From NCBI GenBank assembly GCA_964350245.1, contig CAYGJC010000005.1, positions 37,974 to 101,973 on the forward strand: DNA of 64,000 bases, in the 5' to 3' direction. Shown here piece by piece: positions 1 to 64,000 of the stretch; within the stretch, counting starts at the first letter, position 1, and each line of letters opens with the position of its first letter. The notes under the pieces are model-generated. The model worked only from the letters and a program-made list of their open reading frames with translations, searched no databases and had not been told where the DNA came from. The stretch comes from an uncultured bacterium (GTDB taxonomy: Bacteria > Chlamydiota > Chlamydiia > Chlamydiales > JAAKFR01). The position numbers and the translations under genes are program-made.

Positions 1-123
1 TGAATAGACACAGAGCGCATTCCCTGTAAAATTCTTCCCGAAGAAAAACAGGAGGTGATACGACCCATTTGACTAAAAATAAATTACCCCTTTTACTCAC
101 TCCCAAAAAAGAGGGAAAGCGCA

Positions 124-930
124 ATGCAAGCTAGCAAGAGTACAGAATTAGTGGATTGCGTCCTGCAGAGAAGACGAGATTTTTTTTATTCCATCTCGGC
201 TCTTTCCCCTCTACCAGGCGCTGCATTTCAATATAGAGCGCACACCACATTGTATTGTTCGGGCATCGAAGACGCTCTTTGTAACGGCCTTGTGAGCTTA
301 GAAGAAAATGATGTGCCGAGTGAAAACGAGATCCAAGAGGCGATCGCCTTTTTCAAAGAGCGTAAGCTCCCCTTCATTTGGTGGAGCGATGCCAAAATCT
401 TAGAAAAGTACCATTTCCAACACGGTGGCATGCTAACGGGTATTGCTGTTGATCTGTCTAAAAATAGCAGAGAAACGGTCTCTCATCCTTCAAATATTAC
501 CGTGGAAATAATCCATTCAAAGGAGGATTTACAGACGTTTTCCACGCTTTTGACACAGACGTTTGAAATGGCTAAAACAGCTGCAGATCAACTCCATATT
601 GCCTGTGAGTGTACAATGGAACGGGGCACACATGTGCATTTTTTGGCTCGCATTGATGGGGTGCCTGCAGGAACAGCCACTCTTTCTGTCGCTCCATCTT
701 CTGCGGGGATATGGAGTCTAGGCACTTTACCTAAATATCGGAGGAAAGGTATTGGCCTTGCTTTACTAGAAGCAGCGCTTATTGAGGCACAGAAGCAGGG
801 CCAGAGCCACGTGATGGCAATTTTAATGCCGAAAGGAATGGCCGGGGGGATTTTTAAAAAGCGTGGTTTTCAGGAAGTTTGTCAGTTTCCCTTCTATGTA
901 TACGGGGCTTCTGCAGAAAGTCTTGAATAA
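124..930 (+). CDS. GNAT family N-acetyltransferase
   Basis: 268-aa ORF. The C-terminal half carries the acetyl-CoA binding motif RRKGIGLALLEAAL (Q/R-x-x-G-x-G/A) and a GNAT-like beta-strand pattern. Confidence 0.75.
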   Translation: MQASKSTELVDCVLQRRRDFFYSISALSPLPGAAFQYRAHTTLYCSGIEDALCNGLVSLEENDVPSENEIQEAIAFFKERKLPFIWWSDAKILEKYHFQHGGMLTGIAVDLSKNSRETVSHPSNITVEIIHSKEDLQTFSTLLTQTFEMAKTAADQLHIACECTMERGTHVHFLARIDGVPAGTATLSVAPSSAGIWSLGTLPKYRRKGIGLALLEAALIEAQKQGQSHVMAILMPKGMAGGIFKKRGFQEVCQFPFYVYGASAESLE

Positions 931-1105
931 CGGTTGAATTTGGGACTATTGAACAACTGTTCTCTGTATCAGCTTGTGAAGGATGAAAGACCTTAACCAA
1001 ACCTCGACTCTCTTGTTATCAGTCTTTTTAAAAACAACCTTTCTCCAAATAGACCTTTTGCCCTTGTCAGCACTGGTGCAACGATCTCACATACAATGTG
1101 TACAC

Positions 1106-1185
1106 CAAAAATTTCTTAAATATCACCAATAGATATAGGTTTATTTAAGAATTTTTGCATCTTAGCTTGCAAAATTTCTTGAATA
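1106..1185. promoter_or_regulatory. Three copies of a ~16-bp motif GCAAAA(A)TTCTT(A/G)AATA upstream of abiEi; candidate operator
   Basis: Copy A is 1106-1122 (caaaaatttcttaaata, + orientation). Copy B is 1142-1158 (tatttaagaatttttgc, inverted). Copy C is 1169-1185 (gcaaaatttcttgaata, +). Copies B and C form a 13-bp inverted repeat (1147-1159 / 1168-1180, 1 mismatch) about 48 nt upstream of the ATG at 1228. Confidence 0.4.
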
Positions 1186-1227
1186 GAACTATATTTAATA
1201 GTACTATCTTAGGAAAATTGCATTCTT

Positions 1228-2067
1228 ATGCTTAACACCTTCTTTGCAAAACATAAAATATTTACCTTCAAAGAAATAGAGTCTTACTGGTTGTCTACAA
1301 AAGTACCGCCCCCTTTTGAAGCGAAGCAACCTAATACGTCTACCCTCCGCAATATGCTCGGATATCATCAAAAAAAAGGCCATATTCTGCGCATCCGTCG
1401 AGGTCTATACTACGTCATTCCCAAGGGGTTATCATCCGATGAATGTGCAGTTGATCCCTTTCTTATCGCCAGCAAAATAGCCGACGATGCCATCTTGGGG
1501 TATCGAACGGCATTGGACTTTTTTGGTAAGCTGCACACTCTTTCGAATGAGTTGATCTACTTATCAAAATGCAAAAAATCCAACCCACTCATCTTTCGTG
1601 AGATAACGTATCGTGGAGTCTCCATCCCAAGGGCATTAGAAAGAAAAGGAGAGACCTACGTTGAAGTAGTCAAAGAGAATCGAGCAGATCATCCCATCTT
1701 AGTCACGAGCTTAGAAAGAACTTTTGTGGACGTACTTGACCGCCCTCATTTATGCGGCTCATGGGAGGAAATATGGCGTTCGTTAGAATCGATCGAATAT
1801 CTAAACTTCGATAAAGTGCTGCACTATACCCAAATCCTGGAAAATGCAACAACTGTCGCCAGGGTGGGCTTTTTCCTCGATTCACATCGCGAACAATGGA
1901 TGATCCCTAACACTTATTTGTCTGAGCTTAAGAAAATTATCCCACGACAACCCCAATTTCTGGAACGAGGCCTGAAAAGAGAGCACAAACTCATTACCGA
2001 CTGGAACCTGATTGTTCCTCTTGAAATTATCAACCGTGAATGGGAGGAACCGCATGAAGATATCTGA
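1228..2067 (+). CDS. AbiEi-family antitoxin / transcriptional regulator (type IV TA)
   Basis: N-terminal winged-helix signature (LRNMLGYHQKKGHILRIRRGLYYVIP) and a C-terminal LERTFVDVLDRP...GSWEE block typical of AbiEi/COG5340. It overlaps the downstream AbiEii gene by 14 nt. Confidence 0.7.
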   Translation: MLNTFFAKHKIFTFKEIESYWLSTKVPPPFEAKQPNTSTLRNMLGYHQKKGHILRIRRGLYYVIPKGLSSDECAVDPFLIASKIADDAILGYRTALDFFGKLHTLSNELIYLSKCKKSNPLIFREITYRGVSIPRALERKGETYVEVVKENRADHPILVTSLERTFVDVLDRPHLCGSWEEIWRSLESIEYLNFDKVLHYTQILENATTVARVGFFLDSHREQWMIPNTYLSELKKIIPRQPQFLERGLKREHKLITDWNLIVPLEIINREWEEPHEDI

Positions 2068-3001
2068 AAAAGAGCTCGTCCGTGAGGCGGGAACAACTGG
2101 TTTTCGTGCCGAAATGTTGGAAAAAGTGTGGCAGTTGATGAACATTCTAGATGGCATACAAGAACATATTTTTCTACGAGATCGATTAGTGCTTAAAGGA
2201 GGGACCGCGCTAAATCTCTTCTTTTTCAATCTTCCGCGCCTATCGGTCGATATCGACTTAAATTATGTTGGGGCTGTAGAGAGATCTCAAATGCAAGCAG
2301 AGCGGCAAGATGTCGAAAGATCTCTTGAATCCATATTTTTAAGGCATGGATTAAGCGTACATCGAACACCCAACAAACATGCAGGGGGCAAATGGCAGCT
2401 CAAATACCTCAGCGCGTTGGGCGGAAACGGCAACTTGGAAGTTGATGTCAACTTCATGTTTAGAATTCCATTAGTTGAGGTGATTAAGAAACAATCTTGC
2501 CAGGTTGGTGCGCGTCAAAGCAGACCAGTAGCACTTCTTGACATCCACGAATTGGGAGCAGGAAAATTAGCAGCCTTATTTGGCCGCCATGCATCCCGCG
2601 ATCTTTTTGATGCTCATGAGTTGCTGTCATATCCTAACATCAATTTTAAAGCATTGAAGCTGTTGAGCATCATTTATTCTGCAATGAGTGGTAAGGACTG
2701 GCGCAAGATTTCTTTAGATACAATCCAATTCGAAAAAAAAGAGGTGAGCCAACAACTCATTCCCGTTTTGCAAAAAAATAAGTTCAAAGAAAGCAGTAAT
2801 TTGACGGAGGATTTATTGCAGGGTTGCAAACAGGCCTTAGGGAAATTTTTTCCACTACAATCTAATGAGATAGAATTTTTGACCCTTTTCTTCGACTATG
2901 GGAAGATCGATGCGTCCCTATTGACACAAGAAGAGGGTTTAAGAGGAAAAATTGAGTCTCACCCTTTGTTAAGGTGGCAGGTTTTAAAAAATGAGAGATG
3001 A
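2054..3001 (+). CDS. AbiEii/AbiGii-family nucleotidyltransferase toxin (DUF1814)
   Basis: Contains LVLKGGTALNLFF...RLSVDIDLNY, the NTase G-x-x and D-x-D motifs of AbiEii. I chose the ATG at 2054 (MKISEKEL) rather than the ORF-track start at 2012. Confidence 0.8.
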   Translation: MKISEKELVREAGTTGFRAEMLEKVWQLMNILDGIQEHIFLRDRLVLKGGTALNLFFFNLPRLSVDIDLNYVGAVERSQMQAERQDVERSLESIFLRHGLSVHRTPNKHAGGKWQLKYLSALGGNGNLEVDVNFMFRIPLVEVIKKQSCQVGARQSRPVALLDIHELGAGKLAALFGRHASRDLFDAHELLSYPNINFKALKLLSIIYSAMSGKDWRKISLDTIQFEKKEVSQQLIPVLQKNKFKESSNLTEDLLQGCKQALGKFFPLQSNEIEFLTLFFDYGKIDASLLTQEEGLRGKIESHPLLRWQVLKNER

Positions 3002-3293
3002 ACATACGAAGTCTATGCAAGACAATGAAGCTTTTATTTTCTTACAGCAAAGGGGTTAGCATTTGCAAAGCATTCAAAATCGATTTTAATCAGGTTGGAA
3101 TCGAGAGCTTGCCAGCATCAAGAAGGAAACTGATGGTTCGGTATGCTCTGAAAAAAATTGGTGTTTGAGAACAGAAGTTACCGAACCATAAAAGTGAACG
3201 AGGCAATTGAGTTTATCAGTCAATTCGCCAGGGAGTTAAGGCATAAAAAAGAGAAGCGTTCTTCTTTCTTTTGAGGAAAAACGTCCGATTAAG

Positions 3294-3375
3294 TGCCCAA
3301 GAGAGGACTCGAACCTCCATGCCTTGCAGCACCAAAACCTGAATCTGGCGTGTCTACCAATTCCACCACCTGGGC
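3294..3375 (-). tRNA. tRNA-Leu (anticodon CAG)
   Basis: The reverse complement reads GCCCAGGTGGTGGAATTGGTAGACACGCCAGATTCAGGTTTTGG...GGTTCGAGTCCTCTCTTGGGCA. It has a 7-bp acceptor stem, a long variable arm and a GGTTCGAGTCC T-arm. The anticodon loop is TTCAGGT. Confidence 0.9.
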
Positions 3376-3404
3376 TTTAAGAAAAAAAATGAGAACCAAA
3401 GATA

Positions 3405-3486
<82 letters not shown>

Positions 3487-3598
3487 ATTCGTGATCCGCA
3501 TATTCTAGAGACTCCCTCCCTTTAATGTCAACAAGATGGTTGTTGGAAATCTTGCGATAAAGTAGCTTAGTCTCTTACTAGATAGGAGGGTAGTCGAT

Positions 3599-4777
3599 AT
3601 GGGCGATGTCAACGCAAGCGCCGTCATGCGTGCAGACCAGCAAGCTGAGATCAAAACACCAACCCAAAAGCAAGGGGCTCTAAAAAGCGAAGGGAAGGAG
3701 CACACGATCTACCCTTTCGCCGATACAGAGTCTGTCTCTGAAGGAGTCAGCAAATTTCTGGGTGAGGCAAATGAACAGCCGCAACCCGAAACGACGCTAG
3801 CAGATCATACTTTCACGCCTATCACTCAAGAAACAGTCGATGTCGAAACGGAGATTGCGCAACTCTCTGAAGAGATCGATCAGGCAGAACCTACTGAAAA
3901 GGGAGGAGAGGCTCCAAAGACAAAAACACCACAAAGGCCACAACAAAAAACTACCTCCCCTCAACCTTTGCCGCTCAATCTCAACCAAAAGGCAGATCAA
4001 CCTGAACCAGTCTACTCTTCCCTCTTTTCTCTTGCACAGTCCTTCAACAAGGGACTCACTGAAACGCGTCAGCAGAAACAGTTTGAAAAACAAGCGCGCA
4101 CGGAAATAAAAGAGGAGACGCGTCCTTCTCAGAAGGCTGCTTTTTCCACCCCTGAGGCTGCAAATCGGGAAACTCCTGTTTCTAAAGGCCGCTATGACCA
4201 ACAACAAAAAGAAGGATCAGGTGGTGGACAGCAACACCAACAGCAAAAAGAGCAGAAAAAAAAGAAGCAGTATGGCGTACAAGCGAGCCATTCTGTGAAC
4301 AGCTCTCCCAAAATGCAGCAGTCACTGGGAAGCATGGAGAGTATTTATATCCGCTTCATGGCGCTCATGGCCCGCATTCTTGGTCAAGCGGAAGCAGAAG
4401 CCCACTCTCTCTACCAACGCATCAAACAGCGCACCGACAGCATCGACCATCTCACCTTGTTGATCTCAAAGATTAACTCCGAAAAAGGAGAAATTGATTG
4501 GGCGAACAATGAGGAAATGAAGCAGCTGGTTGAAAAGGCGCGCGCGCTGGGTGTCGATATTCCGGAAGGCAAATATGCTTGGTCGGAAGAAGAAAAAAAA
4601 CTGCTCAAAGAGAATATCCAAATGCGCAAAGACAGCATGGAAAAAATGACCCAGCTAGAGCGCACCGATATGCAACGGTATCTACAAGAGTCCTCTCAGT
4701 GCCACCAAGCACGCTCTAATGTCTTAAAGCTACTCAAAGAGGTCATGGATACCATCATCCATAACATGAGACCTTAG
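3599..4777 (+). CDS. Hypothetical T3S-associated protein: disordered N-terminus with a helical, EspA/SseB-like C-terminal domain
   Basis: 392 aa. SD-like taggagggtagtcgatATG upstream. The first ~240 aa are Q/E/P/K/T-rich low complexity and the last ~150 aa are predicted helical. The stop lies 3 nt before the chaperone gene, in the CT863-equivalent position. Confidence 0.6.
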   Translation: MGDVNASAVMRADQQAEIKTPTQKQGALKSEGKEHTIYPFADTESVSEGVSKFLGEANEQPQPETTLADHTFTPITQETVDVETEIAQLSEEIDQAEPTEKGGEAPKTKTPQRPQQKTTSPQPLPLNLNQKADQPEPVYSSLFSLAQSFNKGLTETRQQKQFEKQARTEIKEETRPSQKAAFSTPEAANRETPVSKGRYDQQQKEGSGGGQQHQQQKEQKKKKQYGVQASHSVNSSPKMQQSLGSMESIYIRFMALMARILGQAEAEAHSLYQRIKQRTDSIDHLTLLISKINSEKGEIDWANNEEMKQLVEKARALGVDIPEGKYAWSEEEKKLLKENIQMRKDSMEKMTQLERTDMQRYLQESSQCHQARSNVLKLLKEVMDTIIHNMRP

Positions 4778-4780
4778 TTA

Positions 4781-5248
4781 ATGAATCTCAAAACGTTGCT
4801 GCAACGTATTGCCCTTCAACAGAAGGAGGAGTTTCCTTTTCCTGACGATATCGAGAGCTATTTGGAGGATTTTGTTCCCAATGCGCTTTTAAAAAGCGCA
4901 ACCCTTCAACAAGCTTTTGGTATTACGAACCATGAAATGGAAAAACTATACGAAGAGGCTTTCACTTACTATGAGGCTGATCGCTTTCTCGATGCGCTCA
5001 CAGTCTTTCGTTGGCTTGTATTATTTAATGCGTTTGAGGCAAAATACTGGCTGGGTTTCGCAGCGTGTCAACAATTGATGCAGCGATACGAAAAGGCGCT
5101 CCACGCATATGCTATGGCATCGCTCTTAGACCCGGAAAGTCCTGATCCACATGATCACGCCTATGAGTGTTATATGGAGATGGAGGAAAAGGATGAGGCC
5201 CAAAAAGCACTCAATCTGGCCGAAAAAAAAAGAGGTCGTTATGTTTAG
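4781..5248 (+). CDS. Class II type III secretion chaperone (LcrH/SycD family, Scc3-like, TPR)
   Basis: KLYEEAFTYYEADRFLDALTVFRWLVLFNAFEAKYWLGFAACQQLMQRYEKALHAYAMASLLD...HAYECYMEM aligns by eye with the SycD/LcrH TPR core (FFLGLGACRQAMGQYDLAIHSYSYG...HAAECLL). Confidence 0.85.
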   Translation: MNLKTLLQRIALQQKEEFPFPDDIESYLEDFVPNALLKSATLQQAFGITNHEMEKLYEEAFTYYEADRFLDALTVFRWLVLFNAFEAKYWLGFAACQQLMQRYEKALHAYAMASLLDPESPDPHDHAYECYMEMEEKDEAQKALNLAEKKRGRYV

Positions 5249-6701
5249 TATTCCATCTATACCAGAAATGTCTCTTTCAGACGCTGAGGGAACAGATCCC
5301 TCCTCTTTTGAATTCGACTCCCCACTACCTGAAGCAAAAGGTAAGCTGCAGACAACTGGGCAGCGCTACACCTGCTCGCAAGAGCGTCCAACACCGACAA
5401 GTCGTCAATTTAGTTCCTATATCAAAGAAAACGGCCCAAAAAATACGACTCCCCTACCTGATCGCTCTCCCATGCGCTTAGCAAAAGAGACCTATCAAGC
5501 CAGTCCCAAAACGCAGGCTCCTCAAGCGCGTGCTGAAGGTAAACCGGTAACACCTAAGTCGACTCCTACTCCTTTACAGACGCATCAACCACAAAACCGA
5601 GTTGAGGGAAAACCTGCTCCAAAAACACTCACCACCCCTACACCTCAGCAACCCAAACAGTCTGAAGCTAGGCCTGTTACACTTAAGCGAAGTGAGGGCC
5701 GTTCTGAAAAAAGAGACCCTCGTTCATCTCAGTCTCCCTTGCAGTCACGCCAATGGACTAAAGAAGAGCCACGCGACTGGTGGCAGCAGCGTTACCACCA
5801 AAAAGAGCGCGAAGAGAGGGAACAAGGACGTGACCAAAGAGAGAAGGCAGAAGCGGTTACCCAAGTAAAAAAGAGCACAAAAACAGAAGGTGGTAATCAA
5901 GCGTGCATGAAAAAGCCCATTCTTGAAAGACCCAGAACAGGCGTTTTTGCTCTCTACTACATCCTAACTAAAATGGGCATTTACTCTGATGGAACCTCTA
6001 ACTTCTCGTATAAAAAAGAGATTGAGATGGTGAATGAGGAAACAACCACGGCGCATAAACTGCGGCTGGACGGGCTGAAACTCGCTATCGAACAAGAGCA
6101 ATCGGCAGCGCAGTGGGGCATTGCGTCTAAAGTGTTCTCCTGGATTGGTTCAATGGTGGGAATCATTGCGGGGATCGCTCTGATTGCAACAGGTGTAGGT
6201 GCTGTAGCAGGTGCCATGCTTGTGGCAGGTGGGTTGATTCAAATCACCAATCAGATTTTAGAGTTGACAGGAGGATGGAAAAAAATTGCGGAACTTCTTC
6301 CCGGTGATGATCCCGACAAAAAAAGAGCCGTGATCTCCTGGATGCAGATTGGGATTGCCGTCCTTTGCCTTATCCTCTCCGCTGCTGGCGTGATTTGGGG
6401 TGGATACTCAAACTTAAGTGAAGCGATGCAAACGGCAATGGCTGTCTTTGGAGGGATAGCGGCAATGGGGCATGGCGTGACCACGATTGGAGAAGGGATC
6501 AGTGGATTTATGTATAAGGACAAAATGAGCGATGTGAAACGCTATGAACGTGTGCTGGCTGAGCTCAAGCACAAGCGGCGTGATTTGATGGAGCGGGTCG
6601 AGTGGGGCGTAGATCGCCTTGAACAACTTTTTGAGGACCTCGCTCAAGCATTGGAATTTGAAATCGAATTATTTAGAGCCGATCAAATGGTGAATCGGTA
6701 G
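5241..6701 (+). CDS. T3S major hydrophobic translocator, CopB/YopB-like
   Basis: The ATG at 5241 overlaps the chaperone stop (ATGTTTAG). The N-terminal half is P/T/Q/K-rich. The C-terminal half has hydrophobic segments (WGIASKVFSWIGSMVGIIAGIALIATGVGAVAGAMLVAGGLI; VISWMQIGIAVLCLILSAAGVIWGG) flanked by coiled coil. It lies directly after an LcrH-type chaperone. Confidence 0.75.
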   Translation: MFSIPSIPEMSLSDAEGTDPSSFEFDSPLPEAKGKLQTTGQRYTCSQERPTPTSRQFSSYIKENGPKNTTPLPDRSPMRLAKETYQASPKTQAPQARAEGKPVTPKSTPTPLQTHQPQNRVEGKPAPKTLTTPTPQQPKQSEARPVTLKRSEGRSEKRDPRSSQSPLQSRQWTKEEPRDWWQQRYHQKEREEREQGRDQREKAEAVTQVKKSTKTEGGNQACMKKPILERPRTGVFALYYILTKMGIYSDGTSNFSYKKEIEMVNEETTTAHKLRLDGLKLAIEQEQSAAQWGIASKVFSWIGSMVGIIAGIALIATGVGAVAGAMLVAGGLIQITNQILELTGGWKKIAELLPGDDPDKKRAVISWMQIGIAVLCLILSAAGVIWGGYSNLSEAMQTAMAVFGGIAAMGHGVTTIGEGISGFMYKDKMSDVKRYERVLAELKHKRRDLMERVEWGVDRLEQLFEDLAQALEFEIELFRADQMVNR

Positions 6702-6709
6702 GGGGCAAT

Positions 6710-8032
6710 ATGGATGTAGCAGTAGTCAACATGGCAAACGAAGGGGCTGAAGAGCTTGCTTTTTCAGGAGAGGCCATGGAGGGAGAGGAGATGCCGGAAC
6801 AAACCGGTTTCCTTCCGGGAAGTACCGGTAAGCAGTATACTTTTATTCCTCAAAAGGGGATGCCCTATTCGCAAAAAATAAGCGAATCGGTATCTGAAGC
6901 TCCCAAGCCTTCCAAGGAAACAAAGTCTTTCGATTCTAAAGGCGAGGCGCGCACTCTCTCTGATTCAATTACGAAGTCTCTAACCACGAAATCGGTTCAA
7001 GTTTTAAAGAGTGAGAAACCCTCGACTGACAAGCAGATAGAAACACCCCGCACAGCGACGCATGAAAAAACAGATCAAGCAGGGCGCGCGTCTCTGGAAA
7101 GACCTCAGGCACGCCCTCCTGCCACGCGCCCCCAACAACAGATGATGGCCAGGCAGGCGCCCATTCAGCAAAAAAGTGCAGGCAAATCCCCTGTTGTGAC
7201 AAGTAAGGCGCATAAAGAGAAAGCTAATGAAAGCAAAAAAGAGCAAACTAAATCTGAACTGCGTAAAGCAGAGAAACATGAACAGCAGGTCGAAACGCGA
7301 AAGGCTCAGGAAAAAGAGGACGGTTTTGTAGAGCTGGAGCGGGCAAAAAGAGAAGACGAAGACTCCGGAGATTCTGACAATAAAATAACAGGAGTGGAGA
7401 AAAAAGGCATTGACCCAGAAGAATTTATTGCCTACGCATCCAGTGAATCAAAGCTTTTAAGTGAACTGTTAAACATGCGTGTGAGCCAGTTTGATGTGCT
7501 GGTTCTTTTTCTTGAGGTGATGAAACTCTCCTTAAAGGGGCGCGAGCAAGAGCGCTCCTCCCGTATGGAAGAACGACGCCTGCAATTAGAACACATGCAA
7601 AATATGGTGGACAATCTCAAGCAGCAAGGAAAGTGGATGCTCTTTGCAAACCTAGGTGCGGGAGTTCTATCTATTGTTTCCGGCGTAGCACCTATTGCCG
7701 GCCATATGAAAGGGAATTGGATTTTAGATAAAGTAAAAATGATCCCCTTTATGAGCAGCCTTCAAGATGTTGGAAAGGATAAATTTTTCAAAGGGGTGAC
7801 TAAAATCACCTTTGCTATGTCTGAAATGCAGAAAAGCACAGGGCAAATCCAGAACACGTTTGCCGAGAGTTCTCGCACCTTCGATCAGCATATGACTGAT
7901 ATTCACAAAACAGATTGGGAAGAAAATACGCGCACAATGGATGAACTCAAAGATGAGTGGAAAGGGATCGAAAGCTTTCTTCATCAGACCCTTCAGATGT
8001 ACCACGATGCGACCCGCCAGCTATACAATTAA
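6710..8032 (+). CDS. T3S minor translocator, CopD/YopD-like
   Basis: 440 aa, starting 8 nt after the copB-like stop. Low-complexity N-terminal half, coiled coil, and a single hydrophobic segment (WMLFANLGAGVLSIVSGVAPIAGHM). Position is equivalent to CT860. Confidence 0.6.
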   Translation: MDVAVVNMANEGAEELAFSGEAMEGEEMPEQTGFLPGSTGKQYTFIPQKGMPYSQKISESVSEAPKPSKETKSFDSKGEARTLSDSITKSLTTKSVQVLKSEKPSTDKQIETPRTATHEKTDQAGRASLERPQARPPATRPQQQMMARQAPIQQKSAGKSPVVTSKAHKEKANESKKEQTKSELRKAEKHEQQVETRKAQEKEDGFVELERAKREDEDSGDSDNKITGVEKKGIDPEEFIAYASSESKLLSELLNMRVSQFDVLVLFLEVMKLSLKGREQERSSRMEERRLQLEHMQNMVDNLKQQGKWMLFANLGAGVLSIVSGVAPIAGHMKGNWILDKVKMIPFMSSLQDVGKDKFFKGVTKITFAMSEMQKSTGQIQNTFAESSRTFDQHMTDIHKTDWEENTRTMDELKDEWKGIESFLHQTLQMYHDATRQLYN

Positions 8033-8678
8033 GGAAAACCTCAGCCTTTCCCCAGGGAAACTGGGCAGAAAACTGCTTGGTGCATGTGAAATGTGGGGAG
8101 TAGTCTGATAAGGGATAGCTGACGGTGATCACTTTTGCGCCTGGTTTGAGCTCTCGGCTAAGGCGACTACAGAGCTTTTCGATGACTTCATCTTCTAAGC
8201 AGGTTCCGTATAGATACACAACTGTGGCCTGGCTATAGTCGGTTTCCAACATATCCTGATTCAGAAACGTCATCCGATCCAACTGGCGCCATCTGTTCAC
8301 ACGTTGAGCTCGTTCGATGAATGTGGGAAGATAGTCAACACCCACTACGCGACACTGAACAAAATGGCGCAACCAAAAAAGGGTTCTGCCTGGCCCACAA
8401 CCGAGTTCATAAACAATATCTTTGGAAAGAATCTGACACTCGCGCGCAATCCGATCGAGGGTAGTCAAAGGAGTTTCCCCATATGTATAAAGATTCTTTT
8501 CACCCCTTTGCTTCATAAAGGCCTTACTCACTTGATGGGGATTGCGCACAAGATAGTGAGCAGCCAGAAAAAGGTCTGTGATCACAAAGGAGGGTTTGCA
8601 GGAGTAGTGCAAGACCACCCGAACAGACTCAACCAACCGGAAAACGGTAGCACGTAGATTAACAAGAAGAAATCCCAT
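7947..8678 (-). CDS. Class I SAM-dependent methyltransferase
   Basis: Motif I is VYELGCGPGRTLFWL, with an acidic residue after beta-2 (VVGVDYLP). Its start overlaps the stop of the upstream MBL hydrolase by 1 nt (TAATG). Its 3' end overlaps the copD-like 3' end by 86 nt (convergent). Confidence 0.7.
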   Translation of the reverse strand: MGFLLVNLRATVFRLVESVRVVLHYSCKPSFVITDLFLAAHYLVRNPHQVSKAFMKQRGEKNLYTYGETPLTTLDRIARECQILSKDIVYELGCGPGRTLFWLRHFVQCRVVGVDYLPTFIERAQRVNRWRQLDRMTFLNQDMLETDYSQATVVYLYGTCLEDEVIEKLCSRLSRELKPGAKVITVSYPLSDYSPHFTCTKQFSAQFPWGKAEVFLNCIAGGSHRGTSEGSDEESFRSLSTHL

Positions 8679-9619
8679 TACCAGTTAATCGATTGACCCG
8701 GTTTTAAAACACGAAATTGCTCGTGTGACACTTCTGAGTTCTCAAGAGCGCAATAAAGATCAAAGGGTGGACGATCCATCTCCTCACTGGCAAGGCGAAA
8801 TGTCCCCCAGTGCCCACCGATACTTAGCTTTGATCCCACATCCTTATGAATCTGTATCGATTCGAGCGGATTCACATGTACCGCTTTCATAAAGGTTCGA
8901 GGCTTATAGACGCCGATGGGAATTAAACTCAGATCCATATTCGGAAACTTATTACGTATCTCTTTAAAATCAATGTGATTGTATCCGGTATCGCCAGCAA
9001 AGTAAACCCGTTTTCCCTCTTTGAACTCGATGACACACCCCATCCAATGGGTGCTGTTTCGATCAAAAAGTCCTCGACCAGAAAAATGCTGAGCGGGAAC
9101 CGAAGTGATGTGAATGTTTTCATACTCCAGACTCTCCCACCACGTTAACTCCCTAATATTGATGGAGGGGAAGCGTCGATGAAACCACTTTTTTACCCCT
9201 GTGGGCATGATCCATAACACATCAGGATGGTTCCGCTGAAGGTTTTTGACTGTATATCGATCAAGATGGTCATAGTGGTTATGACTGATAATGATTGCAT
9301 CGAGGGGTTTAATATCATCTAGTTCAGGATGAGCGGGGTGACGTCTTTTAGGTCCAAGAAAAGGAAAGGGTGAACACCGCTCATTCCAGATTGGATCGAC
9401 TAGAATACTCTTTCCATAGGCCTGCACCCAAAAAGTGGAGTGATTAATCCACGTAACTTGGGGTAAGTTTGGATCAACAGGTTCATGAGGATTGGGGTAG
9501 GTGAAGTCAGAAGGGAGAGGGACCACTTGTAGTCGCTCTTTGTAATAGCCAAAGCGCCAGAGAAGAAAATGGACAAAACCTTTGGCGACTTTACGTTGAT
9601 GGGGGTTTTTGTATCTCAT
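8678..9619 (-). CDS. MBL-fold metallo-hydrolase (NAPE-PLD-like)
   Basis: Contains the H-x-H-x-D-H motif IISHNHYDHLD, a downstream FAGDTGY block, and a further conserved His. Confidence 0.8.
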   Translation of the reverse strand: MRYKNPHQRKVAKGFVHFLLWRFGYYKERLQVVPLPSDFTYPNPHEPVDPNLPQVTWINHSTFWVQAYGKSILVDPIWNERCSPFPFLGPKRRHPAHPELDDIKPLDAIIISHNHYDHLDRYTVKNLQRNHPDVLWIMPTGVKKWFHRRFPSINIRELTWWESLEYENIHITSVPAQHFSGRGLFDRNSTHWMGCVIEFKEGKRVYFAGDTGYNHIDFKEIRNKFPNMDLSLIPIGVYKPRTFMKAVHVNPLESIQIHKDVGSKLSIGGHWGTFRLASEEMDRPPFDLYCALENSEVSHEQFRVLKPGQSINW

Positions 9620-9701
9620 GCATCCATCGATATAACATGAAATCTAGATAGCTGCAAGCTGCGCTTTTTAAAAAAATAGGACTTCAAACCCTGATTGCTA
9701 C

Positions 9702-10628
9702 CTAAACGGTAGCTAGTTGTTTGGGGATCTGGAAAACCACATCCTCCGTGGTAAAGATCACATCTTCGACAGCATCCACACCTAACTCAATGAGACGCTC
9801 AATACAAAGCTGCACAATGTCTTCAGGTGTTGAAGCTCCGGCGGTCAATCCAATCGTTTCTACCCCTTCCATCCAATCAGATTGAATCTCATCGGGTCCG
9901 TTAATCAGATAGGCCGGAATCCCCCGCGTTGTGGCTACCTCTCGGAGTCGATTGGAATTGGAACTTGTCGGGTCTCCGACAACAAGCACAAGGTGTGTTT
10001 GATCTGTAATTTCACGCAAAGCCATCTGTCTATTAGTAGTCGCATAACAAATGGATGCGCTAGGAAGTGTCTCGATCTGAGGATAACGGGCAATCAGTGC
10101 CTTAGTTACATCAGAGACATCGTCCAAACTAAGAGTCGTTTGCGTTACATAAAAAAGTTTGTCTTCCGTTGTAAAAGGGAGATTTTCAACATCAGAAACC
10201 GACTCAACAATTGTCGTCTGGTCGGGAGCCTCACCAGCCGTTCCAATGATCTCAACATGAGTGCGGTGTCCAATGAGGATAATGTGGTACCCTTTACCTG
10301 CAAAGCGTTTGGCAGCTGAGTGCACTTTAGTCACAAGACCACATGTGGCATCAATCTCAATCAATCCCCTACGCTTGGCTTCATCGCGGACAGAAGGCGG
10401 TACCCCGTGCGCTGAATAGATCAAACGCGAGCCGCTCGGTACATCAGCTAAATCTTCGATAAAGATGGCGCCTTTTTTACGTAAGCCCTCCACAACATGG
10501 CGATTGTGTACAATCTCATGCTTCACGTAAATAGGGGGCCCCCACTTTTCAAGCGCTTTTTCAACTATTTCAATGGCGCGCACAACACCCGCACAAAAAC
10601 CACGAGGCTTAGAGAGAAGTAATTTCAT
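9702..10628 (-). CDS. ispH: 4-hydroxy-3-methylbut-2-enyl diphosphate reductase
   Basis: N-terminus PRGFCAGVVRAIEIVEKAL...VKHEIVHNRHVV, plus the conserved Cys and SSNSNRL motifs of IspH/LytB. Confidence 0.95.
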   Translation of the reverse strand: MKLLLSKPRGFCAGVVRAIEIVEKALEKWGPPIYVKHEIVHNRHVVEGLRKKGAIFIEDLADVPSGSRLIYSAHGVPPSVRDEAKRRGLIEIDATCGLVTKVHSAAKRFAGKGYHIILIGHRTHVEIIGTAGEAPDQTTIVESVSDVENLPFTTEDKLFYVTQTTLSLDDVSDVTKALIARYPQIETLPSASICYATTNRQMALREITDQTHLVLVVGDPTSSNSNRLREVATTRGIPAYLINGPDEIQSDWMEGVETIGLTAGASTPEDIVQLCIERLIELGVDAVEDVIFTTEDVVFQIPKQLATV

Positions 10629-10641
10629 GCAAGGGACCCTA

Positions 10642-12384
10642 TCACTTTTGGATTAACAATTCAATTTCTTCTAAAATTCGATCCGCATAAGGTTGGTAAT
10701 TACTTTGAAGATCCTCTACACTTAAGTGATAGACAACATCAGGCTTCACACCTAGATTCTCGATTGGGTTGCTATCGGCGCGCTCAGCGTGCGAGCCAGT
10801 TAGCACAAATCCTTTGATACCTGAGTGGTTGGGAAAAGAGGTACTCAAAACATACCCCCCGGCACCCGCTGTTCGAGTTCCCATCAAACGTGCGCGCTTG
10901 CTATCTTGAAGGATAGCAGGGAAAAAGTCGCCTCCGGAAAAATTCAAGCTATTTACAAGTAAAAGAATCGGTTTTTTATAGCGATAGCGCGGATGGGGTT
11001 TAATCATATCGACCCCAAAAAGATGTGTGGGCTCAGTGTACAGATTGCCTTGACTCCACTGATCAATTAAAAAATGGCAGAAACGGCGCATGAGATACAC
11101 AAACTCATAGTTGACCGGATAGCCTCCTACCTCTTCTCCTAAAACAGAGCGCGCCGAAGAGTCATCTCTTACGTGCTCCAAATAGGGAAGTAAAAATAGA
11201 GCTGTGTGTACCTCTTCTTGAGTCAAAGAGATGCGGTGTTTGGGAGCCGAAATCGGTTTATCCGTTAAAGTAGAAGCAAGAGCATAAAGATAAAAAACCG
11301 AGCCTCCTGGGTTGTTGATCTGATCAATCACAAGGGCGTCTGTTCTTCTTTGAAAGTAGTTCATGATCTGTCCAAACTCTTCTAATTCCTCACTATCACC
11401 CATGTAATGAGGAAGACGAATATAGCCAATGCGCTTGCCTAATTCAGTCTCGAAAATATAGGCATCGAAAATCCAATCGGAACCTGTTTTCCAGAGTTTC
11501 CTACCTAAGGAGGGAAGGTAGCTTGAGCGTGCGCCCAATGTATGCGGACTCATCTGAGTATCCGTCCCTACATAGGAGCGATCCCAGCTATGGAATACCA
11601 TGAACTTATCAAGGAATTGACTCGTTCTCAAAGTCGCTCGGAGATCGCCTTTTTCAATGGACAAAGGAGCTTCGCAGAAGGAGTTTAGCCCCAGCTTAGA
11701 AAAATCCCGAATCTTTTCGGGCACATAGTCCCATTCTAAAGTCGCTACAATCTCCTCTTGGGTATCCTTTTTTAGACCTGTAATTTCGATAGGTCCACGC
11801 GGAATATGATGCCCCATTGCCCCGTGTCGATGGGTAAGAGACATCTCAGCTAGCGCCTGATCGGTTTCCAGTGTGTTCATCCCATATTCATTGACTCTAA
11901 GCTCTTCAATCACCTCACCCACCGGTTCTCCACCAAAGGTGAGAATTTCGTCTCCCTCTTCAAAGGGAAAGTCATGGCAGAAAAACAGACTGTGGTCCAC
12001 ATCACAAACAAAATAGCGGTCTTCAGCCCCCTTTACAACAAAGGGAAGTGAGGCGCCTTCTGTGGAGTAAAAACGGACCCCAACATGGTAATCCCGAGTG
12101 GAGTTAAAAAAGTCACGGATCACCACTTGACACTCTTTTAAGCTGGGATTGGACAGCGATTGGATTCTGCTTTTTGCCTCTTCGATGGCCTCGTCTAAAT
12201 CCCAATTGGCAAATTGTTTTTTCCACTTTGTTGGAGCATATTTTACATCAAAGACATTGCGAATAGTCTCTAAATCAGCAAGAACGCGCCTCTTAGTTAA
12301 CGATTGAAAGTCCGAAGAAGCAAAGCATGGGCCCGTTAGCAAGATAAGCGCTAAAACAGTTGAAAAGGCACGTTGGATCCGCAT
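10642..12384 (-). CDS. S41-family peptidase, CPAF-like (secreted)
   Basis: About 580 aa from the ATG at 12384, with signal peptide MRIQRAFSTVLALILLTGPCFASS. S41 block DQINNPGGSVFYLYAL. Its size and position next to ispH match chlamydial CPAF (CT858). The ORF-track start at 12447 is a TTG. Confidence 0.75.
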   Translation of the reverse strand: MRIQRAFSTVLALILLTGPCFASSDFQSLTKRRVLADLETIRNVFDVKYAPTKWKKQFANWDLDEAIEEAKSRIQSLSNPSLKECQVVIRDFFNSTRDYHVGVRFYSTEGASLPFVVKGAEDRYFVCDVDHSLFFCHDFPFEEGDEILTFGGEPVGEVIEELRVNEYGMNTLETDQALAEMSLTHRHGAMGHHIPRGPIEITGLKKDTQEEIVATLEWDYVPEKIRDFSKLGLNSFCEAPLSIEKGDLRATLRTSQFLDKFMVFHSWDRSYVGTDTQMSPHTLGARSSYLPSLGRKLWKTGSDWIFDAYIFETELGKRIGYIRLPHYMGDSEELEEFGQIMNYFQRRTDALVIDQINNPGGSVFYLYALASTLTDKPISAPKHRISLTQEEVHTALFLLPYLEHVRDDSSARSVLGEEVGGYPVNYEFVYLMRRFCHFLIDQWSQGNLYTEPTHLFGVDMIKPHPRYRYKKPILLLVNSLNFSGGDFFPAILQDSKRARLMGTRTAGAGGYVLSTSFPNHSGIKGFVLTGSHAERADSNPIENLGVKPDVVYHLSVEDLQSNYQPYADRILEEIELLIQK

Positions 12385-12544
12385 CAGTTTACCTATAGAG
12401 TTAAAGATAAGATGAACAGGGTGCCTTAAGAATCTTTTAAATGTCAATTAGATAAACAAAATCAATGAGGTCTGAATAGTAAATTTTTTATTAGATCAAA
12501 AAATCCCGTGAAAAAATGAGGGAGATTTCATATGATGCTACACC

Positions 12545-14176
12545 ATGCATTTTCTACTTATCGCTTGTGTGATTCTCTCGACCTTTTGCAATGGGTGTCA
12601 TTCTCAACCATCAGCCACACCCCACACCCATTCCGGCAAGCAAACTCTTAGATTTAACTCACACAGTGAGCCCTCTTCACTTGACCCACGTCTTGTGCGT
12701 GACCTCCCCTCCATCACAACGAGTAAAATGCTATTCGATGGTCTCACACGTATGTATGAAACAGGACCTGAACTCTCTATTGCAAAGAGTGTAACCATTT
12801 CGGATGACGAAAAAACCTATACCTTCTCCTTAAAAGAAACTTTTTGGACCAACGGCAAGCCTGTTACTGCCTATGATTTTGAATACGCCTGGAAATCCAT
12901 TTTAGACCCTAGATTTCCCGCTGAGTTTGCGCATCAACTCTTTTCTATTGAACAGGCAGCAGCGGCAAAAAAAGGAGAAGTCCCCATTGACTCTGTAGGT
13001 GTCACCGCTGTTGACGCGCAAACCCTTGTTGTGCACCTGCGTTACCCCAATCCCTACTTCCTGCAGATTACCGCTCTTCCGATTTGCTATCCTATCTGTC
13101 AATCTGTTGTGGAAGAGCAGCCAAACTGGGCAAGCGCACAAGCTGAAGCTTTTGTTAGCAATGGACCTTTTCAACTTGTTCACTGGAAACATGGAAGTGA
13201 ACTTAGGGTTTGTAAAAACGCCAGCTACTGGGATCGGGAAGCGGTTCAACTCGACTCCATAGTTATGAGTCTTATCGAAGATGAACATACCGAGCTCAAT
13301 ATGTATGAAAATGGGGAGCTCGACTGGGCAGGATCACCCAATTCCAGCATCCCTCCAGAAGCGCTTCCCAGTTTAAAGCAATTTTGCCGCGACGAACTTT
13401 TCATCAAACCGATTGCAGGGACTTATTGCCTAAAATTCAACACGAAAGAGCCTCCCTTTCACAATCCGAAAATCCGGCAAGCCTTCGCCTCATCCATCCA
13501 CCGTCTCTCTTTGATAGAAAATGTTTTACAAGCCGAGCAGCAGATTGCAACGGCTCTTTTACCTCCATGCATGCGGCCGAAAGAACTCACAATCCCCTCT
13601 GTTTCTTTTCAGGATGGCGATCAAGCACACGCTCTCAATTTATTTGAAGAGGCCTTGGTTGAAGAGGGGTGGACGCGAGAAATGCTTCCCCCCATCACTC
13701 TCATGTTCAGCCGCAGCGAAAAGCATCAAAAAACGGCTCAAGCAATTCAACAGGCTTGGAATCAAGCATTTGGAATTAAAGTACAGCTTCAAAGCTATGA
13801 ATGGAATACCTTTATTGACCGTTTGGCCAAACATCACTACCAGGTAGGAGGACGAGGATGGGTCAGTGATCTTCTTGATCCATTGGCCTTATTGGACTTG
13901 TATAAATTTACCAACGAATCCGAACTGGGAGGGAACAACGATACCCAATGGCAAGACTCTCATTTTGTTCAGCTTCTTGACGAGGCAATCGCCTCAGTTG
14001 ATGTGGTCAAACGCAACCAATTGCTAGCCCAGGCGGAAGCCATCTTAATGCGAGACTTCCCTATTGCTCCTCTCTACCACTCCACAGCCTGCTATCTGAA
14101 AAAGCCTTATGTCAAGGAGGTCTACCTCTCCGAACTTTGTGATCTTGACTTTAAACATGCCTATATTGAACGGTAG
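12545..14176 (+). CDS. Peptide ABC transporter substrate-binding lipoprotein (family 5, OppA/DppA-like)
   Basis: Signal peptide with Cys (MHFLLIACVILSTFCNGC). Family-5 SBP blocks are present (LDPRLVRD..., LFDGLTR, TFSLKETFWTNGKPVTAYDF). Confidence 0.85.
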   Translation: MHFLLIACVILSTFCNGCHSQPSATPHTHSGKQTLRFNSHSEPSSLDPRLVRDLPSITTSKMLFDGLTRMYETGPELSIAKSVTISDDEKTYTFSLKETFWTNGKPVTAYDFEYAWKSILDPRFPAEFAHQLFSIEQAAAAKKGEVPIDSVGVTAVDAQTLVVHLRYPNPYFLQITALPICYPICQSVVEEQPNWASAQAEAFVSNGPFQLVHWKHGSELRVCKNASYWDREAVQLDSIVMSLIEDEHTELNMYENGELDWAGSPNSSIPPEALPSLKQFCRDELFIKPIAGTYCLKFNTKEPPFHNPKIRQAFASSIHRLSLIENVLQAEQQIATALLPPCMRPKELTIPSVSFQDGDQAHALNLFEEALVEEGWTREMLPPITLMFSRSEKHQKTAQAIQQAWNQAFGIKVQLQSYEWNTFIDRLAKHHYQVGGRGWVSDLLDPLALLDLYKFTNESELGGNNDTQWQDSHFVQLLDEAIASVDVVKRNQLLAQAEAILMRDFPIAPLYHSTACYLKKPYVKEVYLSELCDLDFKHAYIER

Positions 14177-14196
14177 GTGAAAAAGAAGGTCACGAA

Positions 14197-14526
14197 ATGA
14201 AGTTAGCAAAAAAGAAATGTGTCGCCTGCGAGGCAGGTGTCCCCCCTCTTGAAGGGAAGGCATTGGAATCTTTTTCTAGTCAGCTCATGGGATGGCACCT
14301 GGTTCACGAGCACCATCTAGAAAAAGAGTTTCATTTCACCAATTTTACTGAGGCTTTGGCCTTTGCCAATGAGGTGGGGCGCGTTGCTGAGGAAGAGCAG
14401 CACCATCCTGATATCCATCTCTCCTGGGGAAAGGTCCGCATCGTTCTTTGGACGCACAAAATCAATGGATTGAGTGAAAACGACTTCATACTGGCTGCCA
14501 AGATAGATCTACTTAATAAAAAATAG
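14197..14526 (+). CDS. Pterin-4-alpha-carbinolamine dehydratase
   Basis: 109 aa with the EEQHHPDI...W core of PCD/DCoH. Confidence 0.85.
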   Translation: MKLAKKKCVACEAGVPPLEGKALESFSSQLMGWHLVHEHHLEKEFHFTNFTEALAFANEVGRVAEEEQHHPDIHLSWGKVRIVLWTHKINGLSENDFILAAKIDLLNKK

Positions 14527-15802
14527 GGCTGAGCAAGAAAAAAGCGATAAGACCGGCGATGTAGCCAACCAGGGCAATCCACGCAATTTTTTTCATGTAC
14601 CAAATGAAGTCCACCTTCTCAATTCCCATAAAGGCCACCCCGGCCGCAGAACCGATAATCAAGATGCTACCTCCCGTTCCGGCTGCATAGGCAATCAACT
14701 GCCACAGTTGAGAATCAATCGGATAGACCTGCATATCATACATTCCCATTGTGGCCGCCACAAGTGGGACATTATCAACAACGCTCGAGATCAAACCTAT
14801 GAGGACAGCCACATAATTTTGATTCGGGAGAGTCTGCTGCAGATAGACGGCTAACTCTTGCAAAATGCCTGCTGTTGCCAATGCGTCAATAGCCAGCAAA
14901 ATTCCCAAAAAGAAGAGGATCCCTGAGGTGTCGATTTTCGTCAGAACATGAACGACACGCAGGTGCCACCTCCCCTCTCCATAACGGAAGTGGATGATGT
15001 CGGTGACAAGCCACAAAATTCCCAAGCCGATCAGAGCGCCCATGAAGGGGGGAAGCCCCAATGCAGCTTTCCAAATCGGAATCATAAGCAGAGCCGCGAT
15101 CCCCATAAAAAGAACACGCCTAGCCCCCGGCTGCATCTGCAGGGTGAAGGTGCTTTGAACCGGCTCATTGTCTCCCTTAATAAGAAACGTGGCAATCAAC
15201 CCGGAAACCGCACAACAAACAACAGAGGGAATAAAAAGAACCTTAATCGTCTGCCAGGTGGTGATCTTATCATTAATCCAGAGCATGGTCGTGGTCACAT
15301 CCCCAATCGGAGTCCAAGCGCCACCTGCATTGACCGCAATCACAATGATCGAGCCCAGCATCCACCGGTCTTTGGGGTTTTTCACCATTTTTTTCAAAAG
15401 GGAGGCCATCACAATCATAGAGGTGAGATTGTCCAAACTCGCCGACATGAAAAAAGAGACTCCAATCAAAAACCAGAGCATTCTACGCTTAGAAGAGGTA
15501 TAGAGAATGTCTGTGATCAACTTAAAGCCGTGATGCGAGTCGATTAGCTCGACGATGATCATGGCCGCAAGAAGGAAAAAGATAATTTGAGCCACATCTG
15601 AGACATGCTCAGCCATCATACCGGTAGAAATGCCTGTTTGCGTATCAGCGAAATAAAGAATCCAACACACAACCCCCATAACAAGAGCTACCGCCGCTTT
15701 GTTGACATGCAAGAAATTTTCAAAAATAATGGCTAGATAACCAAGAGAGAAGAAGATGAGAAGTTCAAGATGAAGCATGCGATCCAAAAGGTTTTGCATC
15801 AT
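14513..15802 (-). CDS. NhaD/ArsB-superfamily Na+/H+ antiporter
   Basis: 429 aa polytopic membrane protein with NhaD-like blocks (SASLDNLTSMIVM, VNAGGAWTPIGDVTTTMLW, SSVVDNVPLVA). Confidence 0.8.
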   Translation of the reverse strand: MMQNLLDRMLHLELLIFFSLGYLAIIFENFLHVNKAAVALVMGVVCWILYFADTQTGISTGMMAEHVSDVAQIIFFLLAAMIIVELIDSHHGFKLITDILYTSSKRRMLWFLIGVSFFMSASLDNLTSMIVMASLLKKMVKNPKDRWMLGSIIVIAVNAGGAWTPIGDVTTTMLWINDKITTWQTIKVLFIPSVVCCAVSGLIATFLIKGDNEPVQSTFTLQMQPGARRVLFMGIAALLMIPIWKAALGLPPFMGALIGLGILWLVTDIIHFRYGEGRWHLRVVHVLTKIDTSGILFFLGILLAIDALATAGILQELAVYLQQTLPNQNYVAVLIGLISSVVDNVPLVAATMGMYDMQVYPIDSQLWQLIAYAAGTGGSILIIGSAAGVAFMGIEKVDFIWYMKKIAWIALVGYIAGLIAFFLLSPIFY

Positions 15803-15871
15803 CTTAGACGATTGAACAATTTTGAGGAAACTGAACGTTTACATTGACAAGCGTCCGAATGATAGTGGAAA

Positions 15872-17626
15872 ATGAGGGCACTTGGTCTGAATAAAATGCC
15901 CAATCAACTATCGCGATCAAAACGTTTTAAATCCTTTATCCCTAAGTCAGTTCAGTGTCTTAGAGAGGGCTACACGCTACCAGGGCTGCGTAAAGACCTG
16001 ATCGCGGGAATCTCAGTAGCTGTGATCGCCTTTCCCATCGCCTTAGCCGTCGCTATTGGTGCAGATATTCCACCTGAGCGTGGTCTATTTACGGCTATTG
16101 TAGCCGGATTTTTGATTTCTCTGCTTGGAGGGAGTCGCGTTCAAGTCGGTGGACCGAGTAGCACGTTTATCGTGATTCTCTATGGGATCATGCTCCGCCA
16201 CGGCTTTGAAGGGATGCTTCTCGCCACCATGATGGCGGGAGTCATTCTGATCTTTTTTGGTTTTGCCGGGCTAGGCACCTACATCAAATACATTCCTTAT
16301 CCCGTTGTCACCGGTTTAACAACAGGGATTGCAGTCGTGATCTTCTCTTCACAGATCAAGGAATTTCTTGGCCTACACATGGGAAATGTCCCTATTGATT
16401 TTGTAGGAAAATGGCAGTCGTATTGGGAACACCTAGGCTCATGGGATCCTAAAGCATTCGCGCTTGGAATGGGAACATTGGCTATTATTGTCTATTTTCG
16501 CAGATTCAAGCCTCGTCTTCCAGGGGTGCTCATTGCACTTGTCGCAGTGGGGTTGATCACGTGGCTCTTCCAGATCGATGTACCGACGATAGGCAGCCGC
16601 TACGGCTCTTTACCTCGCACCCTTCCAACACCTAGTTTTCCTGCTTTTGAATTTGGGCGGATGCTCAATTTGGTTCCCGACGCTTTAACCATTGCTCTTT
16701 TGGCCGGAATGGAATCGCTGCTAGCAGCGGTCGTCTCCGAAGGGATGACAGGATGGCGCCACCAGTCTAACTGCGAGCTTGTCGCTCAGGGAATAGCAAA
16801 CATTGGTTCCGCACTTTTTGGCGGAATGCCAGCCACAGGCTCCTTGTCACGCACAGCTGCAAACATCAAATCGGGCGCCTCAACTCCTGTTGCCGGCATG
16901 GTGCACGCGGCTTTTATTTTTCTGATCATGTTTCTGTTCGCCCCTCTTGCAATGAAGTTACCTCTTTCTGCCCTTGCAGCAGTGCTTCTGATCATCGCGT
17001 GGAACATGAGCGAAATTCACCACTTTCTTCACCTCTTCACCGCTCCAAAAAAAGATGTGGTGGTGCTCATCACCGTCTTTATTCTCACCGTTTTGATTAA
17101 CATCACTGCAGCTGTTCAGGTCGGCATGATTTTAGCTGCTTTTCTTTTTATGAAGCAGATGAGCGATCTTTCAGACGTAGTAGCGACAACGCAGTACTTT
17201 GAGGAAAATGGCGAGGATGTTGAAAGGGCCTACCGTGACCCTGATTCTATTAGCCGAAAAGAAGTCCCGGAAGGAGTGGAAGTTTATGAGATCAATGGTC
17301 CCTTCTTTTTTGGGGTGGCCGACAGATTAAAAAATGTCTTCAATGAACTTTCGCGTCCACCCAAAATCTTTATCCTACGGATGCGGCGCGTGCCCACAAT
17401 TGATGCCTCGGGCATGCACGCACTGGAAGAGTTTTTCACTGAGTGCAGGCGTCAGGGAACTCTACTCCTTTTGGCGGGTGTCAAGAAAGGACCTTTGCGC
17501 GATTTGAGACGTTATCATCTCGATGAGCTCATTGGCGAAGACCATATTTTCTCCCACATCAACTCTGCACTTGAGTTTTCTAGAGAATTACTGAGGGTAG
17601 AGAAATTCAAAAAAGCGATGCGTTAA
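15872..17626 (+). CDS. SulP-family anion permease with C-terminal STAS domain
   Basis: DLIAGISVAVIAFPIALAVAIGA and GGMPATGSLSRTAANIKSGA motifs, plus a C-terminal STAS domain (VYEINGPFFFGVA...IDASGMHALEE). Confidence 0.9.
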   Translation: MRALGLNKMPNQLSRSKRFKSFIPKSVQCLREGYTLPGLRKDLIAGISVAVIAFPIALAVAIGADIPPERGLFTAIVAGFLISLLGGSRVQVGGPSSTFIVILYGIMLRHGFEGMLLATMMAGVILIFFGFAGLGTYIKYIPYPVVTGLTTGIAVVIFSSQIKEFLGLHMGNVPIDFVGKWQSYWEHLGSWDPKAFALGMGTLAIIVYFRRFKPRLPGVLIALVAVGLITWLFQIDVPTIGSRYGSLPRTLPTPSFPAFEFGRMLNLVPDALTIALLAGMESLLAAVVSEGMTGWRHQSNCELVAQGIANIGSALFGGMPATGSLSRTAANIKSGASTPVAGMVHAAFIFLIMFLFAPLAMKLPLSALAAVLLIIAWNMSEIHHFLHLFTAPKKDVVVLITVFILTVLINITAAVQVGMILAAFLFMKQMSDLSDVVATTQYFEENGEDVERAYRDPDSISRKEVPEGVEVYEINGPFFFGVADRLKNVFNELSRPPKIFILRMRRVPTIDASGMHALEEFFTECRRQGTLLLLAGVKKGPLRDLRRYHLDELIGEDHIFSHINSALEFSRELLRVEKFKKAMR

Positions 17627-17796
17627 TGCAAGCTAATACCACTAGCTGCAACTATACGGCTGCTAAGCGAGTATATTTACTAACTAATAGATCTTCGAGA
17701 TCATGCTGAGATAAACGGCCTGCTTGTCGAGACAAAACCCGAAGCCGGTCGACAAAAGATCCCTATAAAAGATTAAAGACTTTTGCAGTCAGATAC

Positions 17797-18207
17797 TTAG
17801 ATAAAGGGGCCGGGTGTATAACAACCACAGATTTTAGGTTCAAGGGACCTATCCACAGATGTATGCGTTTTAACAATGACCTTATTAGGCTTCTCGACAA
17901 CAGCTTTAATATACTGTTGCTTCCAGCCGATTCTGGGTTCTACAGAAACATTGACTTTACTTTGCGCACATAGTGCTTTCCATAATGATTTTTCTGCACT
18001 CACAGCACGCCATCTTCGAGAAACACACGCTTGTTTACCCAAATCAGAAGCCGTTACACAAGAAAAAATCCGAACCAACAGTTCATCTGAAAGCTCAGGG
18101 AATGGATTAGAAGCCATATTCCTCATCTCCCTCTCAGGTGTAACTTTTTGCGATTCATGTTCAGATGAACCCAATGCCTGTACAGCGCTACTAGGACTTA
18201 CACTCAT
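17797..18207 (-). CDS. F-box domain protein (eukaryote-like, candidate effector)
   Basis: LSDELLVRIFSCVTASDLGKQACVSRRWRAVSAEKSLWKAL matches the F-box consensus (L-x-x-E-[LI]L-x-x-IF...L...V[CS]-[KR]-RW). The ATG at 18207 is preceded by GAAAGGAGGTCAAT. The ORF-track start at 18279 would overlap fumC. Confidence 0.75.
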   Translation of the reverse strand: MSVSPSSAVQALGSSEHESQKVTPEREMRNMASNPFPELSDELLVRIFSCVTASDLGKQACVSRRWRAVSAEKSLWKALCAQSKVNVSVEPRIGWKQQYIKAVVEKPNKVIVKTHTSVDRSLEPKICGCYTPGPFI

Positions 18208-18244
18208 ATTGACCTCCTTTCTGCTTTTACAAGATGACAAAAGA

Positions 18245-19624
18245 TTATACCATTTTAGACGGCTCCATGTGCAAATCAAACTCCTCTTCGGTCATAAACC
18301 CAAGCTCTATTGCCGCCTCTTTGAGAGTGATGTGCTTGTGATAGGCGTGATGGGCCACCTGAGCCGCCTTATCATAACCAATCACTGGACTCAATGCTGT
18401 GACCAGCATTAAGGAACGGTCTAAAAGTGCTTTGATGTGCCGCTCATTGGCCTTTAACCCCTGAACAAAATAGTCGTCAAACGTACGCATCCCGTCAGAA
18501 AGCAAAACCAGAGAATCGAGAAAATTGTGGATCATCATGGGCTTAAACACGTTCAGCTCGAAATTTCCCCTTGATCCGGCCACACTAAGCGCTTGATCAT
18601 TGCCCATCACATGTACGCAGATCATGGTCAGTGCCTCACATTGAGTTGGATTGACTTTGCCGGGCATAATCGATGAGCCGGGTTCGTTTTCAGGAATGAT
18701 CAGCTCGCCCAAACCGCAACGTGGCCCCGAGCCGAGCCAACTCAAGTCGGTAGCGATTTTGATCAATGAGCACGCAAGAGTCTTTAAAGCGGCATGAGCA
18801 AAAACAAGGGCATCGTGGGCTGCAATTGAAGCAAATTTATTGGACGCAGATACAAAGGGAAGAGCGGTCAGCTCGGCAATCTTTGCACAAACCCGCACCC
18901 CAAATTCTGGGTGTGTATTGATCCCTGTCCCCACAGCCGTCCCCCCAATCGCCAGCTCATAGAGCCTGGGAAGCGTGCTTTCAATCCGCTCGATATCCTG
19001 ATCGAGCTGCTCTACATAGCCGGAAAACTCTTGACCCAGAGTGAGAGGCACCGCATCCATCAGGTGGGTACGCCCAATTTTGACGATTTCACTGAAAGCA
19101 ATTGCCTTTTCATGAAGCGAGGCACGCAGTTTATGCACCATGGGCAGTAAACGATTCCGAAGACTTTCAGCTGCTGCCATGTACATAGCAGTGGGAAAGG
19201 TGTCATTGGAGGATTGAGAGAGATTGACATGATCGTTTGGATGGATCGGATTCTTACTACCAAGCACCCCTCCTGCCATTTCAATCGCTTGATTGGCAAT
19301 CACTTCATTGACATTCATGTTGGTCTGTGTCCCACTTCCTGTTTGCCAAATACTCAGTGGAAAATGCTCTTTTAACTCTCCATCCGCAACTTTCCGAGCT
19401 GCCTGAATGATCAAACGGGCTTTATCCTCAGAAAGAAGTCCTAACTCGCAATTGATCCGAGCAGCCGCCTCTTTGATGATCCCGTAAGCGCGAATCACGG
19501 GTTGCGGAATTTGATCATGACCGATGTTAAAGTGCTTCAAGGAGCGTGCCGTCTGGGCGCCATAGTAAGCCCCAGCCGGAACTTCAATCTCCCCCAGGCT
19601 ATCTGATTCAATACGACTATTCAT
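18245..19624 (-). CDS. fumC: Class II fumarate hydratase
   Basis: Contains the [16 protein letters not shown] signature, with full-length similarity to FumC. Confidence 0.95.
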
Positions 19625-19672
19625 ACCTCATTCATACCATGGTCTCATTCAAAGGGAAAGAAGGATTTTGCC

Positions 19673-21472
19673 TTGACTGGGCAGAGGCCGAACCGTAAAC
19701 TTCGGTCCATGTTTAAGCAGCCCCTTTCTAAGATCGCCCTGGTCCTGCTCTGCTTTTGTATTTTATTTACTACTTGGGAGTGCTGCGCGCGTGCGCTTCC
19801 ACATCTTTCCTTCATTCTCCCGCCTCCAACTGAAATCTTACGCACCCTATGGGAGCTACGCACACGGTTCTACTTTCATACACTATGTACTCTCAAAGAA
19901 ATGCTGGGAGGCTTTCTTCTCGCGCTTCTAGTCGCTTTTCCCCTAGCTTGGACGATGATGCGTTACCAAAGCTCACGCACCATTTTGCAACCTCTTTTCA
20001 TCGTGACCCAATGCCTCCCCATGTTTACTCTTGCTCCGATTATGGTGATTTGGTTTGGTTGGAGCTATACCGCTATCGCGATTCCCACCGCGTTGATGAT
20101 CTTCTTTCCTCTCACATTAAATATCTACCAAGGGCTTCGCTCAACCCCCCAAGACCTACTAGAATTTTTTCAAGCAAACCAAGCAAATGCTTGGCAAACG
20201 TTTTTTAAGCTCCGCCTCCCCTCCGCTGTTCCCCACATCTTTGCCGGGTTTCGGATCTCAGCCGGCATAGCCGGTGTGGGCGCTGTTGCCGGGGAATGGG
20301 CCGGCGCTCAAAATGGACTGGGCATGCTCATGCTTGAAAGCCGGCGTAATACGGATCTTGAAATTACCTTTGGCGCTCTTTTCTGCTTAACCATCATTAG
20401 TACAATACTTTATGGATTGATTCTCTTTTGTGAAAAGATCGCCCTTCCTCCAAGGGTACTGCTTTTACGCCGCAAATTTGCAACCAAAAACGCCCTACTC
20501 CCCACAAAACAACGTCGCAGATCAGGTTTGGTTATTCCCTTCTTTATGGTGGCTTTTCTTCTTCTGGGGCTTGTCGGTTGCCAACAAAAAAATAAAGGCT
20601 GCACCCGCCTCTTACTCGATTGGCTCCCTAATCCCAATCACATTCCCCTCTATGTGGGTATTGAAAAAGGGTTCTTTCGAAATGCGGGGATCGATCTCGA
20701 TATCTTAAAAATGCATGACAGTGGAGGAGGCATTTCTTACCTAACCTCCCGTCAGGCTGATCTACTTGTAAACCACATGCCCGGAACTCTGAAGGCCTGT
20801 TCAAACGGCGCGCCACTCAAAATCGTGGGGCTTTTAATCAAAGAGCCTCTTTCCGGCTTTATTTATCGGAGCGACCCAGCTATTGAAACGACCCAAGACC
20901 TCTCTGGCTCTACACTAGGCTATTGCCTCGGTGGTCCCGATACTGCTTTTCTTGATTTTTTACTCGAAAAGGGAAAGATCGAACCTAAAGAGCGTAAAAA
21001 CATCAGCGTCGACTTAATTTCCGCAATGGGAACCCAGAATGTCGACTTTATTTTTGGAGGCTTTTGGAACATTGAACCGGCCCAGCTTCGCTCCCTTGGA
21101 ATGGAGACAAACCATTTTCCCATTCAAGAGTTTGGTGTACCTAACTACTATGAAATGATTATCTTAGCACATGCTAACTCCAAAGAGAGCACTCCTCAAT
21201 TTGCCTCTGACTTCCAAGTTGCATTACAAAAAAGCATCGACTACTGCTGCGCAAACCCAGACGAGGCTTTCCAAATTTACCGACACTACAATCCTGATCG
21301 ACGAGAAAAGACCTTCGCATGGGAAGAGCAAGCATGGAAATTGACCTGTCCTACTCTGGCAAAGAGTCAACAGGTGGACCTACATGAACTCCACACCTTT
21401 TATCACTGGCTCTGCTCGCAAGAAATTGTGACCAAACCTTTAAACCTTAACTCGCTTATCTCCTATGAATGA
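19673..21472 (+). CDS. Fusion of an ABC permease (NitT/TauT family, ThiX-like) with an NMT1/THI5-like (ThiY-like) substrate-binding domain
   Basis: The N-terminal ~260 aa form a 6-TM permease with an EAA-type loop (LRLPSAVPHIFAGFRISAGIAGVGAVAGEW). An internal lipoprotein-type signal follows (RRRSGLVIPFFMVAFLLLGLVGC). The SBP domain then begins with LDWLPNPNHIPLYVGIEKGFFRNAGIDLDI. An alternative start is the ATG at 19709. Confidence 0.8.
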   Translation: MTGQRPNRKLRSMFKQPLSKIALVLLCFCILFTTWECCARALPHLSFILPPPTEILRTLWELRTRFYFHTLCTLKEMLGGFLLALLVAFPLAWTMMRYQSSRTILQPLFIVTQCLPMFTLAPIMVIWFGWSYTAIAIPTALMIFFPLTLNIYQGLRSTPQDLLEFFQANQANAWQTFFKLRLPSAVPHIFAGFRISAGIAGVGAVAGEWAGAQNGLGMLMLESRRNTDLEITFGALFCLTIISTILYGLILFCEKIALPPRVLLLRRKFATKNALLPTKQRRRSGLVIPFFMVAFLLLGLVGCQQKNKGCTRLLLDWLPNPNHIPLYVGIEKGFFRNAGIDLDILKMHDSGGGISYLTSRQADLLVNHMPGTLKACSNGAPLKIVGLLIKEPLSGFIYRSDPAIETTQDLSGSTLGYCLGGPDTAFLDFLLEKGKIEPKERKNISVDLISAMGTQNVDFIFGGFWNIEPAQLRSLGMETNHFPIQEFGVPNYYEMIILAHANSKESTPQFASDFQVALQKSIDYCCANPDEAFQIYRHYNPDRREKTFAWEEQAWKLTCPTLAKSQQVDLHELHTFYHWLCSQEIVTKPLNLNSLISYE

Positions 21473-22376
21473 AGAAATTACGATCCTTCTGATTGAAGAT
21501 GATCAAGGGGATCTGCAGTTCATTCAAAAAGCTTTTGAACATTTACAAGAGCGAGGCATCACGTTTCACGTCACCATTGTGCGCACGCTTCGTGAAGCTC
21601 AGGGAGAAATAGCTACAAACACTCCCTTTGATCTAGTGATCACTAATCTTTATCTAGAAGACTGTCAAGGAGTTGAAATTATCCGTGCGCTGCGCAAAAG
21701 CATGATGGATATCCCCTTGATCGCAACAGCTGGCTACACTGATGAAAAGACGATCCAGCAGATTATCCGCTTGGGAGCGCAAGATTACCTGCCTCAACAC
21801 GAGCTAGATCCGGCTCACTTACATAAGGCAATCTTGAGCGCAATTGAACGGAACTACTTGGAACAAAGTCTGCGCGCCCTCTCCTTTACAGATGAGATGA
21901 CAGGGCTGTACAACCGGCGGGGCTTTTATACCCTGTTAGAGCAGCAGCACGCACTGTCTATCCGTAACGGTCAGGGCTTTTATCTTTTTGTTGCAGACCT
22001 AGATGACCTAAAAGCAATTAATGATACACATGGCCATCCTATAGGCGACCGCGCTCTTATGGACATGGCCGACTGCTTATACCTTGCCTTTAGGCATCAC
22101 GATATTCTAGCACGCATCGGCGGAGACGAGTTTGCCATTGTGGCCATTAACGCCTCTATCGAGAGTAAAGAGAGTCTTGAACAGAGTATCCAGGAACACA
22201 TTGCCCATTTCAACACTAAAACCTCAGAACCCTACCAACTAAGCCTCAGTGTTGGGGCCGCATACTTTGATGGCAAAGCGCCTGTTTCAATAGAGGAGCT
22301 CATCCATGAAGCTGATCAAAATCTCTACCAAGCCAAAAGAAAAAGATCTACCCGATCAGGAAATATCTCTAGATAG
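21465..22376 (+). CDS. Receiver-domain (degenerate) + GGDEF diguanylate cyclase
   Basis: REC fold with an EDD acidic pocket, but DLVITNLYLED instead of DLxxxD. The GGDEF domain is intact (RIGGDEFAIV) with RHHD five residues upstream (RxxD I-site). The start overlaps the upstream stop (ATGAATGA). Confidence 0.85.
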   Translation: MNEEITILLIEDDQGDLQFIQKAFEHLQERGITFHVTIVRTLREAQGEIATNTPFDLVITNLYLEDCQGVEIIRALRKSMMDIPLIATAGYTDEKTIQQIIRLGAQDYLPQHELDPAHLHKAILSAIERNYLEQSLRALSFTDEMTGLYNRRGFYTLLEQQHALSIRNGQGFYLFVADLDDLKAINDTHGHPIGDRALMDMADCLYLAFRHHDILARIGGDEFAIVAINASIESKESLEQSIQEHIAHFNTKTSEPYQLSLSVGAAYFDGKAPVSIEELIHEADQNLYQAKRKRSTRSGNISR

Positions 22377-22982
22377 TAAGTGTGAGAGTCGAACCAAGAC
22401 ATCCCGCAACACTTCTAGTGGCTTTTGGCCTCCATCTACGCGGGAAATCAAGTGGGCAGGATAAAATTCAAAAATTTTCTGAGTCTCTTCTCGATAGACC
22501 TCTAGCCTTTTCTTAAGCACACCCACATCCACATCATCCAGCCTTCCTTCTATACGGGAGCGTCGTTGCATGCGGAGTAAAAGCTCCTTGGTGTTCGAGA
22601 CATCTAAAACAATAATGTGCCGTACATGGACAAAGTCCTGGAGCATCTGAGCTTGGCCCAAAGTCCGCGGCAAGCCATCCAACAAAAGATCCTGGGCCTC
22701 GGGGTAATAAGAGTTGGTTGCAATGAGCCCCTGCACATAGTATTTCCAAATCTCAATTGTGGCCTCATCAGGAAGAAGAGCCCCTCTACTTGCATACGAG
22801 TAATAGAGCTTTCCAGCAGGAGAATTTAAGGGCAAACTCCTGAAGATATCCCCGGAGGAGAGGTGAAACTGCGCTCCGGAACTGGTTAAAAATTTCCCGA
22901 GCGTTCCCTTTCCGGCCCCTGGAGGTCCAAACAACAAGATAGCCGGAAATTTTCCTTTATATGGCTCAATAAAACGGCTCAT
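22356..22982 (-). CDS. Adenylate kinase-family nucleoside monophosphate kinase
   Basis: P-loop LLFGPPGAGKGTLGKFL and NMP-binding block LLDGLPRTLGQAQML. Confidence 0.7.
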   Translation of the reverse strand: MSRFIEPYKGKFPAILLFGPPGAGKGTLGKFLTSSGAQFHLSSGDIFRSLPLNSPAGKLYYSYASRGALLPDEATIEIWKYYVQGLIATNSYYPEAQDLLLDGLPRTLGQAQMLQDFVHVRHIIVLDVSNTKELLLRMQRRSRIEGRLDDVDVGVLKKRLEVYREETQKIFEFYPAHLISRVDGGQKPLEVLRDVLVRLSHLLSRDIS

Positions 22983-22994
22983 ACTTTTATTTTA

Positions 22995-23615
22995 TTGAAT
23001 TTACTCGACCATTTAAAGTACAATCTTCATATTATGGGTAATTTTTTTGGTATTACACTCACTCTGTTTTTTGTGATCGATGCGCTAGGAAATATTCCTA
23101 CATATCTATCTCTGCTTAAGCCTTTTAATAAAAAAGAGCAGCGAAAAACCGCTATTCGAGAACTCATCATCGCTCTCGGAATTATGATTATGTTCCACTA
23201 CTTGGGACAGATTTTACTCACTCTTTTAGGCGTTTCTCATACTACAGTCCGGATCGCAGGAGGTATCATACTCTTTCTCATTGCGATACGTCTCATCTTT
23301 TCCAATGATGACGAAAAACCGAGATGGGGTGAACAAAAGCCCTTGATTGTGCCTATTGCCACCCCAATTATTGCAGGACCCTCTGTTCTCTCTGTGATCA
23401 TGATCTTTGCTCAGGATGAAACCTCCGACCTTCTGATTCTTGGAGCCATTTTCCTTGCGTGGTTTTTCTCTAGCCTCCTATTTCTCTTCGCTAAACCTAT
23501 CCATAAACTATTAACTGACAAGGGATTGATGGCCTGCCAACGTCTTATGGGTTTAATCGTGGGGATCATTGCGGTTCAACTCTTTTTAGAAGGGGTTGGG
23601 GGGATGATCACATGA
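22995..23615 (+). CDS. MarC-family (UPF0056) membrane protein
   Basis: Polytopic protein with DALGNIPTYLSL and IAGGIILFLIAIRLIF motifs. The start is TTG at 22995 or ATG at 23033. Confidence 0.8.
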   Translation: MNLLDHLKYNLHIMGNFFGITLTLFFVIDALGNIPTYLSLLKPFNKKEQRKTAIRELIIALGIMIMFHYLGQILLTLLGVSHTTVRIAGGIILFLIAIRLIFSNDDEKPRWGEQKPLIVPIATPIIAGPSVLSVIMIFAQDETSDLLILGAIFLAWFFSSLLFLFAKPIHKLLTDKGLMACQRLMGLIVGIIAVQLFLEGVGGMIT

Positions 23616-24199
23616 TCAATGACTTGTTTCATATGACGTTTCTTTTTCTGATTGTCATGGACCCATTGGGTAACGTTCCGATTTTTGTCGGTGTTTTACG
23701 CCATCATGAACCAAAAAAGCAGAGAGAAATTATCCTGCGTGAATTATTGATTGCCCTTGGGATTATGGTGATCTTTCTTTTTTGCGGTCAGGGATTTTTT
23801 AGACTTTTGCATGTCTCTGAATCCTCTGTGCAAATTGCGGGAGGTATCATTCTCTTTATCATCGCTATTCGGATGATCTTTGCGACTCCCTCAGGAGAAA
23901 AAACAACTCGAGTTCCTAAAGATCCTTTGATTGTCCCCCTCGCTGTTCCTGCTGTTGCCGGACCTGCTATCTTAGCTACTATGACCCTCTATGGGGGATC
24001 CGGAGCCAGTAAGTTGCTTGTTCTTACAGCAGTTGCCATTGCTTGGCTTTGCTTGCTGCCTATACTTCTTTTTTCTCCTTCTCTTAAAAAGCTTCTTGGC
24101 GAAAACGGACTGACCGCAGTTGAGCGTCTATTCGGATACTTGGTTGTTCTTGTTTCTGCGCAAATGGCTTTCAACGGGTTGAAAACAGCGTTCGGATGA
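23612..24199 (+). CDS. MarC-family membrane protein (tandem paralog)
   Basis: DPLGNVPIFVGVL and IAGGIILFIIAIRMIF motifs. There is a 4-nt overlap with the upstream paralog. Confidence 0.8.
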   Translation: MINDLFHMTFLFLIVMDPLGNVPIFVGVLRHHEPKKQREIILRELLIALGIMVIFLFCGQGFFRLLHVSESSVQIAGGIILFIIAIRMIFATPSGEKTTRVPKDPLIVPLAVPAVAGPAILATMTLYGGSGASKLLVLTAVAIAWLCLLPILLFSPSLKKLLGENGLTAVERLFGYLVVLVSAQMAFNGLKTAFG

Positions 24200-24203
24200 G
24201 TTC

Positions 24204-24938
24204 ATGCTCAACATTTGTCTGATCATTACCTACGATGGAACGCCTTTTTGGGGGTGGCAAAAAACAGGGAACGGCTACTCTGTTGAAGAGGTTCTCCAAC
24301 GCGTATTAGAACAGCTACTCCAAGAGCCGATCCAACTCCAAGCTGCAAGCCGGACAGACCGTGGGGTGCATGCTCAAGGACAGGTCGTAAATTTTTTTAC
24401 TCACAAAAATCCCCCGAAGAAAATCAGTTTGAATCGTTTACTTCCAAACACCATCAAAGTGTTAGAAGTGAAGGTGATGCATCATGATTTTCACCCTTCT
24501 TTGGATGCCAAGGCAAAGCTTTATACCTATGCGCTTTGCTGGGGAGAGCTTCAGCTCCCTATCCACCGTCTTTACGCATGGCATGTCCCTTACTCCCTAG
24601 ATATTGGAGAGATGGAGCGAGCTGCTTGCCATTTCATTGGAGAGCATGATTTTTCTGCTTTTTGCAAGAGCCACCCAAGTGTTCAGTATGCTCATACGCG
24701 GAGAAAAATCGACTCAATTGAAATGGAGAAGCAAGAGCCAAATCAGCTCAAAATCGCGATCTGCGGCAACCGTTTCCTCTACAAAATGGTACGTACAGTG
24801 GTGGGAACCCTTGTTCTTGTGGGACGTGGAAAGCTCAAAAGCGGAGAGATTCCAAAGATCATCGCCTCACAAGCCCGCGCAAAGGCAGGGCAGACAGCAC
24901 CTGCTCATGGACTCACTTTACAGGAGATTTATTTCTAA
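24204..24938 (+). CDS. truA: tRNA pseudouridine(38-40) synthase
   Basis: Catalytic block AASRTDRGVHAQGQV, and FLYKMVR near the C-terminus. Confidence 0.9.
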   Translation: MLNICLIITYDGTPFWGWQKTGNGYSVEEVLQRVLEQLLQEPIQLQAASRTDRGVHAQGQVVNFFTHKNPPKKISLNRLLPNTIKVLEVKVMHHDFHPSLDAKAKLYTYALCWGELQLPIHRLYAWHVPYSLDIGEMERAACHFIGEHDFSAFCKSHPSVQYAHTRRKIDSIEMEKQEPNQLKIAICGNRFLYKMVRTVVGTLVLVGRGKLKSGEIPKIIASQARAKAGQTAPAHGLTLQEIYF

Positions 24939-24959
24939 GATTAGATTAGAATAAGCCTT

Positions 24960-25838
24960 ATGATTGGAAGAAATGATCCGTGTTGGTGTGGATCGGGGAA
25001 AAAATGGAAGAAGTGTCACTATCCCAGTGAGCCTCCTGTCTCTGAAAAAGAGCGGTTGGTTAACACCTATCTGAAACAGTATCAAATTATTTTGAAGACC
25101 CCTGAGCAGATCAAGGGCATCAAGCGCGCCTGCCACTTGGCAGCCTCGATCCTGGATGCAACCTGTAAAAAAGCTCAGGCAGGTGTGACAACCAATGAAC
25201 TAGACGCCTTTGCTGTGCAGCTTCACAAGGAAGCAGGTGCACAAGCTGCTCCCTACCACTATGGCCACCCTCCATTTCCGAAGAGCATTTGCACCTCCCT
25301 CAATGAAGTCATCTGCCATGGAATACCCGATGATGTGCCCTTGAAGGAAGGAGATATCATGAATATCGATGTCTCCGTGATTTTAGACGGCTATTACGGC
25401 GATTGCAGCCGGATGGTTAAAATTGGAAATGTCACTGAAGAGAGACAGCTAGTCTACGAAGTCTCTTCTGAGTGTTTGGCTCGCTCAATTGCAATCTTAA
25501 AACCAGGCGTTTTGCTACACGAAATTGGAGATGTCATTGAAGACTATGCCGCCTCTCGAGGCTGCTCAGTAGTCAATCAATTTGTGGGGCATGGCGTGGG
25601 CCTACAGTTTCACGAGCCGCCTCAAGTCCCACATCACCGGAACCACCTTAAAATTCCTCTAGCGGCCGGCATGACTTTTACAATTGAACCGATGATCAAT
25701 GCAGGTGTGCGCGAGGCTGTGATAGATCCAATTACTCAGTGGATTGCGACTACAAGAGATGGGAAAGCAAGTGCGCAGTGGGAACACACTGTGTTAATCA
25801 CTGAGACAGGACATGAGATACTAACTCTTCCAACATAG
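24960..25838 (+). CDS. map: Type I methionine aminopeptidase with N-terminal SEC-C zinc motif
   Basis: NDPCWCGSGKKWKKCH SEC-C motif, followed by Map metal ligands (DIMNIDVS, GHGVG, TIEPM, QWEHT). Confidence 0.95.
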   Translation: MIGRNDPCWCGSGKKWKKCHYPSEPPVSEKERLVNTYLKQYQIILKTPEQIKGIKRACHLAASILDATCKKAQAGVTTNELDAFAVQLHKEAGAQAAPYHYGHPPFPKSICTSLNEVICHGIPDDVPLKEGDIMNIDVSVILDGYYGDCSRMVKIGNVTEERQLVYEVSSECLARSIAILKPGVLLHEIGDVIEDYAASRGCSVVNQFVGHGVGLQFHEPPQVPHHRNHLKIPLAAGMTFTIEPMINAGVREAVIDPITQWIATTRDGKASAQWEHTVLITETGHEILTLPT

Positions 25839-27153
25839 TTCTCTCTTCCTCTAAAGAACGCACTTCATCCACCAAATCATTCAATGCAGTTTCATAACAC
25901 TTCTCCCCATCTCTTTCAGGAGAGAGTGCGCGCAGCTCTTGCTCATGCTTTAGAGCAAGCAGTTTGCTTTCTGTAGCAAACAAGTCTTTGCGCGTTTGAG
26001 ATAAGATGTGGCTTTTCTCGTCAAATTGCATCCGAAGCTGTTTGAGCATCCCCTCTAACTTGCGCTGATCGGCGGAGGGAGGTTGCGACGCTTCTTCTTG
26101 TTCCACTTTTAGCTGCGCTTGTTTCTCTTGCAAAACACGTTCTTGCGTGGCTTTTAGTTGCGCAAGCTCCTCTTGCAAGACATTTTCTTGTGTGGCCTTT
26201 AGTTGGGTAAGCTCTTCTTGCAAGATATTTTCTTGCTTTGCTTTCAGTTGTGCAAGCTTCTCTTGGAAGGCACTCTCTTGCGAAGCTTTTAGTTGTGCAA
26301 GCTCCTGTTGGAAAGCACTCTCTTGTGCAGCTTCTAATTGTGCGAGCTTCTCTTGCAAGACATGTTCCTGCTTTGCTTTCAGTTGTGTAAGCTCCTCTTG
26401 AATAGCTGCTTTCTGGCTTTCCAGCTCTTTTTTTGCTGCTGCTTCTTGAACCTCTTTTAAATGCTCCAGCTCCTCTTGAATAGCCACTCTTTGCTCCTCG
26501 CCGCGCTGCTGCCCTTTTTTGGCTTCTGCAACAAAGTAGGCTTTCTGTGATGTGAGCAACTCGATTTCAGATTGAATCAACTCAATCCGCTTCTGGGTCT
26601 GTTCCTTTTCGATGACCCTTTGCTCGGCCTCTTCTTTCAGTTGCTCAATCTCCTCTTCCAAACTTTTTTGCAAAGTCTTCCACTCAGCGGTGCAGTGTTG
26701 CCACTCCAGTTGAGACTGATTGAGCTCACTCGCTTGCTTGCGACTGGTTTCGATCACCTTTTTCATGCCTGTATCGATCTCTTCAACCGCAAGCAGAAGG
26801 ATAAAAAAATCGATCGCCAAAGAAAAAACAAGACCCATTTGCCAAAACCGCTGATCAACGGGGATCTCTCGATAGAGACCGAGTACCAAAAGGGCCAGTC
26901 CTAAAAAACAACCTCCTAAGCCAACAGATTTCCACCTCAGGCAGATCAAGCCTCCAATCAACGCAAAAAAAGGAAGATAGGCAGAAAAGACCGAAGGGGA
27001 GAAAAAACTGACCCCAATGGTAAATAAGAGAAGGATGGACGGAATCGATCCCCAAAAAAAAGTACGCCCACAAACGCTCTCAGGAACTATCTTGGAAAGG
27101 ATTTTTATGAGAGAAAAAGGGGCTTTTGTTTGCGTGGAAGTTGAGATGGTCAT
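25798..27153 (-). CDS. Membrane protein with a long repetitive coiled-coil domain
   Basis: The N-terminal ~125 aa contain about 4 hydrophobic segments. A ~300-aa E/Q/K/L coiled coil follows, containing 15-aa tandem repeats. Confidence 0.7.
   Translation of the reverse strand: MTISTSTQTKAPFSLIKILSKIVPESVCGRTFFWGSIPSILLLFTIGVSFFSPSVFSAYLPFFALIGGLICLRWKSVGLGGCFLGLALLVLGLYREIPVDQRFWQMGLVFSLAIDFFILLLAVEEIDTGMKKVIETSRKQASELNQSQLEWQHCTAEWKTLQKSLEEEIEQLKEEAEQRVIEKEQTQKRIELIQSEIELLTSQKAYFVAEAKKGQQRGEEQRVAIQEELEHLKEVQEAAAKKELESQKAAIQEELTQLKAKQEHVLQEKLAQLEAAQESAFQQELAQLKASQESAFQEKLAQLKAKQENILQEELTQLKATQENVLQEELAQLKATQERVLQEKQAQLKVEQEEASQPPSADQRKLEGMLKQLRMQFDEKSHILSQTRKDLFATESKLLALKHEQELRALSPERDGEKCYETALNDLVDEVRSLEEERTMLEELVSHVLSQ
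26089..26478 (-). repeat. In-frame tandem repeat, period 45 bp (15 aa, QEELAQLKATQENVL-type), about 8-9 units
   Basis: Units read from the translation are QEELEHLKEVQEAAA / QEELTQLKAKQEHVL / QEKLAQLEAAQESAF / QQELAQLKASQESAF / QEKLAQLKAKQENIL / QEELTQLKATQENVL / QEELAQLKATQERVL / QEKQAQLKVEQEEAS. The periodicity is also visible in the DNA (cttgcaag...agttg[tc]gcaagct). Confidence 0.85.
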
Positions 27154-27206
27154 AACAAGCTCTTAAACATCGAAGAGTCAATATTGTATACTAATCAATC
27201 CCTCTG

Positions 27207-27431
27207 TCAATTAGAAATTCCATCTTCATTATGTTCAATAAAGCCTTGGGCGTTTTCGAGGAGATAGGAAGCGAGAATGGGATCTCCTTCGTAGCTCATT
27301 TCAACGGACATTTTTCCATCAGCTGAGGGTTGTCCACACGTGATGACAATACAACACGCTTGATCCTCTTTCAGAATTTTTTGTTTGCTCACGCGCAGTC
27401 CCTGGTTCTTTTTTTTAGATCCCTCAGGCAT
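27207..27431 (-). CDS. Small hypothetical protein (74 aa)
   Basis: ORF only, with a weak purine-rich tract upstream. No motif recognised. Confidence 0.35.
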   Translation of the reverse strand: MPEGSKKKNQGLRVSKQKILKEDQACCIVITCGQPSADGKMSVEMSYEGDPILASYLLENAQGFIEHNEDGISN

Positions 27432-27547
27432 ATACTTCTTATCATTAGCGCGCAGATCACAGCAAGTTGCAATATACGCAATAAACTCATGTCATAGGGC
27501 AAGAAAAAATATTTGTCAAAGCTACAATGTTGCGCTAACGTGAAGTC

Positions 27548-28618
27548 ATGGAAATTGTCGAGACTTTAGAGAAGTGGGCGCAGGTCAATTCTCATTCTTT
27601 AAACAGCGCTGGACTCGAAAAGATGGTCCAACTTGCTAAGCAGGCCTGTACGTCTCTTCGACCCGACGAAATGAGGCATTATCCCTTCGGACTTTCAATA
27701 AAAAAAAGAAAAAACGCCCCCCTCCAGATTTTTCTCGGAGGACATCTCGATACGGTTTTTTCCACTGAACACCCCTTTCAAACCGTGAAGCGATTAGACC
27801 CAGACAGACTACAGGGGCCCGGCGTAACCGATATGAAAGGAGGCATCTTGGTAATGCTTCTAGCTCTGAAAGAATTTGAAGCCTCTGCTTATGCTGAGCG
27901 AGTGGGATGGGAGATTTTTCTCAATCTAGACGAGGAGCTCGGTTCCCCTCAATCTGCTTTCTACCACCAAAAACACGCTCATCAATTTCACTACGCTCTT
28001 ATTTTTGAACCCACCCTGCCCAATGGCTCATTTGTGAGCGCTCGCAAATCTTCTTCCACCTATTCGGTTGTGAGCCATGGAGTCTCCGCACACGCCGGAA
28101 GAGATCCCGAAAAGGGGAAAAATGCAATCTATCCCTTAAGCAGATTCCTCGCCCAGGTAGAGAAACTACATACTTCTGAGACATGCATAAATGCAGGTCT
28201 CATCAAAGGAGGCACAGCCTTTAATGTCGTTCCTGATTACGCTGAGGCGACGCTTAATATTCGCTCATACGAGGAGATGGAACCGGCGCTGAAAAAACTC
28301 GCTGACGATGAGGGAGTCGAACTCAACCGTATTACCTACCGCCCTGCCAAACCCTTTAATGCACAAACTCAGCAACTCTTTTCCCTACTCAAAGAGTGTG
28401 GTGAAATGCTTGGACAAAGCGTGCAATGGGAGGAGACGGGAGGTGTTTGTGACGGCAATACTTTCGGAGCGGCAGGAATCCCCACAATTGACACAATGGG
28501 TGTTGAGGGAGACGGGATCCATACTAGTCAAGAATATGTCTATCTACCTAGTATTACAAAAAAGGCTCAATTAACAGCTCGCCTACTTGAAGAGCTTGCC
28601 AAAAGAGAAACGCTATGA
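27548..28618 (+). CDS. M20-family metallopeptidase (CPG2/ArgE/DapE-like); candidate N-succinylglutamate desuccinylase
   Basis: GGHLDTVF and GPGVTDMKGG metal-binding and catalytic blocks. The stop overlaps the next gene's start (ATGA). This is the first gene of the ast-like operon. Confidence 0.8.
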   Translation: MEIVETLEKWAQVNSHSLNSAGLEKMVQLAKQACTSLRPDEMRHYPFGLSIKKRKNAPLQIFLGGHLDTVFSTEHPFQTVKRLDPDRLQGPGVTDMKGGILVMLLALKEFEASAYAERVGWEIFLNLDEELGSPQSAFYHQKHAHQFHYALIFEPTLPNGSFVSARKSSSTYSVVSHGVSAHAGRDPEKGKNAIYPLSRFLAQVEKLHTSETCINAGLIKGGTAFNVVPDYAEATLNIRSYEEMEPALKKLADDEGVELNRITYRPAKPFNAQTQQLFSLLKECGEMLGQSVQWEETGGVCDGNTFGAAGIPTIDTMGVEGDGIHTSQEYVYLPSITKKAQLTARLLEELAKRETL

Positions 28619-29988
28619 CCGATCTCACCGCTGATGCGCTGCGGCGCGACCCTGATTTTTACACGTCTGTACAGAAAATCCTTGACACTGTTGAGAGACA
28701 CAGCAGTAAAATTGAGGGTATCCGTCCCCCGAATCCAGTGCTCACACAAACATACGAAGAGACGCTAGAGACTTTCAATGGCTACCGAGGCAATCCTCTT
28801 TTTTACCCCTACTTAGGTAGCGGTCTGGGAAAAGGCACTCTTGTCGAACTGGCTGATGGAAGTGTAAAACACGACTTTATCAGCGGCATTGGCGTGCATT
28901 TTGGACACTCCCACCCAACCGTTCTCGCAGCAATGCTGCAAGGAGCTGTCGAAGATATCGCCATGCAAGGACACTTGCAGCAAAACCGCATCTCCTTTGA
29001 GCTAACTGAACTCCTTTTAAAATTCACCCATATGGATCATGGCATCCTCTGCAACTCAGGTGCAATGGCTAATGAGAATGCCCTTAAAATCATCCTGCAG
29101 AAAAAAGCGCCCGCACACCGTATTCTGGCTTTTGATCGCTGTTTCATGGGACGCACCCTTGCTCTTGCGCAAATCACGGATAAAGCGGCTTTTCGGCAGG
29201 GTCTCCCCCACATCCTTCATGTCGATTACGTTCCTTTTTACGACTGGCGCGACCCTGCCGGTAGCACCCAGAAAGCCCTAGAAGCTCTTGCCAAGCTCCT
29301 GAAGCGTCATCCTGAAAAATATGCGTGCATGTGCTTTGAGCTCATCCAAGGAGAAGGCGGGTGTAACCCAGGGGAAAAGGCATTTTTTGTCGCACTGATG
29401 CAAACGCTCAAAGAACACTCTATTGCCGTGATGGTTGATGAGGTTCAAACATTTGGTCGAACTGATTGCCTACTTGCCTACCAGAGCTTTGGTCTGGAAG
29501 AGTTTGTCGACGTGGTCACAGTGGGCAAACTGATGCACACCTGTGCCACTCTTTTTACTTCTGAGTTTTGTCCTCTCCCAGGCTTGATTGCACAAACCTA
29601 CACGGCAGCTAGTTCCTCCATGTACGTCGCAAAGGCAATCCTACACTCTTTGGTGAACGATGGCTATCTGGGCAGCAATGGAAAAAACATGCAGATTCGT
29701 CAGCATTTTGTCGACCATCTTGAGAAAATTGCCCAAAAATACCCCGACCACTTTGAAGGGCCCTTTGGGCACGGCCTTATGATTGCAGCAACCCCTTTTA
29801 AAGGGGATAGAGAACGTGTAATCCATTTTGTCCATGCTCTATTTAAAGCAGGCGTCATTGCCTTCATTGCTGGAAATGAGCCAACGCGTATCCGCTTTTT
29901 AGTTCCTGCAGGAGGCGTTACAATGGAAGCCATCGACCAGGTTTCTGTTATCTTAGAAGAGGTGTTGGTTGAATGCCTGAGCCCATAG
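28615..29988 (+). CDS. Class III (PLP) aminotransferase, presumptive succinylornithine transaminase
   Basis: NSGAMANENALK and MVDEVQTFGRT blocks of class III aminotransferases. At 457 aa it is longer and more divergent than E. coli AstC. Confidence 0.7.
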   Translation: MTDLTADALRRDPDFYTSVQKILDTVERHSSKIEGIRPPNPVLTQTYEETLETFNGYRGNPLFYPYLGSGLGKGTLVELADGSVKHDFISGIGVHFGHSHPTVLAAMLQGAVEDIAMQGHLQQNRISFELTELLLKFTHMDHGILCNSGAMANENALKIILQKKAPAHRILAFDRCFMGRTLALAQITDKAAFRQGLPHILHVDYVPFYDWRDPAGSTQKALEALAKLLKRHPEKYACMCFELIQGEGGCNPGEKAFFVALMQTLKEHSIAVMVDEVQTFGRTDCLLAYQSFGLEEFVDVVTVGKLMHTCATLFTSEFCPLPGLIAQTYTAASSSMYVAKAILHSLVNDGYLGSNGKNMQIRQHFVDHLEKIAQKYPDHFEGPFGHGLMIAATPFKGDRERVIHFVHALFKAGVIAFIAGNEPTRIRFLVPAGGVTMEAIDQVSVILEEVLVECLSP

Positions 29989-30962
29989 CGATCATAAGAC
30001 CTGCACACATCGATGACCTCAAACACTTTTATGCTTTTGCAATGGAGGCAGGCCCTGGAATCACTAGCTTGCCTAGGAGTGAGAAACATCTCGAACAGCT
30101 CCTCCTAAATCCTAAGGAAAAAGGAAGTTTTCTCTTTTGCCTTGAGTGGGATGGAAATGTGATTGGCACAACCGGGTTGGTCACACATGTCGGTGTTGAA
30201 AACCCCTTTTTTGCCTACCACAAAAAATTCGAATCCTTTCGCTCTGCTTCACTCCAAATCGACCGAGATGTTCCTGTTTTACATTTTATCGAAGCGCACA
30301 AAAAACCCACTGAGATCGGAACCTTATATCTAAAAAAAGCATTCCGAAAACACGGTTTTGGTCCTCTGCTCTCTTATGCCCGCTTTTTATATATTGCTCT
30401 TTACAGAGACCTTTTTGCTTCCTCGGTGATTGCCGAAATACGTGGTTTCAACAACAAGGGTGTCTCTCCCTTTTGGGGGGCGATTGGCCGCCCTTTTTTC
30501 AACCTTCCCTTTTCCGAGGCTGATCATTTACGGATTCTCAATCCAGAGGCGATTCAAGAGCTCTTTCCACGGCATCCCATTTACACCATTTTGCTTGCGC
30601 AAGAGGCGCAAGAAGCGATGGGTAATCCGCATCCCTTTACGGTCCCTGCAAAAAAAATGTTAGAAAAACAGGGGTTTCGTACGAGCGATTACCTCGATAT
30701 CTTTGATGGGGGACCTCACCTCTATGCTCCCACAGATGAGATCCACGCAGTGACCACAAGCCAAAGAGCGCAGATTTCTACTTTATCTCAAGCGCTTGTA
30801 GATGGCGAAAAAGCCATTGTTGCCACGACCACAAACCCATTTTACGCCTGCGCCACCTCTATTTTAATCGAAGAAGGGCGCGTGACCCTTTCCCAAGAGG
30901 CAGGAAAAGCTTTAAATGTAGAAGTTGGAGAAGAAATCATTTTTTACAGGTTTGCCTCATGA
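29973..30962 (+). CDS. astA: Arginine N-succinyltransferase
   Basis: N-terminus IIRPAHIDDLKHFYAFAMEAGPGITSLPRSEKHLEQ resembles E. coli AstA ([34 protein letters not shown]). Length is 329 aa. Confidence 0.85.
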   Translation: MPEPIAIIRPAHIDDLKHFYAFAMEAGPGITSLPRSEKHLEQLLLNPKEKGSFLFCLEWDGNVIGTTGLVTHVGVENPFFAYHKKFESFRSASLQIDRDVPVLHFIEAHKKPTEIGTLYLKKAFRKHGFGPLLSYARFLYIALYRDLFASSVIAEIRGFNNKGVSPFWGAIGRPFFNLPFSEADHLRILNPEAIQELFPRHPIYTILLAQEAQEAMGNPHPFTVPAKKMLEKQGFRTSDYLDIFDGGPHLYAPTDEIHAVTTSQRAQISTLSQALVDGEKAIVATTTNPFYACATSILIEEGRVTLSQEAGKALNVEVGEEIIFYRFAS

Positions 30963-32422
30963 GAGAGTCGCATTTTATTTCGGGAAGCTGGGTTGAAGGA
31001 TTTGGAGAGCCCTTCCGTTCCCTTAACCCCGCCACCCAATCGACTCTTTGGGAGGGACGCCAAGCGACTCCCGATGAGGTTCACGAAGCTGTTTCTGCTG
31101 CACGAGAGGCCTTTCCTAAGTGGAGCGCGCTTAACTTTGAAAAGCGCCTCTCTTTTCTCAAAGAGTATGAAAAAACTCTCAAAGAAAATAACTCTCAACT
31201 CGTAGAGGCAATCTGCCAAGAGACAGGGAAGCCCAAGTGGGAATCGACCCAGGAGGTCAATGCCATGATCGGCAAGATCGACGTTTCAGTCGAAGCTTAC
31301 CGAGAAAGATGTCCCGATAAAGCAGTGACCTCGACGCTCCACACGAGACACAAACCCCATGGAGTTGCAGCTGTTTTAGGTCCTTTCAACTTCCCTGCCC
31401 ACCTTCCCAATGGACATATCGTGCCTGCCCTTCTAGCGGGTAACACCGTCGTTTTTAAAAGTAGCGACTACACACCTCTTGTCGCAGAAACCATGATGCG
31501 CTGCCTCTCTTCACTTCCTAGGGGAGTGATCAATCTAGTTCAAGGAAAAGAAACAACGGGTCACTCTTTGGCAATTCACCCTCAAATTGATGCTCTTTTT
31601 TTTACCGGAAGCCACAAAACGGGGGCTCTACTGCTGGATGCATTCCGTCACCATCCTGAGAAAATCCTCGCTCTTGAAATGGGAGGGAATACGCCTCTGA
31701 TCGTCACCGAAACAAATGATTTAGAAGGAGCCGCCTACTTGACCATTCAGTCAGCCTATCTCACAGCCGGACAACGGTGCTCGTGTGCGCGGCGATTGAT
31801 CGTCCCCACCGGCAAAGAGGGGGATGAATTTCTCAAGATTCTCACACATATGGTAGCCTCTATCCAAGTAGGGCCCTACACCGATCAACCCGAACCATTT
31901 ATGGGCCCACTCATTGATCTAGGCATCACAGAAAAGCTTCTCAACGCACAAGCGACCTATGGAGCCGAAGGTGGAGACTGTCTTGTTGAGATGACTCCCC
32001 TCAAAGCGGAACTCCCCTTCTTAACTCCCGGTCTAATGGATGTGACAGAGGTACACCACATCGTTGATGAAGAGCTTTTTGGCCCCTTCCTCAAAGTGAC
32101 GCGCGTCCCAAACTTTGAAACCGCAATCAAAGAGGCCAACCGTACAAGGTATGGACTGGCTGCCGGTCTGATCAGCTCTAATCCCGAGAAATACCACCGT
32201 TTTTATAGGGAAGTGAGAGCTGGCGTCATCAACTGGAATCACCCCACAACCGGAGCAAGTAGCCGCGCCCCTTTTGGAGGTTTGGGAAACAGTGGAAACT
32301 TTAGGCCAGGCGGCTATTATGCAGCAGATTATTGCTCCTACCCAGTTGCCTCTATGGAACAAGAAACTCTTCACATCCCTAGGCAGATCGCCCCCGGAAT
32401 TACCTTTTTGGCAAAATCATGA
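30959..32422 (+). CDS. astD: Succinylglutamate-semialdehyde dehydrogenase
   Basis: Aldehyde dehydrogenase family (ALEMGGNTP, AGQRCSCARRL catalytic Cys) with an AstD-like N-terminus (FISGSWVEG...). ATGA overlaps on both sides. Confidence 0.85.
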   Translation: MRESHFISGSWVEGFGEPFRSLNPATQSTLWEGRQATPDEVHEAVSAAREAFPKWSALNFEKRLSFLKEYEKTLKENNSQLVEAICQETGKPKWESTQEVNAMIGKIDVSVEAYRERCPDKAVTSTLHTRHKPHGVAAVLGPFNFPAHLPNGHIVPALLAGNTVVFKSSDYTPLVAETMMRCLSSLPRGVINLVQGKETTGHSLAIHPQIDALFFTGSHKTGALLLDAFRHHPEKILALEMGGNTPLIVTETNDLEGAAYLTIQSAYLTAGQRCSCARRLIVPTGKEGDEFLKILTHMVASIQVGPYTDQPEPFMGPLIDLGITEKLLNAQATYGAEGGDCLVEMTPLKAELPFLTPGLMDVTEVHHIVDEELFGPFLKVTRVPNFETAIKEANRTRYGLAAGLISSNPEKYHRFYREVRAGVINWNHPTTGASSRAPFGGLGNSGNFRPGGYYAADYCSYPVASMEQETLHIPRQIAPGITFLAKS

Positions 32423-33660
32423 GAGAAGTCAACTTTGATGGCCTCGCTGGTCCCTCCCACTACTTTGGCGGATTGTCTTATGGCAACCTAGCGTCGATGG
32501 AGCATGCTAAGCGCCCCTCCAACCCAAAACAAGCCGCCCTTCAGGGTCTCAAAAAAATGAAACGCCTCGCTGATCTGGGAATTCCTCAAGCCGTATTACC
32601 GCCCCAAGAGCGTCCCTCAATCCCTTACCTGCGCGCACTCGGATTTCGAGGGAAGGACCACGAGATTCTTGCCCAAACCCCACCTGATCTACGTGCTCTT
32701 CTCTGCTCTTCTTCAGCCATGTGGCGGGCCAACAGCGCCACTGTCACTCCTTCATGCGATAGTTTTGATGGACGTGTCCACATCACGATTGCAAATCTAC
32801 TCGCTACCCTACATCGCACGCTTGAGGTAGAAGAGACCCAAAGGCTGTTTTGTCTTCTTTTCTCAAACCCCGAAAAATTTGCCCTACACTCTCCATTGCC
32901 CTTTGCAGACGAGGGATCAGCCAACCACATCCGTTTTACTCCCTCTGAGGATCAACCCGGCACCCACCTTTATGTATATGGGAGAAGTGTTTTTGAGCCG
33001 AATACCACCCGTTTTCCGGCTAGGCAGACCAAAGAAGCCTGTGAAGCCATCGCACGTACTCACGGCAGCCGCGCTGTCTTTGCCCGCCAAAATCCTGCCC
33101 TGATCGAAAAAGGGGTCTTTCACAACGACGTGATCGCCTGCGGAAATCGTTCGACGCTTCTTTATCACCCCGAAGCCTTTGAGGATACCGGCAGTGTCTT
33201 GGCTCAGATCGAGCGCACCTGCCCTCTCCAAAAGATCCAAGTCGAAATCTCCATCGAGCAGGCCATTGAAACCTACCTGTTCAACTCTCAACTCCTCACA
33301 CTGCCCGATCAAACGCAACTGCTGCTCGCTCCATCGGAGTGCCATCAGCTCTCTCTCAACTGGCTCCCTTTTCCTGTAGAGTTTGTTGATCTTAAACAGA
33401 GTATGTTGAATGGAGGGGGGCCTGCTTGTTTGCGTCTTGCCGTTCCTCTAACTGATGAGGAAATCCAAGAAATACATCCTCAAATCTTCTTAGATGAAGC
33501 GCTTTACCGAAAGCTAACAGACTGGGTGTCAGAATACTATCGAGATCGACTGACTCCTGCAGATTTTGCTGATCCAGTCTTTCTAACAGAGGTGCAAACA
33601 GCACTCGACGCCCTCACCCAAATTCTCAAGTTCGGCTCGTTTTACTCATTCCAGTCATGA
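32419..33660 (+). CDS. astB: N-succinylarginine dihydrolase
   Basis: REVNFDGLAGPSHYFGGLSYGN matches the AstB N-terminus ([21 protein letters not shown]). The C-terminal NGGGPACLRL block contains the catalytic Cys. Confidence 0.9.
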   Translation: MREVNFDGLAGPSHYFGGLSYGNLASMEHAKRPSNPKQAALQGLKKMKRLADLGIPQAVLPPQERPSIPYLRALGFRGKDHEILAQTPPDLRALLCSSSAMWRANSATVTPSCDSFDGRVHITIANLLATLHRTLEVEETQRLFCLLFSNPEKFALHSPLPFADEGSANHIRFTPSEDQPGTHLYVYGRSVFEPNTTRFPARQTKEACEAIARTHGSRAVFARQNPALIEKGVFHNDVIACGNRSTLLYHPEAFEDTGSVLAQIERTCPLQKIQVEISIEQAIETYLFNSQLLTLPDQTQLLLAPSECHQLSLNWLPFPVEFVDLKQSMLNGGGPACLRLAVPLTDEEIQEIHPQIFLDEALYRKLTDWVSEYYRDRLTPADFADPVFLTEVQTALDALTQILKFGSFYSFQS

Positions 33661-33987
33661 GCCCTGTTGAGAAGTAGGCCATTCTTTTCCATACAGCTCC
33701 TCGTACAACCGTCTGTACTCTTCATTCTCCAACATATAGCGACGCCCTCTTGCTCTCAACTCCCTTTGTTCACGCGCGCGGCGCATTCGCCTTGTATAGC
33801 GCTCTTCCCATTGCCGTTCCCGCTCGTCTAAATCGATTTCTCCCCAACTCCCCTGGAGTTGTCGTTCCTGATATGGAGTGTTGAGTTCTTCCGTGGTTGG
33901 CCTTTCCTGCATGAAATCACCGTCTTCTTGTGCCATCATGGATGCAGAAAAAAGCACCACATATGCCGTCAAAAAAAATGTTCTCAT
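33655..33987 (-). CDS. Small secreted R/E-rich hypothetical protein
   Basis: 110 aa. SD GAAGGAAG upstream. Signal peptide MRTFFLTAYVVLFSASMMAQ, then a highly charged R/E/Q-rich sequence. Confidence 0.5.
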   Translation of the reverse strand: MRTFFLTAYVVLFSASMMAQEDGDFMQERPTTEELNTPYQERQLQGSWGEIDLDERERQWEERYTRRMRRAREQRELRARGRRYMLENEEYRRLYEELYGKEWPTSQQGS

Positions 33988-34123
33988 TTTTCTTCCTTCT
34001 TAAATCACCACTAGTGATGATAAGCCATCTGCATGCCAGCCTGTCTGTTTTGGATTTATCTCGATTTTATCAAGTCCGAGCCCAAAGCCGGATGGCAATA
34101 GTCCCCATCTTGACTTTTCTTAC

Positions 34124-34759
34124 TCATACCAGTGAGGAGGGGGGGCCAAAGCCGCAAAAAAAGTTGACACTAGGCATCTCTATTCCTTGATTCAATTCGC
34201 GGAAAAGCAGGCTGGCGATAACAAAGGGCCAAGGGAGCAAGGCTAAAACAATAAAAACCCGATCGTTCCTATTTCCTAAGTGAAAAGCTCCGCCCCTTCC
34301 AAAGGCCATCCCACATAGCTGCACGAACTGCAAGGCGCAGACCACAAGTGCCCCTATCATCCCCACTTTTTCGGCAATGACTGAGGGAGATCGCCTATCC
34401 AGAGGGGTAAAAGAGCGTAGTACCATTGCCACAGGGGGGCCAAATCCACAAGCAAACCTCAATCTAGGAATAATGAGATGTTTGTTTGAGCGCTGCGCTG
34501 AGACAAGCCAGATTGTCATCCAGATCGATGCCACCAGACCATAGAGTTTTTGAACCCGTTTTATTAAGGGACTTTGAAGACGTTGACACCCCTTAAAAGG
34601 GAGGCATGTATAGGCGGCCATACTGCAGACTAAAGCCGCGCAAGCGACTTGCTGAATACTTTGATTTGAATCCCCCTTAGCAGACTCTAGTGGCCTAAAG
34701 GACTCGAGATCCAGCTGATGCTGCCCTGTATAAGGAATAAGTGCCATAATACTGAGCAA
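34124..34759 (-). CDS. Hypothetical membrane protein with repeated CGFGPP motif
   Basis: About 207-211 aa (TTG at 34759 or ATG at 34747). Several hydrophobic segments. The motif C-G-F-G-P-P occurs twice (RFACGFGPPVAMV and NFFCGFGPPSSLV). Divergent from the triplet operon. Confidence 0.5.
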   Translation of the reverse strand: MLSIMALIPYTGQHQLDLESFRPLESAKGDSNQSIQQVACAALVCSMAAYTCLPFKGCQRLQSPLIKRVQKLYGLVASIWMTIWLVSAQRSNKHLIIPRLRFACGFGPPVAMVLRSFTPLDRRSPSVIAEKVGMIGALVVCALQFVQLCGMAFGRGGAFHLGNRNDRVFIVLALLPWPFVIASLLFRELNQGIEMPSVNFFCGFGPPSSLV

Positions 34760-34823
34760 GAATATTTTATGATCAATTTTTCTGCAAACAGTTTGTTAAG
34801 ACGAAGTCTCTTCTATCAAGACC

Positions 34824-34852
34824 TTGTTAATATTATTAATAAATATTAACAA
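34824..34852. promoter_or_regulatory. 29-bp palindromic element (11-bp arms ttgttaatatt / aatattaacaa, 7-nt AT spacer)
   Basis: The arms at 34824-34834 and 34842-34852 are exact reverse complements. The element lies immediately upstream of the -35 hexamer. Confidence 0.5.
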
Positions 34853-34858
34853 AAGTCA

Positions 34859-34887
34859 TTGATAATTAAAAATTTATTTGCTATAAT
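34859..34887 (+). promoter_or_regulatory. Sigma-70/sigma-66-type promoter: TTGATA, 17-nt spacer, TATAAT
   Basis: -35 ttgata at 34859-34864, a 17-nt spacer, and -10 tataat at 34882-34887. The start codon at 34930 is about 40 nt downstream. Confidence 0.6.
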
Positions 34888-34929
34888 ATTTACATATTAA
34901 TTTTTAAACACATATAAGGTAATAAAAAT

Positions 34930-35418
34930 ATGCCAGGTTCTACAGTTACTAAAGATAAGAACCCTGATCAGATCCAGCCTCTTCAAGCCAGCCCTGCTGC
35001 TACTAAGAGTGAAGGAGGAACGCCTAAATTTAACTATTTTACCATCCTCTTCTACCTCCTCGTTGATGCGATGCAGACTAGGCAGGATACCGTCTTGACT
35101 CAGTCAAAGGTCCTAGAGGCTAACTCAGCTGCTCAGAACAAGTTAAACAAGGAAAACGCCCAAATTAAGTTTAGCATCCTTCCTGAAGGGGCTAACAACC
35201 CCACGATTAACCGAGTTCAGGACCAAAACCAACAGTATGCGGCGTCTAGAGAAGATATTCAGAACGCACTGATTACGTGTCGTCAGACAGCTCAGGTAGA
35301 GATGACCCAGACGACGACAAACGTGAACATTTTACAGCAAGATGCTTCGGAAGACTCCGGGTGGTTGAAGACCCTGAACACCATCTTCCAAGTCATCAAT
35401 GAACTTACTAAGAGATAA
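34930..35418 (+). CDS. Small helical protein, paralog 1 of 3 (EspA/SseB-like architecture, putative T3S substrate)
   Basis: 162 aa. AAGGTAATAAAAATATG initiation region. Hydrophobic helix FTILFYLLVDAM, then KVLEANSAAQNKLNKE. C-terminal Q/N/T-rich heptad helix. Confidence 0.7.
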   Translation: MPGSTVTKDKNPDQIQPLQASPAATKSEGGTPKFNYFTILFYLLVDAMQTRQDTVLTQSKVLEANSAAQNKLNKENAQIKFSILPEGANNPTINRVQDQNQQYAASREDIQNALITCRQTAQVEMTQTTTNVNILQQDASEDSGWLKTLNTIFQVINELTKR

Positions 35419-35433
35419 AAAAAGGTATAATAA

Positions 35434-36000
35434 ATGGTATTAGAAACAATAAAAAAAGAAGCTATTTTTTTGGGCGCTCACGAAGCCCATAAGAAAAGCG
35501 CTGTGCAACAAGCAGCGCAAAAAAAACAAGAGAACGGGAGCGGTGTTGATCCTCTTATCCTCGCTTACTCGATGATTTTTCATGCGGTTCAAATTAACCA
35601 TGAAACCGCTTCGATCAAGTCAAAAGAGGTACAAGCAAATGCCGTTGCTCAGAATAAGTTGATCGACCGCGAGGGTGTCTTTAACTTCTACACTTTATCA
35701 AAGCACCAATTGTTCGCTAAGGACGTGCATATGAACATCTGGAACGGAAAGCACTACGTTACTTATGCGATGAGAACAAAGGTCGCTCAAACGGACCTGA
35801 CACAGCTGAACACAAAGAACCAAGAGATTGCGGCTCTGCGAAACCAGCTGGGAGACAAACTGACTGTACTACAGCAGGGGTCTCAGATTAAAGAAACCGA
35901 GGTGAACACGGTCATGAGTGAGAACCAGCAATCGATCTCACAAGGATCTAGTTTGATGAATATGTTGGTTAGTTTATCCAACCAAATTTCGCAAATATAA
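35434..36000 (+). CDS. Small helical protein, paralog 2 of 3
   Basis: 188 aa. AAGGTATAATAAATG initiation region. LILAYSMIFHAV, then KEVQANAVAQNKLIDRE. W-N-G core. C-terminal LTVLQQGSQIKETEVNTVMSENQQSISQGSSLMNMLVSLSNQI. Confidence 0.7.
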   Translation: MVLETIKKEAIFLGAHEAHKKSAVQQAAQKKQENGSGVDPLILAYSMIFHAVQINHETASIKSKEVQANAVAQNKLIDREGVFNFYTLSKHQLFAKDVHMNIWNGKHYVTYAMRTKVAQTDLTQLNTKNQEIAALRNQLGDKLTVLQQGSQIKETEVNTVMSENQQSISQGSSLMNMLVSLSNQISQI

Positions 36001-36015
36001 TTAAGGTAATAAAAT

Positions 36016-44354: not shown

Positions 44355-44720
44355 TTATTCTTCATAGTTCCTTAGCTGCAAACAAGCAATACGTGCAAGT
44401 TCTGCAGCTTGCCCGGCAACATTTGCGGCTGAGGAGGCTCCTGCTGCCCTTGGTGCAACCGCAGATCCCCTGCAGATGATCCAAAAGACAAGAGAAGCTC
44501 TCATTGCATAACCCCTTGGATTACCTTGGACCTGTTGCATGGCCAAAAGGACTTGATGGTAACGATCATCTAGGTCAAGCCTAACGACATCCCGTTGTTG
44601 AATGGGATTAGGGGCTTGTGCTCCACCAGCTGCAGCTGGTGGTAAATCATCATCCTCAAGAAGATGAGAAAGGTCTACCCACTCATCTCCACTGGATCTT
44701 AAACTAGATACTGCTGACAT
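44355..44720 (-). CDS. Orphan hypothetical protein (121 aa, Ala/Gly-rich)
   Basis: Strong SD (AAGGAG 7 nt upstream of the ATG). Acidic N-terminus (DEWVDLSHLLEDDDLPP). No motif recognised. Confidence 0.5.
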   Translation of the reverse strand: MSAVSSLRSSGDEWVDLSHLLEDDDLPPAAAGGAQAPNPIQQRDVVRLDLDDRYHQVLLAMQQVQGNPRGYAMRASLVFWIICRGSAVAPRAAGASSAANVAGQAAELARIACLQLRNYEE

Positions 44721-44752
44721 AATAAACTCCTTTATATTTCACATTTTTCCAA

Positions 44753-44781
44753 AATGAAAGAGAGACTGTCTCTCTTTCATT
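44753..44781. promoter_or_regulatory. Perfect 29-bp palindrome aatgaaagagagac-t-gtctctctttcatt
   Basis: The arms at 44753-44766 and 44768-44781 are exact reverse complements. The element lies 33 nt upstream of the ORF starting at 44720, and is followed by TTTT on the minus strand. Confidence 0.45.
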
Positions 44782-45040
44782 CTTGGATGCTACTTTAATA
44801 AAGAAGCTTTAGCAGCAAGCAGGGATGAAAAAGAGACGTGGCTCTCGTTCGTGCGGCGATGGAAAAAACCACGCTTGCTGCAAATAGGCAAAGACAAGGC
44901 TTGAAACCGGAGTGCGTACTGAATCTGTTGACTTCGATCAGATAACATGTTGAGGCCAAGCCTAAAAAATTAAGATTGAATTAAGTCTAGGAAAAACGAT
45001 TATTTTATTCAAATAAAAAAAATAACCGTCGTAACGAGGA

Positions 45041-47806
45041 TTAGGTAGGACTAAGTCCAAGGTCACGATCGTCATCGTTGGCATCGGAAGAAATCTGAGG
45101 TGGAGGTGGAGGCGGGGTCTCTTGCTCCCGTCTAAAAAGCTTATCCAACTCCTGCAAGCGCTTCTGCTTCTTCTCTGAATCCCACTCATTGTTGATGATA
45201 TCACGTACGTCTTGCGCATCCAAAGTCTCAAACTCGATGAGCATACGGGTCATGAGCTCAACTTGATCGCGATGAGCCAAAATCACATCTGTAGCCCGCT
45301 GATACGCCTCATCTAAGAGCTTACGCACCTCCTCATCAATCACACGCGCAGTCTCTTCAGAATAGGTCTTTTCGCTGGGCCCGACACCGTAACCACCGGC
45401 TCCCTCACTACGCTCATCATAGGCAACCTTGCCCAGAATATCACTCATGCCCCACTCGCAGACCATGCTGCGCACTAAGCGGGTCGCTTGGGAAATATCT
45501 TGCTGAGCGCCACTTGAGATATCCCCTAGGAAAATCTCTTCTGCGACGCGTCCTCCCATTAAGACAGCCAGCTGATCCAAAAGCTCTTTTCTCCAATAAC
45601 TCACTCGGTTTTTCAGTGGCAGAAAGTGAGTCGCTCCTAATGAGAGACCTCTGGGAATAATCGTGACCTTATCAACAGGGTCTGAGTGCTCAACAACAAG
45701 TCCCACAATAGCATGACCAGATTCATGATAGGCAGTTGTAAGACGTTCGTTATCATCAAGTTCCATGCTACGCCGCTCTTTTCCATAGAGCACCTTATCA
45801 CGTGCCTCCGCCACCTCTGTCCCTGTCACAGCAGTACGACCTTTGCGGGCTGCTAAAAGAGCCGCTTCGTTGAGCAAATTGGCTAAATCAGCACCTGAAG
45901 CGCCGGGAGTACTACGGGCGACACTGAGAAGATCTACAGAAGGATCAATCTTAATTTTACGGGCGTGTACTTTCAAAATTTCGTAGCGCCCCTTAATATC
46001 AGGCAGGCCAATGACCACACGCCGGTCAAAACGACCCGGACGGAGAAGCGCCTTATCTAGAACATCTGGACGGTTAGTGGCAGCCATCAAGATCACACCC
46101 TCGTTCGTGTCAAATCCGTCCATCTCGACAAGGAGCTGGTTGAGGGTTTGCTCACGCTCGTCATGCCCCCCACCAATTCCGGCACCACGGTGACGCCCAA
46201 CTGCATCAATCTCATCGATAAAGATGATACAAGGAGAGTTTTTCTTCGCCTGCTCGAACATATCCCGAATCCGGCTGGCACCCACACCCACAAACATCTC
46301 GACAAAATCCGAGCCTGCAATGGAGAAAAAGGGACGATCCGCCTCTCCGGCTACCGCCTTGGCAACTAGGGTCTTTCCTGTACCGGGCGCACCAATCAAG
46401 AGAACTCCTTTAGGAATTCGACCGCCGAGCGAAGTGAATTTGGTTGGATTTTTCAAGAAATCAACAATCTCAACAAGCTCTTCTTTTGCCTCTTCAATCC
46501 CTGCAACATCTTTAAAAGTGACTTTGTTTTGCCCTTGCTGGAGCATTTTGGCAGGAGATTTTCCAAAATTCATCGCCGAACCACCCATTCCCCCCTTCAT
46601 TTGTCTGGAAAAGACAAAGTAGAGAAGTAGAATCACAAGAGCAATTGGGAGAATAGTGAGGATATAACTAAAGTAGTTCGGGGCTGGCTCTTCACTTTTA
46701 AATGTCTTTTCAAGGGCTAACGTACGTGGCTGGTCAGGAGCTTTGAAAGGAAGCCCATGATTTACTTTAAAGGTATCCCACTCTTCTTTTGCATTGGCAA
46801 ACCAATGACTATAAGTCTCAGGATCTTGACGCTCTAAAGCGCGACTGGACAGTTCTTTATTATTGAAGAACCAGATCACGTTGGCAACCGACAGACGCGC
46901 TTTATCCAACTGTGCCTCATTTTGCTCTAAGGTTTGGGTCACTGAGCTATATTTCTGCATTTCCTCCTTATACTGACGGACAGAGCGGAGCTCACTAAGC
47001 CGTACATGATCCACAGGTTGATTGAGCTCAGCCACTATCCCTTGAAGTCCGGCCAAAACACTCTCATACACAGCCACTTTTTCTGCAGGAGAATAGGCAT
47101 CTCCACTGACTCCTTCAATCTGTTTGGTGTACGATTTTAGCTTTTGCTTCATCGATTCGGCCCCAATCCCTAATACAGGTGAGCGGAAATTGCCTACTAA
47201 AATGGCCAGATCACTTTCGAAGGCAGCAAGGTCCTGTTGTCCACCTGCCGAAAGAGAATTATTGATCTGCTGGAGCCTCCTCTCAATGGCGGGAAGATTG
47301 ATCATTTTTTTGGCTGGAGGTGTGTCAATTACAACAGCATTTTCGCGCTCAGGTAGGTCATAAACCTCCTCGATCACACGATAACCACCGGCAGGAATGG
47401 GTGTCCCCGAAATCTCTAAAAACCACTTGGCCCCGTCTTCAATACTCGTCTCCTGACGATTCAAATTGGCCAAAATCTCATCTTTCTGATTGGTCAGTGC
47501 ATGATTGGTTTCAAGCAACTCAAGATAGCGGTAACGTTTACGACCTTCATCTGTCAAACGCTCCCGAAACTTTCCGCTAAAGGTTACCAAATTGTCATTC
47601 AGCGACACCTTTCGGCTATCCTCTGGAACAATCAGTTGCAGATTGACGAGATGTTCAACCTGATGACTGAAGGCAACATTTGCCGATTTTGTCGACATAA
47701 AGTTCTGCAACGTGATGACAATCAAAATGATTGCCAGCAGAAACAAAAAGAATGTTGTCGGAAAGCTTTTTTTGGGGTCGTTTGTACTTTTTTTATCTTG
47801 AGCCAT
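45041..47806 (-). CDS. ftsH: ATP-dependent zinc metalloprotease FtsH (long chlamydial form)
   Basis: Walker [17 protein letters not shown], Walker [13 protein letters not shown], and HESGHAI zinc motif. An extracytoplasmic insert of about 350 aa between the TM helices gives 921 aa. Confidence 0.95.
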
Positions 47807-47970
47807 AATTAAAAACTAAATGTTTAATTTATACCTATTGGTAATTATAAATTCTACGCCATTATTAAAGTATTGATTTTTAGAAGAATTTCCAATTGCA
47901 TGTGAAAATCTTTAACCTCAGCGCCTTATCATATCCTATTTTCCCTTTACACATCAACCTCTAAACGAAA

Positions 47971-48921
47971 TTATTTTAAGGTTTTGATCATTAGGATTCC
48001 GCGATCAATATGGACTTTTTTTTGACCGACTTGAATGACTTTATGGGCGCTATTTTTCTGAATATGAAGGAGTATTGTTTCAAGCACCGAGGATGGAAGA
48101 GCAAGCCTTTCAGTATCAAATAAATCACGTATAATGACCTTATAAATGAGAGGGTGCTGTGAAGGAAATTCCTTAAAGTTAAGAGCCACACCTTCTTGAG
48201 TCTCAATAATTTTTGCTTTAAAAGGGGCTGTCATACTCTCGAAAAATTCAGCCAGCTCGCGAGCCGACTCACCTAGACGGCACAAACTGGACTCTACCTT
48301 TTTCCCAAATTGTTCGGAGAGCAGTGGCAAAAGAGAAACGCGCATTCTCCCGCGCAGAAAACGGGTCTCTGCATTTGTAGGGTCGGAAAAATAGGTGATC
48401 CCCTCACTCTTAAGCCACGCCACTACCCTCTCTTTTTGCACCCTCAATAAGGGACGGTAGAGAGTTAAAGAGCCTAGCTGACACCGAGGAGCGAGCCCCT
48501 TTAGCTTGGGGAGAGATGCTCCTTCAAACACGCGCTTCAGTACTGTCTCAGCTTGATCATCAGCATGATGTCCAAGCACCACTCCATATAATTCTTCTTG
48601 CGCCACTAGCTCCTCAAAAAAGCGATGCCGAGCCCGCCGTGAGAGATCTTCGAGGTTTTTTCCCGCTAGTTTAGCCTGACGCAAATGGCAGCGCACCCCA
48701 TATTCCTGGCACATCTGCAGTAGAAGCTCTGCCTCTTCTCTACTCTCGGAGCGCCAGCCGTGGTCTAAGTGTGCCGCTTGAAAAGGGTGATTCGCTTTTC
48801 TCATGAGGTGGAATAGAGCTGTCGAATCGGGTCCACCGGAAAGACCTAGTAAAAGAGGCTTGTTTTCAAGCCCTTGATCATCAATAAATTTCAAAAATTT
48901 TTCCAGCAAGATATTCCTCAA
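47971..48921 (-). CDS. tilS: tRNA(Ile)-lysidine synthetase
   Basis: PP-loop LLLGLSGGPDSTAL and the HLDHGWR block. Confidence 0.9.
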   Translation of the reverse strand: MRNILLEKFLKFIDDQGLENKPLLLGLSGGPDSTALFHLMRKANHPFQAAHLDHGWRSESREEAELLLQMCQEYGVRCHLRQAKLAGKNLEDLSRRARHRFFEELVAQEELYGVVLGHHADDQAETVLKRVFEGASLPKLKGLAPRCQLGSLTLYRPLLRVQKERVVAWLKSEGITYFSDPTNAETRFLRGRMRVSLLPLLSEQFGKKVESSLCRLGESARELAEFFESMTAPFKAKIIETQEGVALNFKEFPSQHPLIYKVIIRDLFDTERLALPSSVLETILLHIQKNSAHKVIQVGQKKVHIDRGILMIKTLK

Positions 48922-48978
48922 AAATCACAAACGTCTATTCTTACTGCTCCAGAGATAAAAAGCTCCTAGAAAACAGCC

Positions 48979-50100
48979 TTGATTGCTAGAATGGCCTCTA
49001 TGCCGCTATTTGGTCGTTATCTGCTCTTTAACTACCTGAAGGTTTTGTTGCTCTCGGTGCTCTCGTTTATTGCTATCTTAATCGTGAGCCGGCTGGAGGA
49101 TATCGCCCATTTTGCCTCTTTGGGCGCACCTCCCACCTATCTCGCCCGCTTTGTCCTCTACCAAGTCCCCTACATTTTACCCATTGCCATCCCAATCTCC
49201 TGTCTTCTCTCCTCCATGATTCTTTTCCAGCGCCTCTCCCAAACCCATGAACTCACCGCTCTTCGTGCAGGAGGCTTTTCATTAAAACAGATTCTGGCCC
49301 CTATTTTGATGGCAGGAGCCTTTCTTGCTCTTGGAAATTTTTATATTACCTCCGAGCTTGCCACGACTTCTCACTTGGCTACTCGTAAAATGGCGCACTC
49401 TCTTATCTCAGTTAACCCGCTGATTCTTCTCCAAAGCGCTAAAACAGCCCAATTAAAAAGGTCGTATGTCCAAATGGACCCGGTTCAAAATGGAAAAGCA
49501 GCAAAAAATGTTCTTGTTGTGTTGAAAAACACCCCCGAAGGGCGCCTTCATCTGGGGCTGGCGAAAAAAATCACCACAGAGGCAGGCACCTTATGTGCGG
49601 AACAGGTGAGCCTGATTTCCAGTCTTCCCAACTCAGGAACTCATCACCTGGTCATTGAAAATCAAAAGCAACTCACAGCTTCTTCGGCAGAATTTGCCTC
49701 GATGATGTACGGAAAGGGGTGGAAAATCGCAACAGATCACCTCACACTTAACTTGTTGGGTGCACGTGCGCACCTCTGTAGTGAGCAATCCGGCTTCGAG
49801 GCAAAACAAAACCTTGCCAAATGCCGCTCTGAATACGTTAAGCGTTTCTCTTTGGGACTGGCTCCTTTTACCTTTACGCTAATGGGAGTCTCTTTTGGAA
49901 TGCAAATCAGCCGTAATCAGGGGAAAAAAGGATTTTTTCTCGCCCTTTTTCTAACCGCGCTGACCTTCATCACCTTTTTTTTAGGCAAAGAACTTGCCTC
50001 TTTAGTCTGGATCGCCTCAACCCTTTTTCTGCTTCCACATGTGTTGATCATGATCTCTTCAACCTGGAGCTTAATGCGCGTAAGTAGGGGGATTGAATGA
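48979..50100 (+). CDS. LptF/LptG-family (YjgP/YjgQ) permease
   Basis: N-terminus LFGRYLLFNYLKVLLLSVLSFIAILIV is typical of the family. 6-TM layout with a central periplasmic domain. The start is TTG at 48979 or ATG at 48991. Confidence 0.8.
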   Translation: MIARMASMPLFGRYLLFNYLKVLLLSVLSFIAILIVSRLEDIAHFASLGAPPTYLARFVLYQVPYILPIAIPISCLLSSMILFQRLSQTHELTALRAGGFSLKQILAPILMAGAFLALGNFYITSELATTSHLATRKMAHSLISVNPLILLQSAKTAQLKRSYVQMDPVQNGKAAKNVLVVLKNTPEGRLHLGLAKKITTEAGTLCAEQVSLISSLPNSGTHHLVIENQKQLTASSAEFASMMYGKGWKIATDHLTLNLLGARAHLCSEQSGFEAKQNLAKCRSEYVKRFSLGLAPFTFTLMGVSFGMQISRNQGKKGFFLALFLTALTFITFFLGKELASLVWIASTLFLLPHVLIMISSTWSLMRVSRGIE

Positions 50101-51146
50101 TCTGGAAACGGTATTTTATAAAAGAGCTGGCAAAAGTCTTTTTTCTCTTTATCGGGGGTTTTTATTTTCTCTATGTTTTGATCGACTACTCTATGCATTC
50201 AAGAGCCTTTCATCAAGAGGGCGTGCGCCTAATCGACATCGGTCTTTACTACGTATTTCAGTTTACAAAACGGGGCGATATTCTCTTACCCATTGCTCTT
50301 TTAATTTCTACTGTCAAGGTTTTAACGACGCTAAATGACCGAAATGAAATCGTAGCCCTGCTCACTGCAGGTACACCTCTTAAAACCTTGATGCGCCCCT
50401 TTCTACTAGTAGGTGCCTTACTTGCACTTTTACTCTACCTCAATTTTCAGTTTTTACAACCCCTCTCCGTTAGTGCGCTGGAGGCCTTCGAGGAAAGCTT
50501 TTTTAAAAAACGCAGCCATGAAGAACCCATTGGGGCCCTTCCTTTGACCGATGGCTCCCTTCTTATCTACGACTCCTTCGACCCAACAGAAAATGCCTTT
50601 CATGATGTTTACTGGTATAAAGATTCTGATCTTATCTATCGAATGGAGACCCTCTACCCCTTTGAGACCATTCCTTTTGCCAAGCAGGTTGAGGTAATTA
50701 AAAGAGAAGAGGAAGTCCTTAAGCGAACCGGTTGGCAGGAGCGGCTCTCATTCCCAGAGATTTCTTTCGATGCTAAATCGCTTTTTATTGCCCTTCATCC
50801 CCCCCGTCAGCAGTCTCTCACTCAGCTCTTTTCAAATATGCGATGGAAGGGCTCTCTTAATGACCGCGAAGCTGAGATGACTGCTGTCTTTTTCTATAAG
50901 CTCACCATGCCACTCACCTGCCTTCTTGTCGTCTGCGCACCGGCACCCTACTGTCTCCGGTTTGGAAGACATATTCCTATCTTTATGCTATACGCACTTT
51001 CACTGTGTGGCGTGATTACCTTTTTTATCTTTGTCAATGCTTGTGTTATACTGGGCGAGAGTCAAGTGCTCTCTCCTTTTTGGGCTTTTACGCTACCGCT
51101 TGCACTCTTTTTTGGATTATTTGGATGGAGATATGCCAAGCTCTAG
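50097..51146 (+). CDS. LptF/LptG-family permease (second subunit)
   Basis: IWKRYFIKELAKVFFLFIGGFYFLYVLID family N-terminus. There is a 4-nt overlap with the upstream paralog. Confidence 0.8.
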   Translation: MIWKRYFIKELAKVFFLFIGGFYFLYVLIDYSMHSRAFHQEGVRLIDIGLYYVFQFTKRGDILLPIALLISTVKVLTTLNDRNEIVALLTAGTPLKTLMRPFLLVGALLALLLYLNFQFLQPLSVSALEAFEESFFKKRSHEEPIGALPLTDGSLLIYDSFDPTENAFHDVYWYKDSDLIYRMETLYPFETIPFAKQVEVIKREEEVLKRTGWQERLSFPEISFDAKSLFIALHPPRQQSLTQLFSNMRWKGSLNDREAEMTAVFFYKLTMPLTCLLVVCAPAPYCLRFGRHIPIFMLYALSLCGVITFFIFVNACVILGESQVLSPFWAFTLPLALFFGLFGWRYAKL

Positions 51147-52281
51147 TGTTTTGAAAGTCGATCTCGATGCCATTGAACAAAACGTGAAGCTCTTTGCTGA
51201 AAAAGGGGCTGTTATGGCGATGATCAAAGCCAATGGCAATGGAACTGATGCGATCCGCCTGGCACCTTACCTGAAAAAGTTTGGGGTCTACTATTTAGGT
51301 GTGGCCCATGTTCATGAAGGAGTGGCGTTACGAAAAGCCGGGATCGAGATGCCGATCTTTGTTTTATCCGCCCCTCCCTATGAGGCTGATTTAGTTGCAC
51401 GCTACGGGTTAGAGCCAGCCGTTAGTACGCTTGAAGAGGTTGTTGCGCTCAATAAGGTAGCCACAGAGGTGATTCCCGTTCACCTTAACATCAATACCGG
51501 CCTCAACCGCTTTGGTGCTGAACCGGAAGAAGTAGCCTTTCTTGTTGATACGATCCAACAGGCGCCTCATCTTCGCCTCGAAGGTTTGATGACGCACTTT
51601 GCTGCCGCAGATCGAGCCGAACTGGATCCTTTTACAGAGAAACAGATCGCGCGGTTTAAAACATGTATTGACGCAATCCAAAAGGCGCCCCGTTGGATCC
51701 ATGCCGCCAACAGCGCTGGTGCTTTAAGGTGCGCTCTTCCCTTCTGTAACCTCTCTCGGATTGGTTTGGGTCTATTTGGTTATGGTGCTTCTCACCCGTT
51801 CCGTCCGGCTCTCTCGTTTGAATCGCACCTTTGTGCAATCCGCTATCCCAAAAAAGGTGAGACCATTGGCTATCAATGTAGCTACACCGTGCCCATTGAG
51901 ACCATGCGTCTAGGCGTGATCCCTGTCGGTTACTATGACGGCGTCCACCGCCACTACAAAGAGAAAGGATATGTCCTGGTCCATGGAAAAAAAGCACCCC
52001 GCGTCGGGGTCATCTGTATGGATTTTATGTTCGTGGACTTAACGACAATCCCAGAAGCAAAAGTAGGGGATCGAGCCATTCTTTTTGGCTCCAATCTTTC
52101 CCCTGAAACAGTTGCTCAGTGGGGCCATACCGATGTACGAGAGGTCCTTACTAGTATCGGGCCACGAACAGAACGTCTATTTATTTTTAAAAACAGAGAA
52201 GAGAATGAACAAAGCCTATCAGACCCTGCTTACACTTTCCAAAAAGAGCCGCCTCCTAGAGAGCGTCTCCTACCTGCTTGA
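51133..52281 (+). CDS. alr: Alanine racemase
   Basis: VLKVDLDAIEQNV...MIKANGNGTD (PLP-binding Lys), MTHFAAAD, and the GETIGYQCSY block. The ATG at 51133 is chosen over the ORF-track start at 51031. Confidence 0.8.
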   Translation: MPSSSVLKVDLDAIEQNVKLFAEKGAVMAMIKANGNGTDAIRLAPYLKKFGVYYLGVAHVHEGVALRKAGIEMPIFVLSAPPYEADLVARYGLEPAVSTLEEVVALNKVATEVIPVHLNINTGLNRFGAEPEEVAFLVDTIQQAPHLRLEGLMTHFAAADRAELDPFTEKQIARFKTCIDAIQKAPRWIHAANSAGALRCALPFCNLSRIGLGLFGYGASHPFRPALSFESHLCAIRYPKKGETIGYQCSYTVPIETMRLGVIPVGYYDGVHRHYKEKGYVLVHGKKAPRVGVICMDFMFVDLTTIPEAKVGDRAILFGSNLSPETVAQWGHTDVREVLTSIGPRTERLFIFKNREENEQSLSDPAYTFQKEPPPRERLLPA

Positions 52282-53728
52282 GTGGGATCAAGAGACTTAT
52301 ATGCCGCCAGCTGGCTCTTCTGTTCGGGCCGAGCAGATCGAGTTAATGGCCAGCCTCACACATAAAGAGCGCACCTCTAAACGGTTTGAAAAGGCACTGA
52401 AGACTCTGATCGATCTTGACACCGGAACGGTTTTAGCGGATGGACTTACCTTTGAACAAAAGGCTTCACTACGTGAGTGGCGGCGCGACTTTTTACTGGC
52501 TACTTCTCTGCCCAACGCTTTTGTGAAACGTTTTGCACGTCTCACAGCCGAGGCGCTGACCGTCTGGGGCAAAGCGCGAAAAGAGAACAACTTCAGTGCC
52601 TACGCTCCCTATCTAGAGAAGATTGTAGCCCTCTCCCAAAAAAAAGCCGAGCTCATCGGGTATAAAAAGCACCCTTATGACGCCCTTTTAGATACCTTTG
52701 AGCCAGACACAAGCATAGAAAAACTCTCTCCGCTTTTCTCGCAAATTAAAAGAGGAGTAGGCTCGGTTTTAGATCATATCCAGACTGCCGCACAAGTTGA
52801 CGACTCCTGCTTACATGGAAGCTTTTCTACGGATAAACAACTTGCTTTTGGAAACGTGCTGCTTAGGGCGATGGGCTATGATCTGGATAAGGGAAGACTT
52901 GATCTCTCCTCTCATCCCTTTTCGATGGCCATTCACCCTTCAGATAGCCGCATTACGACACGCATACACGCCACCTCCCTGTTCGATTCGCTCTCCGCAG
53001 TCCTGCACGAAGGTGGACATAGTTTGTATGAAATGGGAATGTTACCCGAATACTACGGCTCTCCCCTTTGTGAAGCTGTTTCTCTGGGCATTCATGAGAG
53101 TCAGTCCCGTTTTTGGGAGACCCGAATCGGCCAATCTCTCCCGTTTTGGAAGCACTTCCTCCCTCAGCTCGCTCAAACATTTCCCGAACTAAGCGGTGTT
53201 CCTCTTCAGACTTTTTACCGAGCGATCAACCGCGTGGAGCCCACGTTTATCCGCGTAGAAGCCGATGAGGTCACCTACTCACTCCATGTGATCTTACGCT
53301 TTGAACTGGAAAAGCGCCTTATTGAAGGCTCATTGAAGGTCAAAGATCTACCCGACGCATGGAATGATTTGACACACAGCCTACTAGGAATCACGCCTAC
53401 AACCGACACGGAAGGATGCCTGCAGGACATCCACTGGGCACTAGGGGCGTTCGGGTATTTTCCCACCTATGCTCTGGGAAATCTGTATGCTTCCCAGTTT
53501 TTTGAGACATTTGAAACAACCTTTCCCGACTGGTCTTCTCAGGTAGAGAGAGGAGAGCTTCTCTTCATTAAAGAGTGGCTACAACAAAACATTCACCAAC
53601 ATGGGCGCGCTTACCGTGCAGCTGATCTGGTGAAGAAAGTGACGGGCAGCACCCTTTCTCCCACTCCCTACCTAAACTATCTCAATGCCAAGTACAAGGC
53701 AATCTATCCTACCGTACATCCCAATTGA
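52205..53728 (+). CDS. Carboxypeptidase Taq-type (M32) metallopeptidase
   Basis: HEGGHSLYE zinc motif, HESQSRFWE, DIHWALGAFGYFPTYALGN, and an M32-typical N-terminus (LLEWDQETYMP). The ATG at 52205 is chosen. Confidence 0.9.
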   Translation: MNKAYQTLLTLSKKSRLLESVSYLLEWDQETYMPPAGSSVRAEQIELMASLTHKERTSKRFEKALKTLIDLDTGTVLADGLTFEQKASLREWRRDFLLATSLPNAFVKRFARLTAEALTVWGKARKENNFSAYAPYLEKIVALSQKKAELIGYKKHPYDALLDTFEPDTSIEKLSPLFSQIKRGVGSVLDHIQTAAQVDDSCLHGSFSTDKQLAFGNVLLRAMGYDLDKGRLDLSSHPFSMAIHPSDSRITTRIHATSLFDSLSAVLHEGGHSLYEMGMLPEYYGSPLCEAVSLGIHESQSRFWETRIGQSLPFWKHFLPQLAQTFPELSGVPLQTFYRAINRVEPTFIRVEADEVTYSLHVILRFELEKRLIEGSLKVKDLPDAWNDLTHSLLGITPTTDTEGCLQDIHWALGAFGYFPTYALGNLYASQFFETFETTFPDWSSQVERGELLFIKEWLQQNIHQHGRAYRAADLVKKVTGSTLSPTPYLNYLNAKYKAIYPTVHPN

Positions 53729-55847
53729 GAGTCTCACTTTTGAACAAAGAGCCAAACGGTTTGAGGTAGTCTCCTTTTTCCTCTAACAAACGGACAAGAG
53801 CCAAAAGCCTCTCAAACCGCTCGGGGTGGATCGCCCGTTCTCGCTGCATCAGGGTTGGAGCAAATAAAGAAGTCACAATCTGCTCGCTATCCAGCTTTTT
53901 CCCTTTAGCCAATGTGAGAAGGGCAACAAGCCCCACAGTTGAGGTGGCACCGACATCCAGCCCATCTTTCGAACTCAATGCCAAGTAAGCCGGCTTGACC
54001 AACTCTATGATTTTCAACTCAATAAAGTGATAAACCAATCCAATACAGTCGATCCGTTCCAGAAAGGAGAGTTCTGTTTTTCCCTGAAAAAAGGTCTTAT
54101 GGATCTGAGTGAGAAGATTCCCAATAAACTCAGGAAAGAGCTCTTTTCTCACATCGGGGGGAAAGTAATAACCGGTGCTCTCATCGGATAGGTGATCGGC
54201 AAACTGTTCTAAAAACTCCTGAGCATTGCTCAGCTCCTCATAAACACCCGCCTGATTGTAAAAATCCGTGTCTTTTGGTAGGGTGACTACCTTTAGGTGA
54301 GAAGCAAATTCCGCCTGACGCGAGAGCTCTTCGATCGCCGTCGATCGGGCATGTTCCTGCCACGACGTGCGGTCTTGGTAGTTCACAAACAAAAGACGTT
54401 CCTCAGGATGGCATGAGCGTAAAAAAGTCTTAAATTCCTCTGTTATCACGGCGTGATTGATCCATTCTTGCACCACCGGACAGGCCATACGCAACAGCCT
54501 GATCTCTCGCCCTTTTTGCTCCAATACCCACTCAACAGCTGGCAGATTTCCCTGCATCAACGGATCAAACCTTAGCTCCATCTCTTCGCGCACAATATCG
54601 AGCGCCTTAAAAACAGGTCCGCTCGGGTGTTTCTTAAAGGCTTCTGTCAATGCGCGGTTTGCCTGCGATAGTGCATCTGATAAACCCTTCCCTCGCTTAT
54701 GCTCTATGCGCTCAATTAAATGCTGAATCGCTCCTTTCACCTCTTCATGGTCCATCGATTCAGTAAAAAGGACATGACAAAGAGCATCGACCAAATCAAG
54801 GGTATGCTGGAAAAAAGGTTTTCCATTGGGTGTCCCATAAATCACCAGCTTCTCGTACTCTCGATTGTGAAGTGCCTCTCGCAAAAACATCAAAAAGTCA
54901 AAGAAGTAAAGATGACACCCTTTTAGAGAAAACTGACGAATCAAATTACGGGGATTGGCGGCTAACAACAAAGCCATGGAGGCATTATGCACAAGCGTGA
55001 CCAGTTCCATCTCTTTGTATTTCATCGCTCCGGCATAAAACCTCTCCAAAGGCTTCTTTATCTTTTTGAGAATTTTGACAGCCTGTAGATGGAGTTGCTT
55101 ATCTTCCCAGTTTTTAACCTGCAATAGAGGATCATCTCCGAAATACTCCTCAGAGAACACGCCAAAATCACACGCCAGCTTAATCGTACGCGCTAGGCCC
55201 GTCGTATAGAAATTGTGTCCTGCCTCATTTTTTAGATAGAAAAGCTCATAAAGATGATCGCGCTTGATCACTTCCAAGTCATTGAGAATATGGACGCCGG
55301 CAACCTCCTCAATCGACTCTTCTTCTTGCAATAGAGCCTGCAGCTCTCTTTCCAGCTCTTCTTGCTCGGAAAGCACCTCGTCTTTTTCTCTAGGTGCAGG
55401 CCCGCTGGCAAATTCTCGAAAAGACTCGGGGATCACCTTCCTTTGATAAAAGTTTTGCAGCTCCCTATACTCAGGAAAATCACTCACACGCTCTTTAAAA
55501 AGAGCCCCAAAACGATCGAGCTTCTTGGCCGCTTCGCCAACCAGCACCATGATCGTGTTGACCCCTTCCACAAGTTTTTTGGTATCTCCTGCTTCCTGCA
55601 TTTTTTTGCAGTAAACTTGAAGATAGTCATAAACACTGCGAAACGTCTCTTTAATCGCCAAAACCGTCTGTTCATCGGACCCGGCAGGCGCCCAATAAAC
55701 CTCTTCAGACTCTCCTTCTACTTCCTCTTTATGCGGAATGAGACGTGCGTGTTCGGTTACTTCAATTTCATCCAGATTGTCGGCGTCAACGAGAGTATTC
55801 AGGTTATCCAAGGCGTCTAAAATAGATAATCCACCTTTTGGGTTCAT
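53709..55847 (-). CDS. Large hypothetical protein (712 aa)
   Basis: Long uninterrupted ORF with an acidic N-terminus and a mostly helical prediction by eye. No catalytic motif recognised. Confidence 0.6.
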   Translation of the reverse strand: MNPKGGLSILDALDNLNTLVDADNLDEIEVTEHARLIPHKEEVEGESEEVYWAPAGSDEQTVLAIKETFRSVYDYLQVYCKKMQEAGDTKKLVEGVNTIMVLVGEAAKKLDRFGALFKERVSDFPEYRELQNFYQRKVIPESFREFASGPAPREKDEVLSEQEELERELQALLQEEESIEEVAGVHILNDLEVIKRDHLYELFYLKNEAGHNFYTTGLARTIKLACDFGVFSEEYFGDDPLLQVKNWEDKQLHLQAVKILKKIKKPLERFYAGAMKYKEMELVTLVHNASMALLLAANPRNLIRQFSLKGCHLYFFDFLMFLREALHNREYEKLVIYGTPNGKPFFQHTLDLVDALCHVLFTESMDHEEVKGAIQHLIERIEHKRGKGLSDALSQANRALTEAFKKHPSGPVFKALDIVREEMELRFDPLMQGNLPAVEWVLEQKGREIRLLRMACPVVQEWINHAVITEEFKTFLRSCHPEERLLFVNYQDRTSWQEHARSTAIEELSRQAEFASHLKVVTLPKDTDFYNQAGVYEELSNAQEFLEQFADHLSDESTGYYFPPDVRKELFPEFIGNLLTQIHKTFFQGKTELSFLERIDCIGLVYHFIELKIIELVKPAYLALSSKDGLDVGATSTVGLVALLTLAKGKKLDSEQIVTSLFAPTLMQRERAIHPERFERLLALVRLLEEKGDYLKPFGSLFKSETLNWDVR

Positions 55848-56013
55848 AACCCCTCCTCTGCCCTACGGGCATCTCTAAGACACTAAGCTTCCTATAATTA
55901 TTATCTCTTTTTCTACAGATATAGGGCAAAAGAAAAGTAAATATTTAATTATAAATACTTAGCGACAGAGAGAGCGGGATTAACAAAAACTTAACCTTTT
56001 TAAAAAGAGCTAC

Positions 56014-56610
56014 TTAAAAGAATGCCATTGAATCACATTCTTGAGCTTCCTTTACTTGCTTGCTATAACATGTGTAGCAAGCAGGAAAATACCTCTCCTC
56101 AGCCCCCAGCTCCACGCTGGGGCCCGAAACGGTAGCCTTTCCATCGACATGCTTGAGATTCATGATCGATTTTTTGTTGCAGAAATGGCAGGTAGACTTA
56201 ACCTCTTCAATGGAATCGGCCAGTTCCATCAGCCGACGGGAACCTTCAAAAAGGTGCGTGCGAAAATCGGTCCGCAATCCGTAACAAATCACAGGGATAT
56301 TTCTCTCATAGGAGATGGAGCGGAGCTGATCGATTACAGAAGCGGGCAAAAACTGTGCCTCATCGACCAACAAACAATCGATCCCCGAAAAATCGAGTTG
56401 AAGGAGATTGGTTTTTTCATCGACGAGAATATCAGCTTCTTGCTCAAGACCGGCACGAGATTTAATATTGTTTTTCCCAAAGCGGACATCAAGAGCCGGT
56501 TTGATGAGCAAGATTTGCTTTTCTTGTTGTCTGTAGTTGTGCGCAACTGCAAGCAGATTAAGTGTCTTAGCACTCCCAACCGAACCATAGCGAAAATAAA
56601 GCTTAGCCAT
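56014..56610 (-). CDS. tdk: Thymidine kinase (type II)
   Basis: Collinear with E. coli Tdk (AKLYFRYGSVGSAKT..., LVDEAQFL, VICYGLRTDFR, and zinc Cys pairs CHFC...CYTCY). Confidence 0.85.
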   Translation of the reverse strand: MAKLYFRYGSVGSAKTLNLLAVAHNYRQQEKQILLIKPALDVRFGKNNIKSRAGLEQEADILVDEKTNLLQLDFSGIDCLLVDEAQFLPASVIDQLRSISYERNIPVICYGLRTDFRTHLFEGSRRLMELADSIEEVKSTCHFCNKKSIMNLKHVDGKATVSGPSVELGAEERYFPACYTCYSKQVKEAQECDSMAFF

Positions 56611-56650
56611 TTGGGTAACCCTCCTTTAACCCTAATCGATCATTTGTGTT

Positions 56651-58168
56651 ATGCAATTAAAAACACAGGGTTTATCGTGTCACAAAAAGAGGTTAAAGAT
56701 CAATCCCCCCCTCATTTTAGTCACAGGTGTGACCGGCTACATCGGAGGCAGACTCGTACCACGTCTTTTAGAAAAAGGGTACCGGGTTCGTGCGATGGGA
56801 AGGAACATAAGAAAGCTCAAAGATCGTTGGTGGGCATCCGATCCACATGTTGAGCTAGTTCAAGCCGATGTTCTCGATTATCCCTCTATGGAAAAGGCAC
56901 TCGAAGGGTGCACCATCGCCTATTACCTGATCCACTCCATGATCCGCGAACAAAAAGATTTCACGAAAGCCGACAGGGAAGCCGCCTTGAACTTTGTTGC
57001 AGCTGCCGAGAAAACGGGTTTGAAGCGAATCATCTACCTAGGGGGGCTGGGAAGCAAAAAAGAGTACATGAGCAAGCATCTTCAATCTCGAAAAGAGGTA
57101 GGAGAAATTCTCCGTCAAAGCTCGATTCCTGTGACCATTTTTCAAGCCGCCATGATCATCGGATCTGGAAGCGCCTCTTTTGAAATTCTCCGCTATTTAA
57201 CAGACCGCCTTCCCATCATGATCACGCCTACCTGGGTGCGCACTCCCTGCCAACCGATTGCCGTTAAAAATGCACTGGAGTACCTCATCCGCACACTTGA
57301 AGTACCCGAGACTGAGGGACAGACCTACGACATTGGAGGACCAAGAGTCACAACTTATCATGAATTGATGATGCTCTATGCCAAAGTAGCTAAGCTCTCT
57401 TTGCGCACTGTCATTCCCGTCAGCGTCCTCTCTCCCAAGCTCAGCTCCTACTGGATCGGTCTGGTCACACCCCTGCCTCCTAAACTCGGTCGCCCCCTTG
57501 TGGAAGGGTTGAGCAGCAAAGTGATTTGTGAAGATCAACGTATTTTAAAACTGATTCCACAAAAATTGATTGATTACGAAGAGGCCATCTCTCGGGCCAT
57601 GGACAAAATCAATCCCGAAACCTCGTGGGCTGATGCCGGCCTCATTCCTCCTGCCGAATGGGCAGACAGGGATGATCCTACATGGGCCGGAGGCACGATT
57701 TTTAAGGCGCGTCGCGAACGGATGATCGAAGCTTCTCTGGATTGTGTATGGGGAGTCGTCACCGGAATCGGGGGAAAAAAGGGGTGGTACTCTACCTCAT
57801 GGCTTTGGAAAATACGAGGAGCATTTGACAAACTCATCGGTGGAGTAGGACTGAGAAGAGGAAGGCGAAACAAAACGCATCTGCACGTGGGAGATGCTGT
57901 AGACTTTTGGCGCGTGAAGCAAATCGTTCAAGAGCAGCGCCTTTTGCTTGTCGCGGAGATGCGCCTCCCTGGGGAGGCTGTCTTAGACTTTCGTCTGACT
58001 CGAATCGATGACAATCTCACAAAACTCGAACAGACTGCACGTTTCTTTCCTTCAGGACTTTGGGGCATGCTTTACTGGTGGATGCTTACCCCTTTCCATC
58101 TCTGGATTTTTACCCAAATGATCCGCACCATCAAAAGGCTCAGTGAACAAGACATCAACGAAGTATAA
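56651..58168 (+). CDS. NAD(P)-binding SDR/NmrA-like protein with C-terminal DUF2867-like domain
   Basis: Rossmann motif LVTGVTGYIGGRLVPRLLEKGYRV. The C-terminus (FWRVKQIVQEQRLLLVAEMRLPGEAVLDF) is typical of DUF2867. Confidence 0.75.
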   Translation: MQLKTQGLSCHKKRLKINPPLILVTGVTGYIGGRLVPRLLEKGYRVRAMGRNIRKLKDRWWASDPHVELVQADVLDYPSMEKALEGCTIAYYLIHSMIREQKDFTKADREAALNFVAAAEKTGLKRIIYLGGLGSKKEYMSKHLQSRKEVGEILRQSSIPVTIFQAAMIIGSGSASFEILRYLTDRLPIMITPTWVRTPCQPIAVKNALEYLIRTLEVPETEGQTYDIGGPRVTTYHELMMLYAKVAKLSLRTVIPVSVLSPKLSSYWIGLVTPLPPKLGRPLVEGLSSKVICEDQRILKLIPQKLIDYEEAISRAMDKINPETSWADAGLIPPAEWADRDDPTWAGGTIFKARRERMIEASLDCVWGVVTGIGGKKGWYSTSWLWKIRGAFDKLIGGVGLRRGRRNKTHLHVGDAVDFWRVKQIVQEQRLLLVAEMRLPGEAVLDFRLTRIDDNLTKLEQTARFFPSGLWGMLYWWMLTPFHLWIFTQMIRTIKRLSEQDINEV

Positions 58169-58200
58169 AAAATTATTTTAATTTGTTATACTCAGGAGAT

Positions 58201-59289
58201 ATGGCCTCTGTAGATCCAACTGGTGATTCCGTCCGTGCACAACGCCCCCTCCCCCCCATTCGTGGAGGGGTAGATCCTCGCAGCTCTTCTACTTCAATCA
58301 AAGTAGCCGAGATAGCCATTCCCCTAATTTTTTTTATTGCCATTCCTGCAGTTTTGGGAGTGCAGATGCACTTTCATGTTTTATCCATTCCGGTTGGATT
58401 GGAGCTTGTGGCAGCTTCAACTGTGATCGGCGCTATGCTGAGGAACGTAAAAGAGGAGACAAAAAAGTTAAGAAAAGAAGAGCATCACGAAAAATTGACC
58501 CCTCAACTCCAAAAGGTCATGCGTGGTCAGACATCGTCCAGGACCATGGAAGGGCTCGACCAAATCCTGGAGGCTCTACCCAAATCGCCTGAAACCTTTT
58601 TTGAGCAATTTCCGGAGGTTGATACGCGAAGAAAAGAGGTGAAACAACCCAGTGGTCGCTATAAAGCTAATTTCAACACCACATTTGAAACCACAAGAGC
58701 GCCCAGCTCAATCTATGACCTAGGATTTGAAGAACCACCTAAGGGACGTATAGGCATTATCAACGGCATCCTCAACAACTTTTGCCACGCCTATTCAAAT
58801 GCCTTACGCCTCTCTCACCTTGCCGGAGGTTACAATGTCCATGGTGTGCATAACGCTACCCACGGTATTTTTGCTGACTTTAGGGAATGTCAAATGGGTC
58901 TGGAAGGCAAATGCACCGCTCCTGTTTGGCACCTGCACCAAATGTGGGATGATTTTTTCATGGATCACCAAGAAGATGACCAGAAATTTATTCTCATTTG
59001 TCATAGTCAAGGAGCACTGCTCACACGGCTTGCACTTGAATCTTATCACCCAGAATGGAGAAAACGCATTCATGTGATTGTTGTAGCCGGTGCGGCGGAA
59101 ATTCCGGAGAGACTATGCGGCAGCTCTCACCACATCAAAAGTCGTGACCCTGTGCCCAAGCTTGGGCTGGTGAGCGGAGAGGCTGTGCGGGTGACCCATG
59201 TTTCTCCGGAAAGCATCGATAGCCACGGCTTTTCACAACCCATGTACTATGAGCCTCTGCAAGAGGAATTGAAAGCTTTGCTTACGTAA
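58201..59289 (+). CDS. Inc-like membrane protein with C-terminal alpha/beta serine-hydrolase (lipase-like) domain
   Basis: ATG at 58201 preceded by CAGGAG. Disordered N-terminus, then a bilobed hydrophobic segment (VAEIAIPLIFFIAIPAVLGV-QMHFH-VLSIPVGLELVAASTVIGAML). The C-terminal domain carries ILICHSQGALL (nucleophile-elbow-like H-S-x-G). Confidence 0.6.
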   Translation: MASVDPTGDSVRAQRPLPPIRGGVDPRSSSTSIKVAEIAIPLIFFIAIPAVLGVQMHFHVLSIPVGLELVAASTVIGAMLRNVKEETKKLRKEEHHEKLTPQLQKVMRGQTSSRTMEGLDQILEALPKSPETFFEQFPEVDTRRKEVKQPSGRYKANFNTTFETTRAPSSIYDLGFEEPPKGRIGIINGILNNFCHAYSNALRLSHLAGGYNVHGVHNATHGIFADFRECQMGLEGKCTAPVWHLHQMWDDFFMDHQEDDQKFILICHSQGALLTRLALESYHPEWRKRIHVIVVAGAAEIPERLCGSSHHIKSRDPVPKLGLVSGEAVRVTHVSPESIDSHGFSQPMYYEPLQEELKALLT

Positions 59290-60376
59290 TGGTCTTATAC
59301 CGTACGCAGGGAAGTGCTGTCGGATGTTCTTTTTGCAAAAATTCAATGATTTTTTCTCTTACAAAACTCTTCAACTCAAATGCAGTGACCGCATCATTAG
59401 CGGTCATCACAAGGCGCAGCTCCATGGTCTGTTCGGTGCAATTGGTGACATGCATCTTCCACACCTTTTGGTTCCAGCTAGGATGACTGTGTACGAGCTC
59501 CTTTACTTTTTGGCGAATCAGCTCAACAGGGGCTGTATAATCACAATGGAGAAAAACCGTTGCCAGCAGCTCAGGATCTTTGGCATCCCAATTCTGAAAG
59601 GGATGATCGATAAAGTAAGAGATCGGAAGCACCATTCGCCGCAAATCCCAGGTGCGTACAATCACGTGAGTGAGGTGGATGGCCTCAATGCGGGCAAACT
59701 CGTTCTCTAAAAAAACCGCATCCCCAATTTTAATGGTTTTGGTCATAGCGATTTGAAAGCCGGCCATCAGATTGAGGAGAATCGGACGGGCTGCCACACC
59801 GAGTGCGATACCGGCAATCCCCGCTGAGCTTAAAATGCCGATTCCCACACTTTTGATACGAGGGAAGGTCATCAAGATCGCGGCAAAGGTGACCGCAAAA
59901 ATCAGAAAGATGATCAGCCGAAAAAGAAAGTGAACCTGCGTAATCATGGCCCGTTGGTGTTCATCTGCTTCTCCTGCAGCTTCATACTTCTGATAAAAAT
60001 AGCCATACAATGAGCGGGTTGTATTAATCAGCAGCCACCCAATTGTCGCAATACTCACGATGACAATCACATGCTGAAAAAATTCTTCGTAATGCTCCTT
60101 GATTCCTAGGATGCTGAGCGCGAGAAAAGCGGCTATTTCAAGCAAAATCACAAGAGCGGGAAAGCGAAAGGCCTCCACAAGTTTTTTCCACACCCCATCA
60201 TGTCTGAATAGATGGCGAAAAGAAGTGAGGAGGACACGGTAGAGAATGTAGGCCAGGACAAACAGGCCAGCAGAGATCAGATAGGCCGTCAAGCTCGGCG
60301 CCCCCAAACATTTTAATAACTCCACGCTCTCTCCTTTGTTTTCCAGTAAAGTAGCAAAAAATGACAATTTTGTCAA
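59282..60376 (-). CDS. MscS-family mechanosensitive channel
   Basis: N-terminal TM helices followed by the MscS beta-domain block IKIGDAVFLENEFARIEAIHLTHVIVRTWDLRRMVLPISYF. TTG start. Confidence 0.85.
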   Translation of the reverse strand: MTKLSFFATLLENKGESVELLKCLGAPSLTAYLISAGLFVLAYILYRVLLTSFRHLFRHDGVWKKLVEAFRFPALVILLEIAAFLALSILGIKEHYEEFFQHVIVIVSIATIGWLLINTTRSLYGYFYQKYEAAGEADEHQRAMITQVHFLFRLIIFLIFAVTFAAILMTFPRIKSVGIGILSSAGIAGIALGVAARPILLNLMAGFQIAMTKTIKIGDAVFLENEFARIEAIHLTHVIVRTWDLRRMVLPISYFIDHPFQNWDAKDPELLATVFLHCDYTAPVELIRQKVKELVHSHPSWNQKVWKMHVTNCTEQTMELRLVMTANDAVTAFELKSFVREKIIEFLQKEHPTALPCVRYKTIT

Positions 60377-60407
60377 AATTTATGGGTAAAAAGTGACAAA
60401 AATGTCA
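60362..60407. promoter_or_regulatory. Two TGACA-N4-TGTCA palindromes 32 bp apart
   Basis: tgacaattttgtca (60362-60375) and tgacaaaaatgtca (60394-60407), in the divergent region between the MscS gene and the AAA ATPase gene. Confidence 0.35.
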
Positions 60408-60449
60408 TTTTTCTGGACATGAGGCGTAAAATGCCCTACGATAAAGGAT

Positions 60450-61772
60450 ATGAAACGGCTGATTCTAAAAGATCTGGTGGAGTGGAAAGAGGCAAAAAAA
60501 CGCAAACCTCTTATTCTAACCGGAGTCAGGCAGGTTGGAAAAACATACATACTCAAAGAGTTTGGGGCCCACCATTTTCTTGCGCATCACTATGTCAACT
60601 TTGAAAAAGAACCTCACCTGTTCAAGCTCTTCGAAGAAAACCTGAAGCCTGAACGAATTATTGAGGAGCTCAGCTTCTATCTTGATACTCCGATCGACAT
60701 CCAAAATGATCTGGTCATTTTTGATGAAATCCAAGCCTGCCCTAAGGCACTCACAAGTCTGAAATATTTTCATGAGGATATGCCCAGCTTAGCTTTATGT
60801 GGTGCAGGCTCACTTCTAGGCGTTCATCTTGGCCCTGTCTCTTTTCCTGTAGGAAAAGTCTCTCTACTCAATTTATCCCCGATGTCCTTTGTAGAATTTT
60901 TGATGGCAATCGATGAAGAAAGATCTTTAAAGGCTCTGGAGAGTCAACAGATTTCAGAGCTGGTTCATGAGCATTTATGGCACCTGCTCAAGCACTATTT
61001 TATCGTGGGGGGCATGCCAGAAGCGGTTCAAACTTACTGTGACCATAAAGAGAGCCTATATGAGGCCTTTACCAAGGTCAGAGAGACCCAAGACAACTTA
61101 CTCGCCGCCTATTTCGGTGATATGGCTAAACACGCAGGAAAAACGAATGCCATGCACATTGACCGTGTTTTCCGCTCTATTCCCACACAATTAGAAAAAC
61201 AAATGGAGGGGGGAGCGGCAAAATTCAAGTTTAAAGGAGTGGTGCCGGGAATTACCCATTACCAACGTCTTGCGTCTGCAATTGACTGGCTGGTCGCTGC
61301 AGGCCTTGCCATTAAGGTCCATATTGTAGGCTCGGGAGAGGTACCGTTGTATGCACACTCAAAAGAAAATGCATTCAAACTGCTTCTCTTTGACATTGGG
61401 ATGTTGGGCTCCATGAGCGGACTCTCTCCAAAAGCCATTCTAGATTACGACTACGGGAGTTATAAGGGATATTTTGCTGAAAACTTTGTCGCTCAAGAAC
61501 TGCTTGGCTCAATGAATAAACCTCTTTTTTCCTGGGTAGAAAAGAATGCGGAAGTGGAGTTTTTGATTGAAATTGAGGGAGAGGTCATTCCCCTTGAGGT
61601 CAAGGCAGGCAAAGTGACCAAAACCAAAAGTCTGCATCAATTTGCCGAGAAGTACCACCCCAAAAACCAAGTCATCCTCAGTGCACGATCCCTCTCTACA
61701 ACAGGCACAAAGCGGTATTATCCCTTGTATTTAGCCGGACTTTTGCCTCAAATGTTCAATCCCTCCCTCTAA
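60450..61772 (+). CDS. AAA-family ATPase with DUF4143-type C-terminal domain
   Basis: Walker A LTGVRQVGKTYIL and Walker B LVIFDEIQ. The C-terminal EVEFLIE...IPLEVKAG block is typical of this family. Confidence 0.8.
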   Translation: MKRLILKDLVEWKEAKKRKPLILTGVRQVGKTYILKEFGAHHFLAHHYVNFEKEPHLFKLFEENLKPERIIEELSFYLDTPIDIQNDLVIFDEIQACPKALTSLKYFHEDMPSLALCGAGSLLGVHLGPVSFPVGKVSLLNLSPMSFVEFLMAIDEERSLKALESQQISELVHEHLWHLLKHYFIVGGMPEAVQTYCDHKESLYEAFTKVRETQDNLLAAYFGDMAKHAGKTNAMHIDRVFRSIPTQLEKQMEGGAAKFKFKGVVPGITHYQRLASAIDWLVAAGLAIKVHIVGSGEVPLYAHSKENAFKLLLFDIGMLGSMSGLSPKAILDYDYGSYKGYFAENFVAQELLGSMNKPLFSWVEKNAEVEFLIEIEGEVIPLEVKAGKVTKTKSLHQFAEKYHPKNQVILSARSLSTTGTKRYYPLYLAGLLPQMFNPSL

Positions 61773-62696
61773 TGAGTAAACCTCAGCTTCAGGCATCCTT
61801 TTTTCGATCTGCTCGGCCGCTCTCAAACTTCTGAATCCTCTTCGACAATAGACCACAATCGGCTTGCTCAGATCGAGCCGGTCCATATCCAAGGGGTGCA
61901 TGCCCCCAATATGAAACTCCTCTCTCTCCTCTGAGGTGCGGACATCCACAAGCTGATACTCATTTAATGTCTCTAGCTCCTCATACAAAATAGTCTTAAC
62001 CACAGAAAACCCCTGTTTTGAATAGGTGACAGTTTTAAAAGCATTTCCGTCGAAACACAATAGCTTGCCTGCCAAGGGAGTGTCAAGACCCGTTAAGAGC
62101 TTGACGACCTCCAAGGCTTGGAGCTGTCCAATTAGGTTGGGAAGCACACCTAACACCCCTTGCTCTTCACAGCTGTTACAGTAACAAAGAGTGGGAAAAA
62201 GATCGCGGTAGGTGGGACTCCCCTGCCAATTAAAGGTCGAGACGTGGCCTGAAAAGGCATCGACAGCTCCCACAACAAAAGGAAGACCTAAAGAGACACA
62301 GACGTCGTTGATTAGATAGCGGGTGGTAAAATTATCGGAAGCATCCACCACCAATTGATACGGTTGAACCGTTCTGAGTGCATTGTCTGAAGTGAGCCAC
62401 TCATGCGTTTCAATTTGCACATCTGGATTTTGCTGTCTTAACCTAGCTCGCGCTCTTCGATTTTTTGCTTTGCCGACATCCTCAGGTGTATAGAGAAGCT
62501 GCCTAGAGAGATTACTCAGAGAGACACAATCTCCATCAGCAATACCCAGGGTTCCCACACCCATCGCTGTAAGAGTCTGTAAAACGGCACAGCCGAGCCC
62601 CCCTGCACCTACTACAAGGACTTTCCCTTGCCTAAGCGCCTCTTGCTTCTCGTGTCCAAAGCCATCTAGTTTTATTTGCTGTGCGTACCGTTCCAT
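61731..62696 (-). CDS. ThiF/MoeB-family adenylyltransferase fused to a rhodanese domain
   Basis: Start at MERYAQQIKL (ATG at 62696). Nucleotide loop VLVVGAGGLGC. C-terminal rhodanese with active-site loop VVYCRRGFRS. The ORF-track extension to 62858 is rejected. Confidence 0.8.
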   Translation of the reverse strand: MERYAQQIKLDGFGHEKQEALRQGKVLVVGAGGLGCAVLQTLTAMGVGTLGIADGDCVSLSNLSRQLLYTPEDVGKAKNRRARARLRQQNPDVQIETHEWLTSDNALRTVQPYQLVVDASDNFTTRYLINDVCVSLGLPFVVGAVDAFSGHVSTFNWQGSPTYRDLFPTLCYCNSCEEQGVLGVLPNLIGQLQALEVVKLLTGLDTPLAGKLLCFDGNAFKTVTYSKQGFSVVKTILYEELETLNEYQLVDVRTSEEREEFHIGGMHPLDMDRLDLSKPIVVYCRRGFRSLRAAEQIEKRMPEAEVYSLEGGIEHLRQKSG

Positions 62697-63265
62697 CTGT
62701 TTACCATGTCTGTTGCTGTTTTTCTTGGGGAGGGGGCGTGTGCAATCGCTGAGCTGACTGCTGCGCTTTTGGCTCCTCTCTTTTTGATGTCGAGCAGATG
62801 TTTTAAACGGATGCCTCCAATTGCCACTATAGGAAGCGGAGAGCGGTGGCACAGCCACTCCAACATATCAAGAGTGAGAGGCTCCCCTTTTTTTTCTTTG
62901 GTGGAAGAAGGATAAAAATGTCCGACACCCACGTAATCTGCTCCCTCCTCAGCAGCCTGAAAAATCGCTGTTAAAGTGGGAGCTGTGACTCCTATAATCG
63001 CCTCTTTTCCCAGCTCCTCACGCGCTTTTCTTACGGGAAAGTCGTCTTGACCTAAGTGGACACCGTCAGCCTCTAGAAGCAAAGCCAGGTCCACCCGATC
63101 GTTGACGATAAAAGAGACGCCATGCTCAGTACAGAGATGTCGCATCTTCTTCGCTTTCCGGAAATCCAAAACGCCTTTGTCCCGGAATTGAACTGCTCCG
63201 ATTCCCGTGTGAATCACCTGTTCTAGAACCGAGAGGGAGTCTGTAATTAAGTAAATTCCTTTCAT
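62672..63265 (-). CDS. thiE: Thiamine-phosphate synthase
   Basis: IYLITDS..., VQFRDK, FIVNDRVDLAL...ADGVHLGQDD, VGVGHFYPSSTK and IVAIGGI blocks. Confidence 0.85.
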   Translation of the reverse strand: MKGIYLITDSLSVLEQVIHTGIGAVQFRDKGVLDFRKAKKMRHLCTEHGVSFIVNDRVDLALLLEADGVHLGQDDFPVRKAREELGKEAIIGVTAPTLTAIFQAAEEGADYVGVGHFYPSSTKEKKGEPLTLDMLEWLCHRSPLPIVAIGGIRLKHLLDIKKRGAKSAAVSSAIAHAPSPRKTATDMVNRWNGTHSK

Positions 63266-63759
63266 GAAAAAAACAGCCTGATCGCCGCGTACCCAGCCGC
63301 GCCTGTTTTTAAATGGTGAGGAATCGATTCTACTGTGACATTTCCTAGCGCCAAAATGGGAATGGAAAAATTTTGCACGAACCCGGGAGTCAACTTACCG
63401 GCGCAAAAGGTGATATAAGAGGCTCCTCCTTGTTCCGCTTCTTGCGCTTCAGCGTAGGTGTGCGTACTCACGCCAATAAGAAAATGCGCCGGGCAAAACG
63501 CTTTTACAACACGGACCGGTAATCCCTTTTGGGGTAGATGAATGCCATCAGCTTCTACACCCAACGCAATATCTAACCGATCATTCACAATCAGCTTGAT
63601 GCCTTTTGAACGTGTGAGTTGACGGCACTCTTCAGCAAAAGCATATAATGGTTTTGCGGCCAGCTTTTTTCTTCTCAGTTGAAGCGCATCGATTGGCCCC
63701 GCACACACCGCACGCACTTGCTCTATTGTCACCTCTTCGGGAGTGATCGCCATTCTCAT
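63262..63759 (-). CDS. Short ThiE/TenI-family protein (possible thiazole tautomerase)
   Basis: 165 aa with [28 protein letters not shown] and ILALGNV blocks. It is shorter than ThiE. Confidence 0.6.

Positions 63760-64000: not shown

Follow-up and report, generated by a model that had tools for sequence, protein, structure and literature searches.

Which enzyme completes arginine succinyltransferase (AST) catabolism in a bacterium whose AST operon has no astE? This question is raised by a chlamydial locus in the window, the 64,000-nucleotide stretch of DNA analysed here, in which five plus-strand frames of the ORF listing span positions 27548–33660 and encode an M20 hydrolase, a class III aminotransferase, AstA, AstD and AstB (Table 1). 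As in the astCADBE operon of E. coli and the aruCFGDBE operon of P. aeruginosa, homologous AstA, AstD and AstB are encoded in one operon together with a class III aminotransferase, here the proposed enzyme of the AstC step, and the same net chemistry, from arginine to two glutamate and succinate, is expected. By comparison, the window operon contains no AstE/AspA-type gene and is headed by the M20 zinc hydrolase, its genes follow the order M20–aminotransferase–astA–astD–astB, and its aminotransferase belongs to a separate, longer subfamily (457 aa).

In the literature, a table published in 2011 lists succinylarginine dihydrolase among genes that amoeba-resisting bacteria may have gained by horizontal transfer (PMC3220658), and the GapMind carbon-source paper mentions the canonical AstE alone (PMC9007349). 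Our search, which subscription journals lay outside, found no paper that names an M20 enzyme as a substitute for AstE and none that discusses the AST pathway in chlamydiae; to call this variant of the known AST pathway 'undescribed' is therefore provisional.

Five coupled genes form one intact operon

The five genes are translationally coupled and constitute one intact operon. Neighbouring genes share an ATGA start/stop overlap at each of positions 28615, 30959 and 32419, the aminotransferase and astA genes overlap by 16 nt (29973–29988), and all five frames are open in this genome. An earlier note on this DNA had described a five-gene AST operon with these overlaps, and its coordinates, overlaps and gene families were all recovered. 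Across the interval 27100–34200, a scan for sigma-70-type promoters returned 6 sites, as against 5.7 expected by chance from shuffles, and a scan for terminators on the plus strand found none. The minus-strand ORFs on either side (25798–27153 and 34124–34759) have no Pfam match, and no transporter or regulator was seen adjoining the operon. This DNA occurs in four biofilm-metagenome runs of a single study, probably its source, and no RNA run was listed as containing it.

Table 1. Features of the M20-headed AST operon and its leader (positions in the window)
Feature	Coordinates	Strand	Length	Family evidence and proposed role
Intergenic leader	27154..27547	+	394 bp	Upstream of operon; presumed promoter location
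M20 metallohydrolase	27548..28618	+	356 aa	Peptidase_M20 PF01546, 88.8 bits, and M20_dimer PF07687, 65.4 bits (both over gathering score); NF005602/PRK07338, 387.7 bits vs cut-off 357; proposed N-succinyl-L-glutamate desuccinylase
Divergent long class III (PLP) aminotransferase	28615..29988	+	457 aa	PF00202, 165 bits; proposed N-succinylornithine 5-aminotransferase (AstC step)
astA, arginine (possibly arginine/ornithine) N-succinyltransferase	29973..30962	+	329 aa	PF04958, 302 bits
astD, N-succinylglutamate 5-semialdehyde dehydrogenase	30959..32422	+	487 aa	TIGR03240, 652.7 bits vs 579.3
astB, N-succinylarginine dihydrolase	32419..33660	+	413 aa	PF04996, 535 bits; NF009789, 530.9 bits vs 452

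Aminotransferase, AstA, AstD and AstB

Residues read as catalytic are conserved in each of the four products examined, namely the M20 hydrolase, the aminotransferase, AstD and AstB, with AstA excluded. In AstD, C274 (in a GQRCSCARR motif) and E240 are conserved, and we take them to be the catalytic pair; in AstB, C337 (GGGPAC motif), presumably the catalytic cysteine, is conserved together with several His, Asp and Glu residues in 68 orthologues. The aminotransferase reaches none of the equivalog models and scores 111 bits against the astC model (cut-off 610), in agreement with its previously noted divergence from canonical AstC, although its best solved relative is the E. coli succinylornithine transaminase (AstC) 4ADB, at 78 bits. 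Its residues K305 and D275/E276/Q278, presumably the PLP lysine and the accompanying motif, are conserved in 31 orthologues, and the gene occupies the identical slot in each of the 20 chlamydial clusters retrieved, as it does in 'delta'proteobacterial and planctomycete clusters. AstA lies under both curated cut-offs, those of the AOST subfamily (TIGR03243, 266.6 bits vs 284) and of AstA itself (TIGR03244, 246.5 vs 391), so that the choice between arginine and ornithine as its substrate is not certain.

The M20 hydrolase resembles carboxypeptidase G2 and DapE

The family to which the M20 product belongs, NF005602, is titled only 'hydrolase' and has no functional name, and proteins in it are publicly named 'hydrolase', 'glutamate carboxypeptidase' or 'carboxypeptidase G2'; no assayed enzyme of this subfamily was found in the searchable literature. 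Models for DapE and ArgE gave at most 98 bits with the M20 product, all far under their cut-offs, and the AstE/AspA models searched gave no match. A first homologue search over at most 8000 candidates gave more than 6000 proteins at E <= 1e-20, including M20 relatives outside the NF005602 subfamily.

The AlphaFold model of the M20 product (pLDDT 93.3) adopts a two-domain M20 fold, and its top structural matches are carboxypeptidase G2 (CPG2) and DapE, with TM scores of 0.77–0.80. H66, D95, E129, E130, E154 and H325 are invariant across 101 M20 homologues. The first five of these align onto positions of CPG2 (PDB 1CG2) that we take to be its metal ligands and general base, while the match of H325 is a by-eye reading over a gapped stretch. 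CPG2, a member of M20A, is also the best sequence match (87 bits; structure TM 0.78), and it cleaves the amide bond of N-acyl-L-glutamates. However, its identity to the window protein is only ~25%, its acyl group is pteroyl or benzoyl rather than the succinyl proposed here, its N terminus is longer, and it has Gly and Ala where the M20 clade has the invariant R166 and R185. DapE (N-succinyl-L,L-diaminopimelate desuccinylase) and ArgE (acetylornithine deacetylase) share the two-domain M20 fold of the window protein, and both act on N-acylated amino acids, from which they remove the succinyl or acetyl group. By comparison, the M20 gene of the window is found among ast genes and not among genes of lysine or arginine synthesis.

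Acting in the manner of CPG2 and DapE, the M20 protein would carry a bridged two-metal centre on H66, D95, E130, E154 and H325, with E129 as the probable general base. The dimerisation ('lid') domain is predicted to lend H182 and the clade-invariant R166, R185, R239 and K268, and the basic residues of this lid could hold the three carboxylates of the substrate.

The genome encodes no AstE orthologue

Neither TIGR03242 nor PF04952 found a match at E <= 1 anywhere in the genome assembly, which comprises 1.88 Mb and is 99.4% complete, and there is thus no bona fide astE in it. Contig 16 of this assembly carries a distant gene of the AstE/AspA superfamily, whose 329-aa product matches PF24827 at 81–83 bits. 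The statement of the earlier note that an AstE-type gene is lacking consequently holds genome-wide for orthologues, and has to be narrowed for the superfamily. Compared directly, the M20 and contig-16 proteins show no similarity (E = 0.57). The reaction proposed for the M20 protein is identical to that of AstE/AruE (TIGR03242), and AstE is, like M20 enzymes, a metal-dependent amidohydrolase, although its family and fold are unrelated to those of the window protein. With four of the five AST steps assigned, only desuccinylation is left without an enzyme and only one operon enzyme, an amidohydrolase, without a step, which suggests the M20 protein as the desuccinylase; such chemistry would fit its nearest solved relatives, CPG2 and DapE.

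M20 accompanies the ast genes and excludes AstE

In a sample of 201 chlamydial genomes from 30 families and 114 genera, AstB is present in 42 genomes, representing 12 families and 32 genera, so that the pathway can hardly be called unexpected in chlamydiae, as it had been. M20 proteins of the NF005602 type also occur in 42 of the genomes, 40 of which belong to the AstB-positive set, and in 35 of these 40 AstB and M20 are encoded on one contig within ~15 kb. The order M20–aminotransferase–astA–astD–astB is found in all 18 AstB-positive chlamydial clusters fetched (9 families), and two AstB-positive genomes (G002 and G121) are without M20. Within the same sample, no AstB turned up in the genus with 1.0–1.2-Mb genomes, which we take to be Chlamydia.

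The association extends far beyond chlamydiae. In Alpha-, Gamma- and 'Delta'proteobacteria, Planctomycetota, Verrucomicrobiota and Chlamydiota, 70 of 80 M20 loci directly adjoin astA, astD or astB; nine have no ast gene nearby, and four of those contigs stop right after the M20 gene. AstE is over its cut-off in none of 50 M20-carrying genomes. A gammaproteobacterial order, sampled without regard to M20 or AstE, provided 31 AstB-positive genomes, among which 15 have AstE, 15 have M20, none has both and one (G466) has neither. This order-level sample was used because a class-level sample around a Marinobacterium genome held only 7 AstB-positive genomes (3 with M20, 1 with AstE, 1 with neither), too few to judge. 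Of the control genomes, that of E. coli combines AstB with AstE and lacks M20, and that of Caulobacter combines AstB with M20 and lacks AstE. The distributions of M20 and AstE are mutually exclusive, and replacement of AstE is not peculiar to chlamydiae, being widespread in Proteobacteria and PVC bacteria. The M20-type AST variant appears to be old, and it is common among environmental chlamydiae as well as in several other bacterial phyla.

As judged from this co-conservation and from the missing astE, the M20 protein is the best candidate for the desuccinylase, and its replacement of AstE, which the earlier note had offered as plausible, is well supported.

Alternative roles of the M20 protein and the operon

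An improbable alternative is that the M20 protein acts earlier, for example as an ArgE-like enzyme that converts N-succinylornithine to ornithine in a short route or branch, with succinylglutamate cleaved otherwise or never. ArgE and other N-acyl-ornithine and N-acyl-lysine deacylases fall in the same fold family, and many sphingomonad clusters hold M20, astA and astB only; however, sphingomonads with this arrangement encode astD at a separate locus (in 4 of 5 it exceeds the cut-off), and the chlamydial clusters always include the aminotransferase and astD. In two chlamydial genomes (G001 and G077), astB has been lost whereas M20, aminotransferase and astD are retained in the cluster, which ties the M20 protein to the product of AstD and not to that of AstB. 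The strict either/or relation with AstE is a prediction of replacement at the AstE step, and CPG2, the closest solved relative, acts on N-acyl-glutamates.

We consider it very unlikely that the contig-16 protein is the real desuccinylase and the M20 protein an accessory, for instance a peptidase that provides amino acids. Its PF24827 match is to the AstE_AspA catalytic domain, and AstE belongs to the same superfamily, but it leaves the AstE equivalog model unmatched at E <= 1, it is most closely related to DoeB-type N-acetyl-diaminobutyrate deacetylases, and its gene adjoins an MFS transporter rather than ast genes. Nor does it co-vary with the pathway: proteins of this type occur in 33 of the 201 chlamydial genomes, only 9 of them among the 42 that are AstB-positive, and they were found in none of the 22 genomes of the family with most AstB-positive members (f5, AstB in 16) and are common in an AstB-less one (f8, 12 of 23).

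It is hard to credit that the operon no longer degrades arginine, whether because it is decaying or because it now serves a different amine, for example ornithine or something similar. In favour of this view, the arginine/ornithine subfamily model gives AstA its best score, one that also falls just short of the cut-off, and relatives carry damaged genes (astB split in the same-genus genome G071 and with stops in G194, M20 with a stop in G114 and in G014, astB lost in the two genomes above). Against it, the five frames here are open and tightly coupled with conserved catalytic residues, and the succinylarginine-specific AstB is intact, sharing 87% identity with its counterpart in a sister species.

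Phylogeny

The M20 sequences of chlamydiae fall into one clade, as do their AstA sequences, with the window nested within its own family. The free AstB tree did not recover chlamydial monophyly (3 changes), and its well-supported branches are compatible with a single origin. The non-chlamydial rows of the trees were chosen through M20 similarity, so that chlamydial AstA and AstB are not placeable relative to AstE-type lineages and neither donor nor direction can be named. No recent transfer into this genome is evident from the trees, and the suggested acquisition from Gammaproteobacteria or Legionellales finds no support there.

Proposed pathway

Our comparisons make it probable that the locus is a vertically inherited, functional AST operon, in which the M20 protein acts at the AstE step and the long aminotransferase at the AstC step. 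From their family membership, AstA would move succinate from succinyl-CoA to L-arginine, and AstB would convert N2-succinylarginine to N2-succinylornithine, two NH3 and CO2. The long class III aminotransferase may then transform N-succinylornithine and 2-oxoglutarate into N-succinylglutamate semialdehyde and glutamate, and AstD, again from its family, would oxidise the semialdehyde to N-succinylglutamate with a gain of NADH. Finally, as comparative genomics suggests, the M20 di-metal hydrolase would cleave N-succinyl-L-glutamate into succinate and glutamate, which is the reaction of AstE in E. coli and Pseudomonas.

Succinate and glutamate would feed the TCA cycle of the organism. The genome encodes 2-oxoglutarate dehydrogenase E1 (sucA), succinyl-CoA synthetase (sucC) and a Glu/Leu/Phe/Val (ELFV)-type dehydrogenase; the first two could supply succinyl-CoA for AstA, and the third may turn glutamate into 2-oxoglutarate. 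No arginine importer was identified in the genome, in which only two APC-family permeases were found.

Discussion

A broader proposal is tentative, its chances in our view falling a little short of even. NF005602 M20 proteins may represent a second class of N-succinylglutamate desuccinylase, so far unrecognised and about as common as the first. Along with the long aminotransferase, they would mark out a separate 'M20-type' AST pathway that PVC bacteria (Chlamydiota and Planctomycetota) and Thermodesulfobacteriota share. Chlamydiae would have retained this pathway since before their radiation, and through it host arginine would serve environmental chlamydiae as a fuel that yields NADH, glutamate and succinate.

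If this is true, a large unnamed family, NF005602, now called 'hydrolase' or mislabelled 'glutamate carboxypeptidase', would gain a function, and a pathway hole would be closed: about half of the AST-bearing genomes in the sampled gammaproteobacterial order are without AstE, which is also absent from sphingomonads, Caulobacter, planctomycetes and environmental chlamydiae. Where AstE is a requirement, automated reconstructions would wrongly judge arginine catabolism in such organisms to be incomplete. Such use of arginine would be absent from the small-genome genus taken to be Chlamydia, none of whose members is AstB-positive, and about one-fifth of the sampled chlamydial species could draw carbon, nitrogen and reducing power from host arginine.

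Organization of the operon

The five ast-operon genes had been located correctly in the earlier note, as the ORF listing gives exactly the same five plus-strand ORFs (see table). Stop/start ATGA overlaps at 28615, 30959 and 32419, together with a 16-nt overlap between genes 2 and 3 (29973–29988), indicate that they form one translationally coupled unit. The operon is preceded by a leader of 394 bp, and a scan of its region for consensus promoters and terminators gave none above chance. Its GC content is 49.1%, compared with 46.5% for the window. The flanks consist of ordinary genes, some of them typical of chlamydiae (a SEC-C-tagged methionine aminopeptidase, a DUF720 triplet, and pncA with nicotinate phosphoribosyltransferase), and no mobile-element genes were seen nearby. 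The three DUF720 (PF05302) paralogues lie in tandem just 3' of the operon region (34930–36603, +). At 37181–39386 (–), the pncA-like nicotinamidase gene of the isochorismatase family overlaps the nicotinate phosphoribosyltransferase gene, and the two look like an NAD salvage pair. Two further flanking ORFs, at 25798–27153 (–, 451 aa) and 34124–34759 (–, 211 aa), have zero Pfam matches at E ≤ 1.

Table. Genes of the ast operon and the contig-16 deacylase gene of the same genome
Feature	Length (aa)	Position	Strand	Source
Gene 1, M20 hydrolase	356	27548–28618	+	ORF listing
Gene 2, aminotransferase	457	28615–29988	+	ORF listing
Gene 3, astA	329	29973–30962	+	ORF listing
Gene 4, astD	487	30959–32422	+	ORF listing
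Gene 5, astB	413	32419–33660	+	ORF listing
AstE/AspA-superfamily deacylase	329	L001:1180–2169 = G000 contig 16, 18857–19843	–	

Gene 1 encodes an M20 metallohydrolase with a dimerisation domain that belongs to NCBIfam NF005602/PRK07338 (387.7 bits versus a cut-off of 357), a family named merely 'hydrolase'. Its scores against the DapE, ArgE and glutamate-carboxypeptidase models all fall far under cut-off, and the public names of the protein are 'hydrolase', 'glutamate carboxypeptidase' and 'carboxypeptidase G2'. The class III aminotransferase encoded by gene 2 reaches no equivalog (111 bits with the astC model versus a cut-off of 610), its closest solved relative being E. coli succinylornithine transaminase (4ADB). 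Gene 3 is AstA by PF04958 (302 bits), under the curated AstA and AOST cut-offs, and genes 4 and 5 are AstD (TIGR03240, 652.7 versus 579.3 bits) and AstB (NF009789, 530.9 versus 452 bits), respectively. Conserved residues include C337 within the GGGPAC motif of AstB, C274 and E240 of AstD, and H66, D95, E129, E130, E154 and H325 of the M20 protein, all of which we take to be catalytic, as well as K305 of the aminotransferase, presumably the PLP lysine.

Absence of AstE from the genome

In the canonical AST pathway, encoded by astCADBE in E. coli and aruCFGDBE in P. aeruginosa, AstE is the desuccinylase. Its absence, noted earlier for the operon, extends beyond it: over the whole assembly (1.88 Mb, 40 contigs, 99.4% complete), the AstE equivalog TIGR03242 and PF04952 yielded zero matches at E ≤ 1. 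The AstE/AspA superfamily catalytic domain PF24827 matches a gene on contig 16, whose product is a rival candidate for the AstE step. This protein is nearest to DoeB-type N-acetyl-diaminobutyrate deacetylases, and its gene immediately precedes one for an MFS transporter. Genes of this type occur in 33 of 201 chlamydial genomes, just 9 of the 33 being among the 42 AstB-positive ones; within this sample, none was found in the chlamydial family richest in AstB-positive genomes, and they are common in a chlamydial family without AstB. Their distribution is unrelated to the ast genes. In view of its DoeB likeness, its MFS context and this distribution relative to AstB, the contig-16 protein is a poor candidate for the AST desuccinylase.

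The M20 gene and AstE as alternatives

Among M20-bearing genomes, AstE is over its cut-off in 0 of 50, with a best score of 48.6 bits. The order of a Marinobacterium genome was sampled blind to M20 and AstE (121 genomes, 31 with AstB). An AstE-type gene is present in 15 of the 31 AstB-positive genomes (10 over the cut-off, with 3 of the 5 sub-cut-off genes adjoining astB), and M20 is over its cut-off (at least 500 bits) in 15, adjoining astB in 9; both enzymes occur together in none of the 31, and neither in one. A smaller class-level sample gave three genomes with M20, one with AstE and one with neither, all these counts being reported without a p-value because the sampled genomes are related rather than independent. 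As controls, E. coli has AstB and AstE without M20, and Caulobacter vibrioides has AstB and M20 without AstE. Either-or distributions of this kind are a hallmark of non-orthologous gene displacement.

Linkage of the M20 gene to ast genes

In the chlamydial sample, AstB and the NF005602 M20 protein each occur in 42 of the 201 genomes and co-occur in 40; of these 40, 35 carry both genes on a single contig, at most ~15 kb apart. The order M20–aminotransferase–astA–astD–astB is present in all 18 fetched AstB-positive chlamydial clusters, from nine families. The 40 shared genomes and the common order thus bear out co-conservation of the M20 gene with ast genes in related genomes. Two genomes, G001 and G077, have M20 without AstB and keep M20–aminotransferase–astA–astD; retention of astD without astB indicates that the M20 gene follows AstD rather than AstB.

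The G001 operon (family f2, locus L116), with no astB match, abuts convergent genes at its end, including a protein-kinase-like one, and the AstA and M20 proteins of this genome lie on very long tree branches. In G077 (Parachlamydiaceae-like family f5), the gene after astD (L117:1265–4111, –) overlaps the astD end by 4 nt and encodes a 948-aa fusion of an FAD-linked oxidase with 4Fe-4S and CCG domains, which resembles D-lactate or 2-hydroxyacid dehydrogenases. Signs of cluster decay, in the form of damaged astB and M20 genes, are seen in some relatives. In a genome of the same genus as the window, astB is broken into two pieces that overlap (G071:C20:12021–13230); in genome G194 it is interrupted by a TGA and a TAG (C1:215853–217188), and the M20 gene has one stop codon in each of two genomes (G114:C2:457438–458637 and G014:C26:9647–10852). 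These breaks may be sequencing or assembly errors.

A cross-phylum pattern scan with one genome per species yielded 80 M20 loci, from Alpha-, Gamma- and 'Delta'proteobacteria, Planctomycetota, Verrucomicrobiota and Chlamydiota, so the M20–ast arrangement is not the chlamydial oddity for which it had been taken. In 70 of the 80 loci, astA, astD or astB directly adjoins the M20 gene; nine are without an ast gene, and four of these nine end right behind the M20 gene. Sphingomonads have M20–astA–astB clusters with astD elsewhere, over the cut-off in 4 of 5.

Predicted chemistry of the M20 protein

The top solved sequence match of the M20 protein is carboxypeptidase G2 (CPG2, 87 bits). By index arithmetic, M20 H66, D95, E129, E130 and E154 align to CPG2 H112, D141, E175, E176 and E200, and H325 appears to correspond to H385, matched by eye over a gapped stretch. 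An AlphaFold model built with 20 homologues as input is confident (pLDDT 93.3), and its structural neighbours are CPG2 (best, TM 0.78), then many DapE structures, with PepT and ArgE after them. CPG2 hydrolyses N-acyl-L-glutamates, and DapE takes an N-succinyl group off an amino acid; hydrolysis of N-succinyl-L-glutamate would combine the two types of specificity. In addition, the basic residues R166, R185, R239 and K268 are invariant across 101 ast-linked M20 homologues and, judging from the sequences, are possible ligands for the substrate's three carboxylate groups; CPG2 has Gly and Ala in place of R166 and R185.

Origin of the chlamydial genes

In a rapidly built maximum-likelihood tree of 101 M20 sequences, a single branch (SH-aLRT 99) separates the 26 chlamydial proteins from all others, and the window protein is nested in its own family, beside that of a same-genus genome at 81% identity. 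Nothing in the M20, AstA or AstB trees indicates a recent transfer into this genome from Gammaproteobacteria or Legionellales, the two possible sources named in the earlier note. The AstA tree agrees with the M20 tree (support 94); AstB shows three changes in the free tree, and its strongly supported branches permit a single origin. Nearest to the chlamydial M20 branch are planctomycetes and Thermodesulfobacteriota, the lineages that also have the long aminotransferase in common with chlamydiae; as the trees are unrooted and the non-chlamydial rows were picked via the M20 gene, they identify neither a donor nor a direction of transfer.

Physiological context and implications

The window DNA probably derives from biofilm metagenomes. 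Genes for succinyl-CoA synthetase beta (sucC), the E1 component of 2-oxoglutarate dehydrogenase and a large dehydrogenase of the ELFV type are present in the genome, which makes it plausible that succinyl-CoA is supplied and that glutamate and succinate enter the TCA cycle. The best Glu/Leu/Phe/Val-dehydrogenase match (G000:C13:43023–43784) falls in a 1021-aa open frame, far above ordinary GDH length, which possibly encodes a large glutamate dehydrogenase of the NAD-specific type. An arginine importer could not be recognised in the genome, only two APC-family permeases.

Taken together, the clustering of the genes, the complementary distribution of M20 and AstE and a plausible chemistry strongly support the predicted M20 stand-in for AstE, and it is likely that this hydrolase replaces AstE in the AST pathway. 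Our literature search found no publication giving the AstE step to an M20 enzyme and none on AST in chlamydiae; in a 2011 table (PMC3220658), the succinylarginine dihydrolase of Parachlamydia is one of the candidates for gene transfer. The M20-containing AST operon is a variant form of a known pathway, and it yields a clear prediction, cheap to put to experiment, for a large family of nameless hydrolases (NF005602).
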